A stretch of DNA of 64,000 bases from Promethearchaeia archaeon (GTDB lineage Archaea; Asgardarchaeota; Lokiarchaeia; Sigyniarchaeales; SOKP01). Of this stretch, positions 1 to 64,000 are shown one piece after another. The DNA lies in the NCBI GenBank assembly GCA_029856045.1, contig JAHQWG010000033.1, positions 64,001 to 128,000 on the forward strand, read 5' to 3'. Made by a program: the position numbers and the translations under genes. Positions within the stretch are counted from its first letter, which is position 1; every line of letters starts with the position of its first letter. The notes beneath the pieces are model-generated. The model saw nothing but the letters and a program-made list of their open reading frames with translations, made no database searches and had not been told where the DNA came from.

Positions 1-1
1 T

Positions 2-685
2 GAATTTGATATTCGTTTAACCAAAGATAATGAAATTATCATAATGCACGATGAAAATACTAAAAGAACTACTGGTTATGATGGATTAATTAAAGATATG
101 ACACTCAGTGAATTAAAAAAATTAAATTGTGGTAATGAAGCAATAGATGCTGAAATTCCTACACTGGAAGAAATCATCAATCTCAAGAGGGGAAATACAA
201 AATTACAAATAGAAATGTGTTCCCTTGGATTGATTGAGCCATTATATAGTCTTCTAAAAAAGTATGATTTAATGGATTTAGTATTAGTAAGTTCATTTAG
301 ATTGGAAGAATTATTAAAATTACAACGTTTAAATCCAGATTTAAAATTAGCTTCACTTCATACGGCGCAACCTGGGGTTTTCGAAGAATTAAATCCCAAT
401 TTAAAATCAGAAACACTTAAAATAACTAAGTCTGGATGGGTTTTGGACTCCAAATATCGGAAAGCAATAGTTGATTTTGCAGTTAGACATAAATTTTATG
501 CGATTAATCCTTATTTTTTTTTTGCTGATGAGGAAATGATTAACTATGCTCATGAAAATAATATTTTATTCAGCATATGGACAGTAAATAGAAAAATGTC
601 ATTTAAAAAGTATATTAAAATGGGAGTAGACGGAATTTTTACAGATAATCCTAGACTCTTAATAAAATTATTAAAAGAAATTTAA
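2..685 (+). CDS. Glycerophosphodiester phosphodiesterase (GDPD family), 5'-truncated by the window edge
   Basis: Frame is open from position 2: EFDIRLTKDNEIIIMHD..; also contains IPTLEE, WTVN and GVDGIFTDNP, all typical GDPD motifs. Confidence 0.92.
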   Translation, partial: EFDIRLTKDNEIIIMHDENTKRTTGYDGLIKDMTLSELKKLNCGNEAIDAEIPTLEEIINLKRGNTKLQIEMCSLGLIEPLYSLLKKYDLMDLVLVSSFRLEELLKLQRLNPDLKLASLHTAQPGVFEELNPNLKSETLKITKSGWVLDSKYRKAIVDFAVRHKFYAINPYFFFADEEMINYAHENNILFSIWTVNRKMSFKKYIKMGVDGIFTDNPRLLIKLLKEI

Positions 686-827
686 AATGATAAATAATTT
701 CATTGAAACACTGAGACGGAAAACCAGATTTTCTAATATATTTAAATATCTTATACTTTTAAGATAAATGCAAGTAATTAATTTTTTATGTTTTATTACT
801 CAAATTAAGGTAGGTTGATGGATCATT

Positions 828-1196
828 ATGAAAAAAATACTTGTTGTTGATGATGAACGCGATACTGTAAGGCTCACAAAAAAGATTCTCGAGGATGATG
901 ACTTCGAAGTTATACCTTCATATGATGGAGAAGAAGCATTAGAAATAATTGAACAAAAATACAGTGATATTGATCTAATCCTCTTAGATATTATGATGCC
1001 AATAAAATCTGGTTTTTCTGTGTTAGAAGAATTAAAAAATGATGAACGATTTAAAAATATCCCCGTCATTTGTTTTACAATAAAAAATTTTAATGAGGAT
1101 ATTCAAAAAGCTAAAAAATTGGGTGCTTGTGGATATTTAGTCAAACCATTTTCAGGGAATCAATTAATTACGTACGTGAAAAATAAACTTCAATGA
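828..1196 (+). CDS. Stand-alone response regulator receiver (CheY-like)
   Basis: KKILVVDD, DLILLDIMMP (phosphoacceptor Asp), GYLVKPF; 122 aa with no output domain. Confidence 0.95.
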   Translation: MKKILVVDDERDTVRLTKKILEDDDFEVIPSYDGEEALEIIEQKYSDIDLILLDIMMPIKSGFSVLEELKNDERFKNIPVICFTIKNFNEDIQKAKKLGACGYLVKPFSGNQLITYVKNKLQ

Positions 1197-1238
1197 TTGT
1201 TATGGAAGATAAACCCAGAAGTTAATCTAAAAAATTCA

Positions 1239-2042
1239 TTATCTTTCTATTTCTTCTATTCCCTTATAGGTTCCAGTAAGTGGCTTCCCGGGGGATCCTT
1301 GATAAAAGAGCTCATTCAATTTCCCTTTCCAATGCTTGTGAATTACCGTATTTGGAAAAATTACATAATTTTTATCAATTAAAGCTCCACATCCTGAGAT
1401 ATTTCCTGGATAAATTACTGAATTTTCATTGATTTTAACTACAAACATATTAAGCCAGCCAAAAATTGAATTGACTGAATGAGACGACACTGCCGTTGAA
1501 GGATACATAAAAACATTATCTTGAATATCAGTAAATTCTAATCCCACAAAGACATCTTCCATTATAACATTTTTACCAATTTTATTATGACCGATTCTTC
1601 TTAAAGCCCTATTGAGTAACCAAGGAAATGGAGATTTCCCAGATAGCCACACAGGAAATTTAATTATAAATCCTCTTAAATGATAATATTTAATTAAACG
1701 AGTTTCAGGAGTTTCTTTATCTAGAAACATTCTTGGAAAAACTCCTTCTTGAGGGGGACTTTTTTTATTCCATTTCCTAACTAAAATTGCAGCAAATTCA
1801 ATTAATAAAATAATATAAATATAAAGAAGCAATAAAAACAAGGGGGGTAAAAATAAAAATATCCAAATTATATCTACTGACAATTTAATCATTATGAAGA
1901 GAAATAAAAGAAAGAGTCCCATACAAGGATAAAGTGGAATTACAAAACTAAGCATATTTAATCCAAAAAATGTTGAAACTGGTAAATCTACTGTTTGTTC
2001 CTTTTGTTCTACTTCATTACTTTCTTCGCTTCTGTTTTCCAT
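1239..2042 (-). CDS. Membrane-anchored hexapeptide-repeat (LbH) acyltransferase-like protein
   Basis: Two N-terminal hydrophobic helices, then GHNKIGKNV, VKINENSVIYP and IDKNYVIFPNTVI hexapeptide-like repeats, ending YQGSPGKP. Confidence 0.6.
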   Translation of the reverse strand: MENRSEESNEVEQKEQTVDLPVSTFFGLNMLSFVIPLYPCMGLFLLFLFIMIKLSVDIIWIFLFLPPLFLLLLYIYIILLIEFAAILVRKWNKKSPPQEGVFPRMFLDKETPETRLIKYYHLRGFIIKFPVWLSGKSPFPWLLNRALRRIGHNKIGKNVIMEDVFVGLEFTDIQDNVFMYPSTAVSSHSVNSIFGWLNMFVVKINENSVIYPGNISGCGALIDKNYVIFPNTVIHKHWKGKLNELFYQGSPGKPLTGTYKGIEEIER

Positions 2043-2147
2043 TGAATATATTTTATTAGCAAATTTTAAAATATTTTCTATTTTTTAATTTTATTCAATT
2101 TGGAGTTTTTATAAAATATTTTAAACATTCCAACCCTATCAATTATC

Positions 2148-3101
2148 ATGATCGACCCTTTCACCATATTTTCTGGAATTACTTTATCAATTATAGCAGC
2201 TTTTTGTTTTAATTATTCAATTATTTTAAATAAGAAAGGACTTTTGCAAGGATTACCTGATATCAACTTTGATCAAGGAGTAAAAAGTGTTGTAAAATCA
2301 TTTATTTCTTTTTTTAAAAATAGAGATTGGGCAATTGGATTCTTCTTAGGTATTATTGGATACCTACCGTATCTTATTTCTCAGAGTTTAGTGGGTATTG
2401 TTGTTACACAACCAATAACAAGTGTTGGTTTAATTATATTAGTTTATTTTGCTCATAAAAAGTTGAATGAAAAAATTGGATATATTGAAATTATTTCATT
2501 TATATTAATGATTGGAGGTATTATTCTGATTGCTTTTGCTCAAGTCTCAGATATTTTTATTGACATTTTAAACATCGCATTACTATTAATTCTTTTTAAC
2601 TTAGTATTAATCGGGATTTCAATAGGACTTTTTTTTATGGCATTAAGGAATAAAGGAAAAGGTATTGAAAGTGTTTTAATAATGATAATTGCTGGGTTAA
2701 TAACTTCGATTGGTTCAATACTCTCGGGTGCTTTAGTATTAACATTAAATAGTGGTGAATTCTTTACAATTCCTCTATTAGGAATTTTTGAAATTTTTTT
2801 TGGGATATTTTGGTTCGAAACTTACCATATTTGGGCATTTATTTGCTTTTGGGGATTAATTATCTTTAATATAATTGGATATACATTTGTTCAAGCAGGA
2901 TTACAGAGAGGAAAAGCTGTATTAACATTTCCCATATCAAATACCACAAATTTGATTGTTCCTTTAATTGCTGGATTATTTATATTTCAGCAATCTTTTC
3001 AAAATTACTTCTTATTTTTTATAGGAGCAATCTCAATTACGATTGCGACAATTATTTTATCAAGATTCCAAGCAAAAATCGAAAAAATTGAAATGCTCTA
3101 A
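2148..3101 (+). CDS. DMT-superfamily transporter (NIPA/EamA-like)
   Basis: About 9-10 TM helices; VVTQPITSVGL, LNEKIG, QAGLQRGKA and GLFIFQQ motifs. Confidence 0.7.
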   Translation: MIDPFTIFSGITLSIIAAFCFNYSIILNKKGLLQGLPDINFDQGVKSVVKSFISFFKNRDWAIGFFLGIIGYLPYLISQSLVGIVVTQPITSVGLIILVYFAHKKLNEKIGYIEIISFILMIGGIILIAFAQVSDIFIDILNIALLLILFNLVLIGISIGLFFMALRNKGKGIESVLIMIIAGLITSIGSILSGALVLTLNSGEFFTIPLLGIFEIFFGIFWFETYHIWAFICFWGLIIFNIIGYTFVQAGLQRGKAVLTFPISNTTNLIVPLIAGLFIFQQSFQNYFLFFIGAISITIATIILSRFQAKIEKIEML

Positions 3102-3130
3102 AAAGAAAAGGAATAGAAATATAAATCTCA

Positions 3131-5209
3131 TTATATAATATATTTTTTTCCATATTCTGGAATTACAATTTTTATATCATTTAGTTTCAATGATAAAAAT
3201 AAATTAGGATATTGTGTGTGAATTGGAAAAACAACTTTTGGTTTAATTTGATTAATAATATATTCTAGATCTTTTATTCTTGCATGTCCGGAGCAATGTA
3301 CTTGATAAAAGTTCCTCTCTTCGATTTTAAACAATTTCAACCAACTCATTAGTTTTTCATGTTCTAATTCCATTTCCGGTTCAAAAGGTTCCGATTTTGA
3401 ATGAATGAAAACACTTCCTGGAACGGGACGTAAATCTATCAAACTAAAAAGCGACCAGAAAGGTAAATAAATTACATATAATCCTTGATTGTTTGCGATA
3501 TCGTCGATAGTAATTGGCTTAACTTGATTATTTATTTCAAAATCTTGTTTTGTTTCCTCTTCAAACATATTCTTACTTGCAGGAGAATATGTATAATCTT
3601 CTTTCTCATATAGTCCCCAACCTTTCCTTGAGAGGTAAGGAACTAAATCCATATCTAAAGGTGGAATATTCGAATAATCTCCCTTTATATTATATTTCTT
3701 ATCTTTTAGAGCGTAATTTAATCTTTCAATTAATTTATAAGTATTTGGCATAATTGCTAATTTTCTTCCATTATTTTTAGCTGCTTTAAAAAATGAATTA
3801 ATTCGACTTAAATCTCTCAAGGAACAAGCAAACATAACTAAACCATTTGTTTCTTCAATTATTTTTGTAATTTTCTCTTCTAATATATCCTCACTTTCAA
3901 CCTCTCCCATCTCTCTTGAGCCACTAATATTAGTTCCTTCACATATTAGAACATCTGGCTCGAATTTTCTTCCAATCTCTATAAAATTTAATGTTTTTTG
4001 TTTTAAATTCGATGGGCCATGCATTCTAATATCTCCTGTATATATTATACGTTTATTATTTTCAATATCTTCAATTAAATATGCTCCAGCTCCAGAGGTT
4101 GAATGATCTACTTCATGGAATTTTATTTTAAATGCCCCATTAACTTTTTTTTCACCTAAAAAATAATCCAAAGTTAATTCTTCATTTGAATTTAAAGTAA
4201 TAAAGCTCCTCTCTTTCATTTTAATATCTCTTTTATATCCTCTCCTAAGCTTAGTAAAATCTGCTCTATATGGAACCAAAATAAAATTCTCCATATATTG
4301 AGTAATACCAGAAAAAGTATCACTTTGAATAAATTCAAAATGATCGAGAAATTCCTTAGAGATTTTACTACTAACATTAATCACTCGGGGATCTATAATC
4401 TTTATATCCGAAACATGATCAGAGTGAGAGTGAGTTATTAACACATGACTAATTTGAGATTCACCTATTGGGTTATAACCAAATCTTTTATTCCAAATTT
4501 CATAATTACGTTGATATTTTTGTTTAGAATCATATTTTTTTTTAGTTACTTCACCTGTAATATTGAAAATATACCATTTTTCATTAAAAAAACTACAATC
4601 TATTTTAGCTAATTTATCTCCAAATGCTTTAATAATTGTATTCAATGACTCCTTAACTTCCTCTGCACCATCAAGTCCCGCTTTCGATATAAGAGTAAAT
4701 AAATTGTCTTCATCAATTTTAAAAAATGTAATAAATTTATCTAAATGTTTTTCTGTTAGATTTATTATTTCTCGTATCCCTCCATACTCAATACTGAATG
4801 TTATGCTAATGTTATAGCCAAATTGTGGATTTCCATAATATTTTGTTTCAAGAATATCAATATTTTTGCAAGGGATATGTATGTTTAGAAATTTGTTATC
4901 ATCTGATTCAATTATTCCTAATTCTCTTACTTTTGTAGCAATACCTACTTTTTGTTTTAAAAAATATAAATCCTCTCTATAAAGACCATGAAATGGCGTA
5001 CCGGGTTTAGGTTCCGGGATAAACCCTAAAGTTATATAATCCTCAATAATATTGAATTTTCGAGGATTTAAAAAAGTGTCAAGATATTGATTACTAAAAT
5101 CTTTTCCAAAATCAAGTAGAATAGACTTTTTATTTTTATTTTCAGGAGAAACAAGAATTTTATTGCCACCGATTTTTCCAACTCCACCCCAAAATGAAAT
5201 TGTTGTCAT
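3131..5209 (-). CDS. MBL-fold beta-CASP nuclease (archaeal RNase J-like) with a large N-terminal insertion
   Basis: GGVGKIGGN, LLDFG, THSHSDH, VDHS, YTGDIR, ICEGT, HCSGH and PIHT motifs. Confidence 0.88.
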   Translation of the reverse strand: MTTISFWGGVGKIGGNKILVSPENKNKKSILLDFGKDFSNQYLDTFLNPRKFNIIEDYITLGFIPEPKPGTPFHGLYREDLYFLKQKVGIATKVRELGIIESDDNKFLNIHIPCKNIDILETKYYGNPQFGYNISITFSIEYGGIREIINLTEKHLDKFITFFKIDEDNLFTLISKAGLDGAEEVKESLNTIIKAFGDKLAKIDCSFFNEKWYIFNITGEVTKKKYDSKQKYQRNYEIWNKRFGYNPIGESQISHVLITHSHSDHVSDIKIIDPRVINVSSKISKEFLDHFEFIQSDTFSGITQYMENFILVPYRADFTKLRRGYKRDIKMKERSFITLNSNEELTLDYFLGEKKVNGAFKIKFHEVDHSTSGAGAYLIEDIENNKRIIYTGDIRMHGPSNLKQKTLNFIEIGRKFEPDVLICEGTNISGSREMGEVESEDILEEKITKIIEETNGLVMFACSLRDLSRINSFFKAAKNNGRKLAIMPNTYKLIERLNYALKDKKYNIKGDYSNIPPLDMDLVPYLSRKGWGLYEKEDYTYSPASKNMFEEETKQDFEINNQVKPITIDDIANNQGLYVIYLPFWSLFSLIDLRPVPGSVFIHSKSEPFEPEMELEHEKLMSWLKLFKIEERNFYQVHCSGHARIKDLEYIINQIKPKVVFPIHTQYPNLFLSLKLNDIKIVIPEYGKKYII

Positions 5210-5335
5210 CTTTAAATACCTCTTATCAAATATATTTATAAAATCTAATTATTTATTAAATTAAACATTAAATGATTAACAAATCTTCACAGACTAATAA
5301 TTTATTAAAAAATTTCGCATTAATTAAAAATCAAA

Positions 5336-7519
5336 ATGAGTAAAGACAAGGACTCTAAAGATCTTTCAGAAGAGTTTATATTTGAATTTTTTGAGGAGGT
5401 TGAAGATACTTCTGTAAACGGTAAGGAACTGATAAAAAAATACTATACAATTAATTTTGAACAAGAACTAAATGAGGAGCAGCTTGAGATAGTAAATAAT
5501 ATTAAAGGTCCAATGCTAGTAATCGCCGGAGCGGGTTCAGGTAAGACAAGGACTATTGTTTATTCTGTAGCTAGATTATTATTAAATGGAGTTCGCCCCT
5601 CTGAAATAATGCTTGTTACCTTTACTAATAAAGCAGCTCAAGAAATGATTAAACGTGTGGAAAAATTACTTGGCAAAAGACCGAAAGGAATATGGGCTGG
5701 AACTTTTCATTCCATGGCCAATCGATTTATTCGAATATATACCAAAACTCTTAGCTTGAAACCAAATTATACAATAATGGATGAATCTGATGCAAATGCA
5801 CTTATGAAGTTGGCAACTGATGAAATAAATATGAAAGAAATTGAAGAACGGTTTCCAACTTCTAAAATATGTAAGAATATATTGTCATATTCGATTAATT
5901 GTAATAAATCTATTCAAGAAGTTATTCTCTGGAAATATCCGCAATTTGATAGTAATAAAATACTCACGAAATTAAATGATACTTTTGAGATATACAAAAA
6001 GAAAAAAGCAAAAGATAATTTGGTTGATTTTGATGATTTATTAGTCTATTGGAATCTATTATTAGATGAAAGATCATTTGCTCAACGTATTGCAAAAAAT
6101 ATAAAATATATTTTAGTTGACGAATATCAAGATACAAATTATATCCAAGACGAGATTATTCATAAGATTACTATTCAAAATCCCGAACATAATATTATGG
6201 CTGTTGGAGATGATGCACAAAGTATTTACGCATTTCGAGGAGCAAATTTTCAGAATATTTTAAATTTTTCAAAAAAGTTTAGTAATTGTAAAGTTTATAA
6301 AATCACTTATAATTATCGCAGCATTCCTGAAATTCTTGATCTAGCAAATAATTCAATTCAATACAATAAAAAGCAATACAAAAAAGATATGAAAACCACT
6401 CGACGTAATGGAGTAAAACCTTATCAAGTTAATGTAGGAGACGATGAAGATCAGGCAAAATTCATTGCCAACCAAATTTTAACATTGCGTTCAAAAAATT
6501 TTAAATTAAATGAAATGGCTGTCCTTTATCGTGCTGGGTTTCATTCTATGAAGATTGAATTAGAACTCCAAGCCAAAAATATACCGTATGAAGTACGATC
6601 AGGTGTATCATTTTTTGAAAGGGCGCATATAAAAGATTTGATTGCTCACTTACGAATAATTGAGAATCCTTATGATGAGTTATCATGGTCTCGAATTTTT
6701 TCTATGATCCCGGGATTTGGGACAATTTCTGGTTCAAAAATTTTTAGTGTCATATCTCAGACTGAGCATCCCATCGAATCTATATTAAATAAAACATTTT
6801 TTTCAGGAAAATTGAAAGGAGAAAGAATTCCAAAAGATGGACTAAGAAATCTAAGAGTTCATATAAAACAATTAATTACACTTTCCCGTGAAGATAATCC
6901 TTCTGAAGTGATATTGAATCTTACTGAATTACTTGAAGATCGACTAAAATCAAAATATTCCGATTGGTATGATCGCTTAGATGATTTAAAACAACTTAGT
7001 ATTTATGCTACAGATTTCAAAACAATTCAGCTATTTTTAGAGCAAATGAGCTTAAATGTATCCGAATTAGATTCAAGAACTACATCATTAGGTTCTAAAA
7101 AAAAAGATGAAAAACCGTTAGTTCTTTCAACTATCCATCGAGCAAAAGGTCTAGAATGGCGAGTTGTCTTTATTCCTATGCTATCTGAAGATTATTTTCC
7201 ATCTCATAGAGTAGTGGGTGATGAGAATGCTTTTGAGGAAGAACGAAGAGTATTTTATGTAGCAGTGACTAGAGCAAAAGATCAGTTATTTATGATATCT
7301 CCCTCTGTTATTTCTGGATTTAAGGGAAAACAAACAGCAAGACTATCCCAATTTGTATCCGAGTTAAATCCTAAATATTATTTAAAATCAAAAGTTCGGT
7401 TTAAATCAACTCCGATTGAATATAAAAAAGGCAGAAAAAGGCAGAAAAGGCATTATGATACTAGCTCTTCGTTTATCTCAGCTGATACTCTATTAGATGA
7501 TAAAAAGAAGAAAAAATGA
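5336..7519 (+). CDS. ATP-dependent SF1 DNA helicase (UvrD/PcrA family)
   Basis: AGAGSGKT, TFTNKAA, LVDEYQDTN, VGDDAQSIYAFRGA, STIHRAKGLEW, EERRVFYVAVTRA. Confidence 0.97.
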   Translation: MSKDKDSKDLSEEFIFEFFEEVEDTSVNGKELIKKYYTINFEQELNEEQLEIVNNIKGPMLVIAGAGSGKTRTIVYSVARLLLNGVRPSEIMLVTFTNKAAQEMIKRVEKLLGKRPKGIWAGTFHSMANRFIRIYTKTLSLKPNYTIMDESDANALMKLATDEINMKEIEERFPTSKICKNILSYSINCNKSIQEVILWKYPQFDSNKILTKLNDTFEIYKKKKAKDNLVDFDDLLVYWNLLLDERSFAQRIAKNIKYILVDEYQDTNYIQDEIIHKITIQNPEHNIMAVGDDAQSIYAFRGANFQNILNFSKKFSNCKVYKITYNYRSIPEILDLANNSIQYNKKQYKKDMKTTRRNGVKPYQVNVGDDEDQAKFIANQILTLRSKNFKLNEMAVLYRAGFHSMKIELELQAKNIPYEVRSGVSFFERAHIKDLIAHLRIIENPYDELSWSRIFSMIPGFGTISGSKIFSVISQTEHPIESILNKTFFSGKLKGERIPKDGLRNLRVHIKQLITLSREDNPSEVILNLTELLEDRLKSKYSDWYDRLDDLKQLSIYATDFKTIQLFLEQMSLNVSELDSRTTSLGSKKKDEKPLVLSTIHRAKGLEWRVVFIPMLSEDYFPSHRVVGDENAFEEERRVFYVAVTRAKDQLFMISPSVISGFKGKQTARLSQFVSELNPKYYLKSKVRFKSTPIEYKKGRKRQKRHYDTSSSFISADTLLDDKKKKK

Positions 7520-7653
7520 AAATGCAAAATGCTATATTTACTATTAATTAATTTCTTATTCTATTATCTGATAAGTGCATTTAATAATTGCAATCCCTTA
7601 ATATTTAAAACTCTTTTAATAAGTTTTTTAAATTAAATAATAAGCTTTAAATT

Positions 7654-10600
7654 ATGGCTGAAAAAAATCTCTTCTATAAAGATAAATATTTTATGATTAA
7701 TGGAGAACCGTGTTTTCTTTTTGGTGGAGAAATGCACTATTCTCGAATCCCAAGAGGATTATGGGAAGATCGGTTAAATAAAATGAAACAATGCTTTCTT
7801 AATACATATAGCTCATATTCTTTTTGGAATTATCATGAAAAGGAAAGGGGAAACGTAAATTTAGCAGAATTAGAAGATATTCTAGGTTTAGCTCATAATA
7901 TAGATTTACATGTTATTGTACGCTGCGGTACTTATGCATGTGCAGAATGGGATTGTGGTGGATATCCACATTGGCTTCTAACAAGTAATTTTCAGTTCAG
8001 AGATTTTAATAAACAATATTTAATGTTAGAAAAAGATTGGCATGGTAAATTTTCAAAAGTAGTAATCCCTTATCAGTTTCCACAAGGTCCGGTTATTTTA
8101 TATCAGGTTGAAAATGAGTTTTTCTGGCATGATAGGAAATACCTCCCGTATTTATATAAAATGGCCAGAGATTTAGGAATAACAATTCCAATTTTCGTTA
8201 ACGAAAATTTTGAAGTAGAAGATATATGTCCTTTAATAAATGCAATTGATTTGTATCCCGGAGAATGGGACTTTTTTGAACCTTCTTTTTGGATGTTTAA
8301 ATATATGCGAAAAAATCATGACAAACCTCGATTCATAGCAGAATTAGAAGGAGGTTGGTTTAGTCGGTATGGAGGACAATTACCAACCCAGAGAGGAAAA
8401 TGGGATCCTAATTGGACCGAAGTGCTTACAAAATTTTTTATTGCAACAGGTTTAAACGGAACAATAATGTATATGTTTGATGGGGGCACAAACTTTAATT
8501 ATTGGCCTTCTGGTGGTGATGCTAGGTTAACTACTACTTATGATTATGATGCCTGTATAAGAGAGTCTGGAGGATTACATGAGAGATACTATCGAATGAG
8601 ACTAATTGGTGGGTTTATCGACACTTTTGGAAAAATCTTGGTCCAAATGAAACCAAAATTAAATTACTTTAAATTGCTTTTCTTTGGGATAAAGAGGATT
8701 TTTAATAAAAAAAGACCTGTCGCATTCATCAGATCTTTAAATGAATCCCAATTTTCATTCATTTTAAACGATAATCCAAATAAAATTAAGAATAAGGAAA
8801 TAAATTTTAAATTAGAAAATATTGAAGAAAAGAAGAAAATTAGTGTCATAATTCCTCCAAAATCTCTTAAAATAATTCCTATTAATATTAAAATTAGTGA
8901 AAAGGTGAAAATAGAATACTGCACGGCTGAAATTTTCCGAATAACAAGTGAGAAAATTGCAGATAAAAATATAATATTTCTCATCTGCTACGATAAAAAA
9001 AACATCAAGAATGAAATATCTATTAAGATTGAAAATGAATCTGACTCGAAAATATTACAACTTGATCACAGCATCCCTATATGCGAAGTATTAAATATTA
9101 GTGACAAGAATAAATTATGTGTAATATCAATCAATAAAGATCTTGCTAAAAAAACTCAATTTTTTAATGGAATCCCAATTATCTCAAATATATACTTTGC
9201 TGAACCTCAAATCCTGCAAACTTCTAGAAATGAACTAAATATTGAATTAGATTCCAATAAAATAATTTTATGGATTCCAGAAATTGCTTCTATAAATTCT
9301 ATAAAACTTAAATTACTTGATGGAACTGATAATACCTATGAAATAAATCCCAAATCAATTAAAAATGGATTAAAATATTTTGAAATTAATGATTCTAATA
9401 TAAAGGAATTTAACCAATTCGAAAACCCCAAAATTGAATTTAATAAATTGAAATATAAATCAGATAGTGAGCCCCTACTAATAGATTATAATGATAACAA
9501 CTGGAAAAATATGGACCACATAATCTCTTTAGAAGAATCTGGATTTTATAAAAATGGTTTCTATATATACAGAGTAAAGTTTTCTACTCCTGATATAATC
9601 TCGCAAGAATCTTTTGAAATAATTCTTAATTTAGGGATAAGAGGACATTCTTTAGTGATTTTGAATGGAATTTCTTTTGGATTAGGAAGAGGGGTGCGTT
9701 TATTAAATATTGCAAAGCTTCTTAAAAAAGGAGATAACAAAAATACATTAATAATACTAGTAGAGAATGATGGGCATCGTCATTTCGCTAACGTCTGGGA
9801 GAGAAGTGGGCTTACAAGAACTCCAATTCTTATGTTTGGAAAAGAAAACTCTTTAAAAATTCGTTTTACTAGAACTCGTAAATTAAAGGGGGATAAAATT
9901 CCATTAAAATTAAAAAGAGCTCTATTTTTACCCGCTAACATCATTTCAAAACCTTTAGATAAATTAAAGGCAATGGTAGGCGAAGGAATGACTTTAAGTG
10001 GGATATTTGGTCTTTTTTCTGTCTATTTAAATATAAAAAATGAAGGATACCTATGGTATAAATCTACTTTCTATTATGAAGAAGAAAAAATTGAAGAATT
10101 TAAAAAAACAAATAAACGATTATGGTTAATGATGGATAAGGTGGGACAGAATTGTAAAATATGGCTAAATAATACCGTTATCGATACTCTATATAATCGA
10201 AAGAATGCAAATGGATTCGATATAACAGATTTGTTAAAACCAGGAAAAAATGTATTACTTGTTGCAATGAATTTAAGAGGAGGCTACACAATACTTTCAA
10301 ATGTATATCTAACTGAAGGGTATGAATTAACTGATTTTAAAATTCAATACGGATTTAATGGGCAAATTGGTAAATATTTCTTACCCGAAATTAATACTGA
10401 CGATTGGCAAACGATTGAGGATAAATCCTTTATGTTTGTTCAGAAAGAACCAGTTGGTTGGTTTAAAATACAATTTAAAATTAAAGAAAAGAAATCTGAT
10501 ATCATATGTCCTTTAAAACTAATAATCCCTAAGGAAATTAAAGGAACTGCCTTAATATTTCTAAATGAAAAACATATCGGACGATATGAAGATATTGGCC

Positions 10601-10764
10601 CTCAATTTGAATATTATTTGCCAGAACCATGGTTAAAATGGAATGGTGAGATTAATGATTTAACAATTTTAGTTGTTTCATTCAAGAAAAATACAGTCTT
10701 ACATCCTGACTTTAAAATAAAACCATACTTTACTCATAAAAAAGTTCAATTAAATTTTCTCTAA
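7654..10764 (+). CDS. Beta-galactosidase, glycoside hydrolase family 35, with C-terminal jelly-roll domains
   Basis: GGEMHYSRIP, FWNYHE, YACAEWDCGGYP, QVENE (acid/base), AELEGGWF (nucleophile), YMFDGGTNF, TTYDYDA; no signal peptide. Confidence 0.93.
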   Translation: MAEKNLFYKDKYFMINGEPCFLFGGEMHYSRIPRGLWEDRLNKMKQCFLNTYSSYSFWNYHEKERGNVNLAELEDILGLAHNIDLHVIVRCGTYACAEWDCGGYPHWLLTSNFQFRDFNKQYLMLEKDWHGKFSKVVIPYQFPQGPVILYQVENEFFWHDRKYLPYLYKMARDLGITIPIFVNENFEVEDICPLINAIDLYPGEWDFFEPSFWMFKYMRKNHDKPRFIAELEGGWFSRYGGQLPTQRGKWDPNWTEVLTKFFIATGLNGTIMYMFDGGTNFNYWPSGGDARLTTTYDYDACIRESGGLHERYYRMRLIGGFIDTFGKILVQMKPKLNYFKLLFFGIKRIFNKKRPVAFIRSLNESQFSFILNDNPNKIKNKEINFKLENIEEKKKISVIIPPKSLKIIPINIKISEKVKIEYCTAEIFRITSEKIADKNIIFLICYDKKNIKNEISIKIENESDSKILQLDHSIPICEVLNISDKNKLCVISINKDLAKKTQFFNGIPIISNIYFAEPQILQTSRNELNIELDSNKIILWIPEIASINSIKLKLLDGTDNTYEINPKSIKNGLKYFEINDSNIKEFNQFENPKIEFNKLKYKSDSEPLLIDYNDNNWKNMDHIISLEESGFYKNGFYIYRVKFSTPDIISQESFEIILNLGIRGHSLVILNGISFGLGRGVRLLNIAKLLKKGDNKNTLIILVENDGHRHFANVWERSGLTRTPILMFGKENSLKIRFTRTRKLKGDKIPLKLKRALFLPANIISKPLDKLKAMVGEGMTLSGIFGLFSVYLNIKNEGYLWYKSTFYYEEEKIEEFKKTNKRLWLMMDKVGQNCKIWLNNTVIDTLYNRKNANGFDITDLLKPGKNVLLVAMNLRGGYTILSNVYLTEGYELTDFKIQYGFNGQIGKYFLPEINTDDWQTIEDKSFMFVQKEPVGWFKIQFKIKEKKSDIICPLKLIIPKEIKGTALIFLNEKHIGRYEDIGPQFEYYLPEPWLKWNGEINDLTILVVSFKKNTVLHPDFKIKPYFTHKKVQLNFL

Positions 10765-10768
10765 TTTT

Positions 10769-11806
10769 TCATAATTTAATTTTTAAGTCATAATTACAAT
10801 TAGCACATTTTCCATCTTTAGTTAAATTTTCTTTATCTATATCGAAAATATATCTTTTAATAACGAGTTTTCCACAATTAGGACAATAAGTATTTTCATA
10901 CTTATGCCCCGGAACATTTCCAATATAAATATAATCTAATCCAACCTGTTTTCCCATTTCATATGCACTTTCGAGAACTTTCACTGGTGTAGCTTCTTTT
11001 ATTCCATATTCGAGTGATTTATAGGCTGGATGGAATCTCGTTATATGCCAGGGGGTTTCATATCCTAAATCTTTATATATTCTTTCAGCAATCTCTTTAA
11101 AGGTGTCATGGTCAGAATTCATCCCTGGAATAACTAATGTTGTAATTTCTATATGCATTCCTAAATCTTTTGCTAACTTTGCATTTCTCCATATTTTCTC
11201 AACATCGGTTTTGCAATATTTCTTAATAAATTCTTGATTTCCTTTAATATCGATATTTAATGCATCTAAACCATTTTCAACAAGAGATTTAAGAACCATT
11301 TCGGTCATATATCCATTAGTAACATATGTATTATAAAGACCTTCTTTTTTAGCCAATTTAAAGACTTCCAAAGAATACTCAAATAATAACGTTGGTTCAT
11401 TAAAGGAAATTGAAGTGCCTTCACTTAATCTTGATTTTGCTAATTTAATTAATTCCTTAGGAGAAATAAAGAGATCTTTTGAATTAAAATTGTCCGGGCT
11501 TTGTTTTGAAATATCCCAATTTTGACACCAAAAACAATCAAAGTTGCAACTATAAGTTCCAATAGTTATTGCAGTGGTTCCCGGATGAAAATGGAAAAAT
11601 GGTTTCTTTTCAATTGGGTTATAAGAAAGAGATGATATCTTTCCAAATACAGTGGTATAAATTACACCTTTAATATTTTTTCTTGTTTTACATATTCCAA
11701 TATTTCCCTCCGATATTATACAACGATGTTCGCAAGTTAAACATTGGGAAATTTTTTTCCCTATCTCCTTCTGAAATATTCCTTTTTTAATGAATTCTGA
11801 GTTCAT
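10769..11806 (-). CDS. AmmeMemoRadiSam system radical SAM enzyme (PflX-like)
   Basis: CxxCxHxC N-terminus, PIEKKPFFHFHPG, CNFDCFWCQNWDISK, YIYIGNVPGH..NTYCPNCG. Confidence 0.92.
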   Translation of the reverse strand: MNSEFIKKGIFQKEIGKKISQCLTCEHRCIISEGNIGICKTRKNIKGVIYTTVFGKISSLSYNPIEKKPFFHFHPGTTAITIGTYSCNFDCFWCQNWDISKQSPDNFNSKDLFISPKELIKLAKSRLSEGTSISFNEPTLLFEYSLEVFKLAKKEGLYNTYVTNGYMTEMVLKSLVENGLDALNIDIKGNQEFIKKYCKTDVEKIWRNAKLAKDLGMHIEITTLVIPGMNSDHDTFKEIAERIYKDLGYETPWHITRFHPAYKSLEYGIKEATPVKVLESAYEMGKQVGLDYIYIGNVPGHKYENTYCPNCGKLVIKRYIFDIDKENLTKDGKCANCNYDLKIKL

Positions 11807-11895
11807 TTTGATGATAATAATTATAAAATTCTTTTTAAAAAAGATTATCCTATTAAATTATTTTTAACGGATTTAATTTATCCAACTAATAAATT

Positions 11896-12726
11896 TTAGG
11901 GAAGAAAAACAAAACCATTCATTTGCATAATAATTAGAGTAATGAAATAAATAAGAAGGAAATTTCCCATTAAAATTCCAACATCTTTTACGCCCTTTGT
12001 GGATCTCGTGGGATGTCTGAATGTATATAATGTACCGATTGGGAAAAGAACAAATGGTAAAAAGTAGACTATAGGATAAACAATGAATGTGCAGATTGCC
12101 ACTATTAATGTGATTATTGATGATACCCAGATTATTTTCTGTTGAGTTTTTAAAGAAAATCTTGTAATACTATCCCCATCTATAACCTCATGAACAAATT
12201 GACCTGTTATTGCGAAAGTAAAAAATGCAAACATTAAAAACCATTCAAATTCGCTCATAAGTGGTTCAGTTAATGGAATACCAATGTGATCTATTTTTAT
12301 CATAAAATATGGTAATACGATATGAGAAGCTCCGAGTAAGATGTGATTCAATATTGGAACTGATTTATATTTTACACAGTATAATAAAACCAGTATGATT
12401 ATAACAATAAGAAGGATGCCATTAATCCATTTTTCAATACATGTTCTTATTAGTAGTGTAAGCCCTAAAACAAATGTAACCAAACCTATTGTAAATATTT
12501 CCTTCCAATGATACCCCTCAACTCTTTCAATTGTCTCTATTTCATTAGGATCTCTCATATCCACTACATCATTCCAAGTATTACCCGTGATTGCGAGCAT
12601 TACAAATCCTACTATAATATCGATATGGTTCCAAATTAGGTATTTATTGATAAAAATTGCGATAAGAAGGGGAACAATGACCGAAAAAGTGTAATCAAGT
12701 CTTAATAAATCAATCCTGCGGGACAT
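11896..12726 (-). CDS. UbiA prenyltransferase family membrane protein
   Basis: Multi-TM protein with Asp-rich motifs WNDVVDMRD and HEVIDGD. Confidence 0.7.
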   Translation of the reverse strand: MSRRIDLLRLDYTFSVIVPLLIAIFINKYLIWNHIDIIVGFVMLAITGNTWNDVVDMRDPNEIETIERVEGYHWKEIFTIGLVTFVLGLTLLIRTCIEKWINGILLIVIIILVLLYCVKYKSVPILNHILLGASHIVLPYFMIKIDHIGIPLTEPLMSEFEWFLMFAFFTFAITGQFVHEVIDGDSITRFSLKTQQKIIWVSSIITLIVAICTFIVYPIVYFLPFVLFPIGTLYTFRHPTRSTKGVKDVGILMGNFLLIYFITLIIMQMNGFVFLP

Positions 12727-12808
12727 TTACATCACTTTTTATATTTAATTAGAAATTAAACTATTATATTATTAGTACTTTATGGTATTCATATAGAAAA
12801 CTCTATTC

Positions 12809-13612
12809 CTAAGGAAAAAACATTCTTATTGAACCAATTAATAAAACAATTGCTAAAATTATTGTTAGTTTTTTTCGAGATATTTTTTGAGATATTTTTG
12901 CACCAAAATATGCACCAATTAGACCTCCCGTCCCCATTAGAATTCCGATGATGAAATCAATCTTTCCCAACACTGATTTAACCATTACATTATAAATTGA
13001 AGTAAAAAAAATAATTCCTGTTGAATTTGCAGTTGCATAATAGATTGGAAATTGAAACATATAGTGTAAAGTTGGTGTATTAACAATTCCTCCTCCAATT
13101 CCCAATAAATTTGCAAGAAATCCTGCCAAAAGAAATAAAGGTATCCCTTTTTTTAAAATCTTTTTATGATTTTTAAACTCTAGGGAAAAATTCTCGCTTG
13201 CATTTGCACTTTCATTTGAATTGTTATTTGCTGGATCTTTTCTGAATATTAAGTTGATTGATACATAAATCATTACGCACGCAAAAATCAACCTCAATAG
13301 ATAATTATCTATTGGAGATATGATAAATAAAATAGTAGAGATTAAACTTCCTATAATAGTGAATATTGAACATATTAAACATAATCTTATGTTTATCCTC
13401 TTTTGTCTCTTGAGTAAAATAAATCCAAAGCCTGAGGAAATGAGAATAATTAGAGAGCTGGTTCCTACGGCGATATCTTCACTCACCGCAAAAATTATAG
13501 TCATCAATGGGACTGCTATTACGCCTCCCCCAATCCCTGATAAAACTGCGATTGTGCCTATTAGAATTCCAATTAAAAAGAGTAAGAGAAGAGTATACCA
13601 ATAATAGTCCAT
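12809..13612 (-). CDS. Sulfite exporter TauE/SafE family protein
   Basis: Two GIGGG repeats (SGIGGGVIAVP, LGIGGGIVNTP) and about 8 TM helices. Confidence 0.9.
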   Translation of the reverse strand: MDYYWYTLLLLFLIGILIGTIAVLSGIGGGVIAVPLMTIIFAVSEDIAVGTSSLIILISSGFGFILLKRQKRINIRLCLICSIFTIIGSLISTILFIISPIDNYLLRLIFACVMIYVSINLIFRKDPANNNSNESANASENFSLEFKNHKKILKKGIPLFLLAGFLANLLGIGGGIVNTPTLHYMFQFPIYYATANSTGIIFFTSIYNVMVKSVLGKIDFIIGILMGTGGLIGAYFGAKISQKISRKKLTIILAIVLLIGSIRMFFP

Positions 13613-13666
13613 AACTCGTTAAGTGATTCTTTTCTTTTATGGTTTCTTAATCTTTATAATAAAGCT

Positions 13667-14458
13667 TTAATCATTTTTTTGGAAAAACATAGATATGTTC
13701 ATAACACTTCTTAAAGGACGATATGTAGCATCTATTTTCATCAAAATCGAACTGAATTTAATAAACTTTTTCCAAAAACTTCTAAAAACTAGGTTATCGT
13801 TATATTTTGTTCGTAATTTAATTAAATTTTTTTCAACTTTATCTGGATTTACTGCTTGAATTTCAGAAATTTTCATCAATTGTCCGTAAATTCCAAAAGT
13901 TCTAATTTCTTTAAAGCCATTAACTTCAAACATATCTTTCAATTCTTTTATTTCATATCTACGATAATGACCAATAATTTTATCTTGTTGAGTATAATAC
14001 TTTTTTCGGTGAGGTACAGTAATTACGACAATTCCTTTGGGTTTTATTACCCTACTAATTTCTTTTATGGCAGCTTTATCATTTTTTATATGTTCAAGCA
14101 CATCTAAAGCAATAATTAAATCAAATTGATTTGCTTGATATGGCAGCTGAACCATATCAACGCAAATTGGATGCATTTTATAATCAGGTTTATTTTGCAA
14201 TTTTCTATTTATTGTTATATATTGTTTTAAGGGAGTTATAGCTATATCTAAAAATGATTTATGAATAATCATTTCACAAAAATAAAGAAATGAATCGCCA
14301 GAACATCCAATTTCTAAAGCATTAGTAAATTTCCTTTTTGATCCCAAATTTTTAAGAAGTAAATCGAATTTACATCTTATACCTGGAGATAGATAATATT
14401 CTGATGATGTTCTCAATGAAAAATTTTTGTGACCTTCATAAAATTCTTTATATTTCAT
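13667..14458 (-). CDS. Class I SAM-dependent methyltransferase
   Basis: ALEIGCSG, FDLIIALDVLEHI, RVIKPKG, GHYRRY. Confidence 0.88.
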   Translation of the reverse strand: MKYKEFYEGHKNFSLRTSSEYYLSPGIRCKFDLLLKNLGSKRKFTNALEIGCSGDSFLYFCEMIIHKSFLDIAITPLKQYITINRKLQNKPDYKMHPICVDMVQLPYQANQFDLIIALDVLEHIKNDKAAIKEISRVIKPKGIVVITVPHRKKYYTQQDKIIGHYRRYEIKELKDMFEVNGFKEIRTFGIYGQLMKISEIQAVNPDKVEKNLIKLRTKYNDNLVFRSFWKKFIKFSSILMKIDATYRPLRSVMNISMFFQKND

Positions 14459-14585
14459 TATTTACCAAAAAAATTTCCTCTCAATTAATATAGAAAAATG
14501 ATATATTAATTTTGTTTAAAATTTTTGATTAATACTAATAATTTTTCCAAAAATTCTTTAACTCTGAGTAATTCATTCAGTTATA

Positions 14586-15455
14586 ATGCTAATTGGGGAT
14601 GAATTTGCTTTTCTTGCGATTTTTTTTGGTCTCGGTATAGGAATTATCGCGTCAATGGTTGGTCTAGGTGGTGGCATTCTAATTATACCTACTTTTATAT
14701 TTATTTTTGGATTTCCTGTTAAAGATTCTATTGTTATCTCACTATTCTTTATGACTGGGACAGTAATAAGCGCGTCAATTAGGTATATGAAATTTAAATT
14801 GGTTAATTATAGACTAGCGTTATTATATAGTATTTGGGATGTTCCAGGGGTGATAGTCGGCGGCCTTATTACTTTAGTAGTAACTAACAATATTTTAGCT
14901 TGTCTTTGTGGCTTAGTAATAATGATTTTGAGTATTTTGCTCTTTAGAAGAAAGGAAATTGAAGTGAGTACTCAGCATATCTCTAAAAACAATGAATCTA
15001 TAAATGTATTGCCTAAGAATTCAAATGATAGATTAAAATCAACAACTACAATTAAGGGGAAAAAAAATCGTGTGGAAAGTTTTGCTTTTGCCTCTTTTAG
15101 TTCATTTTCTGGCGGATTAATTTCGGGGCTTGTAGGTTTAGGTGGTGGCACTGTTGATACCACTTCAATGATACTTCTCGATTTAGAACCAAAAGAAGCT
15201 GCTGCTACAGGTACATTAGGTAATATAGTGAGTCCATTTTCTGGATTAGTTGTTCATCTCTTATTGGGCTCTTACACAAGTTCATGGTTATGGCCAATTT
15301 TAGGGACATTAGGAGGAATTGTTGGTGCTCAAATTGGAGTATATTTAACCTCTCGAGTTAAAGGTAATGTAATACGGAAAATACTTGCTTGTTTAGCGTT
15401 TTATACGGGAATATTGATGATCTTTTCATTTTTTGGAATAAGTTGGATCCAATAA
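14586..15455 (+). CDS. Sulfite exporter TauE/SafE family protein
   Basis: VGLGGGILIIP and VGLGGGTV repeats; multi-TM. Confidence 0.9.
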   Translation: MLIGDEFAFLAIFFGLGIGIIASMVGLGGGILIIPTFIFIFGFPVKDSIVISLFFMTGTVISASIRYMKFKLVNYRLALLYSIWDVPGVIVGGLITLVVTNNILACLCGLVIMILSILLFRRKEIEVSTQHISKNNESINVLPKNSNDRLKSTTTIKGKKNRVESFAFASFSSFSGGLISGLVGLGGGTVDTTSMILLDLEPKEAAATGTLGNIVSPFSGLVVHLLLGSYTSSWLWPILGTLGGIVGAQIGVYLTSRVKGNVIRKILACLAFYTGILMIFSFFGISWIQ

Positions 15456-15533
15456 AACTGAATAACAATGATTTAAATTAAATAATCCCGTAATAAAGAA
15501 ATATATCAATAAAAAATATGTGAGTTTTAAATT

Positions 15534-16076
15534 ATGAAGTGTCCTCATTGTGATGCGGAAATAGGCGAGGATTTGGATGAATGTCCTTTCTGTTATGCTG
15601 ATTTAACTGCACCTCCAGTTGCACAAGATATCTCTCAGGTAGGTGTATCAACGTTAGATTCATATTCAATTGGTCATGTTGCAATGGGTGTAATGGCATG
15701 GTTGATTATTTCTTTAGGATATTCTATTTATCAATATTATGGTCTTCCCCCACTTTTTGAATTATGGGTTGTTTTTCTTTTAACATTATTATTTGCCGTT
15801 GTTTGGGAATTATTTGAAAATGTTATTCTATTTAAAGCTGGATTAAAATTCGAAAGTCGCAGGGATTCTATACTAAATAGTATTTGGGATATTCTTTTTG
15901 TAGTTTTGGGAGCAGTAATATTCTGGATTTTTTGGTATTTTTATGTAGAAGTAGCTAAAAATGCTGGACGTTGGTATTATTTAATTGGCTTTATAACGTT
16001 CACACTCTTAGTAATAATCTTTATATTTTCACTCAAATTCATAAAAAAAACTTCTGAAAAGAAGTGGATATCATAA
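15534..16076 (+). CDS. Zinc-ribbon plus membrane domain protein (DUF2585-like)
   Basis: N-terminal CPHC..CPFC; DSYSIGH, WELFEN and DSILNSIWD motifs within TM segments. Confidence 0.6.
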   Translation: MKCPHCDAEIGEDLDECPFCYADLTAPPVAQDISQVGVSTLDSYSIGHVAMGVMAWLIISLGYSIYQYYGLPPLFELWVVFLLTLLFAVVWELFENVILFKAGLKFESRRDSILNSIWDILFVVLGAVIFWIFWYFYVEVAKNAGRWYYLIGFITFTLLVIIFIFSLKFIKKTSEKKWIS

Positions 16077-16520
16077 CATAAATTTAATTAATTCTTTTTT
16101 ATTTTAATTTCCAAATTAATGTTATATGAAAAATTAGATATCTATAACCGAAAAAACTAAAAGATTTGCTTTTTTCTCTAGAAATAATTTAAATTTTCTT
16201 CATAAATCATATAAAATTTATTTTCCTCTAAATTATGAAAAATTATAAGGATTAATAATGCGTTAATAAACCAACCCATTTTCTCGAAAAATCGAAAATT
16301 ATGAATCAAAATAAAAACAAATTTAAAATTCAAAAAAACTTCGATTTTTGTCTGCAGTAAACTTAAAAAAAAATTTTTATATTTCTTAAGAATTATGGAT
16401 TATTTTCTTTTTTTCTTTAATTTATTTGAATTTATATAAAAATACTCTATTTTAATTCAATTAATTTTGAAATATAATTACTATTTATTCTCTAATCATT
16501 TCAAACATTCATATTTTTTG

Positions 16521-16540
16521 GAGAAAAGTTTATATATAGA
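16521..16540 (+). promoter_or_regulatory. Archaeal BRE-TATA promoter candidate
   Basis: gagaaaag-TTTATATA, about 23 nt upstream of the structured element starting at 16559. Confidence 0.4.
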
Positions 16541-16558
16541 TTGGGATATAGATATAAT

Positions 16559-16700
16559 GTAAGAAATTTTATAAAAAAAAATTGGAATGCATTGGAAATA
16601 ATGGATTTTTTGCCATAATTTATTCCTCCGCTAATATTGAATGGTAATTGATCATTAATTTATAATTCCTTTTTCCTCTTGCATTCCAATCCTTTCTTAC
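16559..16700 (+). ncRNA. Candidate structured ncRNA or 5' leader upstream of cobO
   Basis: Nested inverted repeats: gtaagaaa (16559-66)/tttcttac (16693-700) and attggaatgca (16581-91)/tgcattccaat (16680-90), with an inner ggaa..atgg/ccat..ttcc hairpin. Confidence 0.4.
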
Positions 16701-16934
16701 TTTCCAGATTTATATTATCGAAATTTTTAATATTATTTAAATATAAAAATTAAAATCCTATTTCAATTTCTTTTAAAATTCTATTTAATTTTTAAAGAGT
16801 TAATTTGGAAATGTAAGACAATTTTAATAATTTCATTGAAAATTTTTAAAGTACAGATAATTTTGCATTATTATAACTTACATTTATTCAAATGATTAAA
16901 AAAGGAGTCGATAAATATTCGAAAAAGGTTAAAA

Positions 16935-17450
16935 TTGGGTTTAATTCAACTATATTTTGGTAGAGGAAAAGGAAAAACTACTGCTGCGATAGGTCTCGGC
17001 TTACGCGCTTCAGGACATGGATTCAAAGTAAATATGATTCAATTTATGAAAGGAAACACAAAGTACGGAGAATTAAATGCCGTCAAAGGAATTGAAAATT
17101 TTGAAATACACCAGTTTGGAAGAATGGATCTAATAATGGAACCTGAGAAAATTGATATCGAAGAAGGCAAAAAAGCCCTAAAATACGCAGAAGAAATTAT
17201 TATGAGCGATAACTATGATCTCGTGATACTTGATGAAATTGGAGTTGCTCTTGAAATGCATATAATCAAGATTGATGATGTGATGAATTTAATTGAAAAA
17301 AAACCTGAAAAAGTTGAATTAATTTTAACTGGTGGGCAAAAAATCCATCCCAAAATAAAAGAAATAGCAGACCTAATAACTGAAATGAAGATGGTAAAAC
17401 ATTATTTTTCAACAGATGGAATACAAGCTCGCCTTGGAATTGAATTCTAA
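16935..17450 (+). CDS. cobO: Cob(I)alamin adenosyltransferase (CobO/BtuR)
   Basis: GLIQLYFGRGKGKTTAAIG, IQFMKG, DLVILDE, ELILTG, ADLITEM..KHYF..G..ARLGIEF; TTG start. Confidence 0.95.
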   Translation: MGLIQLYFGRGKGKTTAAIGLGLRASGHGFKVNMIQFMKGNTKYGELNAVKGIENFEIHQFGRMDLIMEPEKIDIEEGKKALKYAEEIIMSDNYDLVILDEIGVALEMHIIKIDDVMNLIEKKPEKVELILTGGQKIHPKIKEIADLITEMKMVKHYFSTDGIQARLGIEF

Positions 17451-17482
17451 CTGGAATATTAAAAGGATTACTAATTAACAAA

Positions 17483-18658
17483 ATGCTATATCATAAACAT
17501 ACCTATTTAATATGGTTATTAAGTCTCTCAACTATTCTAACTTCTTTTTATTTGCTCCAAATTGGAAAATCATATGCTCCAAATATTTCTTTTTTTAATA
17601 ACAATAATTATTTTCAATTTAATTCTACAAATGCATATAATATAATTGAAACCCAACTTAATTTTGGATTTCGAATTCCAGGAACTGAATCTAGTAAAAA
17701 TTGTGGAGATTATTTTATTGAACACATCAATACAATATCACCCACGCTTCCAATTTTTCAACATAATTTTAGTGTAAATACAATAAATTGTCGGAATTTT
17801 CTTATAACTATTAATCCCAATAACCCTCGCATAATAATCCTCGGAGCACATTATGATAGTAGAGCAATCTCTGAAAAAGATCCTACTGTAGATAAAAGAA
17901 ATGAACCATGTCCGGGAGCAAATGATGGAGCAAGTGGAGTTGCCACACTCTTGGAATTGATTAGAATTTTCTATGAAAAAAGAGAATCCCTAAATTGTTC
18001 AATATGGATTTTATTATTTGACGCTGAAGACCAAGGTAATGGAGCCTTGTCTGGTTGGGATTGGTGTGAAGGATCAAAAAAATTTGTTGAAAATATTAAT
18101 AATTATTATAATCCTGAAACCCAATCAATTGAAGCAATGATTTTGTTAGATATGGTTGGTGGGATAAATTTAGAATTTATTAATGAATTGAATTCGAATA
18201 TGCTATTACTTGGTGAATTATTTGAAATTGGAAGATCTTTAGGATTTTTAGATGCATTCCCATCTGATCCGGTATCTAACGCAATAACTGATGATCATTT
18301 ACCGTTTAAAGAACTTGAAATACCAGTAGCTGATTTGATTATTAACTTTTGGAGTCCATCAAGTCCCTGGCCTTATCATCATACAACATCGGATAATATC
18401 AGTCATATTTCACTAGGAAGTCTTGAAATAACAGGAAAAACGGTCGAAAAATTTATCTACAATCATTATTTCAACAGCCCCGAATATGAAAATGACTCAG
18501 GATATTATCCATGGAAAGATATCAATGGAAATTTCAATTTAGATATCACATATTATATTATTTTTTTTGTATTAATTGTTGGAATAGGAATTTCACTAAT
18601 AATTATCAAAAAGAGAAATAAATTTCAAAAACCTAATAATAAGATAAAATTGAAATAA
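17483..18658 (+). CDS. M28 family peptidase / glutaminyl cyclase-like, secreted with a C-terminal TM anchor
   Basis: GAHYDSR, GANDGASGVA, FDAED, LLDMVG, DDHLPF, HHTTSD; N- and C-terminal hydrophobic helices. Confidence 0.9.
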   Translation: MLYHKHTYLIWLLSLSTILTSFYLLQIGKSYAPNISFFNNNNYFQFNSTNAYNIIETQLNFGFRIPGTESSKNCGDYFIEHINTISPTLPIFQHNFSVNTINCRNFLITINPNNPRIIILGAHYDSRAISEKDPTVDKRNEPCPGANDGASGVATLLELIRIFYEKRESLNCSIWILLFDAEDQGNGALSGWDWCEGSKKFVENINNYYNPETQSIEAMILLDMVGGINLEFINELNSNMLLLGELFEIGRSLGFLDAFPSDPVSNAITDDHLPFKELEIPVADLIINFWSPSSPWPYHHTTSDNISHISLGSLEITGKTVEKFIYNHYFNSPEYENDSGYYPWKDINGNFNLDITYYIIFFVLIVGIGISLIIIKKRNKFQKPNNKIKLK

Positions 18659-18750
18659 TTCTAATTATTATGATAAATTAAAATCGTATTAGTTATACTT
18701 TAAATTCCAGAAATTTAATTTTTATTTAAAATGGAATAATTGTTGAGATT

Positions 18751-19503
18751 ATGGAAAATAATAAAAAGATTTCCAATTCTGAAAATGGAGAATTGAAGAA
18801 AAAAAAGTTATCTAAAAGAATCATAATTGGCATATTAATAGTTGTAATTGGATTTGGAAGCCCTTTTATTATAAATTTCTTAATGCAAGCCATTCTTCAA
18901 ACTCAACACCCACTTGTTGTAGTAGTATCTGATTCTATGAATCCAGCAATTTATCGAGGCGATTTATTGATCTTGCAAGGAAAAAATCCCATAGATATCG
19001 TAAATGGAACAATCGAGGGAAAAAATGGCGATATAATTGTGTATGATGCACATGGGGTATGGGATGAATGGCCAAATGGTCAAGTTCCGGATGAACCAAT
19101 AGTTCATAGAATAGTTAATAAATGGTTTGATAATTCTACTGGAAAATGGATGTTCTATACTAAAGGAGATAATGATGTTACAAATACTAATATTGACCCA
19201 CCTGATGGATATTCTCAATTTGATTATAAATATCCAGTTCCAGAAGATAAGATACTTGGTGTTGTTATTGGACGAGTTCCATATATTGGCTATTTTAATA
19301 TTTTCTTATCAGAAAATAATATATTTCTATATCTGATAATCGGGATTCTTGGCACTTTATTAATAATTTCTGTTTTATGGGATATTATAAGCCCCGAAAA
19401 AGAGAAAGAGAAAGAAAAAGAATCTAAACTTATAAAGGAAAAAGATAAGGAACGACGATTAAATTCTGAAAAAATCATAATTCAAGATGAATTTGAAGAA
19501 TAG
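18751..19503 (+). CDS. Signal peptidase I, archaeal/ER (Sec11) type
   Basis: VVVSDSMNP (catalytic Ser), RGDL, PIVHRI (His), TKGDN, RVPYIGY. Confidence 0.93.
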   Translation: MENNKKISNSENGELKKKKLSKRIIIGILIVVIGFGSPFIINFLMQAILQTQHPLVVVVSDSMNPAIYRGDLLILQGKNPIDIVNGTIEGKNGDIIVYDAHGVWDEWPNGQVPDEPIVHRIVNKWFDNSTGKWMFYTKGDNDVTNTNIDPPDGYSQFDYKYPVPEDKILGVVIGRVPYIGYFNIFLSENNIFLYLIIGILGTLLIISVLWDIISPEKEKEKEKESKLIKEKDKERRLNSEKIIIQDEFEE

Positions 19504-19584
19504 AAGAATAAATTTTTTTGAATTATTTTACATCAATATTGGATATAAAAGAAAAATTTTAAAATTAATATACTTTTTTTGAAT

Positions 19585-19606
19585 ATAATGTTCTTTTGAA
19601 CATTAT
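19585..19606. promoter_or_regulatory. Perfect 9-bp inverted repeat upstream of alba (operator or 5' hairpin)
   Basis: ataatgttc-tttt-gaacattat, just downstream of TATA-like ttaatata (19565-72). Confidence 0.4.
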
Positions 19607-19693
19607 TAATTGATTAATAACATAAAAAACTCTGCACACGCAGAATTACTATTAAACAATAAAACGAGAATAAATTAAAGAGAGGTTAAAAAA

Positions 19694-19978
19694 ATGGCTG
19701 GAAATGATCAACAAAATGCTGTCTTCGTTGGACGAAGGCCCACAATGAATTATGTCATGGCTACAATGATGGTACTTAACAGAGGCGATGAATGCACAGT
19801 AAAGGCACGAGGAAGAGCAATTTCTCATGCTGTAGATGTTTGCGAAATCCTTCGCAACCGATTCTTAAAGGGAACAGAATACGGAGATATTATCTTGGGC
19901 ACAGAGGAATTAGAAGGTGAAGGTGGGCAAAAAAATAATGTAAGTTCCATCGAAATTACATTGAAACCACCAAAATAA
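19694..19978 (+). CDS. albA: DNA/RNA-binding chromatin protein Alba
   Basis: VFVGRRPTMNYV, VKARGRAISHAVDV, NVSSIEITL; SD-like gaggt upstream. Confidence 0.96.
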   Translation: MAGNDQQNAVFVGRRPTMNYVMATMMVLNRGDECTVKARGRAISHAVDVCEILRNRFLKGTEYGDIILGTEELEGEGGQKNNVSSIEITLKPPK

Positions 19979-20251
19979 AATACCTAAACTAGAAAACGTC
20001 GTTACATCGACAATACTTATCTACTTTTTTTTTTTATTTTAACCCAAAATGATTATTTTAATTAAATCTCTATATTAAATGTTCATTTTTAATAAATAGT
20101 TATTTGTATCGTAATTAGAATATTTAAATCAAGCCCATCCTGTACAAAATCTCAAACCAGGGGTAATCTCTATATGATAATAAAAAATTTAGCATAAATT
20201 TATAGAAAATATATAAATATGTTTTTATATTTTTTATAATTTATATATAAT

Positions 20252-20581
20252 ATGACAACCCGAACTACAGTAGCAATTGATAAAGAATTAAGAAAAAGGC
20301 TTAGAAAATTATCTGCATGGCTTGATATTACGCAAGCTGAGGTTATTAAACGTGCATTATCATTATTTGAAAAAGAAATTATTCAAAATATGCAAACACC
20401 TAAAAAGCAAAATTATAATAAAAAATCTGAATCCGATATAGAAAAAATACTAAAAGATGCAACAAAAGTTATTTGGGAAAAAGACCCAGAAAGAAGGACT
20501 TTACAACGGAAATTATCTGCCGGACCTGAAATAATTGATGATTTTATTCTAGATAATTGGTATACGGGATTGGAAGAATGA
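20252..20581 (+). CDS. Ribbon-helix-helix antitoxin (VapB-like)
   Basis: RTTVAIDKELRKRLRKLS..TQAEVIKRAL; its stop overlaps the PIN gene start (ATGA). Confidence 0.72.
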   Translation: MTTRTTVAIDKELRKRLRKLSAWLDITQAEVIKRALSLFEKEIIQNMQTPKKQNYNKKSESDIEKILKDATKVIWEKDPERRTLQRKLSAGPEIIDDFILDNWYTGLEE

Positions 20582-21018
20582 TATTACAAAACACAACAAC
20601 AAAATTAGATAAAAATAAAAATTGGTTAGCTCTCGATTCTAACGTATTTAGGAATCTAGATTTTATTAACTTTTTAACTCTAAAGAAATTAGAGTTTCAT
20701 ATTTTTATGCCTACTATTGTTCAATTAGAAGTGGGATACTATTATAAAGCGCGAGGAATTACATGGGAAGAATTTAAAAAAGACATACAAAAATTTGGTG
20801 GCATTTTCATACAATGGGATAATAAATTAATTCCAGAAGCAATTCGATTTGCCTTTATTGAAAAAAAACATCTCCCCTTCAAAAAACACTTTCGAGATTT
20901 TTTAATAGGTGTTGAGTGTAAAAATATTCCCACTCCATTAATTACATATAATAAAAATCATTTTACTTGGTTGAAAGATATTAATATCTATACACCAGAA
21001 GAATATCTCCACAAATAA
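20578..21018 (+). CDS. PIN-domain toxin (VapC-like)
   Basis: LALDSNVF, IVQLEV, FRDFLIG, LITYNKNHF; ATG at 20578 is coupled to the antitoxin stop (the ORF track starts at an upstream TTG, 20557). Confidence 0.85.
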   Translation: MILQNTTTKLDKNKNWLALDSNVFRNLDFINFLTLKKLEFHIFMPTIVQLEVGYYYKARGITWEEFKKDIQKFGGIFIQWDNKLIPEAIRFAFIEKKHLPFKKHFRDFLIGVECKNIPTPLITYNKNHFTWLKDINIYTPEEYLHK

Positions 21019-21157
21019 AACTTAAATAGGGATTAATTTTTTATTTTGATAGATTTTTTTTAAAAAAACCTAATTATAGTAGATTTAAAATTAATAATAA
21101 TTTTAAAATTGATTAGATTATTTCATAAAATAGGTTTTTAAAAGGATTTGAAAAATT

Positions 21158-22300
21158 ATGTCAGAAGAAAAATATAAAAAAGCCGCAAGAATAATTGTAA
21201 AAGCAGGATTTCTTCCTTTTCCAATTAGTGACACTTTACTTGAAATATCGAAGTTATTAATTAATGAAAATGAATTGGATTTAATTTTTGCTTTTAAACG
21301 GCAAGTTTCTCAAACTATGGAGCAATTAAAAAAGAGTAGCAAAATGGATGTTGATGAAATATTAAAAAATATAGAGTCTTTAGCCAAAAAGGGTTTAATT
21401 TTCGATCAACCAAGTTCTAAAGGTGTTATGGTTTATAGACTACTACCTTTATTGAATGTTGGCGTTTTTGAATATACTTTTATGAAAAAGCTTGAGTACT
21501 CAGAAAAGGAAAAGAAATTTGCAATCTTATTTGAGAAATTATTTAGTGAATATAAAGATTTTGTTCAAGATAATTACGATTCAATTGTACCATTTCTTCA
21601 GACAATGCCTCCTGTTGATCGTACAATTCCAATAGTAGAAAAAAATGTGGAAGGTAAAGATATTGAAATATCCGTTAATGAAGAGTTAGAAGCACCCCAG
21701 GAAGAAGTCTTGCTCGCACAGAACGTAGAAGAAATAATTAATAAATTTGATGATATTGCGGTTGGATTTTGTTATTGCCGACATCATAAAGATTTACTGG
21801 GCGATTCGTGCAAAATTAATGCACCACGAGAGAATTGTTTCACTTTTGGAAAGTCAGCTAGATTTACTACTAAACAAGGTTTTGCTAGAATGGTTACAAA
21901 AGAAGAGGCATTAAAAATATTAAGGGAGGCTGAAGAATATGGATTAGTACATAAAGCATTCCATCCACATTCAGATATATATAAAGCTGAAACTTCAATT
22001 TGTAACTGTTGCACTTGCTGCTGTGAAACTTTTGATCAATTTAGGAAAGGTGCTTTGCCTATAATTAATGTAACCAATTATTTATCGTGTGTGAATCCTG
22101 ATCTTTGCATAGGCTGTGGAACATGCATAGAAAAGTGTCCCATTGGTGCAATATCATTAAATGATGAAAATATCGCTGAAGTGAATGATTCTTATTGTAT
22201 TGGATGCGGAATATGCGCTCATTTCTGTCCAGAAACAGCAATATCCTTATTAGAAGGGAGAAGGACTGTTTATATCCCTCCTCCAAGATTAAAATCTTAA
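21158..22300 (+). CDS. 4Fe-4S binding protein with N-terminal wHTH-like region
   Basis: CYCR, ICNCCTCCC and two CxxCxxCxxxCP ferredoxin motifs. Confidence 0.88.
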   Translation: MSEEKYKKAARIIVKAGFLPFPISDTLLEISKLLINENELDLIFAFKRQVSQTMEQLKKSSKMDVDEILKNIESLAKKGLIFDQPSSKGVMVYRLLPLLNVGVFEYTFMKKLEYSEKEKKFAILFEKLFSEYKDFVQDNYDSIVPFLQTMPPVDRTIPIVEKNVEGKDIEISVNEELEAPQEEVLLAQNVEEIINKFDDIAVGFCYCRHHKDLLGDSCKINAPRENCFTFGKSARFTTKQGFARMVTKEEALKILREAEEYGLVHKAFHPHSDIYKAETSICNCCTCCCETFDQFRKGALPIINVTNYLSCVNPDLCIGCGTCIEKCPIGAISLNDENIAEVNDSYCIGCGICAHFCPETAISLLEGRRTVYIPPPRLKS

Positions 22301-22425
22301 TATCATTAAATAAATTTTGTTTTCTTTTTATTTTTAAGAGAAAATATTTACAAATCCAATTATTTAAGATTATTTAGGTTGATTTTTCCCTTTTGGAATT
22401 ATTATTTAGAAAGATTCATATAAAA

Positions 22426-22782
22426 TTAATAAAATTGAGTTCGCAACTTAGAAATCAAAAGACCCTTATCCAATACTTGAATACCATTGTTTTTTCCAAA
22501 TTTTTCTGAAAATTCACTAGATTTACTACAAATCATAACTCCCCCCTCAATATCATCAATATCATTGCAAGCTTTATTTAATTGACGAATCTGAGTTATT
22601 GAGATTTCTCGTTTCCAATCTCGAATAAAGACTCCAAATTTTCCGTTGTCTAATATTAATGCGTCAAATTTCCAAACTTTTCCTGATTTACCTCGAAATG
22701 TTTTTTCTTCATCTATATATCGATAATTCGCAGAAAATAAAATTTTTGCTAATTCTCGCAGGTTTTTATCTTTTAAATCCAA
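22426..22782 (-). CDS. Mrr-like restriction-endonuclease-fold protein, probably catalytically degenerate
   Basis: RGKSGKVWKFDALI..FGVFIRDWKREISITQIRQL..GGVMICS..NNGIQVLD; the expected (D/E/Q)xK is replaced by FIR. Confidence 0.65.
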   Translation of the reverse strand: MDLKDKNLRELAKILFSANYRYIDEEKTFRGKSGKVWKFDALILDNGKFGVFIRDWKREISITQIRQLNKACNDIDDIEGGVMICSKSSEFSEKFGKNNGIQVLDKGLLISKLRTQFY

Positions 22783-22920
22783 TTCACATGCACATTTTTT
22801 TTCTTTTTTAGCGAAATATTGAGATGGTATCTAAATCTAGTTTATTTTTAAAAAATATTTAACATAATATAATATTGAGAAAGTATATCAATTTTTGTCG
22901 GATTTCCATTTTTTATTAAT

Positions 22921-23130
22921 TTAATCTAACTTGATTAATGAATCATCTCTGATATTTGAATCAATTTCTTTCGAATAATTTTTAAAAATTTCATCAAAAT
23001 TTTTTACTAAATTATTTGCTAAGACTTCACATCTATTAGAGAATTCAATTTTTTCTATATCTGTTTCTCGATATCTTTCGATTGATAGTATTTTTGCTAA
23101 TTCTCTCAGATTTTTTTCATTTATATCCAA
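22921..23130 (-). CDS. Small helical protein sharing its N-terminus with the adjacent Mrr-like protein
   Basis: MDINEKNLRELAKIL vs MDLKDKNLRELAKIL; both use TTG starts and share an upstream motif. Confidence 0.7.
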   Translation of the reverse strand: MDINEKNLRELAKILSIERYRETDIEKIEFSNRCEVLANNLVKNFDEIFKNYSKEIDSNIRDDSLIKLD

Positions 23131-23237
23131 TTAAATTTCACAACTTTTAATTTCAATTTGTTAAATATTATTAGTATAGTATCTAAATCTACATCTGTGG
23201 GATATTTAATACATTGTGATATCTGCGGAATATCCTT

Positions 23238-24086
23238 CTAAAAAAAAGCACTAATTTTTATTAGAGGATAATCTCCTTTATTAGGACCAAATTTTTCTAA
23301 ATATAAATCCAAGATGCTTTTAAAAAAGTTTATTATATTAATCGCAACTACTTCACAAATATTGTTACAATCAAAGTAATTATCTAGAAGCAAAGGACAT
23401 CTTGGATTAAATTTTTTACAATATTTTTTCATTTGGAGTGAAAATCCTTCTGCTTGAAGTGTTTCAAAATAATTCCATGAGTCTTTGAATCCAGCAAACT
23501 CACAAGGCTTTATTTCTTGAAGTCTCTCTTCTAAAGATTTTTTATTGAATTTGAATTTTAAACGGTGTTTTATTTTTTTCAATTCAATAGCAAATTCTGC
23601 TTGACTCCAATTACTATACATCTGGAGTAAAGCTTCAGCTTTTATAACCTTTTCAGGTGAAATTATTCTCCAACCATCTGCTCTTTTACATTTAATATTT
23701 TTATTTTCAAAATTATCAAAATTAGTCGGATATATCCAACACTGAGGAGGTTTAAGACCTGTGGAATGGAGTTTACATCCATTTATCTTTTTATCATAGA
23801 ATGAGCACTTTGCTGTTTTGTCATCAATCCTTATTTGAAATGAAAAAACATCTCCTCTAATAAAATCTTTTTCTTTACCTAATCTTTGTCTTATAATTTC
23901 TTCAGCTAATATTTTTGGGACATCGATAAATATAGAGCAGCAATCAGCATGGCAAATATTTGGGTTTGTACAATCAGGACCTGTTATTCCCTCTTTCATT
24001 AATTTATTGTAATTCCTGATAATTTCTAATATATCCTTTTCAAGGATATTTTGATTTTCTTCTCTATTCAGTTCATTTACTTTCAA
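23238..24086 (-). CDS. YkgJ/CxxCxxCC cysteine-cluster protein
   Basis: CTNPNICHADCC, CSFYD..GCKLH..KPPQCWIYP. Confidence 0.75.
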   Translation of the reverse strand: MKVNELNREENQNILEKDILEIIRNYNKLMKEGITGPDCTNPNICHADCCSIFIDVPKILAEEIIRQRLGKEKDFIRGDVFSFQIRIDDKTAKCSFYDKKINGCKLHSTGLKPPQCWIYPTNFDNFENKNIKCKRADGWRIISPEKVIKAEALLQMYSNWSQAEFAIELKKIKHRLKFKFNKKSLEERLQEIKPCEFAGFKDSWNYFETLQAEGFSLQMKKYCKKFNPRCPLLLDNYFDCNNICEVVAINIINFFKSILDLYLEKFGPNKGDYPLIKISAFF

Positions 24087-24322
24087 ATTTCTTCATTTAT
24101 TATAATAAAAGGGGATTAAGCAAAAACATAGCGGTAATTTCTAATATCATTCAAAACGTATCGAAATTAAATTTATTTTGTTTTTTAATATTAAAAATTA
24201 TTTAAGAATTCAATTTTTTATTTAAGAATTACTATAAATTATTTATTACATAATTTATATTAAATCTATAAGAAACATCATACAATACCCCTAATTAATT
24301 AAAATTTTAAGGTATAAGTTAA

Positions 24323-26485
24323 ATGAGTGATACAGAATTTAAAAAAAATTTATTAATTGTAATTGATATAACCGAAAAAGAAAATACTATTCTCAACGAT
24401 TTAGGAAATATTAAAGAAATAAGTGGAAACGGAAAATTAATTATAAAAAATCCGTCTGATAAAAGTCGATTGTGGAACATTACATGTGATCTAAAAGAAA
24501 CGGTAAAAACTTCATTTTCTGCACGTGAAATAAAAATAGATACTCTAGACCCGTTAAAGGATTTTTCTTCCAATTATACAATTTCTAACATAAAAGAACC
24601 TCTTTTAACAGTTACTGAAAAATTCGATACTTTATCAGATTTTTCAGATCGAGAAAATAACACGTTTTTATTTGCTCAAGATACTAAATGTCAGTTAAAA
24701 CTCCATTTAACAAATCAAATAAGTGGAGATATTATCAATATTAAACTTATTAAAGAGATTCCTCCTATACTTAAAGATATTGAGCTCGTTCCACCTAATA
24801 ATGGAACAGCTTCAATGAAAGAAGAAGAAGGTTCGAATAAAATATTTTGGGAATTAAACTCTTTAGGTGTTGGTCAATCGGCTGAATTAGTAGTAAATTG
24901 TATTGGATTAGCAAATTCCGTAGAAATGCAACCACTTGGAGAAATAAGTGCTACATATCTAGTAAACAATAGAATATTAACAATGATTGATCCAGATATA
25001 GTTGCAATAACAGATTCGATGAGTGGAGTAACAAGGGATGAAGGTAGCAAACCAGGGGTATGGGATTGTAATGTTGAATTCATTAATGAATCTGAATTTC
25101 AAGTAAAGTTAAATGATGTAAGAGTAGAACATAATATTATTACTGGGAAAGAAATTGTAGTATCCCAAGCACCCGGAAAGATTTTAAACAGAGACCAAGC
25201 ATGGGATTATGATTTCATTGTTGAATCTAAAGAAGTCCCTCAATTAGAACCAACTTTCGAATTCACTACTTTATTTACAGTGATAAAACGAGTTGAGGGA
25301 ACTATATATAAAGAACCATTATATTATCCCGTACTTCGGGCAGAAGTTTCAAAAGATATTAAACCAAATGAGGTAGGAGCTTATGCAAATACTGATATGG
25401 AAATCTTTAACACTATTTTTAATAAAGGATCAGCTCCAATCGATAAATTACTGATTACAGATGAAATAAACGAAGATTTTGAACCTCCAGACCTGAATAA
25501 AATTAAACTCTTTGCAAAAACTGGTGGGGAATTAAAAGGAATTTTCGGTAATGAATATGTTAAGGTATTTCAAATTACCCCGGATAATAAGGACTTGACA
25601 AAATCTCATAGAATAGAAATTGAACTATTTAATATGGCAAATGACTTATCATCAGATAGTACTTTAGAAATTTCTTATCCAATAATTGCTCGAAATCCAA
25701 AACCTGATAAATCGTATCAAATTCCAATTACTGTTCAGTTAAATACGAAAATTGAAGGAAAACCCTATATTATTGGCCCAAGTGAAACACCGGAAATAAG
25801 AATTAAATATATTGCTAGAAAATTTAAGACTCTTAAAAGTATTAAGCCAGGTAGTGCAGCGGGGGAGTTTATTGTAAGTATTCGACTCCAAAATCAAGGA
25901 AATGTTGAATTAGAAAATATTCTATTTAAGGATAAAATTCCAGTCAATTTTGAATTGATAAGCTTTTCTCCAATGGAATTGAAATATGAGTTAAATAAGA
26001 TTGAAAATGAATCTGAATTAGTTGTAAGAATTATAGAGTTAAAAGCTGATACTGTATTGAAGATCGAATATCAATGTTCTGGTATTGGTGAATACCCACG
26101 ACATGAACCAGTAGTTATTGTTGAAGGAAGGAAAGACGTCATTTCTCAGCCTGAAGAAAATGTAGAACCAACTGTAAGTAGAACACCCGAATCATCAATA
26201 AGTTCCTTTGCAGAAAACATATCATTCTCAATTAAATCACAAATTATTGATGAGATTATTAATCTTGAGAAAAAAATTACCCCTGGATTAAAATCAGTGG
26301 ATGTTGCCAATATGATTGAATATATGAGAGATCTTATTGCTAACATTGCGAGAGTTGGTCCCTTTATTCATGAAATTGGACAAATTGCAAAAGAGTTTAA
26401 AGATCTAGGAGAAAAAACCGTTGTTGGTGAATCTCACGATAAAATTACCAAAAAAATCAAAGAATGGAAAGCTAAATTTTCATAA
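24323..26485 (+). CDS. Multi-domain protein: adaptin mu-homology-like domain, Ig-like repeats and Vps28-CTD-like helical bundle
   Basis: FKKNLLIVIDITEKENTILNDLGNIKEISGNG and EIPP..GTASMKEEEGSNKIFWELNSLGVG resemble AP mu / delta-COP MHD strands; repeated xxNxGxxxxxxxxxxDxIP Ig-like motifs; helical C-terminus. The CDS is certain, the domain calls are by eye. Confidence 0.6.
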   Translation: MSDTEFKKNLLIVIDITEKENTILNDLGNIKEISGNGKLIIKNPSDKSRLWNITCDLKETVKTSFSAREIKIDTLDPLKDFSSNYTISNIKEPLLTVTEKFDTLSDFSDRENNTFLFAQDTKCQLKLHLTNQISGDIINIKLIKEIPPILKDIELVPPNNGTASMKEEEGSNKIFWELNSLGVGQSAELVVNCIGLANSVEMQPLGEISATYLVNNRILTMIDPDIVAITDSMSGVTRDEGSKPGVWDCNVEFINESEFQVKLNDVRVEHNIITGKEIVVSQAPGKILNRDQAWDYDFIVESKEVPQLEPTFEFTTLFTVIKRVEGTIYKEPLYYPVLRAEVSKDIKPNEVGAYANTDMEIFNTIFNKGSAPIDKLLITDEINEDFEPPDLNKIKLFAKTGGELKGIFGNEYVKVFQITPDNKDLTKSHRIEIELFNMANDLSSDSTLEISYPIIARNPKPDKSYQIPITVQLNTKIEGKPYIIGPSETPEIRIKYIARKFKTLKSIKPGSAAGEFIVSIRLQNQGNVELENILFKDKIPVNFELISFSPMELKYELNKIENESELVVRIIELKADTVLKIEYQCSGIGEYPRHEPVVIVEGRKDVISQPEENVEPTVSRTPESSISSFAENISFSIKSQIIDEIINLEKKITPGLKSVDVANMIEYMRDLIANIARVGPFIHEIGQIAKEFKDLGEKTVVGESHDKITKKIKEWKAKFS

Positions 26486-26560
26486 AAATCTAATTTTTAT
26501 ATATATCTTTTTTTATTATTAATTGAAATGAAGTTATAGAAAGCACAGATTTATTGCTTT

Positions 26561-27694
26561 TTACTCATCATCTGCTTTTGGAATTTTGGGAAGTATCCTT
26601 CCAGAAACTTTAATTGTTTTAGGTTTAGTTTGATTATCTTTAGTTGTTCCTAAAGTGTCTTTCTTTGCACTCGATGTCTTAGATATGACCTTTTTAGCTG
26701 TTTTTTTTGTAGGTGTTTTTTTACTTATCGTTTTAGTGGATATTTTTTTAGCTGGCGTTCTAGAGGTTGTTTTTTTTACCGGAGTTCTAGTTGATGTTTT
26801 ATTATTTCTTATTGGAGTCTTTTTATCTAATGTTAATACTTCAATCCCTTTTATTATAGCACGTTCCTCATCAATATAAACCTTTATCTTATTATTTTCT
26901 AGGTCAATTATTCCACTAGGAAATTTTTTAATTCTTTCCCATTCTATATCCTCAACTTCCTCTCCAAGAACAGTAGTTATCTTAGAGACCGCTCCATATA
27001 AATAGTTCCCCATTATGATATTTTGCCGTTTATATCCAGCTGGAATTTCATTTTTTAAAATTTCATTCAAAATTCTTTTAACTTGATCTTGAGAAAAAGA
27101 TGATTTTTTAGTAGTGTATCCAGGACTTATACTTGATGGAGTTATTGGAATAGGTTTAGAAGTTACTTTTTCATTTACTTGAGGTTTAAAAACAGGAGAT
27201 ACTAGAGTAGATTCCATAGCATTCCCATTAAAACTACCTAAAGCTGGGGAATAATAATCTGTACTTTCTACTTTCTTCGAAACCGGATCTGCATCCAGAA
27301 TTATCCCTTGAATCTTACCATCTCTTTCTATATTTCTAATATATCTCATATCTGGTAATCTTTCAGTTACTTCCATCGATTCTAGACCAAACACATTCAA
27401 AAATTCGACCAATTCATCGCCTTGATCGATTGATTTTATTATACATCGATGAAATCCTGCTGATTTTATTAATTCATTTTGCAGTTCTTGGGCAACTCGT
27501 GAAGATATGAATCTCTTCCGAACTGGAGACTTAGAACCTTTCCAAATAAAAATTCTCCTTAGATCTTCCCTAACTATCACAAATACCTGATTAGGATCTA
27601 AAATTGATCCTAATTCTTCAGAAGATATATTCAGTTCATTTCTATTTCCATCATCTAATAATTCAAAAGCCATAAATTCCTTGTATTCAGTCAT
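26561..27694 (-). CDS. Gelsolin-domain protein with Lys/Thr-rich tail
   Basis: LDPNQVFVIVREDLRRIFIWKGSKSPVRKRF..IDQGDELVEFLNVF matches the gelsolin core (LDxxxVFIL..IFxWxG..QGxExxxF). Confidence 0.8.
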   Translation of the reverse strand: MTEYKEFMAFELLDDGNRNELNISSEELGSILDPNQVFVIVREDLRRIFIWKGSKSPVRKRFISSRVAQELQNELIKSAGFHRCIIKSIDQGDELVEFLNVFGLESMEVTERLPDMRYIRNIERDGKIQGIILDADPVSKKVESTDYYSPALGSFNGNAMESTLVSPVFKPQVNEKVTSKPIPITPSSISPGYTTKKSSFSQDQVKRILNEILKNEIPAGYKRQNIIMGNYLYGAVSKITTVLGEEVEDIEWERIKKFPSGIIDLENNKIKVYIDEERAIIKGIEVLTLDKKTPIRNNKTSTRTPVKKTTSRTPAKKISTKTISKKTPTKKTAKKVISKTSSAKKDTLGTTKDNQTKPKTIKVSGRILPKIPKADDE

Positions 27695-28043
27695 TATTCT
27701 TCTTTATACTTGTCTCAAATTAAAAGCAATTTTCTCTATAACCTTTAGATAAAAGCTCTCTTATTTGAATATTTTTATTTTTAATTTTGTCTAAATCTAC
27801 AAAAACTAATATATTCATATAATATCTATATATATTTTTATCCATCTTCATGTTTTAGATTAATACTATAGGATAATTATGATCTAATCGAAAATAATTC
27901 TATAACGACCATTAAACTCTCGTCTAGCAACCAAATTATCTTAATTTAATCAAAAATATTAATACAAATTTAACAATAATTATATAAATCTTTATTCTCA
28001 TATTGTTATTAAATTAAATTAATCAATTTCATTATTAAAAGGT

Positions 28044-28736
28044 TTGAATAAAATGGGAGTAAATTTTTGCCCAAGTTGTGGTGATCCTTTACAACCTGGT
28101 CAGAAGTTCTGTGAAAAATGCGGTGCTAAAATTGATGACTCTGCACCAGTACCTTCTCAAACTAAAAGTGCTACCAGCCCCGTTCGAAGTGGTGGAATCT
28201 TTGATATTAACAGAAACTACTATGTCTTGAAAGAGAAATACTGGGATTGGGGGTCTGGCGATATTCTTGATGAAAAGGGGCAACCCATCGGGAGAATGCA
28301 TCGAAAAATAATTTCACTTAGAAGGAAAGTTGAGCTTATGGAATTGGATGGTACTATCCAAGCAACAATTCATGCTAAGATTGTTAGTGCAAGAGGATCT
28401 CAAGATTTGAAAGATCCAGAGGGAAATATGATCGCTAGAATCAAAAAATCAATAACTAGTGTTTTTCGCCCTAAATTTTACTTAGAATCTCCTGATGGAG
28501 ATAAATGGTATGAAGCTCAAGGTAAATTCATGGGTTGGTCCTACAAAGTCACAAATTTTAAAACTGGTGAGTTAGTTGCAGAAATCGAGAAAGCTGATCG
28601 GTGGAGGGATGTTTTTTTGGGTGGTATGTTCGATTTTAAGGACACATACGCCTTACGGATTCATGATAATAAAACTGATAGGCGTATTTTAGTGGGGTTT
28701 GTTCTTTCAATTGATAATGTCTTGCATGATAAATAA
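28044..28736 (+). CDS. Zinc-ribbon plus LURP-one-related/scramblase (tubby C-terminal-like) protein
   Basis: FCPSCG..FCEKCG; YVLKEKYWDWGSGDILDEKGQPIG, GELVAEIEK and DTYALRI..LVGFVLSID are LOR-family features. Confidence 0.82.
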   Translation: MNKMGVNFCPSCGDPLQPGQKFCEKCGAKIDDSAPVPSQTKSATSPVRSGGIFDINRNYYVLKEKYWDWGSGDILDEKGQPIGRMHRKIISLRRKVELMELDGTIQATIHAKIVSARGSQDLKDPEGNMIARIKKSITSVFRPKFYLESPDGDKWYEAQGKFMGWSYKVTNFKTGELVAEIEKADRWRDVFLGGMFDFKDTYALRIHDNKTDRRILVGFVLSIDNVLHDK

Positions 28737-28919
28737 TATTTAATTCTTTTTTTTTCTTAACTTCTTTTTTCAAAAATAGTGATAAAAATGATATCATTTT
28801 TAGGAACCCTATTTAACTAGTACAATTTATTCAAACCTAAAGTAATTATTGAAAGATATTTTATTTTAATTAAGAAGATATTTATATAAATAAGTAGAAA
28901 TAATAATAGGTTTTTTACA

Positions 28920-29708
28920 ATGAGTATGATTCGTCTCTTAAAATTAAAGGATTACATCACTCTTTCAGGGACAATTTGTGGGATTTTTGCTTTAATGATT
29001 GGAATTATAATTAAAGATTTAGCTTTGGGATTTTTTTTAATTATGATTTGTCAAGGGACAGATCTGTTAGATGGATATGTAGCAAGAAAATTAAATCAAA
29101 AAAATGAAATTGGAAAAGAAATAGATTCATTAAATGATTTATTTTGTTTTGGAGTTGTTCCTGCAATGTTAATTTTTATTAACTATTGTGATGATTTGCC
29201 CTTTGAATTAATTTTTTACATTCCAGCGATCATTATATTCATTTTGTGTGCTCTACTTAGATTAGCAAGATTTAATATTATGGATGCAAAGGGATATACA
29301 GGGATAGTAACTCCTTTATCCGGTTTAATGGTGACCTTCTTTTATTATATAGATTATTTTAGTATTCAAACTTTTGAAGAAAATAATTTTATTTCAATTT
29401 GGGTTCAATTACTATTTCCATTTTTATTAGGATTTTTGGGTTACTTAAATATTACTACTTTTATTATATATGGTGAAGAGATAAAGAAAAAGTCTGGTAA
29501 CTTAAAATATGTCTTTATTATCGGAGGCATTCTCACAATCGTAATCGGTATAATTGGACTAACTTTTCCAAAACAGTTGGCGGCTCTACCTTTACTTATT
29601 ATATTTATAGGATCTTTTGTATTAGGATGGTTTTATATTTTTATTGGTTTTAAAAATTATTTAAATTCAAGAAAGAATATTAAAAAGGAACTTAATTCAA
29701 CTAACTAA
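28920..29708 (+). CDS. CDP-alcohol phosphatidyltransferase, PssA / archaetidylserine synthase-like
   Basis: DLLDGYVARKLNQKNEIGKEIDSLNDLFCFGVVPA and ALLRLARFN. Confidence 0.88.
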   Translation: MSMIRLLKLKDYITLSGTICGIFALMIGIIIKDLALGFFLIMICQGTDLLDGYVARKLNQKNEIGKEIDSLNDLFCFGVVPAMLIFINYCDDLPFELIFYIPAIIIFILCALLRLARFNIMDAKGYTGIVTPLSGLMVTFFYYIDYFSIQTFEENNFISIWVQLLFPFLLGFLGYLNITTFIIYGEEIKKKSGNLKYVFIIGGILTIVIGIIGLTFPKQLAALPLLIIFIGSFVLGWFYIFIGFKNYLNSRKNIKKELNSTN

Positions 29709-31204
29709 TTTGCCAATCTTTCAATCCAATTTTTAATTCGATTTTTCAGTACTTTTTGTACATCCTCATCAAGCTTTCCTTTATTTTTGACATCTGTTAT
29801 CCAACGGCGTATATCATTTAGTATTACAGAGAAGCCTTTATTTTCAAGAATATAGTCATTTAATTCTTCTAAATGTTTTGCAATTACATTTCCATTTTTA
29901 CTATCTAATTCTTCTGAAATTGCGATAAATCGAGAGCCAATCTCGGTCAATTCTCCCTTTAGAACTCCACTTTTAAGAATTTCATCTTTAATGGATTTCA
30001 ATGGTGCTTTTTCTTTCTTTTCTTCAATGACCTCAATAATTTTTTCCTTTTCTTCAATAAATGTAGAAATTGTATCGATTTCTTTACCAATTGGCTCTTT
30101 CTTCTCAGCAATTTCTCCAGATGGAGGAGGAATTTTTATTTCTTCAGATTTTTTTATGATTTTAATTGGCATTTGTTTTGTTTTTTCAAACAGAAATTGA
30201 AATGCCTGATTATTTTGGTGAATTGGTGAAGACATAAAGTTAAAAACGTTTGCTAATAATTCAAATATTTTTTGGCTAAGAGATTCATCAAAAATGGAGA
30301 ATTTTTCTTCTTCTTTTTCTAAGACCATATTAAAAGTTTTCTCTTGATCACTAATAGTTTGTTCATACTCGTACATTAAATCAAATAAACTCATTCGAAT
30401 CTCATTTTCAATTTTCCCAACTTGAGAAGATATTTCATTAATGTTTTGCTGTAAGATCTCTGAATTTTTTTTAAACACATCAGGTAATTTTTCATTGAAA
30501 CTTTCTTTAATTTCATTAATTTTATTATCAATAATTTTATCTACTAATAATTTTATATCTTTCTGCTTTTTTTTAAGGTTAAATTCTTCGAGATTTTCCA
30601 TAATTTCTTGTTTCGTATTCTCGATTTGTTTTACAAAATTTTGAAAATGTAAATTGAAAACGTTCTCTACCATTTTATAAAATTTACTGGTATTGTTTAA
30701 TAATAGATTTAATTCAGGGATTAATGAAACTCCATCTTCATAATCCGCTTTTATTAAACTTAAATTTGCTACAATTGTGGTTTTTGCTTCTTGAAAATTC
30801 TTAATATAATTTTTTAAATTTAATAAAAATCCAGATTCTTCTTTAATCTCATTAAAAATTTTGGATATTTTATCAGGTAATTCATTGGCCATTTGATTTG
30901 ATTTAACATCAAATTTCTCATAATAATTTAAAAATGCACGATATGGGGGTATAGCGTAATAATAAGGTGTAATTTCCTCGGAAGATTCTGAGTTAGAAAT
31001 ACACAAACCTTTAGTTAAAAGCTCTTCGATTAAACTTTTATTTAATTCTTCATTTGTAGTTTCTGTAATTGATGAGATTTCTTCCATTGTTAAGGGAGGT
31101 CTCCCAATAATTTTTAAATAAAGGTCAAGACTATCATGTGAAAGATCCAATTCATTTAATAATTGAGTTAAAAAATCTTTATCATTATTATTTGCCATAA
31201 TCAA
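29705..31204 (-). CDS. TrmB-like winged-HTH, long coiled-coil and Vps28-CTD-like helical bundle protein
   Basis: LDLSHDSLDLYLKII..LTMEEIS..LIEELLTKGL..YYAIPP wHTH; about 250 aa of heptad-rich helix; C-terminal four-helix domain. Confidence 0.6.
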   Translation of the reverse strand: MIMANNNDKDFLTQLLNELDLSHDSLDLYLKIIGRPPLTMEEISSITETTNEELNKSLIEELLTKGLCISNSESSEEITPYYYAIPPYRAFLNYYEKFDVKSNQMANELPDKISKIFNEIKEESGFLLNLKNYIKNFQEAKTTIVANLSLIKADYEDGVSLIPELNLLLNNTSKFYKMVENVFNLHFQNFVKQIENTKQEIMENLEEFNLKKKQKDIKLLVDKIIDNKINEIKESFNEKLPDVFKKNSEILQQNINEISSQVGKIENEIRMSLFDLMYEYEQTISDQEKTFNMVLEKEEEKFSIFDESLSQKIFELLANVFNFMSSPIHQNNQAFQFLFEKTKQMPIKIIKKSEEIKIPPPSGEIAEKKEPIGKEIDTISTFIEEKEKIIEVIEEKKEKAPLKSIKDEILKSGVLKGELTEIGSRFIAISEELDSKNGNVIAKHLEELNDYILENKGFSVILNDIRRWITDVKNKGKLDEDVQKVLKNRIKNWIERLAN

Positions 31205-31352
31205 GCACTATTAGTGAGTAATGATTTTTATAATATTTGATTTGATTTTATATCTTTGTTTGTAGTTTTGATTAGGAGTTTTAAAATTATATAAATTCTA
31301 AGGTTCTTTTAAAATAATAATAAAAAAAAAGATTAAGTTAAAAATGTGAGTA

Positions 31353-32486
31353 TTGGTAATAATGGAGATTGATAAGATATCAATTGGAACCGAAGCAACT
31401 TTCCTTCCACCTTTTGAAAATGGCATTAAGACGGTAAAAAGACTTGAAGAAACCGGATATGCTTCTTTATGGTGGGCAGACCACTTAATGGGTTGGATAC
31501 CCGAATCTATCTGGACTCCAGATATTATTAATGTAGCAGCTTATCAGAAAACACCCCATTTTTTCTTTGAAGCTTATACTACGATTGCTGTTGCGGCTTG
31601 GAATACCGAAAGAGTAAAATTGGGCACATCTGTTACTGAAACTTTTAGGAGACATCCTGCTGTACTTGCACAGTCCTTTTTAACTTTAGATCATCTCTCT
31701 AAAGGCAGAGTAATTCTTGGTATCGGAGCTGGTGAAGGTGAAAACGTCATTCCATATGGAATTGAATGGAATAAACCAGTGAGTAGATTGGAAGAAGCGA
31801 TTAAAATTATTAAACTTCTTTGGAAAAATGATAAAAAAGTGGATTTCGATGGAAATTTCTGGAAATTAAAAGATGCAATTCTTGCAATGGGTCCCTATAA
31901 AAATGGGGAATATCCTCCAATATGGATTGGGGCACACGGACCTAAAATGCTTGAATTAACAGGAAAATTAGGAGATGGGTGGTTACCTGCAAATCTAGAT
32001 CTCAATTCCTATAAGAAAGGGCTTAAAATTATTCAAGAGTCAGCAAAAAAAGTTGGTAAAAATCTAGACAACTTCACTCCAGCATTATGGTGTTACGCAA
32101 TTTTAGATGAGGATCATGAGGGTTGTTTAAATATGCTTGAAGCTCCATTAATTAAATGTCTTGCGTTAGTTATGTCCCATGAAAAATTCAATCAATACGG
32201 TATTTCACACCCTCTAGGTGAGAATTATAGAGGTCTTTTCGATTTTATCCCCACTAGGGTTGATCGAAAAACAGTGCTAGAAGCAATTGAGAAAATTCCA
32301 AAAAAAATGTGCGAAGATATCTACTTATATGGAACTCCTGATGAAATTATTGGAAAAATAGAAGAGTATGCTAAAGTTGGTCTCAAACATATAGTAATCC
32401 AAAACGCTACTATTTTTTCGGGTGTTAAAGAAATCAAGACTTCATTTAACTGTTTAAAGAAGGTGTTAAACTATTTTAATGGATAA
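31353..32486 (+). CDS. LLM-class (F420/flavin-dependent) oxidoreductase
   Basis: WWADHL, RHPAVLAQ..TLDHLSKGRVILGIGAGE, PPIWIGAHGPKML..GDGW, YGTPDEI. Confidence 0.93.
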   Translation: MVIMEIDKISIGTEATFLPPFENGIKTVKRLEETGYASLWWADHLMGWIPESIWTPDIINVAAYQKTPHFFFEAYTTIAVAAWNTERVKLGTSVTETFRRHPAVLAQSFLTLDHLSKGRVILGIGAGEGENVIPYGIEWNKPVSRLEEAIKIIKLLWKNDKKVDFDGNFWKLKDAILAMGPYKNGEYPPIWIGAHGPKMLELTGKLGDGWLPANLDLNSYKKGLKIIQESAKKVGKNLDNFTPALWCYAILDEDHEGCLNMLEAPLIKCLALVMSHEKFNQYGISHPLGENYRGLFDFIPTRVDRKTVLEAIEKIPKKMCEDIYLYGTPDEIIGKIEEYAKVGLKHIVIQNATIFSGVKEIKTSFNCLKKVLNYFNG

Positions 32487-32670
32487 AATATTTTATTTTA
32501 CTTTCTTTTTTAATTTAAATCACTCTAGAATTTTCAGATTCTTCACTGACAAATCTAAAGTTAAGAGAAAGAAAGAAATTTAAATTATTTAACATATATA
32601 CTCTTGAGAAAATAGAAATTATTAAAATTAATTATATTATCCTATCATAAAAAAATGAGGTTAAATACAA

Positions 32671-33420
32671 ATGATTGTCCCCTATACTCTCCCGCTTGAT
32701 TTATTAGAAGTATTTCAAGGAAGTTTTAGTTTGATTTTTGCTATTATTTCAATATTTGTAGGATTACGAATTCTATTTAAATATTTTGAATATAAGAGAA
32801 GAGAATTAATCCTTGTCGGAATATCATGGATTGGAATAGCGAGTCCTTGGATTCCTGATTCAATTAATTTTATAATGATTTTAGGCTTTAGTTCTATTCT
32901 TACAGAAGAAGCCTATCTCATTATCGGAAATGTTTTTATGCCGTTTTTCATTATTTGCTGGTTAATAGTAATTACCGATTTTTTGTATAAAGTAAGACAA
33001 AAGGTGATACTCATATTATGTCTTATTTGGACTGTAATTTTCGAAATAATTTTTTTTACATTACTCTTTATTGACTCTACATTAGTTGGAACATTTCTAG
33101 GACCATTTCAAGTAGAATTTGGTGATTTTATCACATTTACGTTATTATTTACTATTGTTATATTATTAATAAGTGGCTTATTGTTTGCTCGAGAATCACT
33201 AAAGTCAGAGGATAAAGAAATTAAATTGAAAGGGAAATTTCTCATAGCTGCATTTCTTTCATTCACTATTGGTGCGATTTTAGACTCATCAATTTCATTA
33301 ATACCAATAACTGTAGTAATTACTAGGTTAATTTTAATATCAAGCGCAATTGAATTTTATCTCGGCTTTATCTTACCTAAATGGGTAAAAAAATTTTTAA
33401 TTAAGGGATTAAAAAGGTAA
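32671..33420 (+). CDS. Stand-alone 7-TM membrane protein (HisKA_7TM-like; Lokiarchaeia-type family)
   Basis: Seven hydrophobic helices with short loops, C-terminal GFILPKW, no soluble output domain. Confidence 0.6.
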   Translation: MIVPYTLPLDLLEVFQGSFSLIFAIISIFVGLRILFKYFEYKRRELILVGISWIGIASPWIPDSINFIMILGFSSILTEEAYLIIGNVFMPFFIICWLIVITDFLYKVRQKVILILCLIWTVIFEIIFFTLLFIDSTLVGTFLGPFQVEFGDFITFTLLFTIVILLISGLLFARESLKSEDKEIKLKGKFLIAAFLSFTIGAILDSSISLIPITVVITRLILISSAIEFYLGFILPKWVKKFLIKGLKR

Positions 33421-33571
33421 TAAATTAAATTTTTATGAGAAGATAAATAAAATTTAATGAGTTTATTAAAAGAATTCTGTAAAAACCTAAAAATTTTTTT
33501 TAATTAAAAGTTTTATTATTAAATAAAAGACATTTTTTTTAATTGGTATAAGATATTTTGTAGGCTAGAAC

Positions 33572-34942
33572 ATGATAGAACTCCAAAAAGAAGATTTATT
33601 CATTTTTATCGATATAACAACTGATTTCTTAAAAAAAAAGACACTTTTTAAAGGACTTAAAGAATTAATTGATAAAAAGAAACAATTCAATATTTTAACA
33701 ATATTTAATTTGCTGTTATTCAAAGAAGATGCCAATCCTTTATTGATAATGGATAAAACCTCTTATGGAGAGATAATTGATATTTTATCTGAAAACTGGA
33801 GTTATAGAAATAAAACAAGCCTATTTGAGAATGGGATGTTTCTAACTTTATCTGAAATTCTAAAGAAAGCAAAAAAAGGTGTTGCAAATTATCGTATTAT
33901 TGTAATTACAGATAGTCCAAGTGAAATCCCCGAAGAAATGCAAGCAACCTTATTTGATCTTATAAGCAAGGTAAAGATTCTTCCAACATTCATAGATATT
34001 GTAAGAGTAGGAGATAAAAAATTCTATGCTGATGATGTAAAACTTAAAATAATTACAATGGAAACTACTGGTGGGATGTTTTATGCTGATTCTACTAATT
34101 ATTTTATGAACATTATGAATATTCTTGCAAAAAATAAACAAATTCAAAATGTTATTGTTGGAGAAATTAAGAAACAGATACAACCAGAAGATAAAACATT
34201 TTATGAAAAACTAGCTAGTGATTTACTTTCTCCAGAATCTGGAGAAGAATTAACTTGCACAATATGTAATATGCCCATTTGTCCAATATGTTTAGATAAA
34301 AATGATACTCCTCACAAATGTTTTAATTGTAATATTTCCTATCATGAATGCTGCGCTGCCCAATATTCCGCACTTAAAAACATTGGGCTTATTCATATTT
34401 TTAGATGCGCTGGTTGTGGTACTCTATTAAAATTAGAGGAAAATATGGTTCTCGAAAAAGCAAAAAATATTGAACAATTAAAATTTATTGAAGAAGATAT
34501 TGAAACTTTAGAGGAAAAAAGAAGGGAAGCAGTCAAAACTCCGATTCCTTCTAGTTCCGAAGAATTTATCTCAATATCTTCCGAAACAGAAATTTCAGAT
34601 GAAAATAAAGCTGATTTTATAATTGTAGACAGTGAAGAGTCAAAAACATTTGAAGATTTAGTACCTTCTCCCCCACCTCCACCAACTATCAAGAAAAAGA
34701 TAAGAATTGGAGGTTTTTTTGGACCTGAAATAGAAATAGAAGAAAAACAACAACAACAACCTCAAAAAGAAATAAAACCGCAAAAATATTGGTCTCCTAC
34801 TGGATCAACATCTTCCCAAATTTCTTCTATTACTCAATTAAATCCTCCAAAAACAAAACCTCTATTAAGGTTTTGCAAAATTTGTGGAGGGCCAATAAAA
34901 GGAAATGATAAGGCTTGTAGGTCATGCGGAGCTCCTGTTTAG
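33572..34942 (+). CDS. vWA-like domain, RING/PHD-type zinc finger, Pro-rich linker and C-terminal zinc ribbon
   Basis: EDLFIFIDIT, YRIIVITDS, FIDIVRVG, ETTGGMFY (vWA); CPIC..CFNC..YHECC..CAGC; PSPPPPP; FCKICG..CRSCG. Confidence 0.68.
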   Translation: MIELQKEDLFIFIDITTDFLKKKTLFKGLKELIDKKKQFNILTIFNLLLFKEDANPLLIMDKTSYGEIIDILSENWSYRNKTSLFENGMFLTLSEILKKAKKGVANYRIIVITDSPSEIPEEMQATLFDLISKVKILPTFIDIVRVGDKKFYADDVKLKIITMETTGGMFYADSTNYFMNIMNILAKNKQIQNVIVGEIKKQIQPEDKTFYEKLASDLLSPESGEELTCTICNMPICPICLDKNDTPHKCFNCNISYHECCAAQYSALKNIGLIHIFRCAGCGTLLKLEENMVLEKAKNIEQLKFIEEDIETLEEKRREAVKTPIPSSSEEFISISSETEISDENKADFIIVDSEESKTFEDLVPSPPPPPTIKKKIRIGGFFGPEIEIEEKQQQQPQKEIKPQKYWSPTGSTSSQISSITQLNPPKTKPLLRFCKICGGPIKGNDKACRSCGAPV

Positions 34943-34946
34943 ATTC

Positions 34947-35399
34947 TTAAATATTTTGTCCTAGTATCTCTTGAAATATTGTTTTTATATCTTTTTGCAT
35001 AGGAGGGCAACCTTCTATAATATAATCTACCGGAATTACTTCTGATAGATCTTCTGAATCTATTGCTAAATTTTTTAAATTTTGACCTTCAAGATTGAAT
35101 ATCTCTTGCCTCTCGGTTCCGCAATCTCCAAAGGATATGATAATATGATTTTTCTTAATACTCTGCCAGATTTCTAATAATTTCTCTCTATGGATTTTCA
35201 ATAAACATCCTGTAATTAATAAACAATTGCAATCTTCAGGATTATTTGTTTGTGAAATTTTTTTAAATCCGTTTTCTTTTTTATGTAGTAAAAATGAAGT
35301 GAGAGCTAAACTACATTTATTACATTCACCAAGATTTAAGATATATATCTTTATTTTACCAGTTATCAATGATTTTTTGGACGTCAAGTTATTAATCAT
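34947..35399 (-). CDS. NuoB / group 4 hydrogenase small-subunit-like Fe-S protein (orphan)
   Basis: GECNKC, LLITG, SFGDCG, IPVDYIIEGCPP. Confidence 0.8.
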   Translation of the reverse strand: MINNLTSKKSLITGKIKIYILNLGECNKCSLALTSFLLHKKENGFKKISQTNNPEDCNCLLITGCLLKIHREKLLEIWQSIKKNHIIISFGDCGTERQEIFNLEGQNLKNLAIDSEDLSEVIPVDYIIEGCPPMQKDIKTIFQEILGQNI

Positions 35400-35511
35400 C
35401 TTACAATATGAGAAGTCTCTGAAAATACATAATTTTTTATATAATATTATTATACCTAATTTTTATTAAATATAACTCAGCTCTTCTAATTGAAAATATA
35501 CTTATAAAATT

Positions 35512-35691
35512 CTATATATCTTTATATGTCATATTTTGTTCACAATATTTTGGTACGGGTTGATGACCACAATCTTCTGAACAACAACATAATAAATAAC
35601 CTTCCTTTAATATCTTTGATTGATTGCAACATTTTGGAACCTTTATTTCCGAACCACAAATCTCACAAACTAATTTTGGTATATTTATCAT
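35512..35691 (-). CDS. Small Cys-rich metal-binding protein (59 aa, absent from the ORF track)
   Basis: Manual translation: MINIPKLVCEICGSEIKVPKCCNQSKILKEGYLLCCCSEDCGHQPVPKYCEQNMTYKDI*. Confidence 0.75.
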   Translation of the reverse strand: MINIPKLVCEICGSEIKVPKCCNQSKILKEGYLLCCCSEDCGHQPVPKYCEQNMTYKDI

Positions 35692-35887
35692 CTCTTTTTA
35701 GAGTATAATATATAATTATTAGTTCTTTATTTTATATTCTCTAACAAGGTCGGTGAAATTATAATAGGACAATTTAGTCGTTTGGAGACTCTCATCCGTA
35801 TGTTTTTAATCGATAAATTATGGGGAAAAAAAATAAGCAATAATTAATTATATTTTAAAACTTATTTTTAAAACATCGAATATTATT

Positions 35888-36814
35888 TTGATCATGGGAC
35901 TATTTACTATCAAAAATATAATAAGTTTAGTTTCCATGGGTCCATCATTTTTACAGTCAATAGTAAGAAAAGTTCCATTATATGTGAATTATGATATAAC
36001 TTGGCAATGTAACTTAAAATGTAAACATTGTTATTTTTTCTCATCTACAACGGAATTAAAAAATAAAAGAAGGGAATTATCGGACGAAGAATGGATTAAG
36101 GTTTTTAAATACCATAGAAATTTAGGAACAAAAATAGCTGTTTTAACTGGTGGAGAACCTACTTTGAGAATGGATGTTATAAAAGAAGCGATTAAAATTT
36201 TTCCCACAGTTCAAGTTGTATCAAATGGAGTTATAAAATTACCTCGATTTAATGGATATAAGCAACCGAAATACTGGGTAAGTATAGATGGTACCAAGGA
36301 AACTCATAATAATATAAGAGGTGCAAGGGTTTTTGATAAAGTCATACAAAACATTCGGGAGAGCAATCCGGTCGTTACATCAACCATCATGACATTAAAT
36401 TATAAGGAAATTGAAGATATTGTTAAGATTGCTCACGATAATGGTGCTTCTGGATTAATCTTTCTATTATATACCGGCTATCCTGACGACCCACTTTTAT
36501 TAAAAGGTAATATATTAAAAAAGACAATAAAAGACATTTTAAAAGTAATGCGTGAATACGGAAATTTTATTTTTTATTCCAAAAAAATGTTAGAAGTATA
36601 CCTGTCAAAAGAATTTGTGCCACATTGCATATTTAAAACTGGTCAAATTAAAAGTTTCTATCCTGATGGAACACAAAAGTTTTGTGTCATGGGAAATTCC
36701 CCACTTTTATGTGAAAATTGTGGATGTGTCGTGCCAATTGCTGCTTATGCCTTATTTAAGAAATTTGATTCAGGTACAGTTGATAAAGCGAGAAAATTGT
36801 TTAATTTCAAGTAA
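35888..36814 (+). CDS. Radical SAM protein
   Basis: CNLKCKHC, LTGGEPTLR, VSIDG..HNNIRG; C-terminal Cys cluster (C..C..CENCGC). Confidence 0.92.
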   Translation: MIMGLFTIKNIISLVSMGPSFLQSIVRKVPLYVNYDITWQCNLKCKHCYFFSSTTELKNKRRELSDEEWIKVFKYHRNLGTKIAVLTGGEPTLRMDVIKEAIKIFPTVQVVSNGVIKLPRFNGYKQPKYWVSIDGTKETHNNIRGARVFDKVIQNIRESNPVVTSTIMTLNYKEIEDIVKIAHDNGASGLIFLLYTGYPDDPLLLKGNILKKTIKDILKVMREYGNFIFYSKKMLEVYLSKEFVPHCIFKTGQIKSFYPDGTQKFCVMGNSPLLCENCGCVVPIAAYALFKKFDSGTVDKARKLFNFK

Positions 36815-36923
36815 TTTTTGCTATTGAGCAAAATCATTTTTTATTTATGAGAATCAAACTTCAAACTTGAATGATTAAACTATATTTATTTATATACTAT
36901 TAGTAAAAATGGAATTGTATTTT

Positions 36924-38312
36924 CTATCTTCTTTTTTCACGGTATCTATATAAAAATAATACCATAATAACAAGTAAAACTCCAAACCCCACTTCTGTTA
37001 TCCCTACTACGGGTTCTTCTTGGAAAAATAAAGCTAATATAACTAATCCAATTTCAAACACTGCCAGATAATTTAAAAGAGCTAGGAATTTATTTTCTAA
37101 TTCACTTGCTATAGTATTTAGTTTTTCTCTTTCTTTTCCAAGCGTTTCACGTATTCTCTTAATTATATCATCTGTTTGTCTTGAAAATGTATCACCATCA
37201 AGTTTATAGATCATCTCTAAAAACATGCTAGTTTTAAAAGTACTCGTAAATAATAAGCGTGTGATTTTAAAAATTATTATATCTTTGTTTAATTCCAGAA
37301 TAGTTTGATTCAATCCTGACTCTAAATCTTCTAATTTTGCGATTTTTGCTTTTAATGAGAGTTTTTTCTTAGTAGCTTCAGTCTCAAATACTTTTTTATC
37401 AAATTCTTCAGCAATTGTGAGTATATTATGCATATGCATAAGTATTAAATATCTTTGCACGTTTCCTACTTCTGGAGCAAATAATGTATCAATTAAAAAA
37501 TTCTTCATTGCCTTAGGGTCCAAAAGTCCGGGTCCTGGAATAATTACGTTTCCCGCATGAGTGATCATAACAAATTCATCTGTATATGGAGAGAGATTTT
37601 TCAGATTAATTTGATCTCTATAAGCAATTGGATCTAATTCTCGCCATTTATCAGTACGTAATGTAAGGCCTATAGAATATCTTGCATTTTTTCCAATATC
37701 TGTTCCAATAAATTTATAATCAGCTCTATTAAAATCTGGTTTAGCATCCCAAATAATCCATGTATGATGCCAAGGCTCAAGAGCAGAAGCTTTACTTTCT
37801 TTTTCTGCAAATTTCCCTGAACTGCTTAATAACTCATTGATCTCCCTTCTAATCTCCTGAAATTTTTCAGTTATCGGACGATCAGTACTCTCAAGAATAA
37901 TATTAGATGGTTGTGAAATTTCAATAAATTCTTCAATTTTATGGTAGTTGTCAAAGAGGAGCTCGCAATGTATTACCAGAACTGAACCATAATGAATATG
38001 TCCTTCTAACCTGAGTTGCCCGGTAATGTTTGGTACAGTTTTACATGAAAATTTATCCATACCTATCTTATAGCAAACTGGAGCATAAAGATGAGATTGA
38101 CTGGAAATCCATTTTAAAGGCTGGTGTATTATTTTTCCATCTTTCTCAATCTCAAAATGATAACTATCATATATTTTGAATGAACCTTCTTGTTGTAAAT
38201 ATTCTCTTACTTCTGGAAGTGTAAAATAACTATTTATCTCATAAAATTTCCAGAATACAAGAGTTACCTTAAAAGAATATTCTTTTTCCTTTTTTATTTC
38301 TAAATTTTCCAA
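36924..38312 (-). CDS. Hypothetical protein with C-terminal coiled-coil and two TM helices (CorA-like architecture)
   Basis: Large soluble alpha/beta region, long helix, then FLALLNYLAVFEIGLVILALFF and VGFGVLLVIMVLFLY followed by basic RYREKRR. Confidence 0.5.
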   Translation of the reverse strand: MENLEIKKEKEYSFKVTLVFWKFYEINSYFTLPEVREYLQQEGSFKIYDSYHFEIEKDGKIIHQPLKWISSQSHLYAPVCYKIGMDKFSCKTVPNITGQLRLEGHIHYGSVLVIHCELLFDNYHKIEEFIEISQPSNIILESTDRPITEKFQEIRREINELLSSSGKFAEKESKASALEPWHHTWIIWDAKPDFNRADYKFIGTDIGKNARYSIGLTLRTDKWRELDPIAYRDQINLKNLSPYTDEFVMITHAGNVIIPGPGLLDPKAMKNFLIDTLFAPEVGNVQRYLILMHMHNILTIAEEFDKKVFETEATKKKLSLKAKIAKLEDLESGLNQTILELNKDIIIFKITRLLFTSTFKTSMFLEMIYKLDGDTFSRQTDDIIKRIRETLGKEREKLNTIASELENKFLALLNYLAVFEIGLVILALFFQEEPVVGITEVGFGVLLVIMVLFLYRYREKRR

Positions 38313-38327
38313 AATTCAACACCCTTT

Positions 38328-38762
38328 TTATAGTTCACATTTAACAAATGGGCCTCTATCATCGTTTCCAAAACGTTTAAATCCAAATTTTGCATGTAAC
38401 GCTGCTGACATTTCATTTTTCCAAATATAATGTGATTTCATAACACGATATTTATCTTTAATTACTTGTTTTTTAAATGCGTCTGTTAACATCGATCCTA
38501 ATCCTTTCTTTCGAAGATTTTCTAGAACCGCAACTTGATATAACCAAAATTCTCCCTCTATATCAATATTTGGAAAACCGACTATGAATCCAACAAGTTT
38601 TTTATCATCATTTTCCAATACAAAAAAATATCTTTGAAAACATCGAGCTAAATATTCATAAGTCCCTGTAACCGAATTTCGCACCCATGGAGCACATTTT
38701 TCTGCAACTTCAGTAACTTTTGGTGCATCCTCTATTTTAGCATTTCTCAGTTTGACGCCCAT
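38328..38762 (-). CDS. GNAT acetyltransferase (EctA-like)
   Basis: LVGFIVGF, FWLYQVAVLENLRKKGLGS, NEMSAALHAKFGF. Confidence 0.85.
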   Translation of the reverse strand: MGVKLRNAKIEDAPKVTEVAEKCAPWVRNSVTGTYEYLARCFQRYFFVLENDDKKLVGFIVGFPNIDIEGEFWLYQVAVLENLRKKGLGSMLTDAFKKQVIKDKYRVMKSHYIWKNEMSAALHAKFGFKRFGNDDRGPFVKCEL

Positions 38763-39011
38763 TAAAAATACATTTTTTGTAATTTATATAAATAATATAT
38801 AAAGCATATTTTTTAGAATATAAAAACGTTAATAATTACTTTTAAAAGGAATTTCATTATTTTTTCCACAAACTCATTATCATATAAGTGTTAATCTCGA
38901 TAATTCCGTCAATTAAATCAATTTTATTAGCAAAAATCTTATGTAATTCCTCAGTAGGTTCAGTTTAATGAAAAAACCTTTTGGACTTGTTTTGCATTGT
39001 GTTTATTCATG

Positions 39012-41366
39012 TTATTTAATATTTTTAAGATCTTTAGATATGGGACCTAAATTTTTAAGGGTTTCCGAAAATTCTTTAATCGTATCAGCAAATTTTTGAC
39101 CTTCTCCAGCAGAAATACTTATTATCTTAACCCTATTATTATTTATTTTTAATTCTTCAAGCATTGAAATTATACTCTCATATCTATTTTCTGCTTTAAT
39201 GAATCCAGTTGTATAATGGCAATCTTGTGGGTGACAACCTGCTATTAAAACTCCATCTGCACCATTGAATAAAGCTTCAAAAACTAAAGCAGGGTCAATC
39301 ATAGCCGTACACATCACATGAATTGGCCTAGTATTAGTTGGATATTGAATCTTGCTGGTTCCTGCTAAATCTGCACCAATATAAGAACACCAATTACAAA
39401 GAAATGTCACAATTAAAGGCGACTCTTTTTTTTTATCTGTTATCACTTTTAATTGTGTTATGATTTCTTCTTTAGTAAATCCTGGAACTGTTAATGCATT
39501 TTTATGACACATAGCCGCACATGCACCACACCCCACACAATTTGCCTCTATAATATGCAACTGTTCATTCTCTATTTCAATCGCATTAAATACACAGACA
39601 TTTTCACATAAGCGACATAAATCGCATAAATCACGGTTATATTGCACAACTAATGGATCTAATTCTATTTCTCCCTTAGTTAAAAGAGCAATTGTCTTAG
39701 AAGCAGTAGATTCCGCTTGACTAATGCTATTCGGAATATCCTTGGGAAACTGAATTGCTCCTGCAATATAAATCCCTTTAACTGATGAATCTGAAGGTCT
39801 AACTTTGAGATGACTTTCTAATAAAAATCCGTAAGTATCTGTTGAAATATTTAAGATTTGTGCCAATTCCTCCGTTCCTTCAGCTGGTTCGATTCCAACG
39901 GCTAAAACCACTAACTCCGTAGGATTTTCAAATAAATGATCATCTAAAATATTCTCTCCTCTTAATAATAATTCATTGCTGGTATCACTTTTAATAATAG
40001 TTGAAATATTACTTTTGATAAACCTAATTTGAAATTCTTCTCTTGCCCTATTATAAAACTCTTCGCAGAACTTTCCTATGGCTCTAATATCTGTATAATA
40101 TATCATTATATCTAAATTTTTTATTTGTTTTTTAGCCAAAATTGCTTGTTTTACAGAATAATTGCAACAAACTTGACTACAATACTCATGATTTATTTTT
40201 TTATTTCTTGAGCCGACACACAATATAAAAGAAATACTTTTTGGAATGCTACCATCAGAAGGTTTTAAAATCACTCCCTTAGTTGGTCCATCTGTATTAA
40301 GTAATCTTTCCATCTCCAACCCTGTTATTATATTAGGATATTTTGTATAATTATATTCTCCCAAAATTGTTGGATCGAATGTTTTATATCCCGTTGCTAC
40401 AATAATTGCACCAACTTTAAATCTTTTTATTTCTTTGGTTTGAGAAAAATTAATTGCTTCCCGTTCTCCACATGCTATTTCGCATGCTTTACATCCTATG
40501 CAATATTCTTCCAATATATTTGGAATTAATGGTATTGCCTGTGGATATGAAACATCTATTGCCTTTCTGGGGAAAAAAGTATCTTCAACATCAATTGGGC
40601 AAACTTCTCTACATATCTCAAAACACCCAACGCATTTATCTTCAAAAATAAATCGAGGTTTTTTTTCAATAGTTATTTCAAAGTTTCCAATATAACCTGA
40701 TACTTCTTTTACTTCTGAATAAGTTAATAATTCTATATTTGGATGATCTTTTACCTCTACCATTATTGGTCCTAAAATACATATGCTACAATCTAGAGTT
40801 GGGAAGGTTTTATCAAATAAAGCCATTTTTCCTCCAATCGTAGGTTCCCTTTCAACAAGATACACTTTATATCCCGCATCAGCAATTTGTAAAGACGCTT
40901 TAATTCCAGCAATACCTCCCCCAATAATCAATACCGAAGGTGTAATTTTTGCTTTTCTTCGTTTCAATGGCTTTAATAATTTTACTCGTTCAATAGCCAT
41001 ATCAATTTGATCTATTGCTTTTTCAGTTGCTCGCATTGGTTCATTTGCATGAACCCATGAATTTTGTTCACGAATATTTGCAAAGGCTATTAAATATCTA
41101 TTAATTCCTGTTTTTTCAATTGAATTGCGAAATAACTCTCCGTGTAATTTGAAAGAACAAGCAGCAATTACTACTCTATCTATTTTATTTTCCTTTATTT
41201 CATCCGCAATCAAATTTAATCCCAATTCAGCGCATAAATATTTATCTTCAAAAACATAGATCTCTGGGTATGTTTTAAAATGCTCCATTATAGCCTTAAT
41301 ATCTAATACGCCAGCGATATTCGTTCCACAATCACAAAGAAATAATCCGATTTTCAAATTTTTCAC
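39012..41366 (-). CDS. hdrA: Heterodisulfide reductase subunit A fused to MvhD
   Basis: CDCGTNI, ANIREQNSWVH, GGGIAG, DKTFPTLDCSICI, CVGSR..YCSQVCC, ferredoxin motifs; C-terminal MvhD with CNWCSYIGAD and GCHPQDCHY; GTG start. Confidence 0.95.
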   Translation of the reverse strand: MKNLKIGLFLCDCGTNIAGVLDIKAIMEHFKTYPEIYVFEDKYLCAELGLNLIADEIKENKIDRVVIAACSFKLHGELFRNSIEKTGINRYLIAFANIREQNSWVHANEPMRATEKAIDQIDMAIERVKLLKPLKRRKAKITPSVLIIGGGIAGIKASLQIADAGYKVYLVEREPTIGGKMALFDKTFPTLDCSICILGPIMVEVKDHPNIELLTYSEVKEVSGYIGNFEITIEKKPRFIFEDKCVGCFEICREVCPIDVEDTFFPRKAIDVSYPQAIPLIPNILEEYCIGCKACEIACGEREAINFSQTKEIKRFKVGAIIVATGYKTFDPTILGEYNYTKYPNIITGLEMERLLNTDGPTKGVILKPSDGSIPKSISFILCVGSRNKKINHEYCSQVCCNYSVKQAILAKKQIKNLDIMIYYTDIRAIGKFCEEFYNRAREEFQIRFIKSNISTIIKSDTSNELLLRGENILDDHLFENPTELVVLAVGIEPAEGTEELAQILNISTDTYGFLLESHLKVRPSDSSVKGIYIAGAIQFPKDIPNSISQAESTASKTIALLTKGEIELDPLVVQYNRDLCDLCRLCENVCVFNAIEIENEQLHIIEANCVGCGACAAMCHKNALTVPGFTKEEIITQLKVITDKKKESPLIVTFLCNWCSYIGADLAGTSKIQYPTNTRPIHVMCTAMIDPALVFEALFNGADGVLIAGCHPQDCHYTTGFIKAENRYESIISMLEELKINNNRVKIISISAGEGQKFADTIKEFSETLKNLGPISKDLKNIK

Positions 41367-41527
41367 CTTCTAAGTATAAACAATATTTTGAATAATAAAA
41401 CATTTAATTTATTTTCTATAATAGCTAAATATTATTAACTTAATTTTAAAAATAATTAATAAAATTTTTAGATAATATACTTAGTTAAAATTTATATATC
41501 TTCAATTAACTTTAAGGATTTGATTCT

Positions 41528-42274
41528 ATTCTAGAAAAAATATTTAATGATCCGAATCTAAGTCAAGAAGAACTTACGTGGCTTAAAAGATATATAATTA
41601 TTTTTGGAATTCTTTTTATAACCCATTTCTGCTTAGTTGTATTTATTTTTTCAATTTACGATTGGTTAGTTCTTCTGGGTTTGACATATTTCTGCTTATT
41701 ACCAGCTTTTCTCAGTAATGCGTGTATGACATTTGCTGGAAAATTTCCAGTAAAACTTTATCCTATTGATGGAGGTCGAATGTGGAAAAATACTAACGAG
41801 AGAATTCTTGGTGATGGAAAAACTTGGAATGGGATTATTATTGGAATATTTTTTAGTTTCTTAATCTGTTTGATTACCTCTTTTATATACTTTTCTCTTG
41901 CTGACATAACAATATATCGATTTGAACTTAGCCCAACTGTCTTAAAGCTTTTTAGTCAAGAGGATATCCTCTTTTTTGTAGAAATTAGATATAAATTTAA
42001 TAATTTTCTCTTAAGAATCCTTCTTATGAGTATAGGGGCACCAATTGGAGATTTAATTGGAAGTTTTATAAAAAGACGGATGGGAAAAGAAAGAGGTGGA
42101 CAAATTTTTTTGATAGATCAATTAGATTTTATTGCTTTCTCAGTTATTATGGTGCATCCGATTTTTCCCATACCATGGTATTTTATAATTTTTATCTTCA
42201 TCTCGACACCCTTAGTTGCGATATTTTCAAATGTTGTTGCATATTACCTCGATTTAAAGAAAGTTCCATGGTAA
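41528..42274 (+). CDS. carS: CDP-archaeol synthase; start uncertain (ORF-track TTG at 41681, open frame extends to 41516)
   Basis: PAFLSNA, PIDGG, LGDGKTWNG, GDLIGSFIKRRMG.ERG, DQLDF, LKKVPW. Confidence 0.9.
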   Translation: MLEKIFNDPNLSQEELTWLKRYIIIFGILFITHFCLVVFIFSIYDWLVLLGLTYFCLLPAFLSNACMTFAGKFPVKLYPIDGGRMWKNTNERILGDGKTWNGIIIGIFFSFLICLITSFIYFSLADITIYRFELSPTVLKLFSQEDILFFVEIRYKFNNFLLRILLMSIGAPIGDLIGSFIKRRMGKERGGQIFLIDQLDFIAFSVIMVHPIFPIPWYFIIFIFISTPLVAIFSNVVAYYLDLKKVPW

Positions 42275-42287
42275 ATAATATTCAATT

Positions 42288-42869
42288 CTAGCCTTTATTG
42301 ATATCTCTTAAAAATGGATAAACTTCTTTTATTTTAAAATTATGAGCTTTCATTACTAAAAAGAAGTCCTTTTCTAACTGGAACTCTTTCTTTAAAATAT
42401 CCAAAATCCTTTCTTGAGAATAAGATTCACCACTAGTGATATTAATACCTTTACATTTTTTTAAATTCTCATCCCAATTCTTCTTTATGGTAAGAATTAT
42501 CCGCCAAACTGGATATGAACTACATTGAAAGGGCCGAACTGAATAAATTTTACACATATTGTTTTCTCCAAGAAAACAACACTCTTCATTATCTCCTACT
42601 AATTTAAATACAATAGTATCATAATAATAGCTCTTTTTTACATCCGTATTATTATCTTTGTAAGCACGCTTTTGCGAAATAATCTCTAAATGCTTTTTTG
42701 CGAATTCATATTTTTTCGCTTCAGTAGTGCATTTAAAATGTTCAAATAGTTTCTCTAAATCTGGCTTATAAATAAAAATATAACCTTTTTTTTTACCCTT
42801 GCAACAATTTCCACATATTTGGCATGCAAATTTAAAATCTTTTGCCGGTCCGATGAGTTTGAACTGCAT
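42288..42869 (-). CDS. YkgJ family cysteine-cluster protein
   Basis: FACQICGNCC, CCFLGENNMCKIYSVRPFQCSSYP. Confidence 0.9.
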   Translation of the reverse strand: MQFKLIGPAKDFKFACQICGNCCKGKKKGYIFIYKPDLEKLFEHFKCTTEAKKYEFAKKHLEIISQKRAYKDNNTDVKKSYYYDTIVFKLVGDNEECCFLGENNMCKIYSVRPFQCSSYPVWRIILTIKKNWDENLKKCKGINITSGESYSQERILDILKKEFQLEKDFFLVMKAHNFKIKEVYPFLRDINKG

Positions 42870-42959
42870 AGTAATTATGTATTAATAAAATAAAAGATAA
42901 TAAAAATCTTAATAAAAAGTAATAATTAATATGAAAACTAAAAGTTAAAGGAATTTTTA

Positions 42960-45242
42960 GTGATTGAAACAAAAGAGATCTCTGGAGAAATAATCGCTCA
43001 TTTATTTGGAGCACATTCAGATATTTTTAAAAATATATACCAAATATTAGATTCTCTATTCGGATTATATAATCTTCAAAACAATGAAGAATTTAAAGAA
43101 TGGAAAAATTTATTCATCAAAATTTATAGTGATAGGAACTGTAATAAAGAATTATTTATTACACACACTTATTTAGCCTTATTAATAAAAGTAATTTTAA
43201 TCCGAGTTGTCTTGAGCAAAATTGAATTTGAGCTTATTGATTTAAAAAATATTTTTAGCTTATTAAACGATTTTTCTAACGATTTCAGTCATTTTGAACG
43301 GAATTTTGGCAATTGGATATTTTTAAACGTAGAAAATAACCCAAAAGAAATAAATGATATCATAAAGCAATTGGTCTTAAATCTTCGTATTATTTATAAT
43401 TCAATTATTAAAACCGAAGTTCTTAGAGAGGATTTATTCCATCATATTTATCAAGAATTGATTTCTGCTTCCATAAAGCATTCAATGGGGGAATTCTACA
43501 CTCCTACTTATCTTGCCAGAAAAATGATTATCAATTCCTATGATTTTGGTGAAAAAGTATTGGATCCTGCATGTGGGAGTAGTACTTTCATCATTGAGCT
43601 AATAAAACATATCAAATCAAAAAATACACCATTAAAGAATCAAATTTCAGCAATTAATAACGTTTATGGGTATGATTTAAACCCATTTGCAGTATTTATT
43701 TCAAAAATAAATATTTTCCTATTAATCAAAGATTTAATTCCACTTTGTAAAATAAATATAGAATTGCGTGATTCATTATTTCCGGAGGAAAATATCGAAA
43801 ATAAATTCGATTTAATAATCGGAAATCCGCCATGGTTGACATATAGCTCGTTAGAATCTTTAGAAGATCAAAATAAATTAAAGGTTCTAGTTGAAAATTT
43901 ACAAATCAAACCATCTCCTAAGAATATTCTGAATTTAGATTTATCTGCTGTCTTTTTTTATCAATGCTGTAATCTCTACTTGAAAAATAGGGGTAAAATC
44001 TTTTTTGTAATAACCTCCGGAATTATCACAGGAAGTCATAATGATCGATTTAGAACATTCCGTGGGTTTAGAAATATTAAAATCTGGACATTTACTAAAG
44101 AAATCTTTAATGTAGATTTTATTTGTTTATTCGCAATTAAAGATAAACTAAATGGCAATAAAAGTAGGGAAGAACTTGAGCAAAGGGAAATACCCGTAGA
44201 ACATTTTGACTTTGAAAAATTAAATTCTAGTTTAAAAATAATGAAAATAAAAGAAGATATCTATGTTCCCTATGCAGTTGTCGAAAGAAGCGGAAAACTT
44301 TACGTAAAAAAGTTTATTCCAAAAGAAATTAAAAATAAAATGTATCCATATGCTAAATCCTATTATTTTGACTTATTTCATAAAGGTGCCGATCTAAACC
44401 CGCGAAATTTAATATTCATAGAATTCAAACAAAAATCTGATTTATTGGCTATTATCAATGTAGATAAAAGAATCCTCAAAAAGGCAAAACCTCCTTGGAA
44501 TAAGATAGAATACCAAAATCAAATTATAGAAAAAAAATACATCTTCAATTGTGCAAAAAGTACTGAATTGGTAAAATTTAATGTCTTTCATACCTACAGC
44601 GTCTTTTTGCCCATTGAGAAATATGATTTAACATGGGAACCAACGTCTCTATCAAAATATGGTTCATCATTTTACACGTTAATCAATGAAAAATACTTGA
44701 AATATAAAAAAAAAACTACTAAACATAAATCCTTAATGGAAAACTTAAATCGATGGGGCAAATTGTTAAATAAAAGGCAATTTTCAGATATTAAAGTAGG
44801 ATATAACAATTCAGGTTCAGTGTTAAACGCAGCAATTATTACTGGGGATTGTATTATTACAGGCGATCTGAGCTTTCTTAATACAACTAATCTTAATGAA
44901 GCTTTTTACTTAACAGCAATTTTAAATTCTCCAATTTTATCTGAACAAATTAAAATTAGAAAAAGCTCACGCCATATTTTTAAAAAAGCATTAGAATTCC
45001 CCATAGAAAAATACAATGAAAATAATAAAATCCATAAAAATCTAAGCGAAATTGGAAAAATTGCTACTCTTAAATCAAAAGAAGTATGCAAAAAATTTAA
45101 TTCTAAAGTGAATAATTCTATTTCGAAATGGGAAATTCAAAAACAATTACATCAAATTCTTAAACCCTTATTTGATAAAACAGATAATCTTATATTTAAA
45201 ATGATTTATAAATCAGACGCAATTAATGAGAATTTAAATTAA
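42960..45242 (+). CDS. N6-adenine DNA methyltransferase (type IIG/Eco57I-like) with C-terminal TRD-like region
   Basis: GEFYTP, VLDPACGSSTF (motif I), YGYDLNP, FDLIIGNPPW (motif IV), YLTAILNS. Confidence 0.88.
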   Translation: MIETKEISGEIIAHLFGAHSDIFKNIYQILDSLFGLYNLQNNEEFKEWKNLFIKIYSDRNCNKELFITHTYLALLIKVILIRVVLSKIEFELIDLKNIFSLLNDFSNDFSHFERNFGNWIFLNVENNPKEINDIIKQLVLNLRIIYNSIIKTEVLREDLFHHIYQELISASIKHSMGEFYTPTYLARKMIINSYDFGEKVLDPACGSSTFIIELIKHIKSKNTPLKNQISAINNVYGYDLNPFAVFISKINIFLLIKDLIPLCKINIELRDSLFPEENIENKFDLIIGNPPWLTYSSLESLEDQNKLKVLVENLQIKPSPKNILNLDLSAVFFYQCCNLYLKNRGKIFFVITSGIITGSHNDRFRTFRGFRNIKIWTFTKEIFNVDFICLFAIKDKLNGNKSREELEQREIPVEHFDFEKLNSSLKIMKIKEDIYVPYAVVERSGKLYVKKFIPKEIKNKMYPYAKSYYFDLFHKGADLNPRNLIFIEFKQKSDLLAIINVDKRILKKAKPPWNKIEYQNQIIEKKYIFNCAKSTELVKFNVFHTYSVFLPIEKYDLTWEPTSLSKYGSSFYTLINEKYLKYKKKTTKHKSLMENLNRWGKLLNKRQFSDIKVGYNNSGSVLNAAIITGDCIITGDLSFLNTTNLNEAFYLTAILNSPILSEQIKIRKSSRHIFKKALEFPIEKYNENNKIHKNLSEIGKIATLKSKEVCKKFNSKVNNSISKWEIQKQLHQILKPLFDKTDNLIFKMIYKSDAINENLN

Positions 45243-45343
45243 TTAAGCAATGAAATTTTATTGCAGAATTATTTGTCTTACGAATGATACGAACAATAAT
45301 ATGATCTATTAACTTTTATTATTCTAAAAAATAATCTCATATT

Positions 45344-45474
45344 GAAGGAATTTAATATCTTTGGCGGGTTTTTCCCGCAACTTTAAAACATTGGATTTCG
45401 CCCTCTTCTCGTGAAATCATTGCACGGGATCTCCTCCTTATACTTAATTTAAAGAGATACCGAATTCCTTCGGT
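45344..45474. ncRNA. Candidate multibranched structured RNA or palindromic element
   Basis: gaaggaatt (45344-52)/aattccttc (45463-71); ctttaaa/tttaaag; gcggg-ttttt-cccgc; tctcgtg/cacggga; GC-rich relative to its flanks. Confidence 0.45.
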
Positions 45475-45674
45475 TTTCTTTTTAACCTATTAATTATTTC
45501 CATAAAATTAAATATAATTGAATTTTAAGAAATTCAAAAAATTTGATTTACTTTTCATCTGATTATTAGTAGGTAATCAATTAAATTAAAATTAATATTA
45601 CAATAAAATGAAATTAGTAATATTATTAATTTTCAATATTTTTTATTATCTAAAAAAAAATTTGGTGAAAACCA

Positions 45675-46709
45675 TTGAGTGAAGAAGAAATCTTATCTAA
45701 AAAAACATACATTCTTATTCTCGAAATAACGCTTGGTATTGCTATAGTCGGACTTATGCTAATGGTTGCTGGATTAAATGAATGGTTTGGTGATACTTTA
45801 GTTAACAATGACGTCGTCTATTATTTGTTTACTGCCATATCTTATTTGGGAGATACTTTAGTTTATATTATTATCGGAGCAACTCTATATTTAATTTATG
45901 ATAAACGATTTGCGAAAAACTTATTCCTTGCTCTATTAGGATCGAATTATTTGGACAATTCTTTAAAAGATATATTTCAAGATCCTAGACCTGCATCAAA
46001 TGCTCTTAGAGCCAATGCAACAGGCTACGGTTTTCCTTCCGGACATGCGCAAGGCTCTACGGTAACATATGGATATTTAGCATTTCATACTCAAAAGAAT
46101 TATGCACAAGAGAAGTGGTATAAATATATTCCTTGGATTTTTCTAGTTGTAATATATTTAGTTGCAATTTCAAGGCAGATAATAGGAGTTCATGATGTTG
46201 AGGATATAGTTGGTGGATTATTAATCGGAATAAGCTTTTTGCTCTTATTTATTAATTTAGAACCACTTATAACTGAAAAAATAAACACATTTGATTTGCC
46301 AATAAAACTAATAATTGCAGTAGCGATTCCTGTGATTTTATTTATTGTTGCATTGCTGATCTATCCTACGGGTTTAGGTGATTATGGAAGGGCTTGCGGA
46401 GCTTTAACTGGATTATCAGTGGGTTATTTAATCGAAAATGAAAAAATACATTATAATCCACATGATCTTGATAATAAACAGAGAATTATCAATTTAGCCA
46501 TAGGACTTGCAATTACTATTGTTTTGTATTTACTTTTAAGCCTAATACCTTTAGATGTTCAAATTTGGAAATTTTTTGAATACTTAATAGTGGCATTAGT
46601 AGTTACTTTACTTATACCATGGCTTTTATTATTGATTCAAGAAAAACTAAGTGGGAGAGAAAAAGTAGCAAAAGTAGCAAAAGTAGAAAAAGTTGAAAGT
46701 ACAGAATAA
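45675..46709 (+). CDS. PAP2 family membrane phosphatase
   Basis: KDIFQDPRP, YGFPSGHA, SRQIIGVHDVEDIVGG. Confidence 0.93.
   Translation: MSEEEILSKKTYILILEITLGIAIVGLMLMVAGLNEWFGDTLVNNDVVYYLFTAISYLGDTLVYIIIGATLYLIYDKRFAKNLFLALLGSNYLDNSLKDIFQDPRPASNALRANATGYGFPSGHAQGSTVTYGYLAFHTQKNYAQEKWYKYIPWIFLVVIYLVAISRQIIGVHDVEDIVGGLLIGISFLLLFINLEPLITEKINTFDLPIKLIIAVAIPVILFIVALLIYPTGLGDYGRACGALTGLSVGYLIENEKIHYNPHDLDNKQRIINLAIGLAITIVLYLLLSLIPLDVQIWKFFEYLIVALVVTLLIPWLLLLIQEKLSGREKVAKVAKVEKVESTE
46662..46697 (+). repeat. 9-bp tandem repeat (4 copies) encoding the KVA/KVE tail of the PAP2 protein
   Basis: aaagtagca aaagtagca aaagtagaa aaagttgaa. Confidence 0.7.
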
Positions 46710-46840
46710 AAATATTCAAATCTCTTTTTTTTTTTATTATTATCTAACTTTTAAAATTGGCAACCTAATATTATTATTATTATTGATTTCCATTAAATTA
46801 TTCATATACTTAAAGAATAATATAAATCAGTAGAATTACG

Positions 46841-47596
46841 TTAAGAAACATACTCTTTTTCGTTTCTTTCACTTATTTTAGACTCTAATTTTTTAGATAG
46901 TTGAGTCAAACGAAACTCTTTAATAATGTAATATAAAGTATAGAATAACGAAACACGTATGAACTTCGAAGAAAGATCTTCATCTTCAATTCCAAGCGAA
47001 AAAAATTGAAAGATATAATCTATATGGAATAGAAATTGAATATTTAATAGTAAAAAAGCGCTAATGAATATAATAATAAATAAAATTCTATTATTCGCTT
47101 TATATAGAAAATAAGGTATTATTAAAAACATTGTTAGTTTAAAACAGATAAAGGCTAATAAAATAGGGGGTATATATTTATCTTCTTCGTATAGAAATGC
47201 AATTAAAAGAATGAAAATACTAAATGGTTCAATATTTCCAATTAAAATGTATACAAATGTAAAAAAAGAAAATATCAATACAACAAAATAATTTTTCTCT
47301 AATTTAAATAATAAATATATTGAACCTATCCAACAACATGTTAGAAATACTATGTATATTTCTAAATTAATATAAAATGGTGTTAAAAAGAAAAAGCTTG
47401 GAAAATAATTGAGTCCATAAAAAACTTCGCTATTCCAAAATTTTTGAATTGCAGGAGAATAATATACGAAATAATCCCAAAAAATAATTACTGCGGGTTC
47501 TATTGACTCCCAATAAATAGAATAAATAGTTAAAATAAGGCAAAGAATAAATAAAGAAATAGGAAATAAGATTTTTTGAGTTTTTTTCTTAAACAT
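46841..47596 (-). CDS. Polytopic GT-C-type glycosyltransferase-like protein (GT87/DUF2029-like)
   Basis: WDYFVYY, NYFPSFFFL, GNIEPF, FKL motifs within a multi-TM protein. Confidence 0.6.
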   Translation of the reverse strand: MFKKKTQKILFPISLFILCLILTIYSIYWESIEPAVIIFWDYFVYYSPAIQKFWNSEVFYGLNYFPSFFFLTPFYINLEIYIVFLTCCWIGSIYLLFKLEKNYFVVLIFSFFTFVYILIGNIEPFSIFILLIAFLYEEDKYIPPILLAFICFKLTMFLIIPYFLYKANNRILFIIIFISAFLLLNIQFLFHIDYIFQFFSLGIEDEDLSSKFIRVSLFYTLYYIIKEFRLTQLSKKLESKISERNEKEYVS

Positions 47597-47739
47597 GGAT
47601 ATCTTACTATACGTAATTATATTTATGATATAATTTTTTTTGAAATTTAAATTGTTACACAGAATAAGAAAAAGTTTTAATCTATTTAGAATTGAATAAA
47701 ATATTATATTAATATGATCAAATTCACGTTAGGCACTAT

Positions 47740-48453
47740 ATGAAAATCAGTTTTGTTATACCAACTTATAATGAACATGGGAATATTGATAGGCTAATTA
47801 AAAAAATTAATTCAATCACTAAAGAGCATAACTTAACTAATGAAATAATAATAGTAGATGATAATAGTACTGATGGTACAATTGACGATGTGAGAAACCT
47901 ACAAAAGACTCAAGATAATATAAAATTAATTGTAAGAGATAAACTATTAGGCATCGGAACTGCTCATATAGATGGGTATAATCAAGCAACGGGCGATTTG
48001 ATAATTTCAATGGATGCAGATTTGCAACATCCCCCCGAAAAAATACCAGAATTTATCGCAAAAATCAAAATTGGATACGATGTTGTGGTAAGTTCACGAT
48101 ACATGAAAGGCGGATCAACAGAAACAAGTTTTCATAACAGAATTATAAGTAAATTGGGTGGTATTTATCTTTCCCTTATGTTTGGAATCAAAATAAAAGA
48201 CTTTTCAACTGGTTATCGAGCAATAAAAATGGAAGTATGGCAAAAGATTAGAAATTATAGATACTCAAGTAAAAATGTATTTTTAATTGAGAGTGTTTAT
48301 TATGCACATAAAAATGGAGCAAAAATTACTGATATTCCAATCCTATTTAAAAAAAGAGATATGGGTGAATCTAAAACTCCATTTATAAGTGAGTCAATAA
48401 AGTCACTGATGTTACCATTTAAAGTAATATTTTCATCAATTAAAAGGAAATAA
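47740..48453 (+). CDS. Polyprenol-phosphate hexosyltransferase (GT2, DPM1/GtrB-like)
   Basis: SFVIPTYNE, VDDNSTDGT, MDADLQHPPE, DFSTGYR, R.MGESK. Confidence 0.93.
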   Translation: MKISFVIPTYNEHGNIDRLIKKINSITKEHNLTNEIIIVDDNSTDGTIDDVRNLQKTQDNIKLIVRDKLLGIGTAHIDGYNQATGDLIISMDADLQHPPEKIPEFIAKIKIGYDVVVSSRYMKGGSTETSFHNRIISKLGGIYLSLMFGIKIKDFSTGYRAIKMEVWQKIRNYRYSSKNVFLIESVYYAHKNGAKITDIPILFKKRDMGESKTPFISESIKSLMLPFKVIFSSIKRK

Positions 48454-48478
48454 CAAAGCTTTTGCATTAAAAAATTAA

Positions 48479-48928
48479 TTATTTTTCCTGATTTTTGTTA
48501 ATATTTTCTCTAAAAGTCCATAATTTATTTCCCACAAAATTAACTAAGAATGCTGCTATAATAGCAATAACCTCAGCAAAAATATACCAAATATAAAAAT
48601 ATTCGACAAGAACAAAAAGAATAATGATATTAACAGCTAAAGAAATTACACTTACTATTGAATACTGAATAAATTTTTTTACCATATTTTCTTTAAATTC
48701 TTCTTTAAAAGTCCAAATTTTATTAATTATATAATTATTTAAAACAGAAATAAAAAATGCAATTATTTCAGAGATTAGGTAATAAATCTTAAAGATATCA
48801 GTCAAAAGATAGAGTATTGATAAATTCACTACTGTTCCTATAGCTCCGACAATAGCAAATTTAGTAAATTCTAAAATAAATGGTTTTGAAAAAATTTTAT
48901 GAAATACTTCCGAAAGGAATTCAGACAT
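48479..48928 (-). CDS. GtrA family protein (lipid-linked sugar translocase-like)
   Basis: KFAIVGAIGTVVN, NNYIINKIWTF, NFVGNKLWTF; four TM helices. Confidence 0.93.
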   Translation of the reverse strand: MSEFLSEVFHKIFSKPFILEFTKFAIVGAIGTVVNLSILYLLTDIFKIYYLISEIIAFFISVLNNYIINKIWTFKEEFKENMVKKFIQYSIVSVISLAVNIIILFVLVEYFYIWYIFAEVIAIIAAFLVNFVGNKLWTFRENINKNQEK

Positions 48929-49067
48929 TATCGTAAATAACGCAGAGATTTTAAAGTATCTATGATAATAATTAACTTAATACTTCAAATTTATATTTTT
49001 TGGAATTTAATGTAATAGTATATAATGTTGAATCATAATATCAAAAATAAAATCCTGTGAAAAATAA

Positions 49068-50120
49068 ATGTCGGAAAAAGAAATGTCAGAATCAAGAGAG
49101 ATAAAAACTAAAAGATATTATTGGATAGATCATGCAAGAGGGTTTATAATGATTTGGCTAGTTGTTGCTTTATTTCTTCCTATATGGATTACTGAAGGTC
49201 CAGCACGATTTTTTCTTGCACATCCAGAAAATCAACGAACTACAACTCTTATGAATCTATATGATGTTGGTGTGCCTGCATTCATTTTTATTATGGGTTT
49301 TCTTATGCCAATATCATTTACCAGAAGAAAAGAAAGAGATGGAGTAAAAAAAACAGTTATACATATGATTATACGCTATGGTATTATTTTAGGACTTGGA
49401 TTACTTATTTTTATCGTGGATGGAGGTTATTTAATAAAAGAGAGTGGTGGCGAATGGGTATTAATTGCTGGAATTCCTGTTATTCGATGGGACGTTCTTC
49501 CCTCGCTAGGTCTTGTAGGTTTAATAACTATACCCTTTCTTTGGTTAAAACCTAAATTTCGGAGTATTGTAGCTGCAATATTATTAATTTTTTATCAAAT
49601 TATGTTATTATTTGGCGGTTGGCGTGAGTATGCAATTGAATCTATTCATGGTGGTATTCTAGGAACTATATTTGGTTTATCTGTAGTTATGATTTGGGCA
49701 ACGTGCTTTGGTGAATTATTACTAATTAATGATAAATTAACGGAAAAAAGGAAATATCAAATTTATGCTCTTGGAGGGATCGTTTGTCTAATAGTCGGAT
49801 TATTAATAATGCTAATTCCAGAATGGTACCCCAATAAACGTCAAATTACACTAACATATATATTGATAAGTACCGGTGTAACGATTTTAGGCTCATTTTT
49901 GTTTATTGGAATTGATAAAAAACTACAGAAACCAATATTCATTTTAGATAGTTATGGAAAAAGTCCTTTTCTAATTTACGTAATCAGTGTTGTAATAGAA
50001 TTCTTAATAGTAGATCTTATCGGTTATGAAATGGATCTATTGGTGGCTATTCCAATGATTATAGTTGTTTCGGTAATTGCTATTCTCCTCGACAAAAAGG
50101 GAAAAATTATAAAATTATAA
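49068..50120 (+). CDS. Membrane acyltransferase, HGSNAT/DUF1624-like
   Basis: RYYWIDHARGF, DVGVPAFIFIMG, WDVLPSLG, PNKR, YGKSPFLIY. Confidence 0.78.
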   Translation: MSEKEMSESREIKTKRYYWIDHARGFIMIWLVVALFLPIWITEGPARFFLAHPENQRTTTLMNLYDVGVPAFIFIMGFLMPISFTRRKERDGVKKTVIHMIIRYGIILGLGLLIFIVDGGYLIKESGGEWVLIAGIPVIRWDVLPSLGLVGLITIPFLWLKPKFRSIVAAILLIFYQIMLLFGGWREYAIESIHGGILGTIFGLSVVMIWATCFGELLLINDKLTEKRKYQIYALGGIVCLIVGLLIMLIPEWYPNKRQITLTYILISTGVTILGSFLFIGIDKKLQKPIFILDSYGKSPFLIYVISVVIEFLIVDLIGYEMDLLVAIPMIIVVSVIAILLDKKGKIIKL

Positions 50121-50393
50121 ATTTTAATTTCTTTTTCTTATTTTGTGTTTAAATCAAAATACGCAATTTATTGAATAGGATGCAGCAATGTCTTGTGTAG
50201 GTATTATACAAATATTCACTTGGTTGTCACCTGTTATAAGAAGATACAAAGAATTAAAAGCATATAACCTGGTCCTTGTTTTATCTTATAAAAATCATAA
50301 AAAAGTATTCATTAATATGGTATTAGGATACCTTTATGAATAATAATAGAGAGAAAGCGTAAAATTTAAATTTTTTTTTACTATTTTCCTTTT

Positions 50394-51116
50394 ATGCTTT
50401 CAATAATTGCCGTAGTTATCAATAATCTTGAGGTTACTCAGAGATTTATATCAAGTATTAAGCAGTATACAATAGAAAAATATGAACTTATTCTTATTGA
50501 TAATGGTTCGACGATTAAGAAAGCTATTAACTATTTTAAGAGAGTAGCAAACATTTATTTTCGATTTGATAAAACGATTGATTTAGCAAAAGCATGGAAT
50601 AAAGGTATTAGTTTGTCTAAAGGAAATTACATTGCTGTTGTTAATAATGATATAGTAGTTCCACCAAATTGGTTTGAACCATTAAAAGAAGTGCTTGATA
50701 CACATAATAAGGCAGGTATGGTAAGTCCAATTACCTATTGGTTAATTAGAGACGGTTATTTTTTATATAAAGGGTTAAAAAATTTTGATAAAACCTTTAG
50801 CAAACCATTTAAACTTAAAAAATTTAAAGATTTAGTATGGGGTGAGTTTTGTCTATTCAAAAAGCAAGCATTAAAGGATGTTGGTGGCTACTGTGAACTA
50901 TATCGAAAATTTAGTGGGGAAGATTTAGAAATGTGTTTCCAACTTTATTCAAAAGGATATGAAATTTATGTTGATCCGCGAGTTTTTGTATATCATCAAG
51001 GTAAAGCATCACAAATACCAGAGATCATAGTTAAAGAAGAAAGAGATAAAATAGATCAAGAAAATTTTGAATTATTTAAGTCAAGATGGCCTAAATATAC
51101 AAAAGGTTGGAAATGA
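50394..51116 (+). CDS. Glycosyltransferase family 2
   Basis: LILIDNGS, AWNKG, VVNNDI, EDLEMC, VYHQG. Confidence 0.9.
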   Translation: MLSIIAVVINNLEVTQRFISSIKQYTIEKYELILIDNGSTIKKAINYFKRVANIYFRFDKTIDLAKAWNKGISLSKGNYIAVVNNDIVVPPNWFEPLKEVLDTHNKAGMVSPITYWLIRDGYFLYKGLKNFDKTFSKPFKLKKFKDLVWGEFCLFKKQALKDVGGYCELYRKFSGEDLEMCFQLYSKGYEIYVDPRVFVYHQGKASQIPEIIVKEERDKIDQENFELFKSRWPKYTKGWK

Positions 51117-51195
51117 TTATTTTTTTTACATTTAAGATTTTGGAAAAATACTTTAAATTTGACTGAAACTCTGAAATATTTAATTTTCTTCATTT

Positions 51196-51834
51196 TTACT
51201 TTTTAATCTTCATTTTCTCCATTTCTATTCTTCTTTTAACAATTTCAGCAATGTTTTTGGCGAAATCTATACCATCCACCATTTCATAAAATTTTTCAAG
51301 AAATTTTATTTCTACTTGATAATGTAGTTTGTGATGTTCAGCTATTAAAAATGAAAATGGGTTTAAATCGGTAAAAGGAGCGGATTTGATTCTTGGTAAA
51401 GTTGTTTCTTTTAAAAATTTTAGATTATCCTCTCTAGCTTCAATTTGTTTTTTAATCAACTTGAGAATTTTTCGTTTGTTAAGCATTAATAAAAATGGCA
51501 TAACTGAATCAATATCAAAATAGTAATCTTGAATGAATTCAAGCTGATTTGTCAATTGATTAATAGTTTCAGCTCTACCTTTCGGAGTGAATTTATAAAC
51601 CATTCTTTCAGGTCTATTTGAATCTTTTATTGTTGTACTTTCAAAAAAACCTTCTTTATCGAGTTGTTTCAAATGATAATAGAATGAAGCTTGAGATGCT
51701 TTAATGTAGTTTTCAAAATGCCATTCTTTTGCGATCTTCCCTAATTCATATCCAGAAATCTCATCACCCTCAAATAAAGTAATTAAACCTAAGATAAATG
51801 TCCTAAGGGGTGAACTTTTAGAATTTTTTTTCAT
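51196..51834 (-). CDS. PadR family transcriptional regulator
   Basis: ILGLI..SGYEL..ASFYYHLKQLDKEG..RPERMVYKFTPKG. Confidence 0.9.
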   Translation of the reverse strand: MKKNSKSSPLRTFILGLITLFEGDEISGYELGKIAKEWHFENYIKASQASFYYHLKQLDKEGFFESTTIKDSNRPERMVYKFTPKGRAETINQLTNQLEFIQDYYFDIDSVMPFLLMLNKRKILKLIKKQIEAREDNLKFLKETTLPRIKSAPFTDLNPFSFLIAEHHKLHYQVEIKFLEKFYEMVDGIDFAKNIAEIVKRRIEMEKMKIKK

Positions 51835-51874
51835 ATGTATCCACTTTATATATGTTTTTTTTTCTTATTAAATA

Positions 51875-51932
51875 TACTTAAATTTGAATACTTTAATATA
51901 AATAGTCAAGTTTAAATATTTAAATTTGATTA
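51875..51932. promoter_or_regulatory. Three imperfect 16-bp palindromes; putative PadR operators
   Basis: TACTTAAATTTGAATA (51875), TAGTCAAGTTTAAATA (51903) and TATTTAAATTTGATTA (51917), all near the palindrome TATTCAAATTTGAATA. Confidence 0.45.
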
Positions 51933-51991
51933 CTATATTTATAATATTTTTTGAAAAATTAAAATAAAAATTTACAAATTGAGAGGTAAAG

Positions 51992-52567
51992 TTGATTTTG
52001 ACTATAAATGTAATAGGGAATTACAATAAAAATCTTAAAATAAAAGATCTCGAAAGTTTGGAAAAAAATCCAAAAGATTGGTCTTGGAAAGATTTCATTT
52101 CTTCATTTTTTTGGGGTCCATTGATACTCATTCAATTTATACAATCTTTTTTTGTTTATAATTTTTTAAACATTGACTTACTATGCCTTCTTGGATGGAT
52201 CATTTGGATATTTAGTCTTTTCTTCGGTTTTATGCCTTTTTATGAATTTAAAAAGAAAGGTGGTGTAACAAAGGGTGATAGTTATATTAAAACTACAAAA
52301 CTCGTTGATACTGGAATTTATGCTATTGTTCGGCATGGTCAATATCTAGCAGGGATACTGTGGAGTTTTGCATTAATTTTAATAACTCAACACTGGTTTA
52401 ACCTATTATGTGGCATCCCAGTGATGATTGGAATTTATTATGATATGTTTAGGGCAGATAAAGAATTAATAATGAAATTTGGAGATAATTATATGGATTA
52501 TATGAAAAAGGTTCCAAGAGCAAATTTTATATGGGGTATCGTTAAGTATCTTTACCGAAAAAGATAA
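51992..52567 (+). CDS. Isoprenylcysteine carboxylmethyltransferase / PEMT family membrane methyltransferase
   Basis: LVDTGIYAIVRHGQY, L..KFGDNYMDYMKKVPR. Confidence 0.85.
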   Translation: MILTINVIGNYNKNLKIKDLESLEKNPKDWSWKDFISSFFWGPLILIQFIQSFFVYNFLNIDLLCLLGWIIWIFSLFFGFMPFYEFKKKGGVTKGDSYIKTTKLVDTGIYAIVRHGQYLAGILWSFALILITQHWFNLLCGIPVMIGIYYDMFRADKELIMKFGDNYMDYMKKVPRANFIWGIVKYLYRKR

Positions 52568-52635
52568 TGCTTTTTTTAAAAAAAATATTATCCATTTTTT
52601 TTTTATAAACTGGAATTATTAGGATTTAATTTCAA

Positions 52636-53418
52636 TCATAACTCACGTAGATTAAAAATAAAGTATGATAAAATAAAATCAAACCCTATATAGATTAATT
52701 GAATAGAAATATTTGTTATTATCGATGGAGTTAGCCATATTCGCATATATATAAAAAAAGTAGATTCATAATATCTTAAATCTGGAAAATTGAAAATTTG
52801 TACATTCATACTTCCGTGATAAGTTATTAAATATATAGGTTCTACATATGGAAGAAACAACGTTAGGAAAGTCGAAATTGTACTAAATCCTACAAAAAGC
52901 AATAGGAATGAAATTATAATTGAAAATGAAACTGATCTCATAAATGAACTGATTGCTAAAATAAAGGTTGAAACCGCGATTCCATATAAAAGTGTAAATA
53001 AATATGATAAGAAAAATTCAAATGATATTTGCTGAAAAAAAATTAAACCAAGTATTAAATAATATATGTAATAAATTGTTAAAACACTAAGAAATAAAAT
53101 TAGATTTCCTAAAAATTTACCAGCTATCAGTTTAAGTTTGTTTATCTTTGGAAATAATATTAAATAAGTTTTATATTGAAATTCTTCGGCAATTATCGCT
53201 CCAAAAAAGAAAAATGATGCAAAAATTATTATATAGTTGATAAAACCTAATTGAGTGGATGCAAAATCATTAAAGGTATCTTGCAATAAATCTGGATTGA
53301 CAAGATATGGAATTAATCCTGATAATGTAATTAAAGCTAAACTAATTAATGTAAAAAGATAGAAACGACCTTTATGGCGTTTCAATTCAAATAATAATGT
53401 AATGGAGGTTTGACTCAT
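52636..53418 (-). CDS. ABC-2 type transporter permease
   Basis: Six TM helices, IIAEEFQYKT..LIAGKF; overlaps the ATPase gene by 4 bp. Confidence 0.85.
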   Translation of the reverse strand: MSQTSITLLFELKRHKGRFYLFTLISLALITLSGLIPYLVNPDLLQDTFNDFASTQLGFINYIIIFASFFFFGAIIAEEFQYKTYLILFPKINKLKLIAGKFLGNLILFLSVLTIYYIYYLILGLIFFQQISFEFFLSYLFTLLYGIAVSTFILAISSFMRSVSFSIIISFLLLFVGFSTISTFLTLFLPYVEPIYLITYHGSMNVQIFNFPDLRYYESTFFIYMRIWLTPSIITNISIQLIYIGFDFILSYFIFNLREL

Positions 53419-54485
53419 AATTGACCCTTTTTATTTTGATTTTTATATTCTAAATCTTTACGTCGCTTAACTTCATCTCTTTTTATTAAAGCCATATAAA
53501 TACTTTCTAATTGATATGTTTTTGGTGTAAAAAATGAGGTTATTTTTAAATTAGTTTCTTTTATTAAAGTCGTTAATATTTTGTTTTGAGTATCTTCTTT
53601 TCCATCATATAATATTTTGAGCCCTTTAACGGAAGGATCATATAGAATATGATGTTGTTGATTTGTGTAAGTAGAAGCCTCAACTAAATAAGATTTTAAT
53701 TTATCTTCCAACATCGAAAGAATGGAACCTACATATTCAGATTCAATTGGATCTAATAGAAGGCATTTAATCTCATGCATTGGCAACTTTTTTTCAAGCT
53801 CAGATATTTTATCAAATTCTAATAGTATACCACGATTAATAAGAGCGATTTTATCGCAAACTTCAGATATTTCGTATAACATATGAGACGCAAGAAATAT
53901 TGTTTTCCCATTCTTCTGAAGATCCTTAAGAATATTTCTAATATCTACGCGTGCTTTTGGATCTAACCCAATTTGGGGTTCATCTAATACAACTATTTGC
54001 GGATCATGAATTAAGGCTTGAGCTAAACCTAATTTTTGTTTCATTCCTTTTGAAAAAATTTTCACCTTTTGATGTTTCCACTCGAATAAATCAATCAGTT
54101 GTAGTACTTCATCAATTCTAGATTCGACCATATTTTTAGGGTAATTTTGTAATTTTGCAAAATATTTTAGAAGTTCATAAGCAGTTATACCCTCATAAAA
54201 ACTAGGAATATCAATAAGAAATCCGCTTTTATTTAGAATATTTGGATTAGTAACAACATCTTGTAATTTATTATTTTTATCTTTAAGCAAAATCCGCCCT
54301 TGAGAAGGAGTTAAAATATTAGCTAGCATTTTTATCGCAGTTGTTTTCCCAGCTCCATTGGGTCCAACTAATCCAATTATCTCACCTTCATATACTTCCA
54401 AATTTAAATTATCTACAGCTCTAATTTGACCAAAATCTTTAGTCAGATTTTCAAATTTGATTAAAGGAATTTCACTAATTGTCAT
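53415..54485 (-). CDS. ABC transporter ATP-binding protein
   Basis: GPNGAGKTT, FSKGMKQKL, VVLDEP, ASHML. Confidence 0.96.
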   Translation of the reverse strand: MTISEIPLIKFENLTKDFGQIRAVDNLNLEVYEGEIIGLVGPNGAGKTTAIKMLANILTPSQGRILLKDKNNKLQDVVTNPNILNKSGFLIDIPSFYEGITAYELLKYFAKLQNYPKNMVESRIDEVLQLIDLFEWKHQKVKIFSKGMKQKLGLAQALIHDPQIVVLDEPQIGLDPKARVDIRNILKDLQKNGKTIFLASHMLYEISEVCDKIALINRGILLEFDKISELEKKLPMHEIKCLLLDPIESEYVGSILSMLEDKLKSYLVEASTYTNQQHHILYDPSVKGLKILYDGKEDTQNKILTTLIKETNLKITSFFTPKTYQLESIYMALIKRDEVKRRKDLEYKNQNKKGQL

Positions 54486-55333
54486 TAAAACCCTTTTGAT
54501 TTTATTTTTTCGTTTAAAATTCTATAACGTTTGATTAATATAATAATTGTTGAGAAAATTGTTATAATTATTACACTTATAAGAGGAAAACTGGGTATAG
54601 CAGGAAATGTAATTTCTTTAATTTCAAATCCATCAAAATACATTTTATATGAGATAGATTCAAATGGGTATTGAAAATTTTTTCCTAAATAAATAAAACC
54701 AGTATTACTTCCTCCAATAGTATATTCTTGGAAATCTTGGAGATCTTCAAGTGCATAACTTACAGCCCCTATAGAATAATTATTTATTTCCAAGATTTTA
54801 GATTTATCTAAATAAATTAAGATATCATTACTCCAAAATTTAATATTAAAGTAATACCAGGTGTTGTTTATTAATTCAGCTGAGCTATAAGCACTTGAAA
54901 AAGAAGTAAAAGTATAATTATATGAGGCAGAAATAATATTTGTGGTGTTTAACCATAGTTTGAAATCTTTCTCTATTGTAAATATGTTTGGGTCGTGAAT
55001 GTATACTATATCAACTGGGGTAATAGAGTTAATTGATTCAAAGAAGAACCAAAAATTTATCTCTTTCTCAAATAAACTGTGATTGTAATCAAAAATTGCA
55101 TATGACAAATTATCATCAATATCTTTTGAAACATTTAAAGAATTTTGTCCCGAATTTTTATATTCTTCTGTTATGCTACAATTCGATAAAGTCCAGTCAT
55201 CTGGGATCGTTTCAAAATCTTGATAATAGGGAATATAATTAAAGAAATGATTAATTAATGTTGCCATAAAAAGGGTTGAAATGAAACTAATTAATGTAAT
55301 GACAATTAAGATTTTAGTTGTTTTTCTTTTCAT
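54485..55333 (-). CDS. Secreted ConA/LamG-like surface protein with C-terminal Loki-CTERM-like anchor
   Basis: N-terminal signal helix, DFET..W, NNTWYY, MYFDGFEI, then AIPSFP + TM helix + basic tail. Confidence 0.6.
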   Translation of the reverse strand: MKRKTTKILIVITLISFISTLFMATLINHFFNYIPYYQDFETIPDDWTLSNCSITEEYKNSGQNSLNVSKDIDDNLSYAIFDYNHSLFEKEINFWFFFESINSITPVDIVYIHDPNIFTIEKDFKLWLNTTNIISASYNYTFTSFSSAYSSAELINNTWYYFNIKFWSNDILIYLDKSKILEINNYSIGAVSYALEDLQDFQEYTIGGSNTGFIYLGKNFQYPFESISYKMYFDGFEIKEITFPAIPSFPLISVIIITIFSTIIILIKRYRILNEKIKSKGF

Positions 55334-55483
55334 GTAAAAATCATTTTTATTTTCAGATATTCTAAGTTAATATTAGGTAATAATTTATTTTAATAATTAT
55401 TAAATTTAAAGATTCTAATACAAAATAAAGATTTTATAAATTAATATAGTAATTTCCATTTTAATAAAAAAAAAGATGATATT

Positions 55484-56962
55484 TTGACAAAGACTTACGA
55501 AGAAATCAATAAAAAAATTGAAAATGGTGAAGCAGTTGTAGTCACTGCTGAGGAGATGATCAATATTGTTGAACAAAAAGGCATTAAAGTAGCTGCAGAG
55601 GAAATCGATGTAGTTACAACGGGAACATTTGGTGCGATGTGTTCCAGTGGGGCTTTTCTAAATTTTGGAGATTCAGATCCTCCTATCAAATTTGAACACT
55701 TATGGTTGAATGGTGTTCATGCATACCATGGAAATGCTGCAGTTGATTGCTATATCGGTGTAACCCGCATGAATGATAAGAGTCCATTCGAATATGGTGG
55801 TGGGCATGTGATTGAAGATTTAGTTAGTGAAAAACCAATTCATTTAAGAGGGACATCTTATACTACTGATTGCTATCCAAAAGAAGAAGTTGACACATAT
55901 ATTACTTTAGATGATTTAAATCAAGCGATATTATGTAATCCACGAAACGCCTATCAGAGGTATAATTGTGCAGTAAATAGTTCAAATCGTACCTTATATA
56001 CATATATGGGTAAACTTCTACCAAATTTTGGAAACGCTACGTTTTCTGGTGCTGGATGTTTAAATCCTTTATGTAATGATCCTGACTATGAGACTATTGG
56101 AATTGGAACAAGAATTTTTTTAGGGGGAGGTATTGGATACGTTATTGGTGAAGGAACTCAGCATAATCCAACAAAAAGGCTAGGATCCTTATTTGTTAAA
56201 GGTAATCTGAAGCAAATGAGCGCGAATTATTTGAAAGGAGTTAATTTCGAAAAATATGGAACTAGTATTTATATTGGTTTGGGAATTCCAATTCCGATTT
56301 TAAATGAAAATATGGCGAGAAAAACTTCAATTAAAGATGAAGATATTAAGACAGAAATTGTAGATTATGGCATCCCAAGAAGAAAAAAACCAGTGTTAAA
56401 GGAGGTAAATTATAAAGAATTAAAAAGCGGAACCATCGAAATAAAAGGTAAGAAAGTTAAAGTGTCTTCACTTTCATCCTTATTTATGGCAAGAAAGATT
56501 GCAAATGAATTAAAAATTTGGATTGAAAAGGGAAAATTTTTCTTGAATCCACCTGCTGAAAGACTTCCAAGAGAAACGGTATTTAAACCAATGAAAGAAG
56601 TAAAAACACAAAAATTTGTAAAAGATATCAAAAAACAGGCTATAATATGCCATTTAAATGATAGTATTAATAACGTTGCAAGGAAAATTATTGAAGAAAA
56701 TGAAAATCATGTTGCAATAATTGATGATGATGGTATTTTAAAGGGAATAGTTACAAGTTTTGATATCACTCGTGCTATTGCTGAAAATAAAAAAGTTTTA
56801 TCAGAAATTATCACAAAAAAAGTAATTACTACCACAGATGATGAACCTATCGATATTGCTGCAAGAAAAATGAGAGTTAATAATATCAACGGACTTCCAG
56901 TAATTGATAAATATATGAGAGTAATTGGATTAATAACTTCGGAGGAATTATTGTTAAAATGA
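55484..56962 (+). CDS. L-aspartate semialdehyde sulfurtransferase (MA1821-like homocysteine biosynthesis protein) with a CBS pair
   Basis: DVVTTGTFGAMCSSGAFLNFG, YGGGHVIEDL, NPRNAYQRY, IGIGTRIFLGG, GEGTQH; C-terminal CBS domains. Confidence 0.92.
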   Translation: MTKTYEEINKKIENGEAVVVTAEEMINIVEQKGIKVAAEEIDVVTTGTFGAMCSSGAFLNFGDSDPPIKFEHLWLNGVHAYHGNAAVDCYIGVTRMNDKSPFEYGGGHVIEDLVSEKPIHLRGTSYTTDCYPKEEVDTYITLDDLNQAILCNPRNAYQRYNCAVNSSNRTLYTYMGKLLPNFGNATFSGAGCLNPLCNDPDYETIGIGTRIFLGGGIGYVIGEGTQHNPTKRLGSLFVKGNLKQMSANYLKGVNFEKYGTSIYIGLGIPIPILNENMARKTSIKDEDIKTEIVDYGIPRRKKPVLKEVNYKELKSGTIEIKGKKVKVSSLSSLFMARKIANELKIWIEKGKFFLNPPAERLPRETVFKPMKEVKTQKFVKDIKKQAIICHLNDSINNVARKIIEENENHVAIIDDDGILKGIVTSFDITRAIAENKKVLSEIITKKVITTTDDEPIDIAARKMRVNNINGLPVIDKYMRVIGLITSEELLLK

Positions 56963-57354
56963 CAATTATAAATATTAACATTCCAGTTAGAATAATTGAC
57001 AGCATTAAGGATTATGCTAAAATAATCCAAGATGTTGTGAAAATGAACATTTCTTTTGATATTCTTAAATTTTCCACGACACCAAAAGGAATAACTTTAA
57101 TAATTGATGTTCCTTCTGAAAAAGTGAGCCAAATTAATGAAGCTTTCAAAAAGGAAGGAATTATTGTAGAAAGAAAGAGTACAGTTTGTGTAGATAATGA
57201 GCTTTGTATTGATTGCGGTGCCTGCATCTCATTATGTCCTACTGGAGCACTTCATTTAAAAAATAATGATGAGTTAGAATTTACTAAGGAAAAATGTATA
57301 GGATGTTTGATTTGCCTTGATTCTTGTCCAAGAAGCGCAATTAAAGAAACTTAA
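56959..57354 (+). CDS. NIL-like plus 2x4Fe-4S ferredoxin (MA1822-like partner)
   Basis: CIDCGACISLCP and CIGCLICLDSCP; 4-bp overlap with the upstream gene. Confidence 0.85.
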   Translation: MTIININIPVRIIDSIKDYAKIIQDVVKMNISFDILKFSTTPKGITLIIDVPSEKVSQINEAFKKEGIIVERKSTVCVDNELCIDCGACISLCPTGALHLKNNDELEFTKEKCIGCLICLDSCPRSAIKET

Positions 57355-57430
57355 AATTTTTATCTCTTGCTTAATTATATTATTTAATTATTTGATTTTG
57401 TTCGATTTAATTTTAGAATAAGAATAGGGA

Positions 57431-58216
57431 ATTACTATTTATAAAAAAATAATTTGTTTTGCAGGAAAGGGTGGTGTAGGAAAATCTACTCTTGCTGTTC
57501 TTTTTTTAAAATATTTAATCTCTAAGTTTCCAAAACAAAAAAACCTTATGATAGATGCAGATCCTGATGCTAATATCTCAGATCTGATAAATAAACAAAT
57601 TAGTTTTAGAGATACGATTGCTGGAATAATTACAGAATTAGGTAGAAAATTAGAAAGAAAAGAAATACCTCCATATTTGTCGGAAAAATCTTTAGTAGAG
57701 GAAGAAGTATTTAGACATATTATTCCATTTAATAACTTCGATCTCATAACATTGGGGAGATCAGAAGGAGAGGGTTGTTATTGCTCTATTAACAATATTC
57801 TAAAACATCTGATGAAGATTTTAGCTGAAAATTATAAAATTACTATTATTGACTCTCCTGCTGGTTTAGAATTTTTCGCGAGAAAAATTTCTGTAAATGT
57901 AGATGATTTGATTTTAGTTACTGACCCAAGTAAAATGAGTTTTCACACATTACAGAGAGTTATTGAAGTGAAAGATGAAGTTAGTCTAGAATTTAAAAAT
58001 ATATGGGTCTTGGGTAATCGATTTAATGGAAAAATCAAAAACCTATTCATAGAAAGGTTTGAAAAAAATTTAGGGAATCACATGAAATTGCTCGGCTTTT
58101 TTAGTAATAGCGATGAAATTCAAGAATTTAACTTAAATAATAAATCTTTACTTGAACTACCAGAAAATAGTTTTGCGTATAAAGAAGCTATTAAAATATA
58201 TTCCAAGATTTTTTAA
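57431..58216 (+). CDS. CooC/AcsF-like MinD-family ATPase; true start lies upstream of the ORF-track ATG at 57548
   Basis: In-frame upstream IICFAGKGGVGKST Walker A, then IDADPDAN, EGEGCYC, IIDSPAGLE. Confidence 0.88.
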   Translation: MTIYKKIICFAGKGGVGKSTLAVLFLKYLISKFPKQKNLMIDADPDANISDLINKQISFRDTIAGIITELGRKLERKEIPPYLSEKSLVEEEVFRHIIPFNNFDLITLGRSEGEGCYCSINNILKHLMKILAENYKITIIDSPAGLEFFARKISVNVDDLILVTDPSKMSFHTLQRVIEVKDEVSLEFKNIWVLGNRFNGKIKNLFIERFEKNLGNHMKLLGFFSNSDEIQEFNLNNKSLLELPENSFAYKEAIKIYSKIF

Positions 58217-58293
58217 TTTATTTTAACATTTTAAAATCCTTTTTTGACTTCTCGATAAATAATATAATTGAAATAAAATACTACTCTATTTTA

Positions 58294-58716
58294 TTAAACG
58301 ATTTCAGGAAGAATTGCATTATTTGGACAATTTTTAAAGCATTTTAAGCAATTAAAGCATTTAGAGACGGACTGTTTTTTAAAGCCAATTGATTCTTCTC
58401 CAGTTAAATCATCTTTTTTGAGGTAAAATAAATTTTGAAAACAGAAATCAGTCTCAAGACAGAGTTTGCATAATGTGCATTTATCTGAATTAATATTAAA
58501 GCCAATTAAATGACCTTGTTTAATTGAGATGACTTCAATAGCACCATGTTCGCAGATGTCTACACATTTTAAGCAGCCTTTGCATTTGTTATAATCTACA
58601 TATCGCAGTGAATTATTAAAAAAAATGGCCTTAGATGGGCATCTTAATTCACACCGTTCACATCGAACACACAAATTTGAATTAGTGCTAATTGGAAATA
58701 ATTTTTCATCTTCCAT
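58294..58716 (-). CDS. Polyferredoxin (four 4Fe-4S-type motifs)
   Basis: CVRCERCELRCP, CKGCLKCVDIC, CTLCKLC..C, CFNCLKCFKNCP. Confidence 0.88.
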   Translation of the reverse strand: MEDEKLFPISTNSNLCVRCERCELRCPSKAIFFNNSLRYVDYNKCKGCLKCVDICEHGAIEVISIKQGHLIGFNINSDKCTLCKLCLETDFCFQNLFYLKKDDLTGEESIGFKKQSVSKCFNCLKCFKNCPNNAILPEIV

Positions 58717-58780
58717 TTTAATTAAATTTAAATGTTTAAGTTGTCTTCATAAATAATTTAACTTCATTTAATAAATAATT

Positions 58781-59755
58781 TTATACTTTTAGTTCCTCAA
58801 GAAGAGAGCCAAAAGTCAATTGGCAATATTTATCACATTCATATCCCATAAGAAGCCCAATTACTTCATTAATATGAACTGCTGGGATTGTTAGTGCTTC
58901 ACCAAAAAGATCTTTCATTTCATCCCTAAATTTATTAAGCGTGTACAGACAGGTAGGACAATTGGTAATAAGAATATCCGATTTCACCATTTCTGCACTT
59001 TTTAATTTATTAAAGGTTATTTGTAATGATTTTTCTCTATGTATTACATTTTGCGATGCGCCCCACCCGCAGCAAGAATCTCGTTCTTGATACTCTATTG
59101 GCGTCCCTCCTAAAGTTTCTATTAAGTCTTCTAATTTATGTTTTGGTGCTATAAAACTTATATCGTTTTTTTTATCTAATTTTAAATTACTATAATGGCA
59201 GCCATAATGAACCGTACATTTTAAACCATTCAATGAATATTTTAAATGGTCTCCAATATGTTCTCTTATTAAATGCAAAAAATCGAGTACATGTATAATT
59301 TTTAAATTAGGATTAATCGAGATTTTTTGATTGAATTTTTTTAATATAATTGCTGTCTTTTCTCTTACTTCTTTTGTCCTAAGAAATTTACGACCTCTTA
59401 GTAAAGAATTATTGCATCCATTGCAGGAAACAATTAAAATATCGGCTATTTTATCTATTGCAGCAATATTTCTTTCATTAATCGCGGCAAATTGAGATCT
59501 TGTTATTAAATTTCTTTGAAAAAAAGTGCCAGAACAACAAGATTGCTCTGGGCTAGTGACTACATTTAAACCAAAATCTTCTAACATCAATTTTAGGCAA
59601 TTTCTGACTCCCGGATAGTAATATTCCAAACATGCTTTAAATAAACAAATTGTTTTATCTTTAAAAAATTCTAAAGGATTATCTCCATACTGTTTTAGAA
59701 TCTCATCAGGATCTAATACAACTGAATCAACATAATCTTTCATATTTATTAGCAA
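58781..59755 (-). CDS. hdrB: Heterodisulfide reductase subunit B-like (two CCG domains)
   Basis: QSCCSG, VSCNGC, HYGCH, SCCGWG, TNCPTC. Confidence 0.88.
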   Translation of the reverse strand: MLINMKDYVDSVVLDPDEILKQYGDNPLEFFKDKTICLFKACLEYYYPGVRNCLKLMLEDFGLNVVTSPEQSCCSGTFFQRNLITRSQFAAINERNIAAIDKIADILIVSCNGCNNSLLRGRKFLRTKEVREKTAIILKKFNQKISINPNLKIIHVLDFLHLIREHIGDHLKYSLNGLKCTVHYGCHYSNLKLDKKNDISFIAPKHKLEDLIETLGGTPIEYQERDSCCGWGASQNVIHREKSLQITFNKLKSAEMVKSDILITNCPTCLYTLNKFRDEMKDLFGEALTIPAVHINEVIGLLMGYECDKYCQLTFGSLLEELKV

Positions 59756-59770
59756 TACTCCTCTCTTTTA

Positions 59771-60265
59771 TTATTCCATTCCAATATCTTTCTTACTTGC
59801 TTTATAAAGATATTGTATTCTAGCAAATTCACAAATTTTATCTATTTCCTTTATTCTCTCCTGTTTTAAATCTGATTCTTTCATGACAGTTCCATTTTCT
59901 AAAAAGTTCTTGCACATATTAATATATCTTGTTAATTGAGGTATTGCATATCCTTTTTTAAATGCTTCATTTCTTAGGGATAAAATGAATAAAGGTATAT
60001 TAATTCCTTCTTTAGGACATATCCTTGAACACTTATTACATAAGAAACAATACCATATGTCCTCTTCTCTTAAAATTGTCTCATCTCCAGTTAAAACTCT
60101 TTCAACTATTTTCCGAATATTAAAATCCGAGATTTTACTCGCTGGACAATCACCGACGCATTTCCCACAACTAATACATTGAATTATATTCCAATTTTCT
60201 TCGACATCTTTAACTATTCGATTAAAAAAGTTCCAATTATATTTTGATTCGTTTTTGGTAGCCAT
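59771..60265 (-). CDS. hdrC: Heterodisulfide reductase subunit C-like
   Basis: CISCGKCVGDCP, IWYCFLCNKCSRICP; immediately upstream of hdrB. Confidence 0.88.
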   Translation of the reverse strand: MATKNESKYNWNFFNRIVKDVEENWNIIQCISCGKCVGDCPASKISDFNIRKIVERVLTGDETILREEDIWYCFLCNKCSRICPKEGINIPLFILSLRNEAFKKGYAIPQLTRYINMCKNFLENGTVMKESDLKQERIKEIDKICEFARIQYLYKASKKDIGME

Positions 60266-60515
60266 CTTTAATGATTTCTTCCAAATTTTTTATTTCTTAA
60301 ATTATCTCAATTCTCTATATATTAAAATGAATAAAAAAGTTATTTTATTTAATTTATAAGCTTATTTTCAAGTTGAATAACTTTTTTTATTTTCAATATC
60401 CCTTTACTTCTTTAATTTATCTTAGGATTTTTTTCTCAAAAGGTTAATGTTTAATTGAATTTAAAAAAATGAAAAAAAAATATAATTAGTTCTACATCAT
60501 TTTCATAGAGAAAAA

Positions 60516-60752
60516 ATGAGAGATATAATAGTTTCAGTGCCAGATGAAATATTTAGAAGAATGAAAAAATATCCCAAAATTGATTGGGGTTCTGTAACTC
60601 TTTATGTAGTTGAAAACTATCTTGAGAATTTACAAATTTCAGATAAAATCCCTTCAAAAAGTACTCTTACAATGGAAGATACTGAAATAATTGGAGATGG
60701 GTTGAAAAAAAGAAGTTGGGAAATATATAAAAAGTATCTAAAACAATTTTAA
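60516..60752 (+). CDS. Small RHH-type antitoxin-like protein (orphan)
   Basis: DIIVSVPDEIFRRMKKYPKIDWGSV resembles archaeal VapB-type xITLSVPxELxxxMxxxxxINWSxV proteins. Confidence 0.6.
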   Translation: MRDIIVSVPDEIFRRMKKYPKIDWGSVTLYVVENYLENLQISDKIPSKSTLTMEDTEIIGDGLKKRSWEIYKKYLKQF

Positions 60753-60797
60753 AAATGAATTTGAAGTAATTTACGATAGTATAATACTTTAAAAGAA

Positions 60798-61844
60798 TTA
60801 TTTTTCTAAATCTTTAAAATAGGGTATAATTTTGTCTCTAAAGATTTCATAGACTTTGTTCACATCTGGTCCTCGATTCATAATTGTCAAATGTGTTGCA
60901 CCGGCGTCTTTATATTTCTCTATACTCGCAATAACATCATCTGTTGTACCTAAACAGTTAAAATCTTGGAGGATGGTTTCGGGTAGTTTGTCTACATATT
61001 TTAATTGCTCCATTGCGCCTTCACTGCTCATTACAAAATTATGAATGGTTAGATCACCAGATAAATTTATATTTGGATAAGCTTCGTTAACAATTGAAGT
61101 ATTGAGTAGATATGTCCCTCTAAAAAATTCACACCTTTTAATAGCATTTTCTGGATTTTTATCATCTATTGCCACAAAGCAGTCATATACATAATCAATT
61201 TCTGAAGGATCCCGACCAGCTTTCTTTGCAGCATCAGCTACTCTCTCTCGATTTTTTTTATATACCCAAGGAGGTTGATAAAGTGGATACCATCCATCTC
61301 CTAATTCTCCAGTCAATTGACGAGTTTTTGGCCCATTGCCAGCAATGTAAATTGGTGGGCTTTTTTGAACAGGTTTTATTTGAATATAAGCCTTTTTCAT
61401 TTCTCCCCAGAATTCACTTTTTGCATTAACTTTTCTCTTAGTCCAAAAATCTCTCATTAGAATTATATATTCTCTTAATTTAGTAAGAGATCTTTTCCGA
61501 TTCATTCCGTACATATCAATATTCATCGCTTCACCAGCTCCAACACCAAACATAGCTCTACCATTGCTAATATGGTCTAAGGTGGCTACTTTATGCGCCA
61601 TTAGAGCAGGATGGAACCGATGACAATCAGAAACTCCAGTACATAATGAAACCTTATTCGTTATCATTGCTAATGCCGATAAAAAACTAAAAGCATCAAA
61701 GCAAAGACCTGGTCCGGGTGGCAACATAACTGTGTGATCTGCATAAAAAACGGAATTAAAGCCACACTTCTCAGCTTTCTCTGTCCCGTTAAACATATAT
61801 TCAATGCGTGGTGTAGGTACAGGTATATGAAATCCAAACTTCAT
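60798..61844 (-). CDS. LLM-class (F420/flavin-dependent) oxidoreductase
   Basis: MKFG, YADH, HPALMAHKVATLDHISNGRAMFGVGAGE, PPIYIAGNGPK..GDGW. Confidence 0.93.
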   Translation of the reverse strand: MKFGFHIPVPTPRIEYMFNGTEKAEKCGFNSVFYADHTVMLPPGPGLCFDAFSFLSALAMITNKVSLCTGVSDCHRFHPALMAHKVATLDHISNGRAMFGVGAGEAMNIDMYGMNRKRSLTKLREYIILMRDFWTKRKVNAKSEFWGEMKKAYIQIKPVQKSPPIYIAGNGPKTRQLTGELGDGWYPLYQPPWVYKKNRERVADAAKKAGRDPSEIDYVYDCFVAIDDKNPENAIKRCEFFRGTYLLNTSIVNEAYPNINLSGDLTIHNFVMSSEGAMEQLKYVDKLPETILQDFNCLGTTDDVIASIEKYKDAGATHLTIMNRGPDVNKVYEIFRDKIIPYFKDLEK

Positions 61845-61896
61845 ATTTCTTAAAAATTACCTAAACCTATTAAAAATTTTTATTTAAAAATAGAAA

Positions 61897-63999
61897 TTAA
61901 AAATAAATTTCTTTTTTTCGGGCGTAAAACTTTACTAATTCAAACGGAATAATTGTAATTAATGAGATCAAGAAACAGATTAACCAATCCAATGCAGTTA
62001 AATTCATAAACATAAAATTAATACCAATTTGTGCTAATCCTACTTGAACTCCAGGCATATACATTAATAATAAAAACACAGCATATAGAAAGCCTAGAAT
62101 TAAATACATTCTTTTATTACTCGCTTCTTTTACACTTTTTATCAAAGATTCATTAGGGCGCCTTATTTGTAGAACTAAGATTGTTTCAGAAAAAAATAAT
62201 GTAGTCATTAGCATAGTGAGTGTTTTAACAACGTTTAAATCAATACCTGAAGTCAAAGACATTGTTTCAGTTGTGAAAAGATAAGCAGCATTTAAAATAT
62301 CAAATTCATAATTCAATGGAAAAACGGGATATAATCCTGTAATACATATTATATAAACAACTCCCATACTGATTGCAAGTAATCCACCAAATATTAGAAG
62401 TAATATAATAACATTTTTAGATAAAATTTCTTCGGAATCGCGAGGTTTCTCTTTCATTATATCTTTAGATGTAGTATCGAAAGTTAAAACCAGACCTGGG
62501 AAAGTATGAAGAGTAATTGCCAAAAATATCCATTGGAAAATATATTCTTCTGTGAGGAAATATGGGAATCCTAGAATGGCAAATAAAATAAATTGAAAAA
62601 TACCTTCAAATAAATTTATACAAATATAAAAAAATACTACAGCTCTAATTCTTGTAAAAATTCCTCGTCCTTCTCGAATTCCTTCAACAATAGAAATGAA
62701 AGAATCATCAGAAATTACCATATCAGACGCTTCTTTCGCAACATCAGTTCCTTGTATTCCCATGGCAATACCTGCATCTGCCATATTTAAAGCTAATGCG
62801 TCATTAACTCCATCTCCTGTCATTGCAACAACTTTCTTCTGTTCTTGATATTTTTCAACGATATCCTGTTTGTGTTCAGGAGACACCCTTGCAAAAACTC
62901 TCACTTTATTAAACTCCTTAGATGATTTAATAGATTTTATCTGATTCCCTTCTATTACCAATTCTCCTTCAGATAAGATTGAAATTTGGGATGCAATCGC
63001 TTTTGCAGTATTTGGGGAATCACCAGTTATCATTATAACTTCTACTCCAGCATTATTGCATAATTCAACGGATTCTTTTACACCTTCTCTTGGAGGATCT
63101 AAAATTGTCACAAATCCGATATAGATCATTTCCGATTCGCAAATATTTCTTCCTTCTTCAAGATTTTCAGGAAGGAGATCTAATTTTTTGTAGCAGAGAC
63201 TTAATATCCTGTAACCCATATTTGCATATTTATTAACATTATTCAGAATTTCCTGCTTTAAATCATCAGATAGATCCATTTCTTTATTATGATACAAAAC
63301 TCGTTTACATTGCGGAATTAAGATCTCAGTTGCGCCTTTTGTAAATGAGAAAAAAGTTTTTTCTTTTTTATATATTTTAGTCATTCTTTTTATTGAAGAA
63401 TCAAATGGATATTCTCTTATGAATTTAAACTCTTCATCAACATTATAATTTTGTATAGATTTTTGATATAATACATTGAGGGCTCCTTCAGTCGGTGAGC
63501 CAATTATATCATATTTATTAATAATTTTTTGACCTTTTGTGGCAGTTTTAATCTCTTTTTTAACTAAAGCTGAATTATTATTAAGAAAACCTGAAATCAG
63601 CAATAATTTCAACTGAGGATATTTTTCCACATTTTTAATAATTTTAGGATTCTTTATATCGTCCATCAAAATGATGTCTCCCTCTGGATTATAGCCACTC
63701 CCTGAAATTTTAAAAATTGAACCATTTACCCAAACAAATTGCACACACATTTGATTTTTAGTTAAAGTCCCAGTTTTATCTGAACATACAACGCTCACTC
63801 TACCTAAACTATCAACTGAGGCAAGATTTCGAATTATAACTCCTTTTTGAGCCATAAATAAAACTCCTGTTAATAATACAATCGTTGTAAGTAGAGGTAT
63901 ATTAATTGGCATTATATCCATTGCTGAGTTCAAACTATCTACTATTTCAAAATATAAAAATTGACTCGCGATCCATTTGATCATTAACGTTCCGAACCA
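61897..63999 (-). CDS. Cation-transporting P-type ATPase (type II, Ca2+-like), 5'-truncated by the window edge
   Basis: CSDKTGTLT, KGATE, DPPR, MITGD, FARVSPEHK, MTGDGVNDA; frame stays open to the window end. Confidence 0.95.
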   Translation of the reverse strand, partial: WFGTLMIKWIASQFLYFEIVDSLNSAMDIMPINIPLLTTIVLLTGVLFMAQKGVIIRNLASVDSLGRVSVVCSDKTGTLTKNQMCVQFVWVNGSIFKISGSGYNPEGDIILMDDIKNPKIIKNVEKYPQLKLLLISGFLNNNSALVKKEIKTATKGQKIINKYDIIGSPTEGALNVLYQKSIQNYNVDEEFKFIREYPFDSSIKRMTKIYKKEKTFFSFTKGATEILIPQCKRVLYHNKEMDLSDDLKQEILNNVNKYANMGYRILSLCYKKLDLLPENLEEGRNICESEMIYIGFVTILDPPREGVKESVELCNNAGVEVIMITGDSPNTAKAIASQISILSEGELVIEGNQIKSIKSSKEFNKVRVFARVSPEHKQDIVEKYQEQKKVVAMTGDGVNDALALNMADAGIAMGIQGTDVAKEASDMVISDDSFISIVEGIREGRGIFTRIRAVVFFYICINLFEGIFQFILFAILGFPYFLTEEYIFQWIFLAITLHTFPGLVLTFDTTSKDIMKEKPRDSEEILSKNVIILLLIFGGLLAISMGVVYIICITGLYPVFPLNYEFDILNAAYLFTTETMSLTSGIDLNVVKTLTMLMTTLFFSETILVLQIRRPNESLIKSVKEASNKRMYLILGFLYAVFLLLMYMPGVQVGLAQIGINFMFMNLTALDWLICFLISLITIIPFELVKFYARKKEIYF

Positions 64000-64000
64000 G

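Follow-up and report, generated by a model that had tools for sequence, protein, structure and literature searches.

A stretch of 64,000 nucleotides (the window) from the genome of a Loki-type Asgard archaeon (Promethearchaeota family) was analysed. A preliminary description of the window had proposed five consecutive genes at 24323-31204, and these were confirmed as ORFs with exactly the same boundaries; almost all of its domain assignments stand as well. Intact orthologues of each are found in dozens of related genomes, so that all five are real genes. Their domains are eukaryote-like, being of adaptor, actin-regulator and serine-lipid types. The strands alternate and the interval comprises at least four transcription units, so that it is not one operon, as already noted in that description. 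The features of the locus are as follows.

22426..24086, minus strand: two genes conserved beside gene 1, for a 282-aa CxxCxxCC-type protein (23238-24086) and for a 118-aa protein (22426-22782) (synteny, PF03692)
24323..26485, plus strand: gene 1, 720 aa (ORF, AF2 model, orthologues)
24338..25318, plus strand: mu-homology-domain (MHD) fold, gene 1 residues 6-332 (VIA-align, Foldseek)
25325..26122, plus strand: two to three Ig-like beta-sandwiches of DUF11 type, gene 1 residues ~335-600 (model strands, TIGR01451)
26198..26479, plus strand: four-helix domain common to genes 1 and 5, gene 1 residues 626-719 (model, hhalign, profile)
26561..27694, minus strand: gene 2, 377 aa, 1DGelX-type gelsolin (PDB and profile matches, alignment of 27 orthologues)
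27380..27682, minus strand: gelsolin/cofilin domain, gene 2 residues ~5-105 (PDB and profile matches, orthologue alignment)
28044..28736, plus strand: gene 3, 230 aa, Zn ribbon and LOR (PF13240, PF04525)
28920..29708, plus strand: gene 4, 262 aa, PssA-like (PF01066, TIGR00473, 7POW)
29705..31204, minus strand: gene 5, 499 aa, weak wHTH, coiled coil and four-helix domain (profile searches, model)
29711..29953, minus strand: Vps28-CTD-like four-helix domain, gene 5 residues 418-498 (AF2 model, Foldseek, VIA, hhalign)
31353..33420, plus strand: insert, specific to the genus, that separates gene 5 from the vWA/RING gene (PF00296, hydrophobicity, synteny)
33572..34942, plus strand: 456-aa vWA/RING protein (adjacency to gene 5, Cys/His pattern, weak profile matches)

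Gene 1 encodes a soluble protein with zero hydrophobic segments, and its orthologues in 14 other genera show 41-51% identity. In its AF2 model (pLDDT 86), residues 6-332 superpose on AP2 mu2 (5wrk_A) with a Z of 16.9 and an rmsd of 3.2 Å over 225 residues (VIA-align). Each of the top 47 structural entries was an MHD, from AP1-4, COPI delta or SGIP1, and Foldseek gave TM values by target of 0.56-0.64. The Pfam HMM PF00928 found no match in gene 1. This strong match, seen by structure only, confirms the MHD-like fold in the predicted model. The Ig-like part is supported by beta-sandwiches in the model and by a DUF11 repeat (TIGR01451, residues 519-549, 24.6 bits), and atlas clusters sharing the gene 1 architecture carry DUF11. 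The four-helix end is seen in the model as helices at residues 635-651, 658-675, 679-694 and 703-719. The gene 1 architecture also occurs in Thorarchaeota and Thermoplasmatota proteins. Since the same beta architecture is present in Thermoplasmatota DUF11 proteins, the MHD of gene 1 need not imply an adaptor function. A mu C-terminal Pfam domain has been reported, unfused, in some Asgard genomes (Eme et al. 2023, PMC10307638).

Gene 2 was confirmed as a one-domain Asgard gelsolin. Its single sequence matched PDB entry 7c2f_B (E 1e-5), and its profile matched four solved Asgard gelsolins (7c2f, 7c2h, 7whf and 7whg) over the N-terminal domain only. The segment RRIxIWKG...VRKRFISS...DxGDE is invariant among the aligned orthologues (n = 27). 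The gelsolin domain is followed by a conserved domain X, a polybasic tail (25 K/R vs 5 D/E in 82 aa, i.e. +20) and a C-terminal LPKIP motif. It is known that Thor 1DGelX severs and nucleates actin in a Ca-free manner and has an ER-like membrane location in human cells (Akil et al. 2020, PMC7444086).

The gene 3 product, whose orthologues across the family are 60-75% identical, carries a Zn ribbon at residues 8-30 (PF13240, 33 bits) and a LOR/Tubby-scramblase-superfamily barrel at residues 74-221 (PF04525 LOR, 40 bits), both over the cut-off; PF03803 (Scramblase) scored 19.1 bits, under its cut-off. Gene 4 matched PF01066 (59 bits), TIGR00473 pssA (97.8 bits, under its cut-off of 107) and, as the best solved structure, the Methanocaldococcus jannaschii PS synthase 7POW (E 4e-18). 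The catalytic motif DG-x2-AR-x8-G-x3-D-x3-D could be read intact at residues 51-73. Judging from sequence, gene 4 is a probable archaetidylserine synthase, a multi-pass membrane protein of the PssA-like CDP-alcohol phosphatidyltransferases. PssA is present as one copy per genome in nearly every genome of the window's family (f1) and two sister families (f2 and f3), and is the only PssA-like enzyme among the four CDP-alcohol transferases of the window's genome. A search for PS decarboxylase (PF02666) found none in this 100%-complete genome, while control archaea gave matches. The sole PssA-type enzyme together with the lack of a canonical PS decarboxylase suggests that archaetidylserine is probably a final anionic lipid. 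In MK-D1, PssA retains the serine-binding residues (10.1101/2025.05.16.653879).

Gene 5 is a shortened member of a family of 600-700 aa proteins, and its positional orthologues share only 20-24% identity with it. Most of them have an extra alpha/beta middle domain of ~130 aa, which matched no family and is absent in the window's genus. A long helical/coiled-coil stretch and a four-helix domain at residues 418-498 (AF2 pLDDT 89.5) agree with the preliminary description, whereas its wHTH is weakly seen, as a TrmB-like match at residues 16-87 (PF01978, E 0.004) under the Pfam cut-off. The C-terminal domains of genes 1 and 5, described earlier as related, were aligned by hhalign at 94% (E 1.5e-7, 81 columns), and a profile of the shared domain matched that of gene 1 at E 5.5e-14; BLASTP between the two domains gave nothing. 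Profile comparison thus shows the two domains to be homologous. With 174 clusters among 1.84 billion representatives, the family of the shared domain is a small one. Its members are attached to TrmB-wHTH, BAR, Roadblock or coiled-coil regions, and five ORFs in the window's genome carry the domain.

The best Foldseek match of the gene 5 domain was the Vps28 CTD 2j9w (prob 0.99, TM 0.62, E 0.2). The best of 48,161 chains in VIA was the yeast Vps28 CTD 2j9u_A (rmsd 2.3 Å, 84 residues), with a Z of 10.5, a value that chance arrangements of helical bundles can also reach; CheA P1 came next (Z 9.6). Comparison of the four-helix domain with Asgard Vps28-C by hhalign gave 6-60%, the gene 5 domain reaching 59.5% (E 9e-5). 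PF03997 (Pfam VPS28) matched neither gene 1 nor gene 5, and recognises two other proteins of the genome. Among the folds that the preliminary description had named as decisive, the MHD was strongly and the gelsolin clearly recovered, and the Vps28 CTD was the top match in two independent searches with borderline sequence support. Asgard proteins that join Vps28-C with adaptin-appendage, IG-like or HTH/PCI domains have been proposed as ESCRT-0 analogues (10.1101/2024.02.06.579148), and genes 1 and 5 appear to be members of this published class.

The gene at 33572-34942, an ancestral divergent partner of gene 5, encodes a vWA-like N-domain, a Cys/His-rich RING/PHD-like finger with an invariant Cys/His pattern, an IRIGGFFG motif and a C-terminal Zn ribbon. 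Its 'vWA-RING' identity is weakly supported, by a VWA match in a paralogue (E 4.5e-4) and RING-box/PHD matches (E 0.1-0.9). The insert that separates it from gene 5 occurs at this site only in the window's genus. It consists of a luciferase-like monooxygenase gene (31353-32486; PF00296, E 2e-63) and a gene at 32671-33420, previously called 7TM, which does encode a multi-pass membrane protein, with about 6-8 hydrophobic segments. On the other side, the 282-aa protein (PF03692, E 0.0011, under the cut-off) lies beside the gene 1 orthologue in 14 of the 15 f1 loci that reach upstream, and the 118-aa protein in 13 of the 15.

Among 80 related species genomes, 56 have the vWA/RING gene, gene 5, PssA, LOR and gelsolin in this order; most of the other loci are interrupted by contig ends. 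The vWA/RING gene directly adjoins gene 5 in 56 of the 80 loci, and the order was inspected by ORF in 18 genomes of 12 genera. Since the order of genes 2-5 is kept, and partly so in the two sister families, the case of an order conserved nowhere does not arise for these genes. Gene 1 is different: it stands beside gelsolin in 3 of the 80 loci, all in the window's genus, and elsewhere is paired with the CxxCxxCC protein. The view of a single locus with an adaptor on either side therefore fails. In f2, the arrangements gelsolin-macro-LOR-PssA or gelsolin-macro-X-PssA appear repeatedly, between flanks that are quite different, and in f3, gelsolin-PhoU-PssA recurs. The f2 linkage is patchy: one complete genome has PssA 20 kb from LOR-gelsolin, and in another genus all three genes are unlinked. 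The gelsolin type (orthologues at E <= 1e-18) was found almost exclusively in the window's taxonomic order, and of five Asgard genomes examined at a greater distance, one had the PssA type. Therefore, conservation across Hel, Thor and Heimdall genomes cannot be invoked.

On these data, the interval is best explained as a composite of two gene groups, each conserved separately and adjacent to one another in the window's genus alone. Group B (vWA/RING/Zn-ribbon protein, gene 5, PssA, LOR and gelsolin) would be ancestral. Group A would consist of gene 1, whose soluble single chain combines an MHD fold with Ig-like sandwiches, and its CxxCxxCC neighbour, and a rearrangement in the window's genus would have brought it beside group B. 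Both the Zn-ribbon-LOR protein and the +20-tailed gelsolin of 1DGelX type may act at an anionic serine-lipid membrane, where the gelsolin would sever or nucleate actin filaments; a putative lipid-actin link through PssA, LOR and gelsolin is plausible. The shared four-helix domain may act as a portable module for docking, perhaps to ESCRT-II, as has been proposed for the published multidomain Vps28-C class. This explanation as a whole seems to us as probable as its negation. There is no evidence for a joint action of groups A and B or for a single trafficking system of the five genes; the preliminary interpretation is partly supported.

Inherited synteny only, with functionally unrelated genes (a housekeeping lipid synthase, an actin regulator, a LOR protein and several multidomain proteins) too little diverged to be scrambled, is a possible though doubtful account. 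Family-wide synteny covers the whole 17 kb round the block, including DeoC aldolase, DUF711 and HdrA/MvhD-like oxidoreductase genes, and these metabolic neighbours are retained in 37-40 of 43 full-length loci, equal to the block itself. The order within the family is therefore weak evidence of coupling and may reflect inheritance only. The single-copy, nearly ubiquitous PssA, the alternating strands with their several transcription units and the broken linkage in several f2 genera also agree with this account. However, in three families with wholly different flanks (PIN-ATPase, EndA, PhoU) no more than 1-3 kb separates gelsolin from LOR and/or PssA, and nearly all f1 loci have LOR and gelsolin reading in the same direction, with short spacers between them.

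The ancestral layout of gene 5 (wHTH, long helices, alpha/beta domain) presumably resembles that of TrmB-family regulators. Gene 5 might thus be a DNA-binding regulator of PssA, LOR-gelsolin or the RING gene, with a wHTH, a coiled-coil dimerisation arm, and effector and docking domains, so that the coupling would be regulatory and not through a trafficking complex. The TrmB match, which has E values down to 1.2e-7 in 4 of 60 proteins with the same C-terminal domain, and the divergent promoter region common to gene 5 and the RING gene in most genomes favour this unlikely alternative. Nevertheless, the match in gene 5 itself is under the cut-off, the middle domain has no family match and was lost in the window's genus, and ESCRT-II winged helices also make protein-protein contacts (10.1101/2024.02.06.579148). 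The original view, one coupled cargo-adaptor, lipid and actin system of the five genes with the 7TM and vWA-RING proteins, bracketed by two ESCRT-I-like adaptors, is highly improbable. It accords with the MHD fold, the Vps28-CTD-like domain common to genes 1 and 5, the confirmed gelsolin, LOR and PssA identities, and an arrangement kept in three other genomes of the genus, but genus-internal conservation at 78-94% identity carries no weight. The restricted adjacency of gene 1 and the genus-specific insert stand against it, and the ESCRT genes lie on other contigs, unlinked to the locus, with no ESCRT operon link.

Compared with known systems, the gene 1 MHD superposes over the whole two-subdomain beta fold (225 of ~250 residues) of the MHDs of AP1-4 mu, COPI delta and FCHO/SGIP1, at 12% identity and with no HMM match. 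Gene 1 is without an N-terminal longin domain and any sign of a heterotetramer, and DUF11-type Ig domains follow its MHD. Gene 2 resembles Thorarchaeota 1DGelX in having a single gelsolin/cofilin domain and a non-gelsolin extension. However, its extension is not a predicted coiled coil; it comprises a conserved ~90 aa domain (duplicated in some orthologues), the polybasic tail and the LPKIP end. Gene 4 shares with the M. jannaschii synthase 7POW the CDP-alcohol phosphatidyltransferase type and an intact catalytic motif, but has ~60 extra C-terminal residues with more hydrophobic segments, and it scores under the NCBIfam equivalog cut-offs.

The gene 5 domain is a four-helix bundle equal in size and topology to the yeast and Xenopus Vps28 CTDs (2J9U, 2J9W), with 15-16% identity. 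It lacks the steadiness-box half and is therefore not an ESCRT-I core subunit; a separate true Vps28 is encoded in the genome. The closest parallel to genes 1 and 5 as wholes is the class of Makarova et al. 2024 (10.1101/2024.02.06.579148), with a ~90 aa C-terminal four-helix module after adaptin-like or IG-like beta domains (gene 1) or HTH and coiled coil (gene 5), a patchy, Asgard-restricted distribution, and numerous architectures, some of them with BAR or Roadblock/longin-type partners. The present domain differs in escaping the Pfam VPS28 HMM, being linked to the class by the top structural matches and the 59.5% profile match, and the N-terminal beta region of gene 1 is a full MHD fold, whereas that paper describes an adaptin appendage (IG and TBP).

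The region 24323-31204 was proposed in the preliminary description to encode a coupled cargo-adaptor, membrane-lipid and actin remodelling system. A single "proto-trafficking operon" is a tempting picture, which is corrected by the splitting of the locus into two groups of genes. The source assembly (3.34 Mb, 55 contigs, 100% complete, ~28% G+C; the window is C32:64001-128000, C32 being one of its contigs) has its nearest public relatives among MAGs labelled Promethearchaeota or Promethearchaeia. All five claimed ORFs, namely those for an MHD/Ig-like protein (gene 1), a gelsolin (gene 2), a Zn-ribbon LOR protein (gene 3), a PssA-like enzyme (gene 4) and a wHTH/coiled-coil protein (gene 5), are present at exactly the positions claimed. 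They are real genes and not chance frames, because intact orthologues of each were found in many genomes.

Genes 1, 2 and 5 of the locus
24323-26485, gene 1, 720 aa, no hydrophobic segment
26561-27694, gene 2, 377 aa, predicted gelsolin of the 1DGelX class
29705-31204, gene 5, 499 aa, weak match to a TrmB-type wHTH

Gene order was compared among the best 80 gelsolin loci, taking one genome per species. The conservation of gene order held for genes 2-5 with the vWA/RING gene, as the full layout vWA/RING, gene 5, PssA, LOR, gelsolin was found in 56 of the 80 loci and in part in two sister families, but not for gene 1, which adjoins the gelsolin block in three of the 80, all of the window's genus. 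Most of the remaining loci were cut by contig ends. Gelsolin, LOR, PssA and a member of the gene 5 family occur together in 18 genomes from 12 further genera, in which a 456-aa vWA/RING/Zn-ribbon protein is encoded directly beside gene 5. In 14 other genera, the orthologues of gene 1 usually neighbor genes for a CxxCxxCC protein and a 118-aa protein, and gelsolin, LOR, PssA and gene 5 were never found beside them. Compared with the ancestral layout, the window's genus shows an inverted LOR, an insertion of two genes (for a luciferase-like monooxygenase and for a multi-pass membrane protein) that separates the RING gene from gene 5, and the gene 1 group in place of the HEAT/DeoC side.

Several features around the two groups were also recorded. 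The vWA/RING/Zn-ribbon gene is present as a single copy in the window's genus (33572-34942) and as two tandem paralogues in most relatives (e.g. 1109-2446 and 2595-3923 of locus L118). In a different genus, the gene 1 group is preceded, a few kb upstream, by homologues of the multi-pass membrane protein of 32671-33420 (L021:1687-2379; L024:3629-4321 and 4550-5263). The 118-aa neighbor of the gene 1 group (22426-22782) had no family match, and by eye resembles a small restriction-endonuclease-like PD-(D/E)xK domain, a putative assignment.

Within the family of the window, the HEAT-repeat, DeoC aldolase, DUF711 and HdrA/MvhD-like genes next to the block are nearly equally retained. Therefore, gene order within the family is weak evidence of function. 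The sister families are more telling on linkage because their flanks differ. Their arrangements include gelsolin-macro-LOR-PssA, gelsolin-macro-X-PssA beside PIN-ATPase and EndA, LOR-macro-gelsolin with PssA 20 kb away, and gelsolin-PhoU-PssA, while gelsolin, LOR and PssA are unlinked in other genera of these families. The block of the window's family lacks the macro-domain gene (PF01661, E 1e-37 to 1e-39), which in a sister family is located between gelsolin and LOR or its positional substitute (L099:4397-4972, L102:4449-5021, L097:3306-3872). A 220-aa ORF at the position of LOR in one genus of sister family f2 was considered as a LOR and rejected, being not LOR-like. Conservation in other Asgard classes was also rejected as a test, given that the gene 2 type of gelsolin was found in 24 of 121 genomes phylum-wide, 23 of them in the taxonomic order of the source, and the PssA type of gene 4 in one of five distant Asgard genomes checked.

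The gelsolin domain of gene 2 was borne out against four solved Asgard gelsolins. The first 105 residues match the Thorarchaeota ProGel structure, and a profile of 27 sequences (alignment A8) searched against the PDB retrieved 7c2f_B (1e-6), 7c2h (9e-6), 7whf (6e-5) and 7whg (3e-4); the Pfam Gelsolin model scored 15.6 bits, under its cut-off of 21. The match is confined to residues ~4-104, and the same search of solved structures returned no gelsolin or other match for the following domain X and tail. In the orthologue alignment the gelsolin core is invariant; domain X is conserved, about 90 aa long and duplicated in some orthologues, and the tail is polybasic (25 K/R versus 5 D/E over 82 residues). 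Motifs kept outside the gelsolin domain in this family are DMRYIRNIER, EEYYSPAL and a terminal KRxLPKIP. Judged from its sequence, gene 2 corresponds to the 1DGelX class, which comprises one gelsolin domain and a non-gelsolin extension. The Thor 1DGelX protein severs and nucleates actin independently of calcium, and localizes to ER-like membranes in human cells (Akil et al. 2020, PMC7444086).

Gene 4 is a PssA-like CDP-alcohol phosphatidyltransferase, as had been proposed. It matched PF01066 with 59 bits, and the catalytic motif DG-x2-AR-x8-G-x3-D-x3-D was read intact in the translation at residues 51-73. PssA models outscored the others, and the top PDB relative was the M. jannaschii PS synthase (7POW); the cut-offs of all equivalog models were missed (TIGR00473, 97.8 versus 107 bits; TIGR04217, 83.7 versus 200; NF038087, 76.7 versus 240). 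The source genome encodes four CDP-alcohol phosphatidyltransferases, of which gene 4 is the single PssA-like one. A canonical PS decarboxylase (PF02666) was not detected in this complete genome, and the same search was positive in three control archaea. With a PssA-like gene present and no decarboxylase detected, the serine lipid may be the end product in the source organism. A recent preprint argues that MK-D1 makes PS-like lipids (10.1101/2025.05.16.653879). For gene 3, described as a Zn-ribbon LOR/scramblase-family protein, the Zn ribbon and the LOR domain of the Tubby-scramblase superfamily (PF04525, 40 bits versus 24.5, residues 74-221) each exceeded their Pfam cut-offs, and the phospholipid scramblase model PF03803 scored 19.1 bits, under its cut-off of 25.4.

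The MHD-like fold claimed for gene 1 was recovered by structure. An AlphaFold2 model built with 19 orthologues (pLDDT 86) is all-beta to residue 600; beyond a linker without order, four helices span 635-719. After re-superposition of Foldseek candidates, residues 6-332 aligned with the mu-homology domain of AP2 mu2 (Z 16.9, rmsd 3.2 Å, 225 residues). MHDs of AP1-4, COPI delta and SGIP1 fill the first 47 entries, followed by unrelated Ig-array adhesins with far poorer coverage, and the model has the elongated two-subdomain all-beta fold expected of a mu-homology domain. In profile scans, the sole sequence match of gene 1 was a DUF11-type repeat near residue 520; PF00928 (Adap_comp_sub) had no match in gene 1 at E ≤ 1 and none genome-wide at E ≤ 10. 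The longin domain that precedes the MHD in mu-adaptin is absent from the model, in which the MHD begins at residue 6. The beta architecture also occurs in ESM Atlas clusters of Promethearchaeota, Thorarchaeota and Thermoplasmatota, all with DUF11 (TM 0.6-0.84). Since the fold thus extends beyond Asgard archaea, an adaptor function is not necessarily implied. The mu C-terminal Pfam domain has been reported, unfused, in some Asgard genomes (Eme et al. 2023, PMC10307638). Our literature search found no paper joining "mu homology domain" with "archaea".

Profile comparison alone reveals the C-terminal domain common to genes 1 and 5, as BLASTP of one against the other found no similarity; the hhalign match (94%, E 1.5e-7) spans the full length and agrees with the preliminary description. 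The N-terminal part of gene 5 scored 17.3 bits against TrmB (PF01978, cut-off 25.6), and among 60 proteins sharing its C-terminal domain, four matched this model at E ≤ 1e-3 (best 1.2e-7). The gene 5 family has many paralogues, mostly of 600-800 aa, and positional orthologues are just 20-24% identical to gene 5, with the last ~90 residues strongly conserved. An alpha/beta middle domain of ~130 aa, without a Pfam family match, is present in most orthologues, lost in the window's genus and lacking in two other genomes (columns 400-530 of the gene 5 alignment, A2). The profile of the shared domain retrieved just 174 clusters among 1.84 billion representatives, and the source genome has five ORFs with this domain, which is often repeated, stand-alone or fused to other regions. 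Among 60 diverse carriers, its Pfam partners were TrmB, BAR, Roadblock and coiled-coil-like repeats, never VPS28.

The shared domain was modelled from a 72-sequence alignment as four helices (pLDDT 89.5), in agreement with the four-helix bundle of ~95 residues expected of a Vps28 C-terminal domain (CTD). The best Foldseek match was the Xenopus Vps28 CTD (2J9W), with a probability of 0.99 and TM 0.62 but E 0.2. When 48,161 chains were scanned independently, the yeast Vps28 CTD came first (2J9U, chain 2j9u_A; Z 10.5, rmsd 2.3 Å, 84 residues) and CheA P1 second (Z 9.6), values of about 10 being ones that can occur by chance for helical bundles. The proposed Vps28 fold therefore ranks first in both structure searches, but the Pfam VPS28 model (PF03997) had no match in genes 1 and 5 or in any of 21 domain sequences, 21 complete gene 5 orthologues and 60 complete carriers. 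Profile-profile comparison with bona fide Asgard Vps28-C gave 59.5% (E 9e-5, 81 columns) with the 72-sequence profile, and 29% and 6% with smaller ones. Profile searches of PDB sequences with the shared domain and with full gene 5 retrieved helical proteins at chance level only, and when the domain was used for a feature-based search of the ESM Atlas, the top score was 0.77, an uninformative level. By analogy with the binding of the Vps28 CTD to an NZF finger, the gene 5 C-terminal domain was paired in a complex prediction with the C-terminal motif/Zn-ribbon piece of the vWA/RING protein; the score of 0.00 is evidence neither way. Taken together, the shared domain is probably Vps28-CTD-like by true homology. 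The steadiness-box half of Vps28, the N-terminal ESCRT-I headpiece part, is absent from genes 1 and 5, which have other N-terminal domains.

Elsewhere in the source genome, PF03997 matched a true Vps28 of 214 aa (match at C37:19983-20579) and a 789-aa fusion protein (match at C36:77934-78206). The fusion protein, with orthologues of ~790 aa in relatives, is a second and larger protein in each genome that ends in a Vps28 C-terminal domain known to Pfam; this domain differs from the family represented in genes 1 and 5. In gene 1 orthologues of a sister family (L031:3372-5441, L032:8913-10982), a terminal CxxC...CxxC Zn ribbon replaces the four-helix domain. In the yeast ESCRT-I/II contact, the Vps28 CTD forms one half and a zinc ribbon the other. 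The modules exchanged at the end of gene 1 orthologues, a Zn ribbon and a Vps28-CTD-like domain, correspond to the two halves of that contact.

Of the coupled system originally proposed, the folds are present and the gene order is conserved in part; the locus itself consists of two groups that adjoin in this genus only, and functional coupling across it is a hypothesis. Mechanistically, the idea easiest to defend connects membrane lipid and actin through PssA, LOR and the polybasic gelsolin, while genes 1 and 5 would each make separate use of one docking domain. The recurrence of the gelsolin-LOR-PssA neighborhood suggests such a lipid-actin link, which can be assayed in vitro; no paper tying an Asgard gelsolin to PssA or a scramblase was found in our literature search. 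A larger scheme, in which an order-specific Lokiarchaeial lipid-actin-ESCRT module is joined by gene 1 as a single-chain adaptor on the same ESCRT docking site, seems to us improbable. Under this scheme, serine-lipid synthesis would mark the inner membrane leaflet, and the mark would be read by the Tubby/LOR-fold protein and the polybasic one-domain gelsolin, leading to actin remodelling. The RING ligase and the wHTH-coiled-coil protein would tie the site to ESCRT-II via the divergent Vps28 CTD, and gene 1 would separately act as a single-chain MHD cargo adaptor plugging into that docking site.

In the debate on the origin of endomembranes, a central place is held by Asgard proteins that have eukaryote-like trafficking domains, few of them with a testable partner or context. 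The locus offers three handles: a high-confidence MHD fold, missed by sequence profiles and fused to a docking domain; a small Asgard-restricted four-helix family of many architectures, with the ESCRT-I/II connector as its best structural match; and the recurrent neighborhood of gelsolin, LOR-fold protein and serine-lipid synthase. Multidomain proteins of Asgard archaea that combine Vps28-C with adaptin-like, IG-like and HTH/PCI domains have been proposed as ESCRT-0 analogues (10.1101/2024.02.06.579148), and genes 1 and 5 fit this published description. If gene 1 did act as an adaptor on the ESCRT docking site, as in the scheme judged improbable above, the protein would be a direct adaptor-to-ESCRT link without a eukaryotic counterpart.

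Follow-up and report, generated by a model that had tools for sequence, protein, structure and literature searches.

A shared C-terminal four-helix domain, probably related to that of Vps28, in two neighbouring proteins of a Promethearchaeia archaeon

The only characterised relatives to which the domain described here can probably be assigned are the C-terminal domains (CTDs) of Vps28, which connect ESCRT-I to ESCRT-II/III. The CTDs from Xenopus (2j9w) and yeast (2g3k), which correspond to the C-terminal half of the Pfam family VPS28 (PF03997), and the archaeal domain alike are up-down bundles of about 85-95 residues that sit on a flexible C-terminal linker and carry a conserved aromatic residue (W) in helix 4.

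Asgard archaea have been described to encode multidomain proteins in which Vps28-C is combined with adaptin-appendage, longin, TPR, Ig-like or HTH/PCI domains, and these proteins were proposed to be analogues of ESCRT-0 (Makarova et al., mBio 2024, PMC10936438, Fig. 6B). The concept of such fusion proteins is already published (PMC10936438). Since fusions with adaptin, Ig-like and HTH domains are included in that work, the two proteins analysed here, P0001 and P0002, belong to a known kind. They come from the same phylum and follow the same logic, with a Vps28-C-like module on an adaptor-like beta-sandwich or an HTH body: in P0001, a DUF11 domain is detected in 30/30 and an MHD-like domain in 6/30 orthologues, and P0002 shows a weak wHTH match. 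The source genome also contains a textbook case of this kind, a PCI/DDRGK-like protein of 789 aa whose Vps28-C tail is Pfam-positive, whereas the tail subfamily of P0001 and P0002 escapes the Pfam VPS28 model. The text supplements of PMC10936438 do not list the two families, the MHD-like body, the ~200-aa hub proteins or the tandem arrays described below; Fig. 6B may draw them.

Two neighbouring proteins with a common C-terminal domain

The analysed window comprises 64,000 nucleotides of contig JAHQWG010000033.1 and contains the genes for the 720-aa P0001 and the 499-aa P0002 on opposite strands (Table 1). At 90% identity, the P0001 family divides into over 235 clusters, which carry Asgard (Promethearchaeota) names. 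Homologues of P0002 begin at an ATG two codons downstream of the annotated start (31198), in which case the protein would have 497 aa.

Table 1 Features of the P0001-P0002 locus and candidate ESCRT partner genes elsewhere in the genome. Positions refer to the window unless a contig is given.
Feature	Residues	Position	Strand	Basis
Gene for P0001 (720 aa)		24323..26485	+	ORF; family ~700 aa
MHD-like beta region	1-330	24323..25312	+	PF00928 in orthologues, Atlas structure
DUF11/CARDB-type Ig-like beta-sandwich	~513-573	25859..26041	+	DUF11 in orthologues
Tail-tethering linker	~600-636	26120..26230	+	variable, gapped in orthologue alignment
Tail 1, four-helix Vps28-C-like bundle	637-720	26231..26482	+	AlphaFold2, profiles
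Gene for P0002 (499 aa)		29705..31204	-	ORF
Probable TrmB/MarR-type wHTH	~16-87	30944..31159	-	weak Pfam TrmB, profile match 2d1h
Long helical coiled-coil-type region	~100-345	30170..30907	-	sequence, alignment; Pfam matches weak, coiled-coil-type only
K/E/I-rich linker	~346-416	29957..30169	-	variable among homologues
Tail 2, four-helix Vps28-C-like bundle	417-499	29708..29956	-	AlphaFold2, profiles, alignment
Candidate ESCRT partner genes		C36:208-3778, C36:40221, C15:194163		

The initial annotation had described four-helix bundles of equal helix spacing, both ending in I-K-x-W, at the C-termini of the two proteins, and had read them as one portable module. Their boundaries proved correct within a few bases, and in the AlphaFold2 models both fold with high confidence into up-down four-helix bundles some 90 residues long. 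In the model of tail 1 (residues 628-720, pLDDT 96.1) the helices span model positions 8-24, 31-48, 52-68 and 75-92 (protein residues ~635-651, 658-675, 679-695 and 702-719), and nearly the same spacing is found in the model of tail 2 (residues 405-499, pLDDT 88.2), with helices at 17-28, 34-52, 56-69 and 76-94 (protein residues ~421-432, 438-456, 460-473 and 480-498). Collinear alignment to 2j9w_B covers 89 residues of the first model and 83 of the second. The tryptophan of the terminal I-K-x-W, W715 in P0001 and W493 in P0002, is invariant in all 146 aligned copies of the domain; tail 2 additionally contains the conserved motif ILENKGFS...IRRWI. The analysis also provides constructs with clean boundaries for use in binding and structural studies.

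Simple searches did not connect the two tails: BLASTP gave no real match (E 0.14 over 28 residues), Pfam provided no tie between them, and HMM searches of their own genome with the family profiles of tail 1 (A4) and tail 2 (A3) detected neither the other's tail nor Vps28 above noise. With the first small alignments, direct comparison of A4 with A3 by hhalign reached only 31.8%. The profile similarity became decisive only once the families had been enlarged. A5, a tail 2 profile built from 79 copies, matched A4 with 94.7% (E 6.3e-8, 81 collinear columns), both tails matched the hub family, Asgard proteins with a coiled coil and the bundle, at about 98.2% (E ~1e-14 to 4e-14), and a superfamily profile of 150 domains reached 99.2% against A4 and 98.9% against A3. 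Controls remained low, with at most 2.9% for reversed profiles, 1.4% for 20 column shuffles and 2.5% for a Vps28 N-domain profile against all tail families. The A4 and A5 HMMs furthermore converge on common domain instances (G035:C100, G013:C3 and G053:C62), and both match 95 of the 150 representatives at E <= 1e-3 and 40 at E <= 1e-5. A shape search of the Atlas with the tail 1 model returned Asgard proteins of 163-203 aa (TM 0.71-0.75, rmsd 1.8-2.6). The tails of these otherwise unrelated proteins are thus copies of a single portable domain of about 85 residues, tethered by a linker at the C-terminus, and this domain occurs on several architectures.

In a library of representatives at 50% identity, 241 proteins or clusters contain the domain (E <= 1e-3), nearly always at the C-terminus. 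It defines a large family without annotation that is found only in Asgard archaea and of which current Pfam misses at least 241 clusters. Within the taxonomic family of the source organism, 40 of 41 genomes encode one to ten copies in several architectures, with bodies that are MHD-like and Ig-like (P0001) or consist of a wHTH and a coiled coil (P0002 and a paralogue), besides tandem arrays. The commonest form is a protein of ~160-400 aa composed of coiled coil, linker and bundle, the hub family having ~200 aa, and tandem arrays contain two to five copies of the domain. One hub gene adjoins a gene for an E2 enzyme (UQ_con) and lies near an Arf/Ras-type GTPase gene.

Probable relation to the C-terminal domain of Vps28

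The likeness to the Vps28 CTD, which the initial annotation had claimed for both tails, was recovered directly for tail 2 only. Profile A3 matched a profile of 29 Asgard Vps28 CTDs with 92.5% (E 4.9e-7, 82 columns), while the hub family reached 94.8% and the superfamily profile 95.0%; overall, three independent profiles scored 92-95% (E 4e-8 to 5e-7) over 66-83 collinear columns, compared to 88.1% for a Pfam-positive Vps28-C tail as positive control. Profile A4 of tail 1, in contrast, gave 1.2-1.3% in direct comparison with Vps28-C and with the tail of a Pfam-positive 790-aa protein. As judged from profiles, the tie of tail 1 to Vps28-C appears to be transitive only and to run through the hub family, which is matched by tail 1 at 98% and itself matches Vps28-C.

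In structure searches against 350,542 PDB chains, the Vps28 CTDs 2j9w and 2g3k were the top matches of tail 2 in two programs. Foldseek ranked 2j9w first (TM 0.66 versus 0.41 for the next-ranked match, with a designed bundle of TM 0.61 further down), and for tail 1 a Vps28 CTD was the top match of VIA-align.

An alternative is that the tails are homologous to each other and that their likeness to Vps28-C arose by convergence rather than shared descent, the up-down four-helix bundle being a common fold. This would be in line with the poor Foldseek E-values (0.3-3) and with designed bundles that score close to Vps28 for both tails. It would also agree with hmmscan, in which Pfam VPS28 (positions ~87-188 of PF03997) did not match P0001, P0002 or the tails at E <= 1; over the whole genome, PF03997 detected two other loci only, the canonical Vps28 on contig C37 and a tail on contig C36. 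Likewise, PDB sequence and profile searches with each tail, A3 and A4 returned no Vps28 chain and had designed repeats or bundles as top matches, and with the 146-copy superfamily HMM, too, no PDB chain of Vps28 came up at E <= 10. One top match of these searches, a designed 'CAP repeat', was the sum of five weak repeats. Against convergence stand the agreement of the three independent profiles, where no reversed, shuffled or Vps28-N control exceeded 3%, the top rank of the Vps28 CTDs among all PDB chains, and the linker-tethered C-terminal placement, which is as in Vps28. We consider convergence improbable; the domain is probably a sister of the Vps28 CTD that has diverged from it.

The domain also differs from Vps28 itself. 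The Pfam model does not reach the tails, and the N-terminal Vps28 core with its steadiness-box hairpin is absent; the corresponding profile matched none of the 150 family representatives. The genome has a separate gene for the canonical protein, and the new domain forms tandem arrays.

Genomic context and a possible docking role

By analogy to the Vps28 CTD, the bundle may act as a tethered protein-docking head that would link the ligand of each N-terminal body to a shared partner. In P0001 the body would bind cargo or membrane proteins, in P0002 a protein or a nucleic acid. The most plausible common partner would be the ESCRT-II/III set encoded elsewhere in the genome, which contains a Vps25-like gene, two EAP30-like and two Snf7-like genes, together with canonical Vps28 (candidate loci in Table 1). 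From this comparison we infer that the tails may recruit ESCRT. A shared sister domain of Vps28-C that serves as a docking head, with ESCRT-II/III as the likely partner, is on balance the explanation of the whole that we favour, if by no wide measure. If the domain docks in this way, archaea would have in these proteins their own equivalents of the cargo adaptors of ESCRT-0/ESCRT-I.

No linkage of domain genes to ESCRT genes (Vps28, Vps25) was found in the 12 genomes compared, and orthologues of P0001 and P0002 sit side by side in genus g1 (G126, G134) alone. A conserved P0001-P0002 locus was rejected, as the two genes lie on separate contigs in some 20 further genomes of the taxonomic family.

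The lack of linkage fits the alternative that the domain shares ancestry with Vps28-C and has diverged into a general docking or oligomerisation bundle for non-ESCRT partners, such as coiled-coil hub proteins, ubiquitin-system proteins or small GTPases, with the arrays as multivalent scaffolds. The tandem arrays without counterpart in Vps28, the predominance of plain coiled-coil proteins among the family members and the surroundings of the hub gene mentioned above fit this possibility, as does a subfamily that is separate from the canonical Vps28 coexisting with it in the same genomes. On the other hand, the only characterised relatives are connectors within the ESCRT system, and domain-bearing lineages in the sample also have Vps25, and in family f17, a single lineage with incomplete genomes, the domain is missing along with Vps28 and Vps25. 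We regard non-ESCRT docking as a possible but somewhat unlikely explanation.

Returning to ESCRT as the partner, it may be speculated, if only tentatively and with considerable doubt, that a set of adaptors expanded in this lineage uses the bundle as its common plug. Several bodies per genome, among them an AP-mu-like cargo binder, wHTH/coiled-coil proteins, PCI/UFL1-like arrays and the multivalent tandem arrays, would then dock through it on ESCRT-II/III. If so, an archaeon would already have a direct connection from adaptor-type recognition of cargo to ESCRT that does without ESCRT-I, and the free form ancestral to the others would be represented by the ~200-aa coiled-coil hub proteins.

The N-terminal bodies of P0001 and P0002

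The body of P0002, previously annotated as a wHTH with a coiled coil, is probably of this composition. It matches Pfam TrmB (PF01978) with E 0.0044 (17.3 bits, under the cut-off of 25.6), and its N-terminal profile matches the archaeal wHTH regulator 2d1h in the PDB (E 0.0019, under the curated threshold). For this protein alone, both matches could point to a TrmB-type DNA-binding regulator with a dimerising coiled coil, whose tail would regulate it or sense a partner instead of belonging to a trafficking stalk. The paralogue and the longer orthologues (~580-750 aa) contain an inserted domain between coiled coil and tail that may be compared to the TrmB C-terminal domain. Neither match, however, reaches its curated threshold, ESCRT-II is itself built from winged-helix domains, and proteins that combine HTH/PCI with Vps28-C have already been placed in an ESCRT context (PMC10936438), so that a dedicated regulator seems hardly probable.

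The MHD-like N-terminus proposed for P0001 found some support in its orthologues. The adaptor-complex mu homology domain (PF00928) matches 6/30 of them, one above the cut-off (36.7 bits versus 31.6), and the Atlas model of the N-terminal ~330 residues aligns with eukaryotic AP-mu (Adap_comp_sub) with TM 0.61/0.54 over 232 residues. P0001 itself gave no significant PF00928 match in the Pfam hmmscan, and its N-terminal profile found nothing among PDB sequences. In contrast to adaptor-complex mu subunits, P0001 stays below threshold, has neither a longin/sigma-like N-domain nor other AP subunits, and continues after the MHD-like body with Ig-like DUF11 domains and the Vps28-C-like tail. If docking on ESCRT-II/III is true, the AP-mu-like body of one such protein would bear on the modular assembly of the eukaryotic sorting machinery. 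Bodies resembling the MHD-like one of P0001 also occur in Thermoplasmatota.

Two neighbouring proteins with one C-terminal bundle

The stretch has a G+C content of ~28% and lies on contig C32 of a 3.34-Mb genome, and the homologues of its proteins are listed under Asgard names, chiefly Promethearchaeota/Lokiarchaeota and Helarchaeota. An ORF check returned the 720-aa protein (P0001) and the 499-aa protein (P0002) as described in the initial annotation, with three genes between them (see table). Because the aligned P0002 homologues start two codons further in, the true start of P0002 is probably the ATG at 31198. The intervening 377-aa gelsolin-like protein has a long basic tail in which (S/T)KKT-type repeats are abundant.

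Coordinates of genes, loci and protein regions, in the window unless a genome or locus is named
Feature	Position	Strand	Remarks
P0001 gene	24323-26485	+	720-aa ORF
P0001 residues 1-330	24323-25312	+	N-terminal part of body
Gelsolin-like gene	26561-27694	-	377 aa; weak gelsolin-repeat match, residues 32-99, E 0.015
Zn-ribbon plus LOR/scramblase-fold gene	28044-28736	+	LOR 4e-10
CDP-alcohol phosphatidyltransferase gene	28920-29708	+	7e-16
P0002 gene	29705-31204	-	499-aa ORF
789-aa protein, locus L120, outside the window	G000:C36:77904-80270	-	Pfam-positive Vps28-C tail
Tandem-array loci L067-L076 and L086	e.g. L067:261-3308	+	1016 aa (L067); 2-5 Vps28-C-like bundle copies; several genera of the window's family
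Hub gene (coiled coil plus bundle) with its E2 gene neighbourhood, GCA_019057375.1	L122:5175-6690		hub protein 229 aa
Protein matching the P0001-tail HMM, family f7	G055:C21:330485-330664		
Protein matching the P0001-tail HMM, family f7	G005:C56:20703-20951		

The tails of the two proteins (residues 637-720 of P0001, tail 1; residues 417-499 of P0002, tail 2) had been proposed to share one helical bundle. BLASTP detected no similarity between them, and a profile comparison (hhalign) of small alignments, A4 (30 P0001 orthologues) and A3 (six P0002 homologues), gave 31.8% and E 4.9e-4, collinear over the full length, a result that is no more than suggestive. With a larger profile of the tail-2 domain (A5, 79 copies), the comparison to A4 reached 94.7% (E 6.3e-8) over 81 columns, i.e. 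the whole tail, against at most 2.9% for reversed profiles and at most 1.4% for twenty column shuffles. Both tail HMMs also matched the same short proteins in other Asgard families (G035:C100, G013:C3, G053:C62). The profile of these hub proteins matched A4 with 98.2% (E 3.5e-14; 98.3% in a second comparison), A5 with 98.4% and A3 with 98.2%. A4 and A5 matched the same region in 95 of the 150 best representatives at E <= 1e-3 and in 40 at E <= 1e-5, and the profile built from these 150 domains gave 99.2% against A4 and 98.9% against A3.

AlphaFold2 models predict four helices per tail with the spacing alike in both, as had been noted from the sequence, and a one-residue beta-bridge in the loops preceding helix 2 and helix 4. 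The tryptophan of the terminal I-K-x-W motif is invariant in 146 aligned copies. A search of the ESM Atlas with the tail-1 model retrieved Asgard hypothetical proteins of 163-203 aa (TM 0.71-0.75, rmsd 1.8-2.6). Judged by profile comparison and predicted structure, tail 1 and tail 2 are the same domain, and the observation of shared tails is confirmed.

Relation to the Vps28 C-terminal domain

As a reference for Vps28-C we used 29 non-redundant Asgard C-domains from proteins matching Pfam VPS28 over their full length. Against this set, A3 scored 92.5% (E 4.9e-7, 82 columns), A5 81.4%, the hub family 94.8% (E 5.2e-8) and the 150-domain profile 95.0% (E 4e-8), while the positive control, the Pfam-positive tail of the C36 type, scored 88.1%. 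The Vps28 N-domain gave 2.5% or less with all queries. Among 350,542 PDB chains searched with Foldseek, the Vps28 CTD 2j9w ranked first for tail 2 (TM 0.66, rmsd 2.5) with an E-value of only 0.3; the next-ranked match had a TM of 0.41, and a designed bundle further down reached 0.61. The likeness to the Vps28 CTD claimed for both tails is supported for tail 2; tail 1 compared directly gave 1.2%, and a Pfam scan of both proteins and both tails contained no VPS28 match. Vps28 was also absent from PDB sequence searches with the tails and their profiles, and the superfamily HMM did not reach Vps28 chains in the PDB. In the whole genome, Pfam VPS28 matched two loci only, the canonical 212-aa Vps28 on contig C37 and the tail of the 789-aa protein on contig C36.

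Taken together, the domain is most likely a divergent sister subfamily of Vps28-C. The proteins that carry it are not Vps28 orthologues: none of the family members searched has a Vps28 N-domain, and the same genomes hold a canonical Vps28 alongside the domain. In every architecture aligned here the bundle is preceded by a variable linker, as it is in Vps28.

In another family of the phylum sample (f7), Pfam-detectable Vps28 was found in 0 of 17 genomes and Vps25 in 16 of 17. A 300-400-aa protein in 14 of these genomes matches the P0001-tail HMM, often only up to the middle of helix 3, and may be this lineage's divergent Vps28-C carrier. Separately, a jackhmmer search started from the Vps28 of the window's genome also matched the adjacent ORF (frames of about 130-285 aa) at 29 of 30 Vps28 loci (L008-L037, 30 Asgard genomes; E 1e-12 to 1e-19). 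These matches may reflect steadiness-box-bearing ESCRT genes, e.g. Vps22 fused to a steadiness box, which have been described as codirected with vps28 (PMC10936438).

Protein frames carrying the domain

The P0001 family (about 700 aa) is well conserved, and clustering at 90% identity divides it into more than 235 clusters; the search recovered full-length members solely from the taxonomic family to which the window belongs, in 37 of its 40 other genomes. P0002 itself forms six clusters only. Searching its own genome with an HMM of its tail revealed paralogous tails, among them one at the end of a 746-aa frame, where it is preceded by a wHTH, a coiled coil and an extra domain, and another that follows a coiled coil in a 190-aa frame (G000:C25:128280-128849). 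Across the family, the same HMM had hits in 40 of 41 genomes (1-10 per genome), located at the C-termini of frames of ~190, 310-350, 490-500 and 580-760 aa. Tandem arrays of two to five bundle copies occur as well, in frames of 618-1021 aa; a Pfam scan of one such protein gave no match. Because the tail is C-terminal on varied frames and is arrayed in tandem, its sequence distribution indicates that it is an independently folding, mobile domain. In the hub proteins (about 180-290 aa) a coiled coil is followed by a P/A-rich linker and the bundle. When the hub profile was run exhaustively as an HMM, it retrieved 241 representatives (E <= 1e-3), in which the domain is nearly always C-terminal.

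DUF11 Ig-like domains were detected in all 30 P0001 orthologues. The initial reading of the P0001 body as a mu homology domain (MHD) was backed by PF00928 matches in 6 of 30 orthologues, one above the cut-off, and by an Atlas model of residues 1-330 resembling eukaryotic AP-mu (TM 0.61/0.54 over 232 residues), but a search of the PDB with the N-terminal profile gave no match. An MHD-like body is hence reasonable, not proven. Similar DUF11-bearing bodies, some with AF2028_C, were found in the Atlas for Thermoplasmatota (TM 0.82), so that, going by these models, the MHD-like/Ig-like body is not confined to Asgard archaea. P0002 consists of a weak TrmB-type wHTH, a coiled coil of about 250 residues and a K/E-rich linker before the tail.

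ESCRT context

Asgard archaea have been reported to encode 'many multidomain proteins' with Vps28-C or a steadiness box (Makarova et al., mBio 2024, PMC10936438). Their frequent fusion partners are the adaptin appendage and longin domains; TPR, IG-like and HTH/PCI domains occur too (PMC10936438). The role proposed for these proteins is functionally analogous to that of ESCRT-0, with binding to ESCRT-II in which core ESCRT-I takes no part (PMC10936438). The earlier suggestion that the tails join cargo adaptor and ESCRT is essentially this model, and is partly supported here: the homology holds, and the ESCRT mechanism is putative. What our analysis may add to the published model is a subfamily invisible to Pfam, together with its hub form, its tandem arrays and the MHD-like body as a partner.

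Besides Vps28 (contig C37), the genome carries candidate ESCRT partners: a Vps25-like frame (C36:2605-2919), EAP30/Vps22-like proteins at C36:3113-3778 and C36:40221-40568, and Snf7-like proteins at C36:208-696 and C15:194163-194651. All of these genes, that of Vps28 included, are on contigs other than that of the window. Among 12 genomes with comparable positions, no domain-bearing gene was located near Vps28 or Vps25. P0001 and P0002 are neighbours only within the window's genus (G126 and G134, same spacing) and lie on separate contigs in other genera; the 'locus' therefore carries zero functional weight. A possible docking of the tails to ESCRT is thus suggested by the Vps28 CTD homology and the published model.

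The hub gene in GCA_019057375.1 is oriented divergently from an adjacent E2 (UQ_con) gene, followed by a gene for a double-Zn-ribbon protein, and 3.4 kb off an Arf/Ras-type GTPase gene, an arrangement that we regard as a lead only. The 789-aa protein on contig C36 combines Cys-rich Zn-ribbon-like motifs at the N-terminus with matches to the winged-helix models DDRGK (3e-9), E3_UFM1_ligase (4e-13) and PCI (3e-16) and a Pfam-positive Vps28-C tail at residues 690-779. Proteins of ~786-807 aa with the same tail are present in at least 10 genomes of the window's family.
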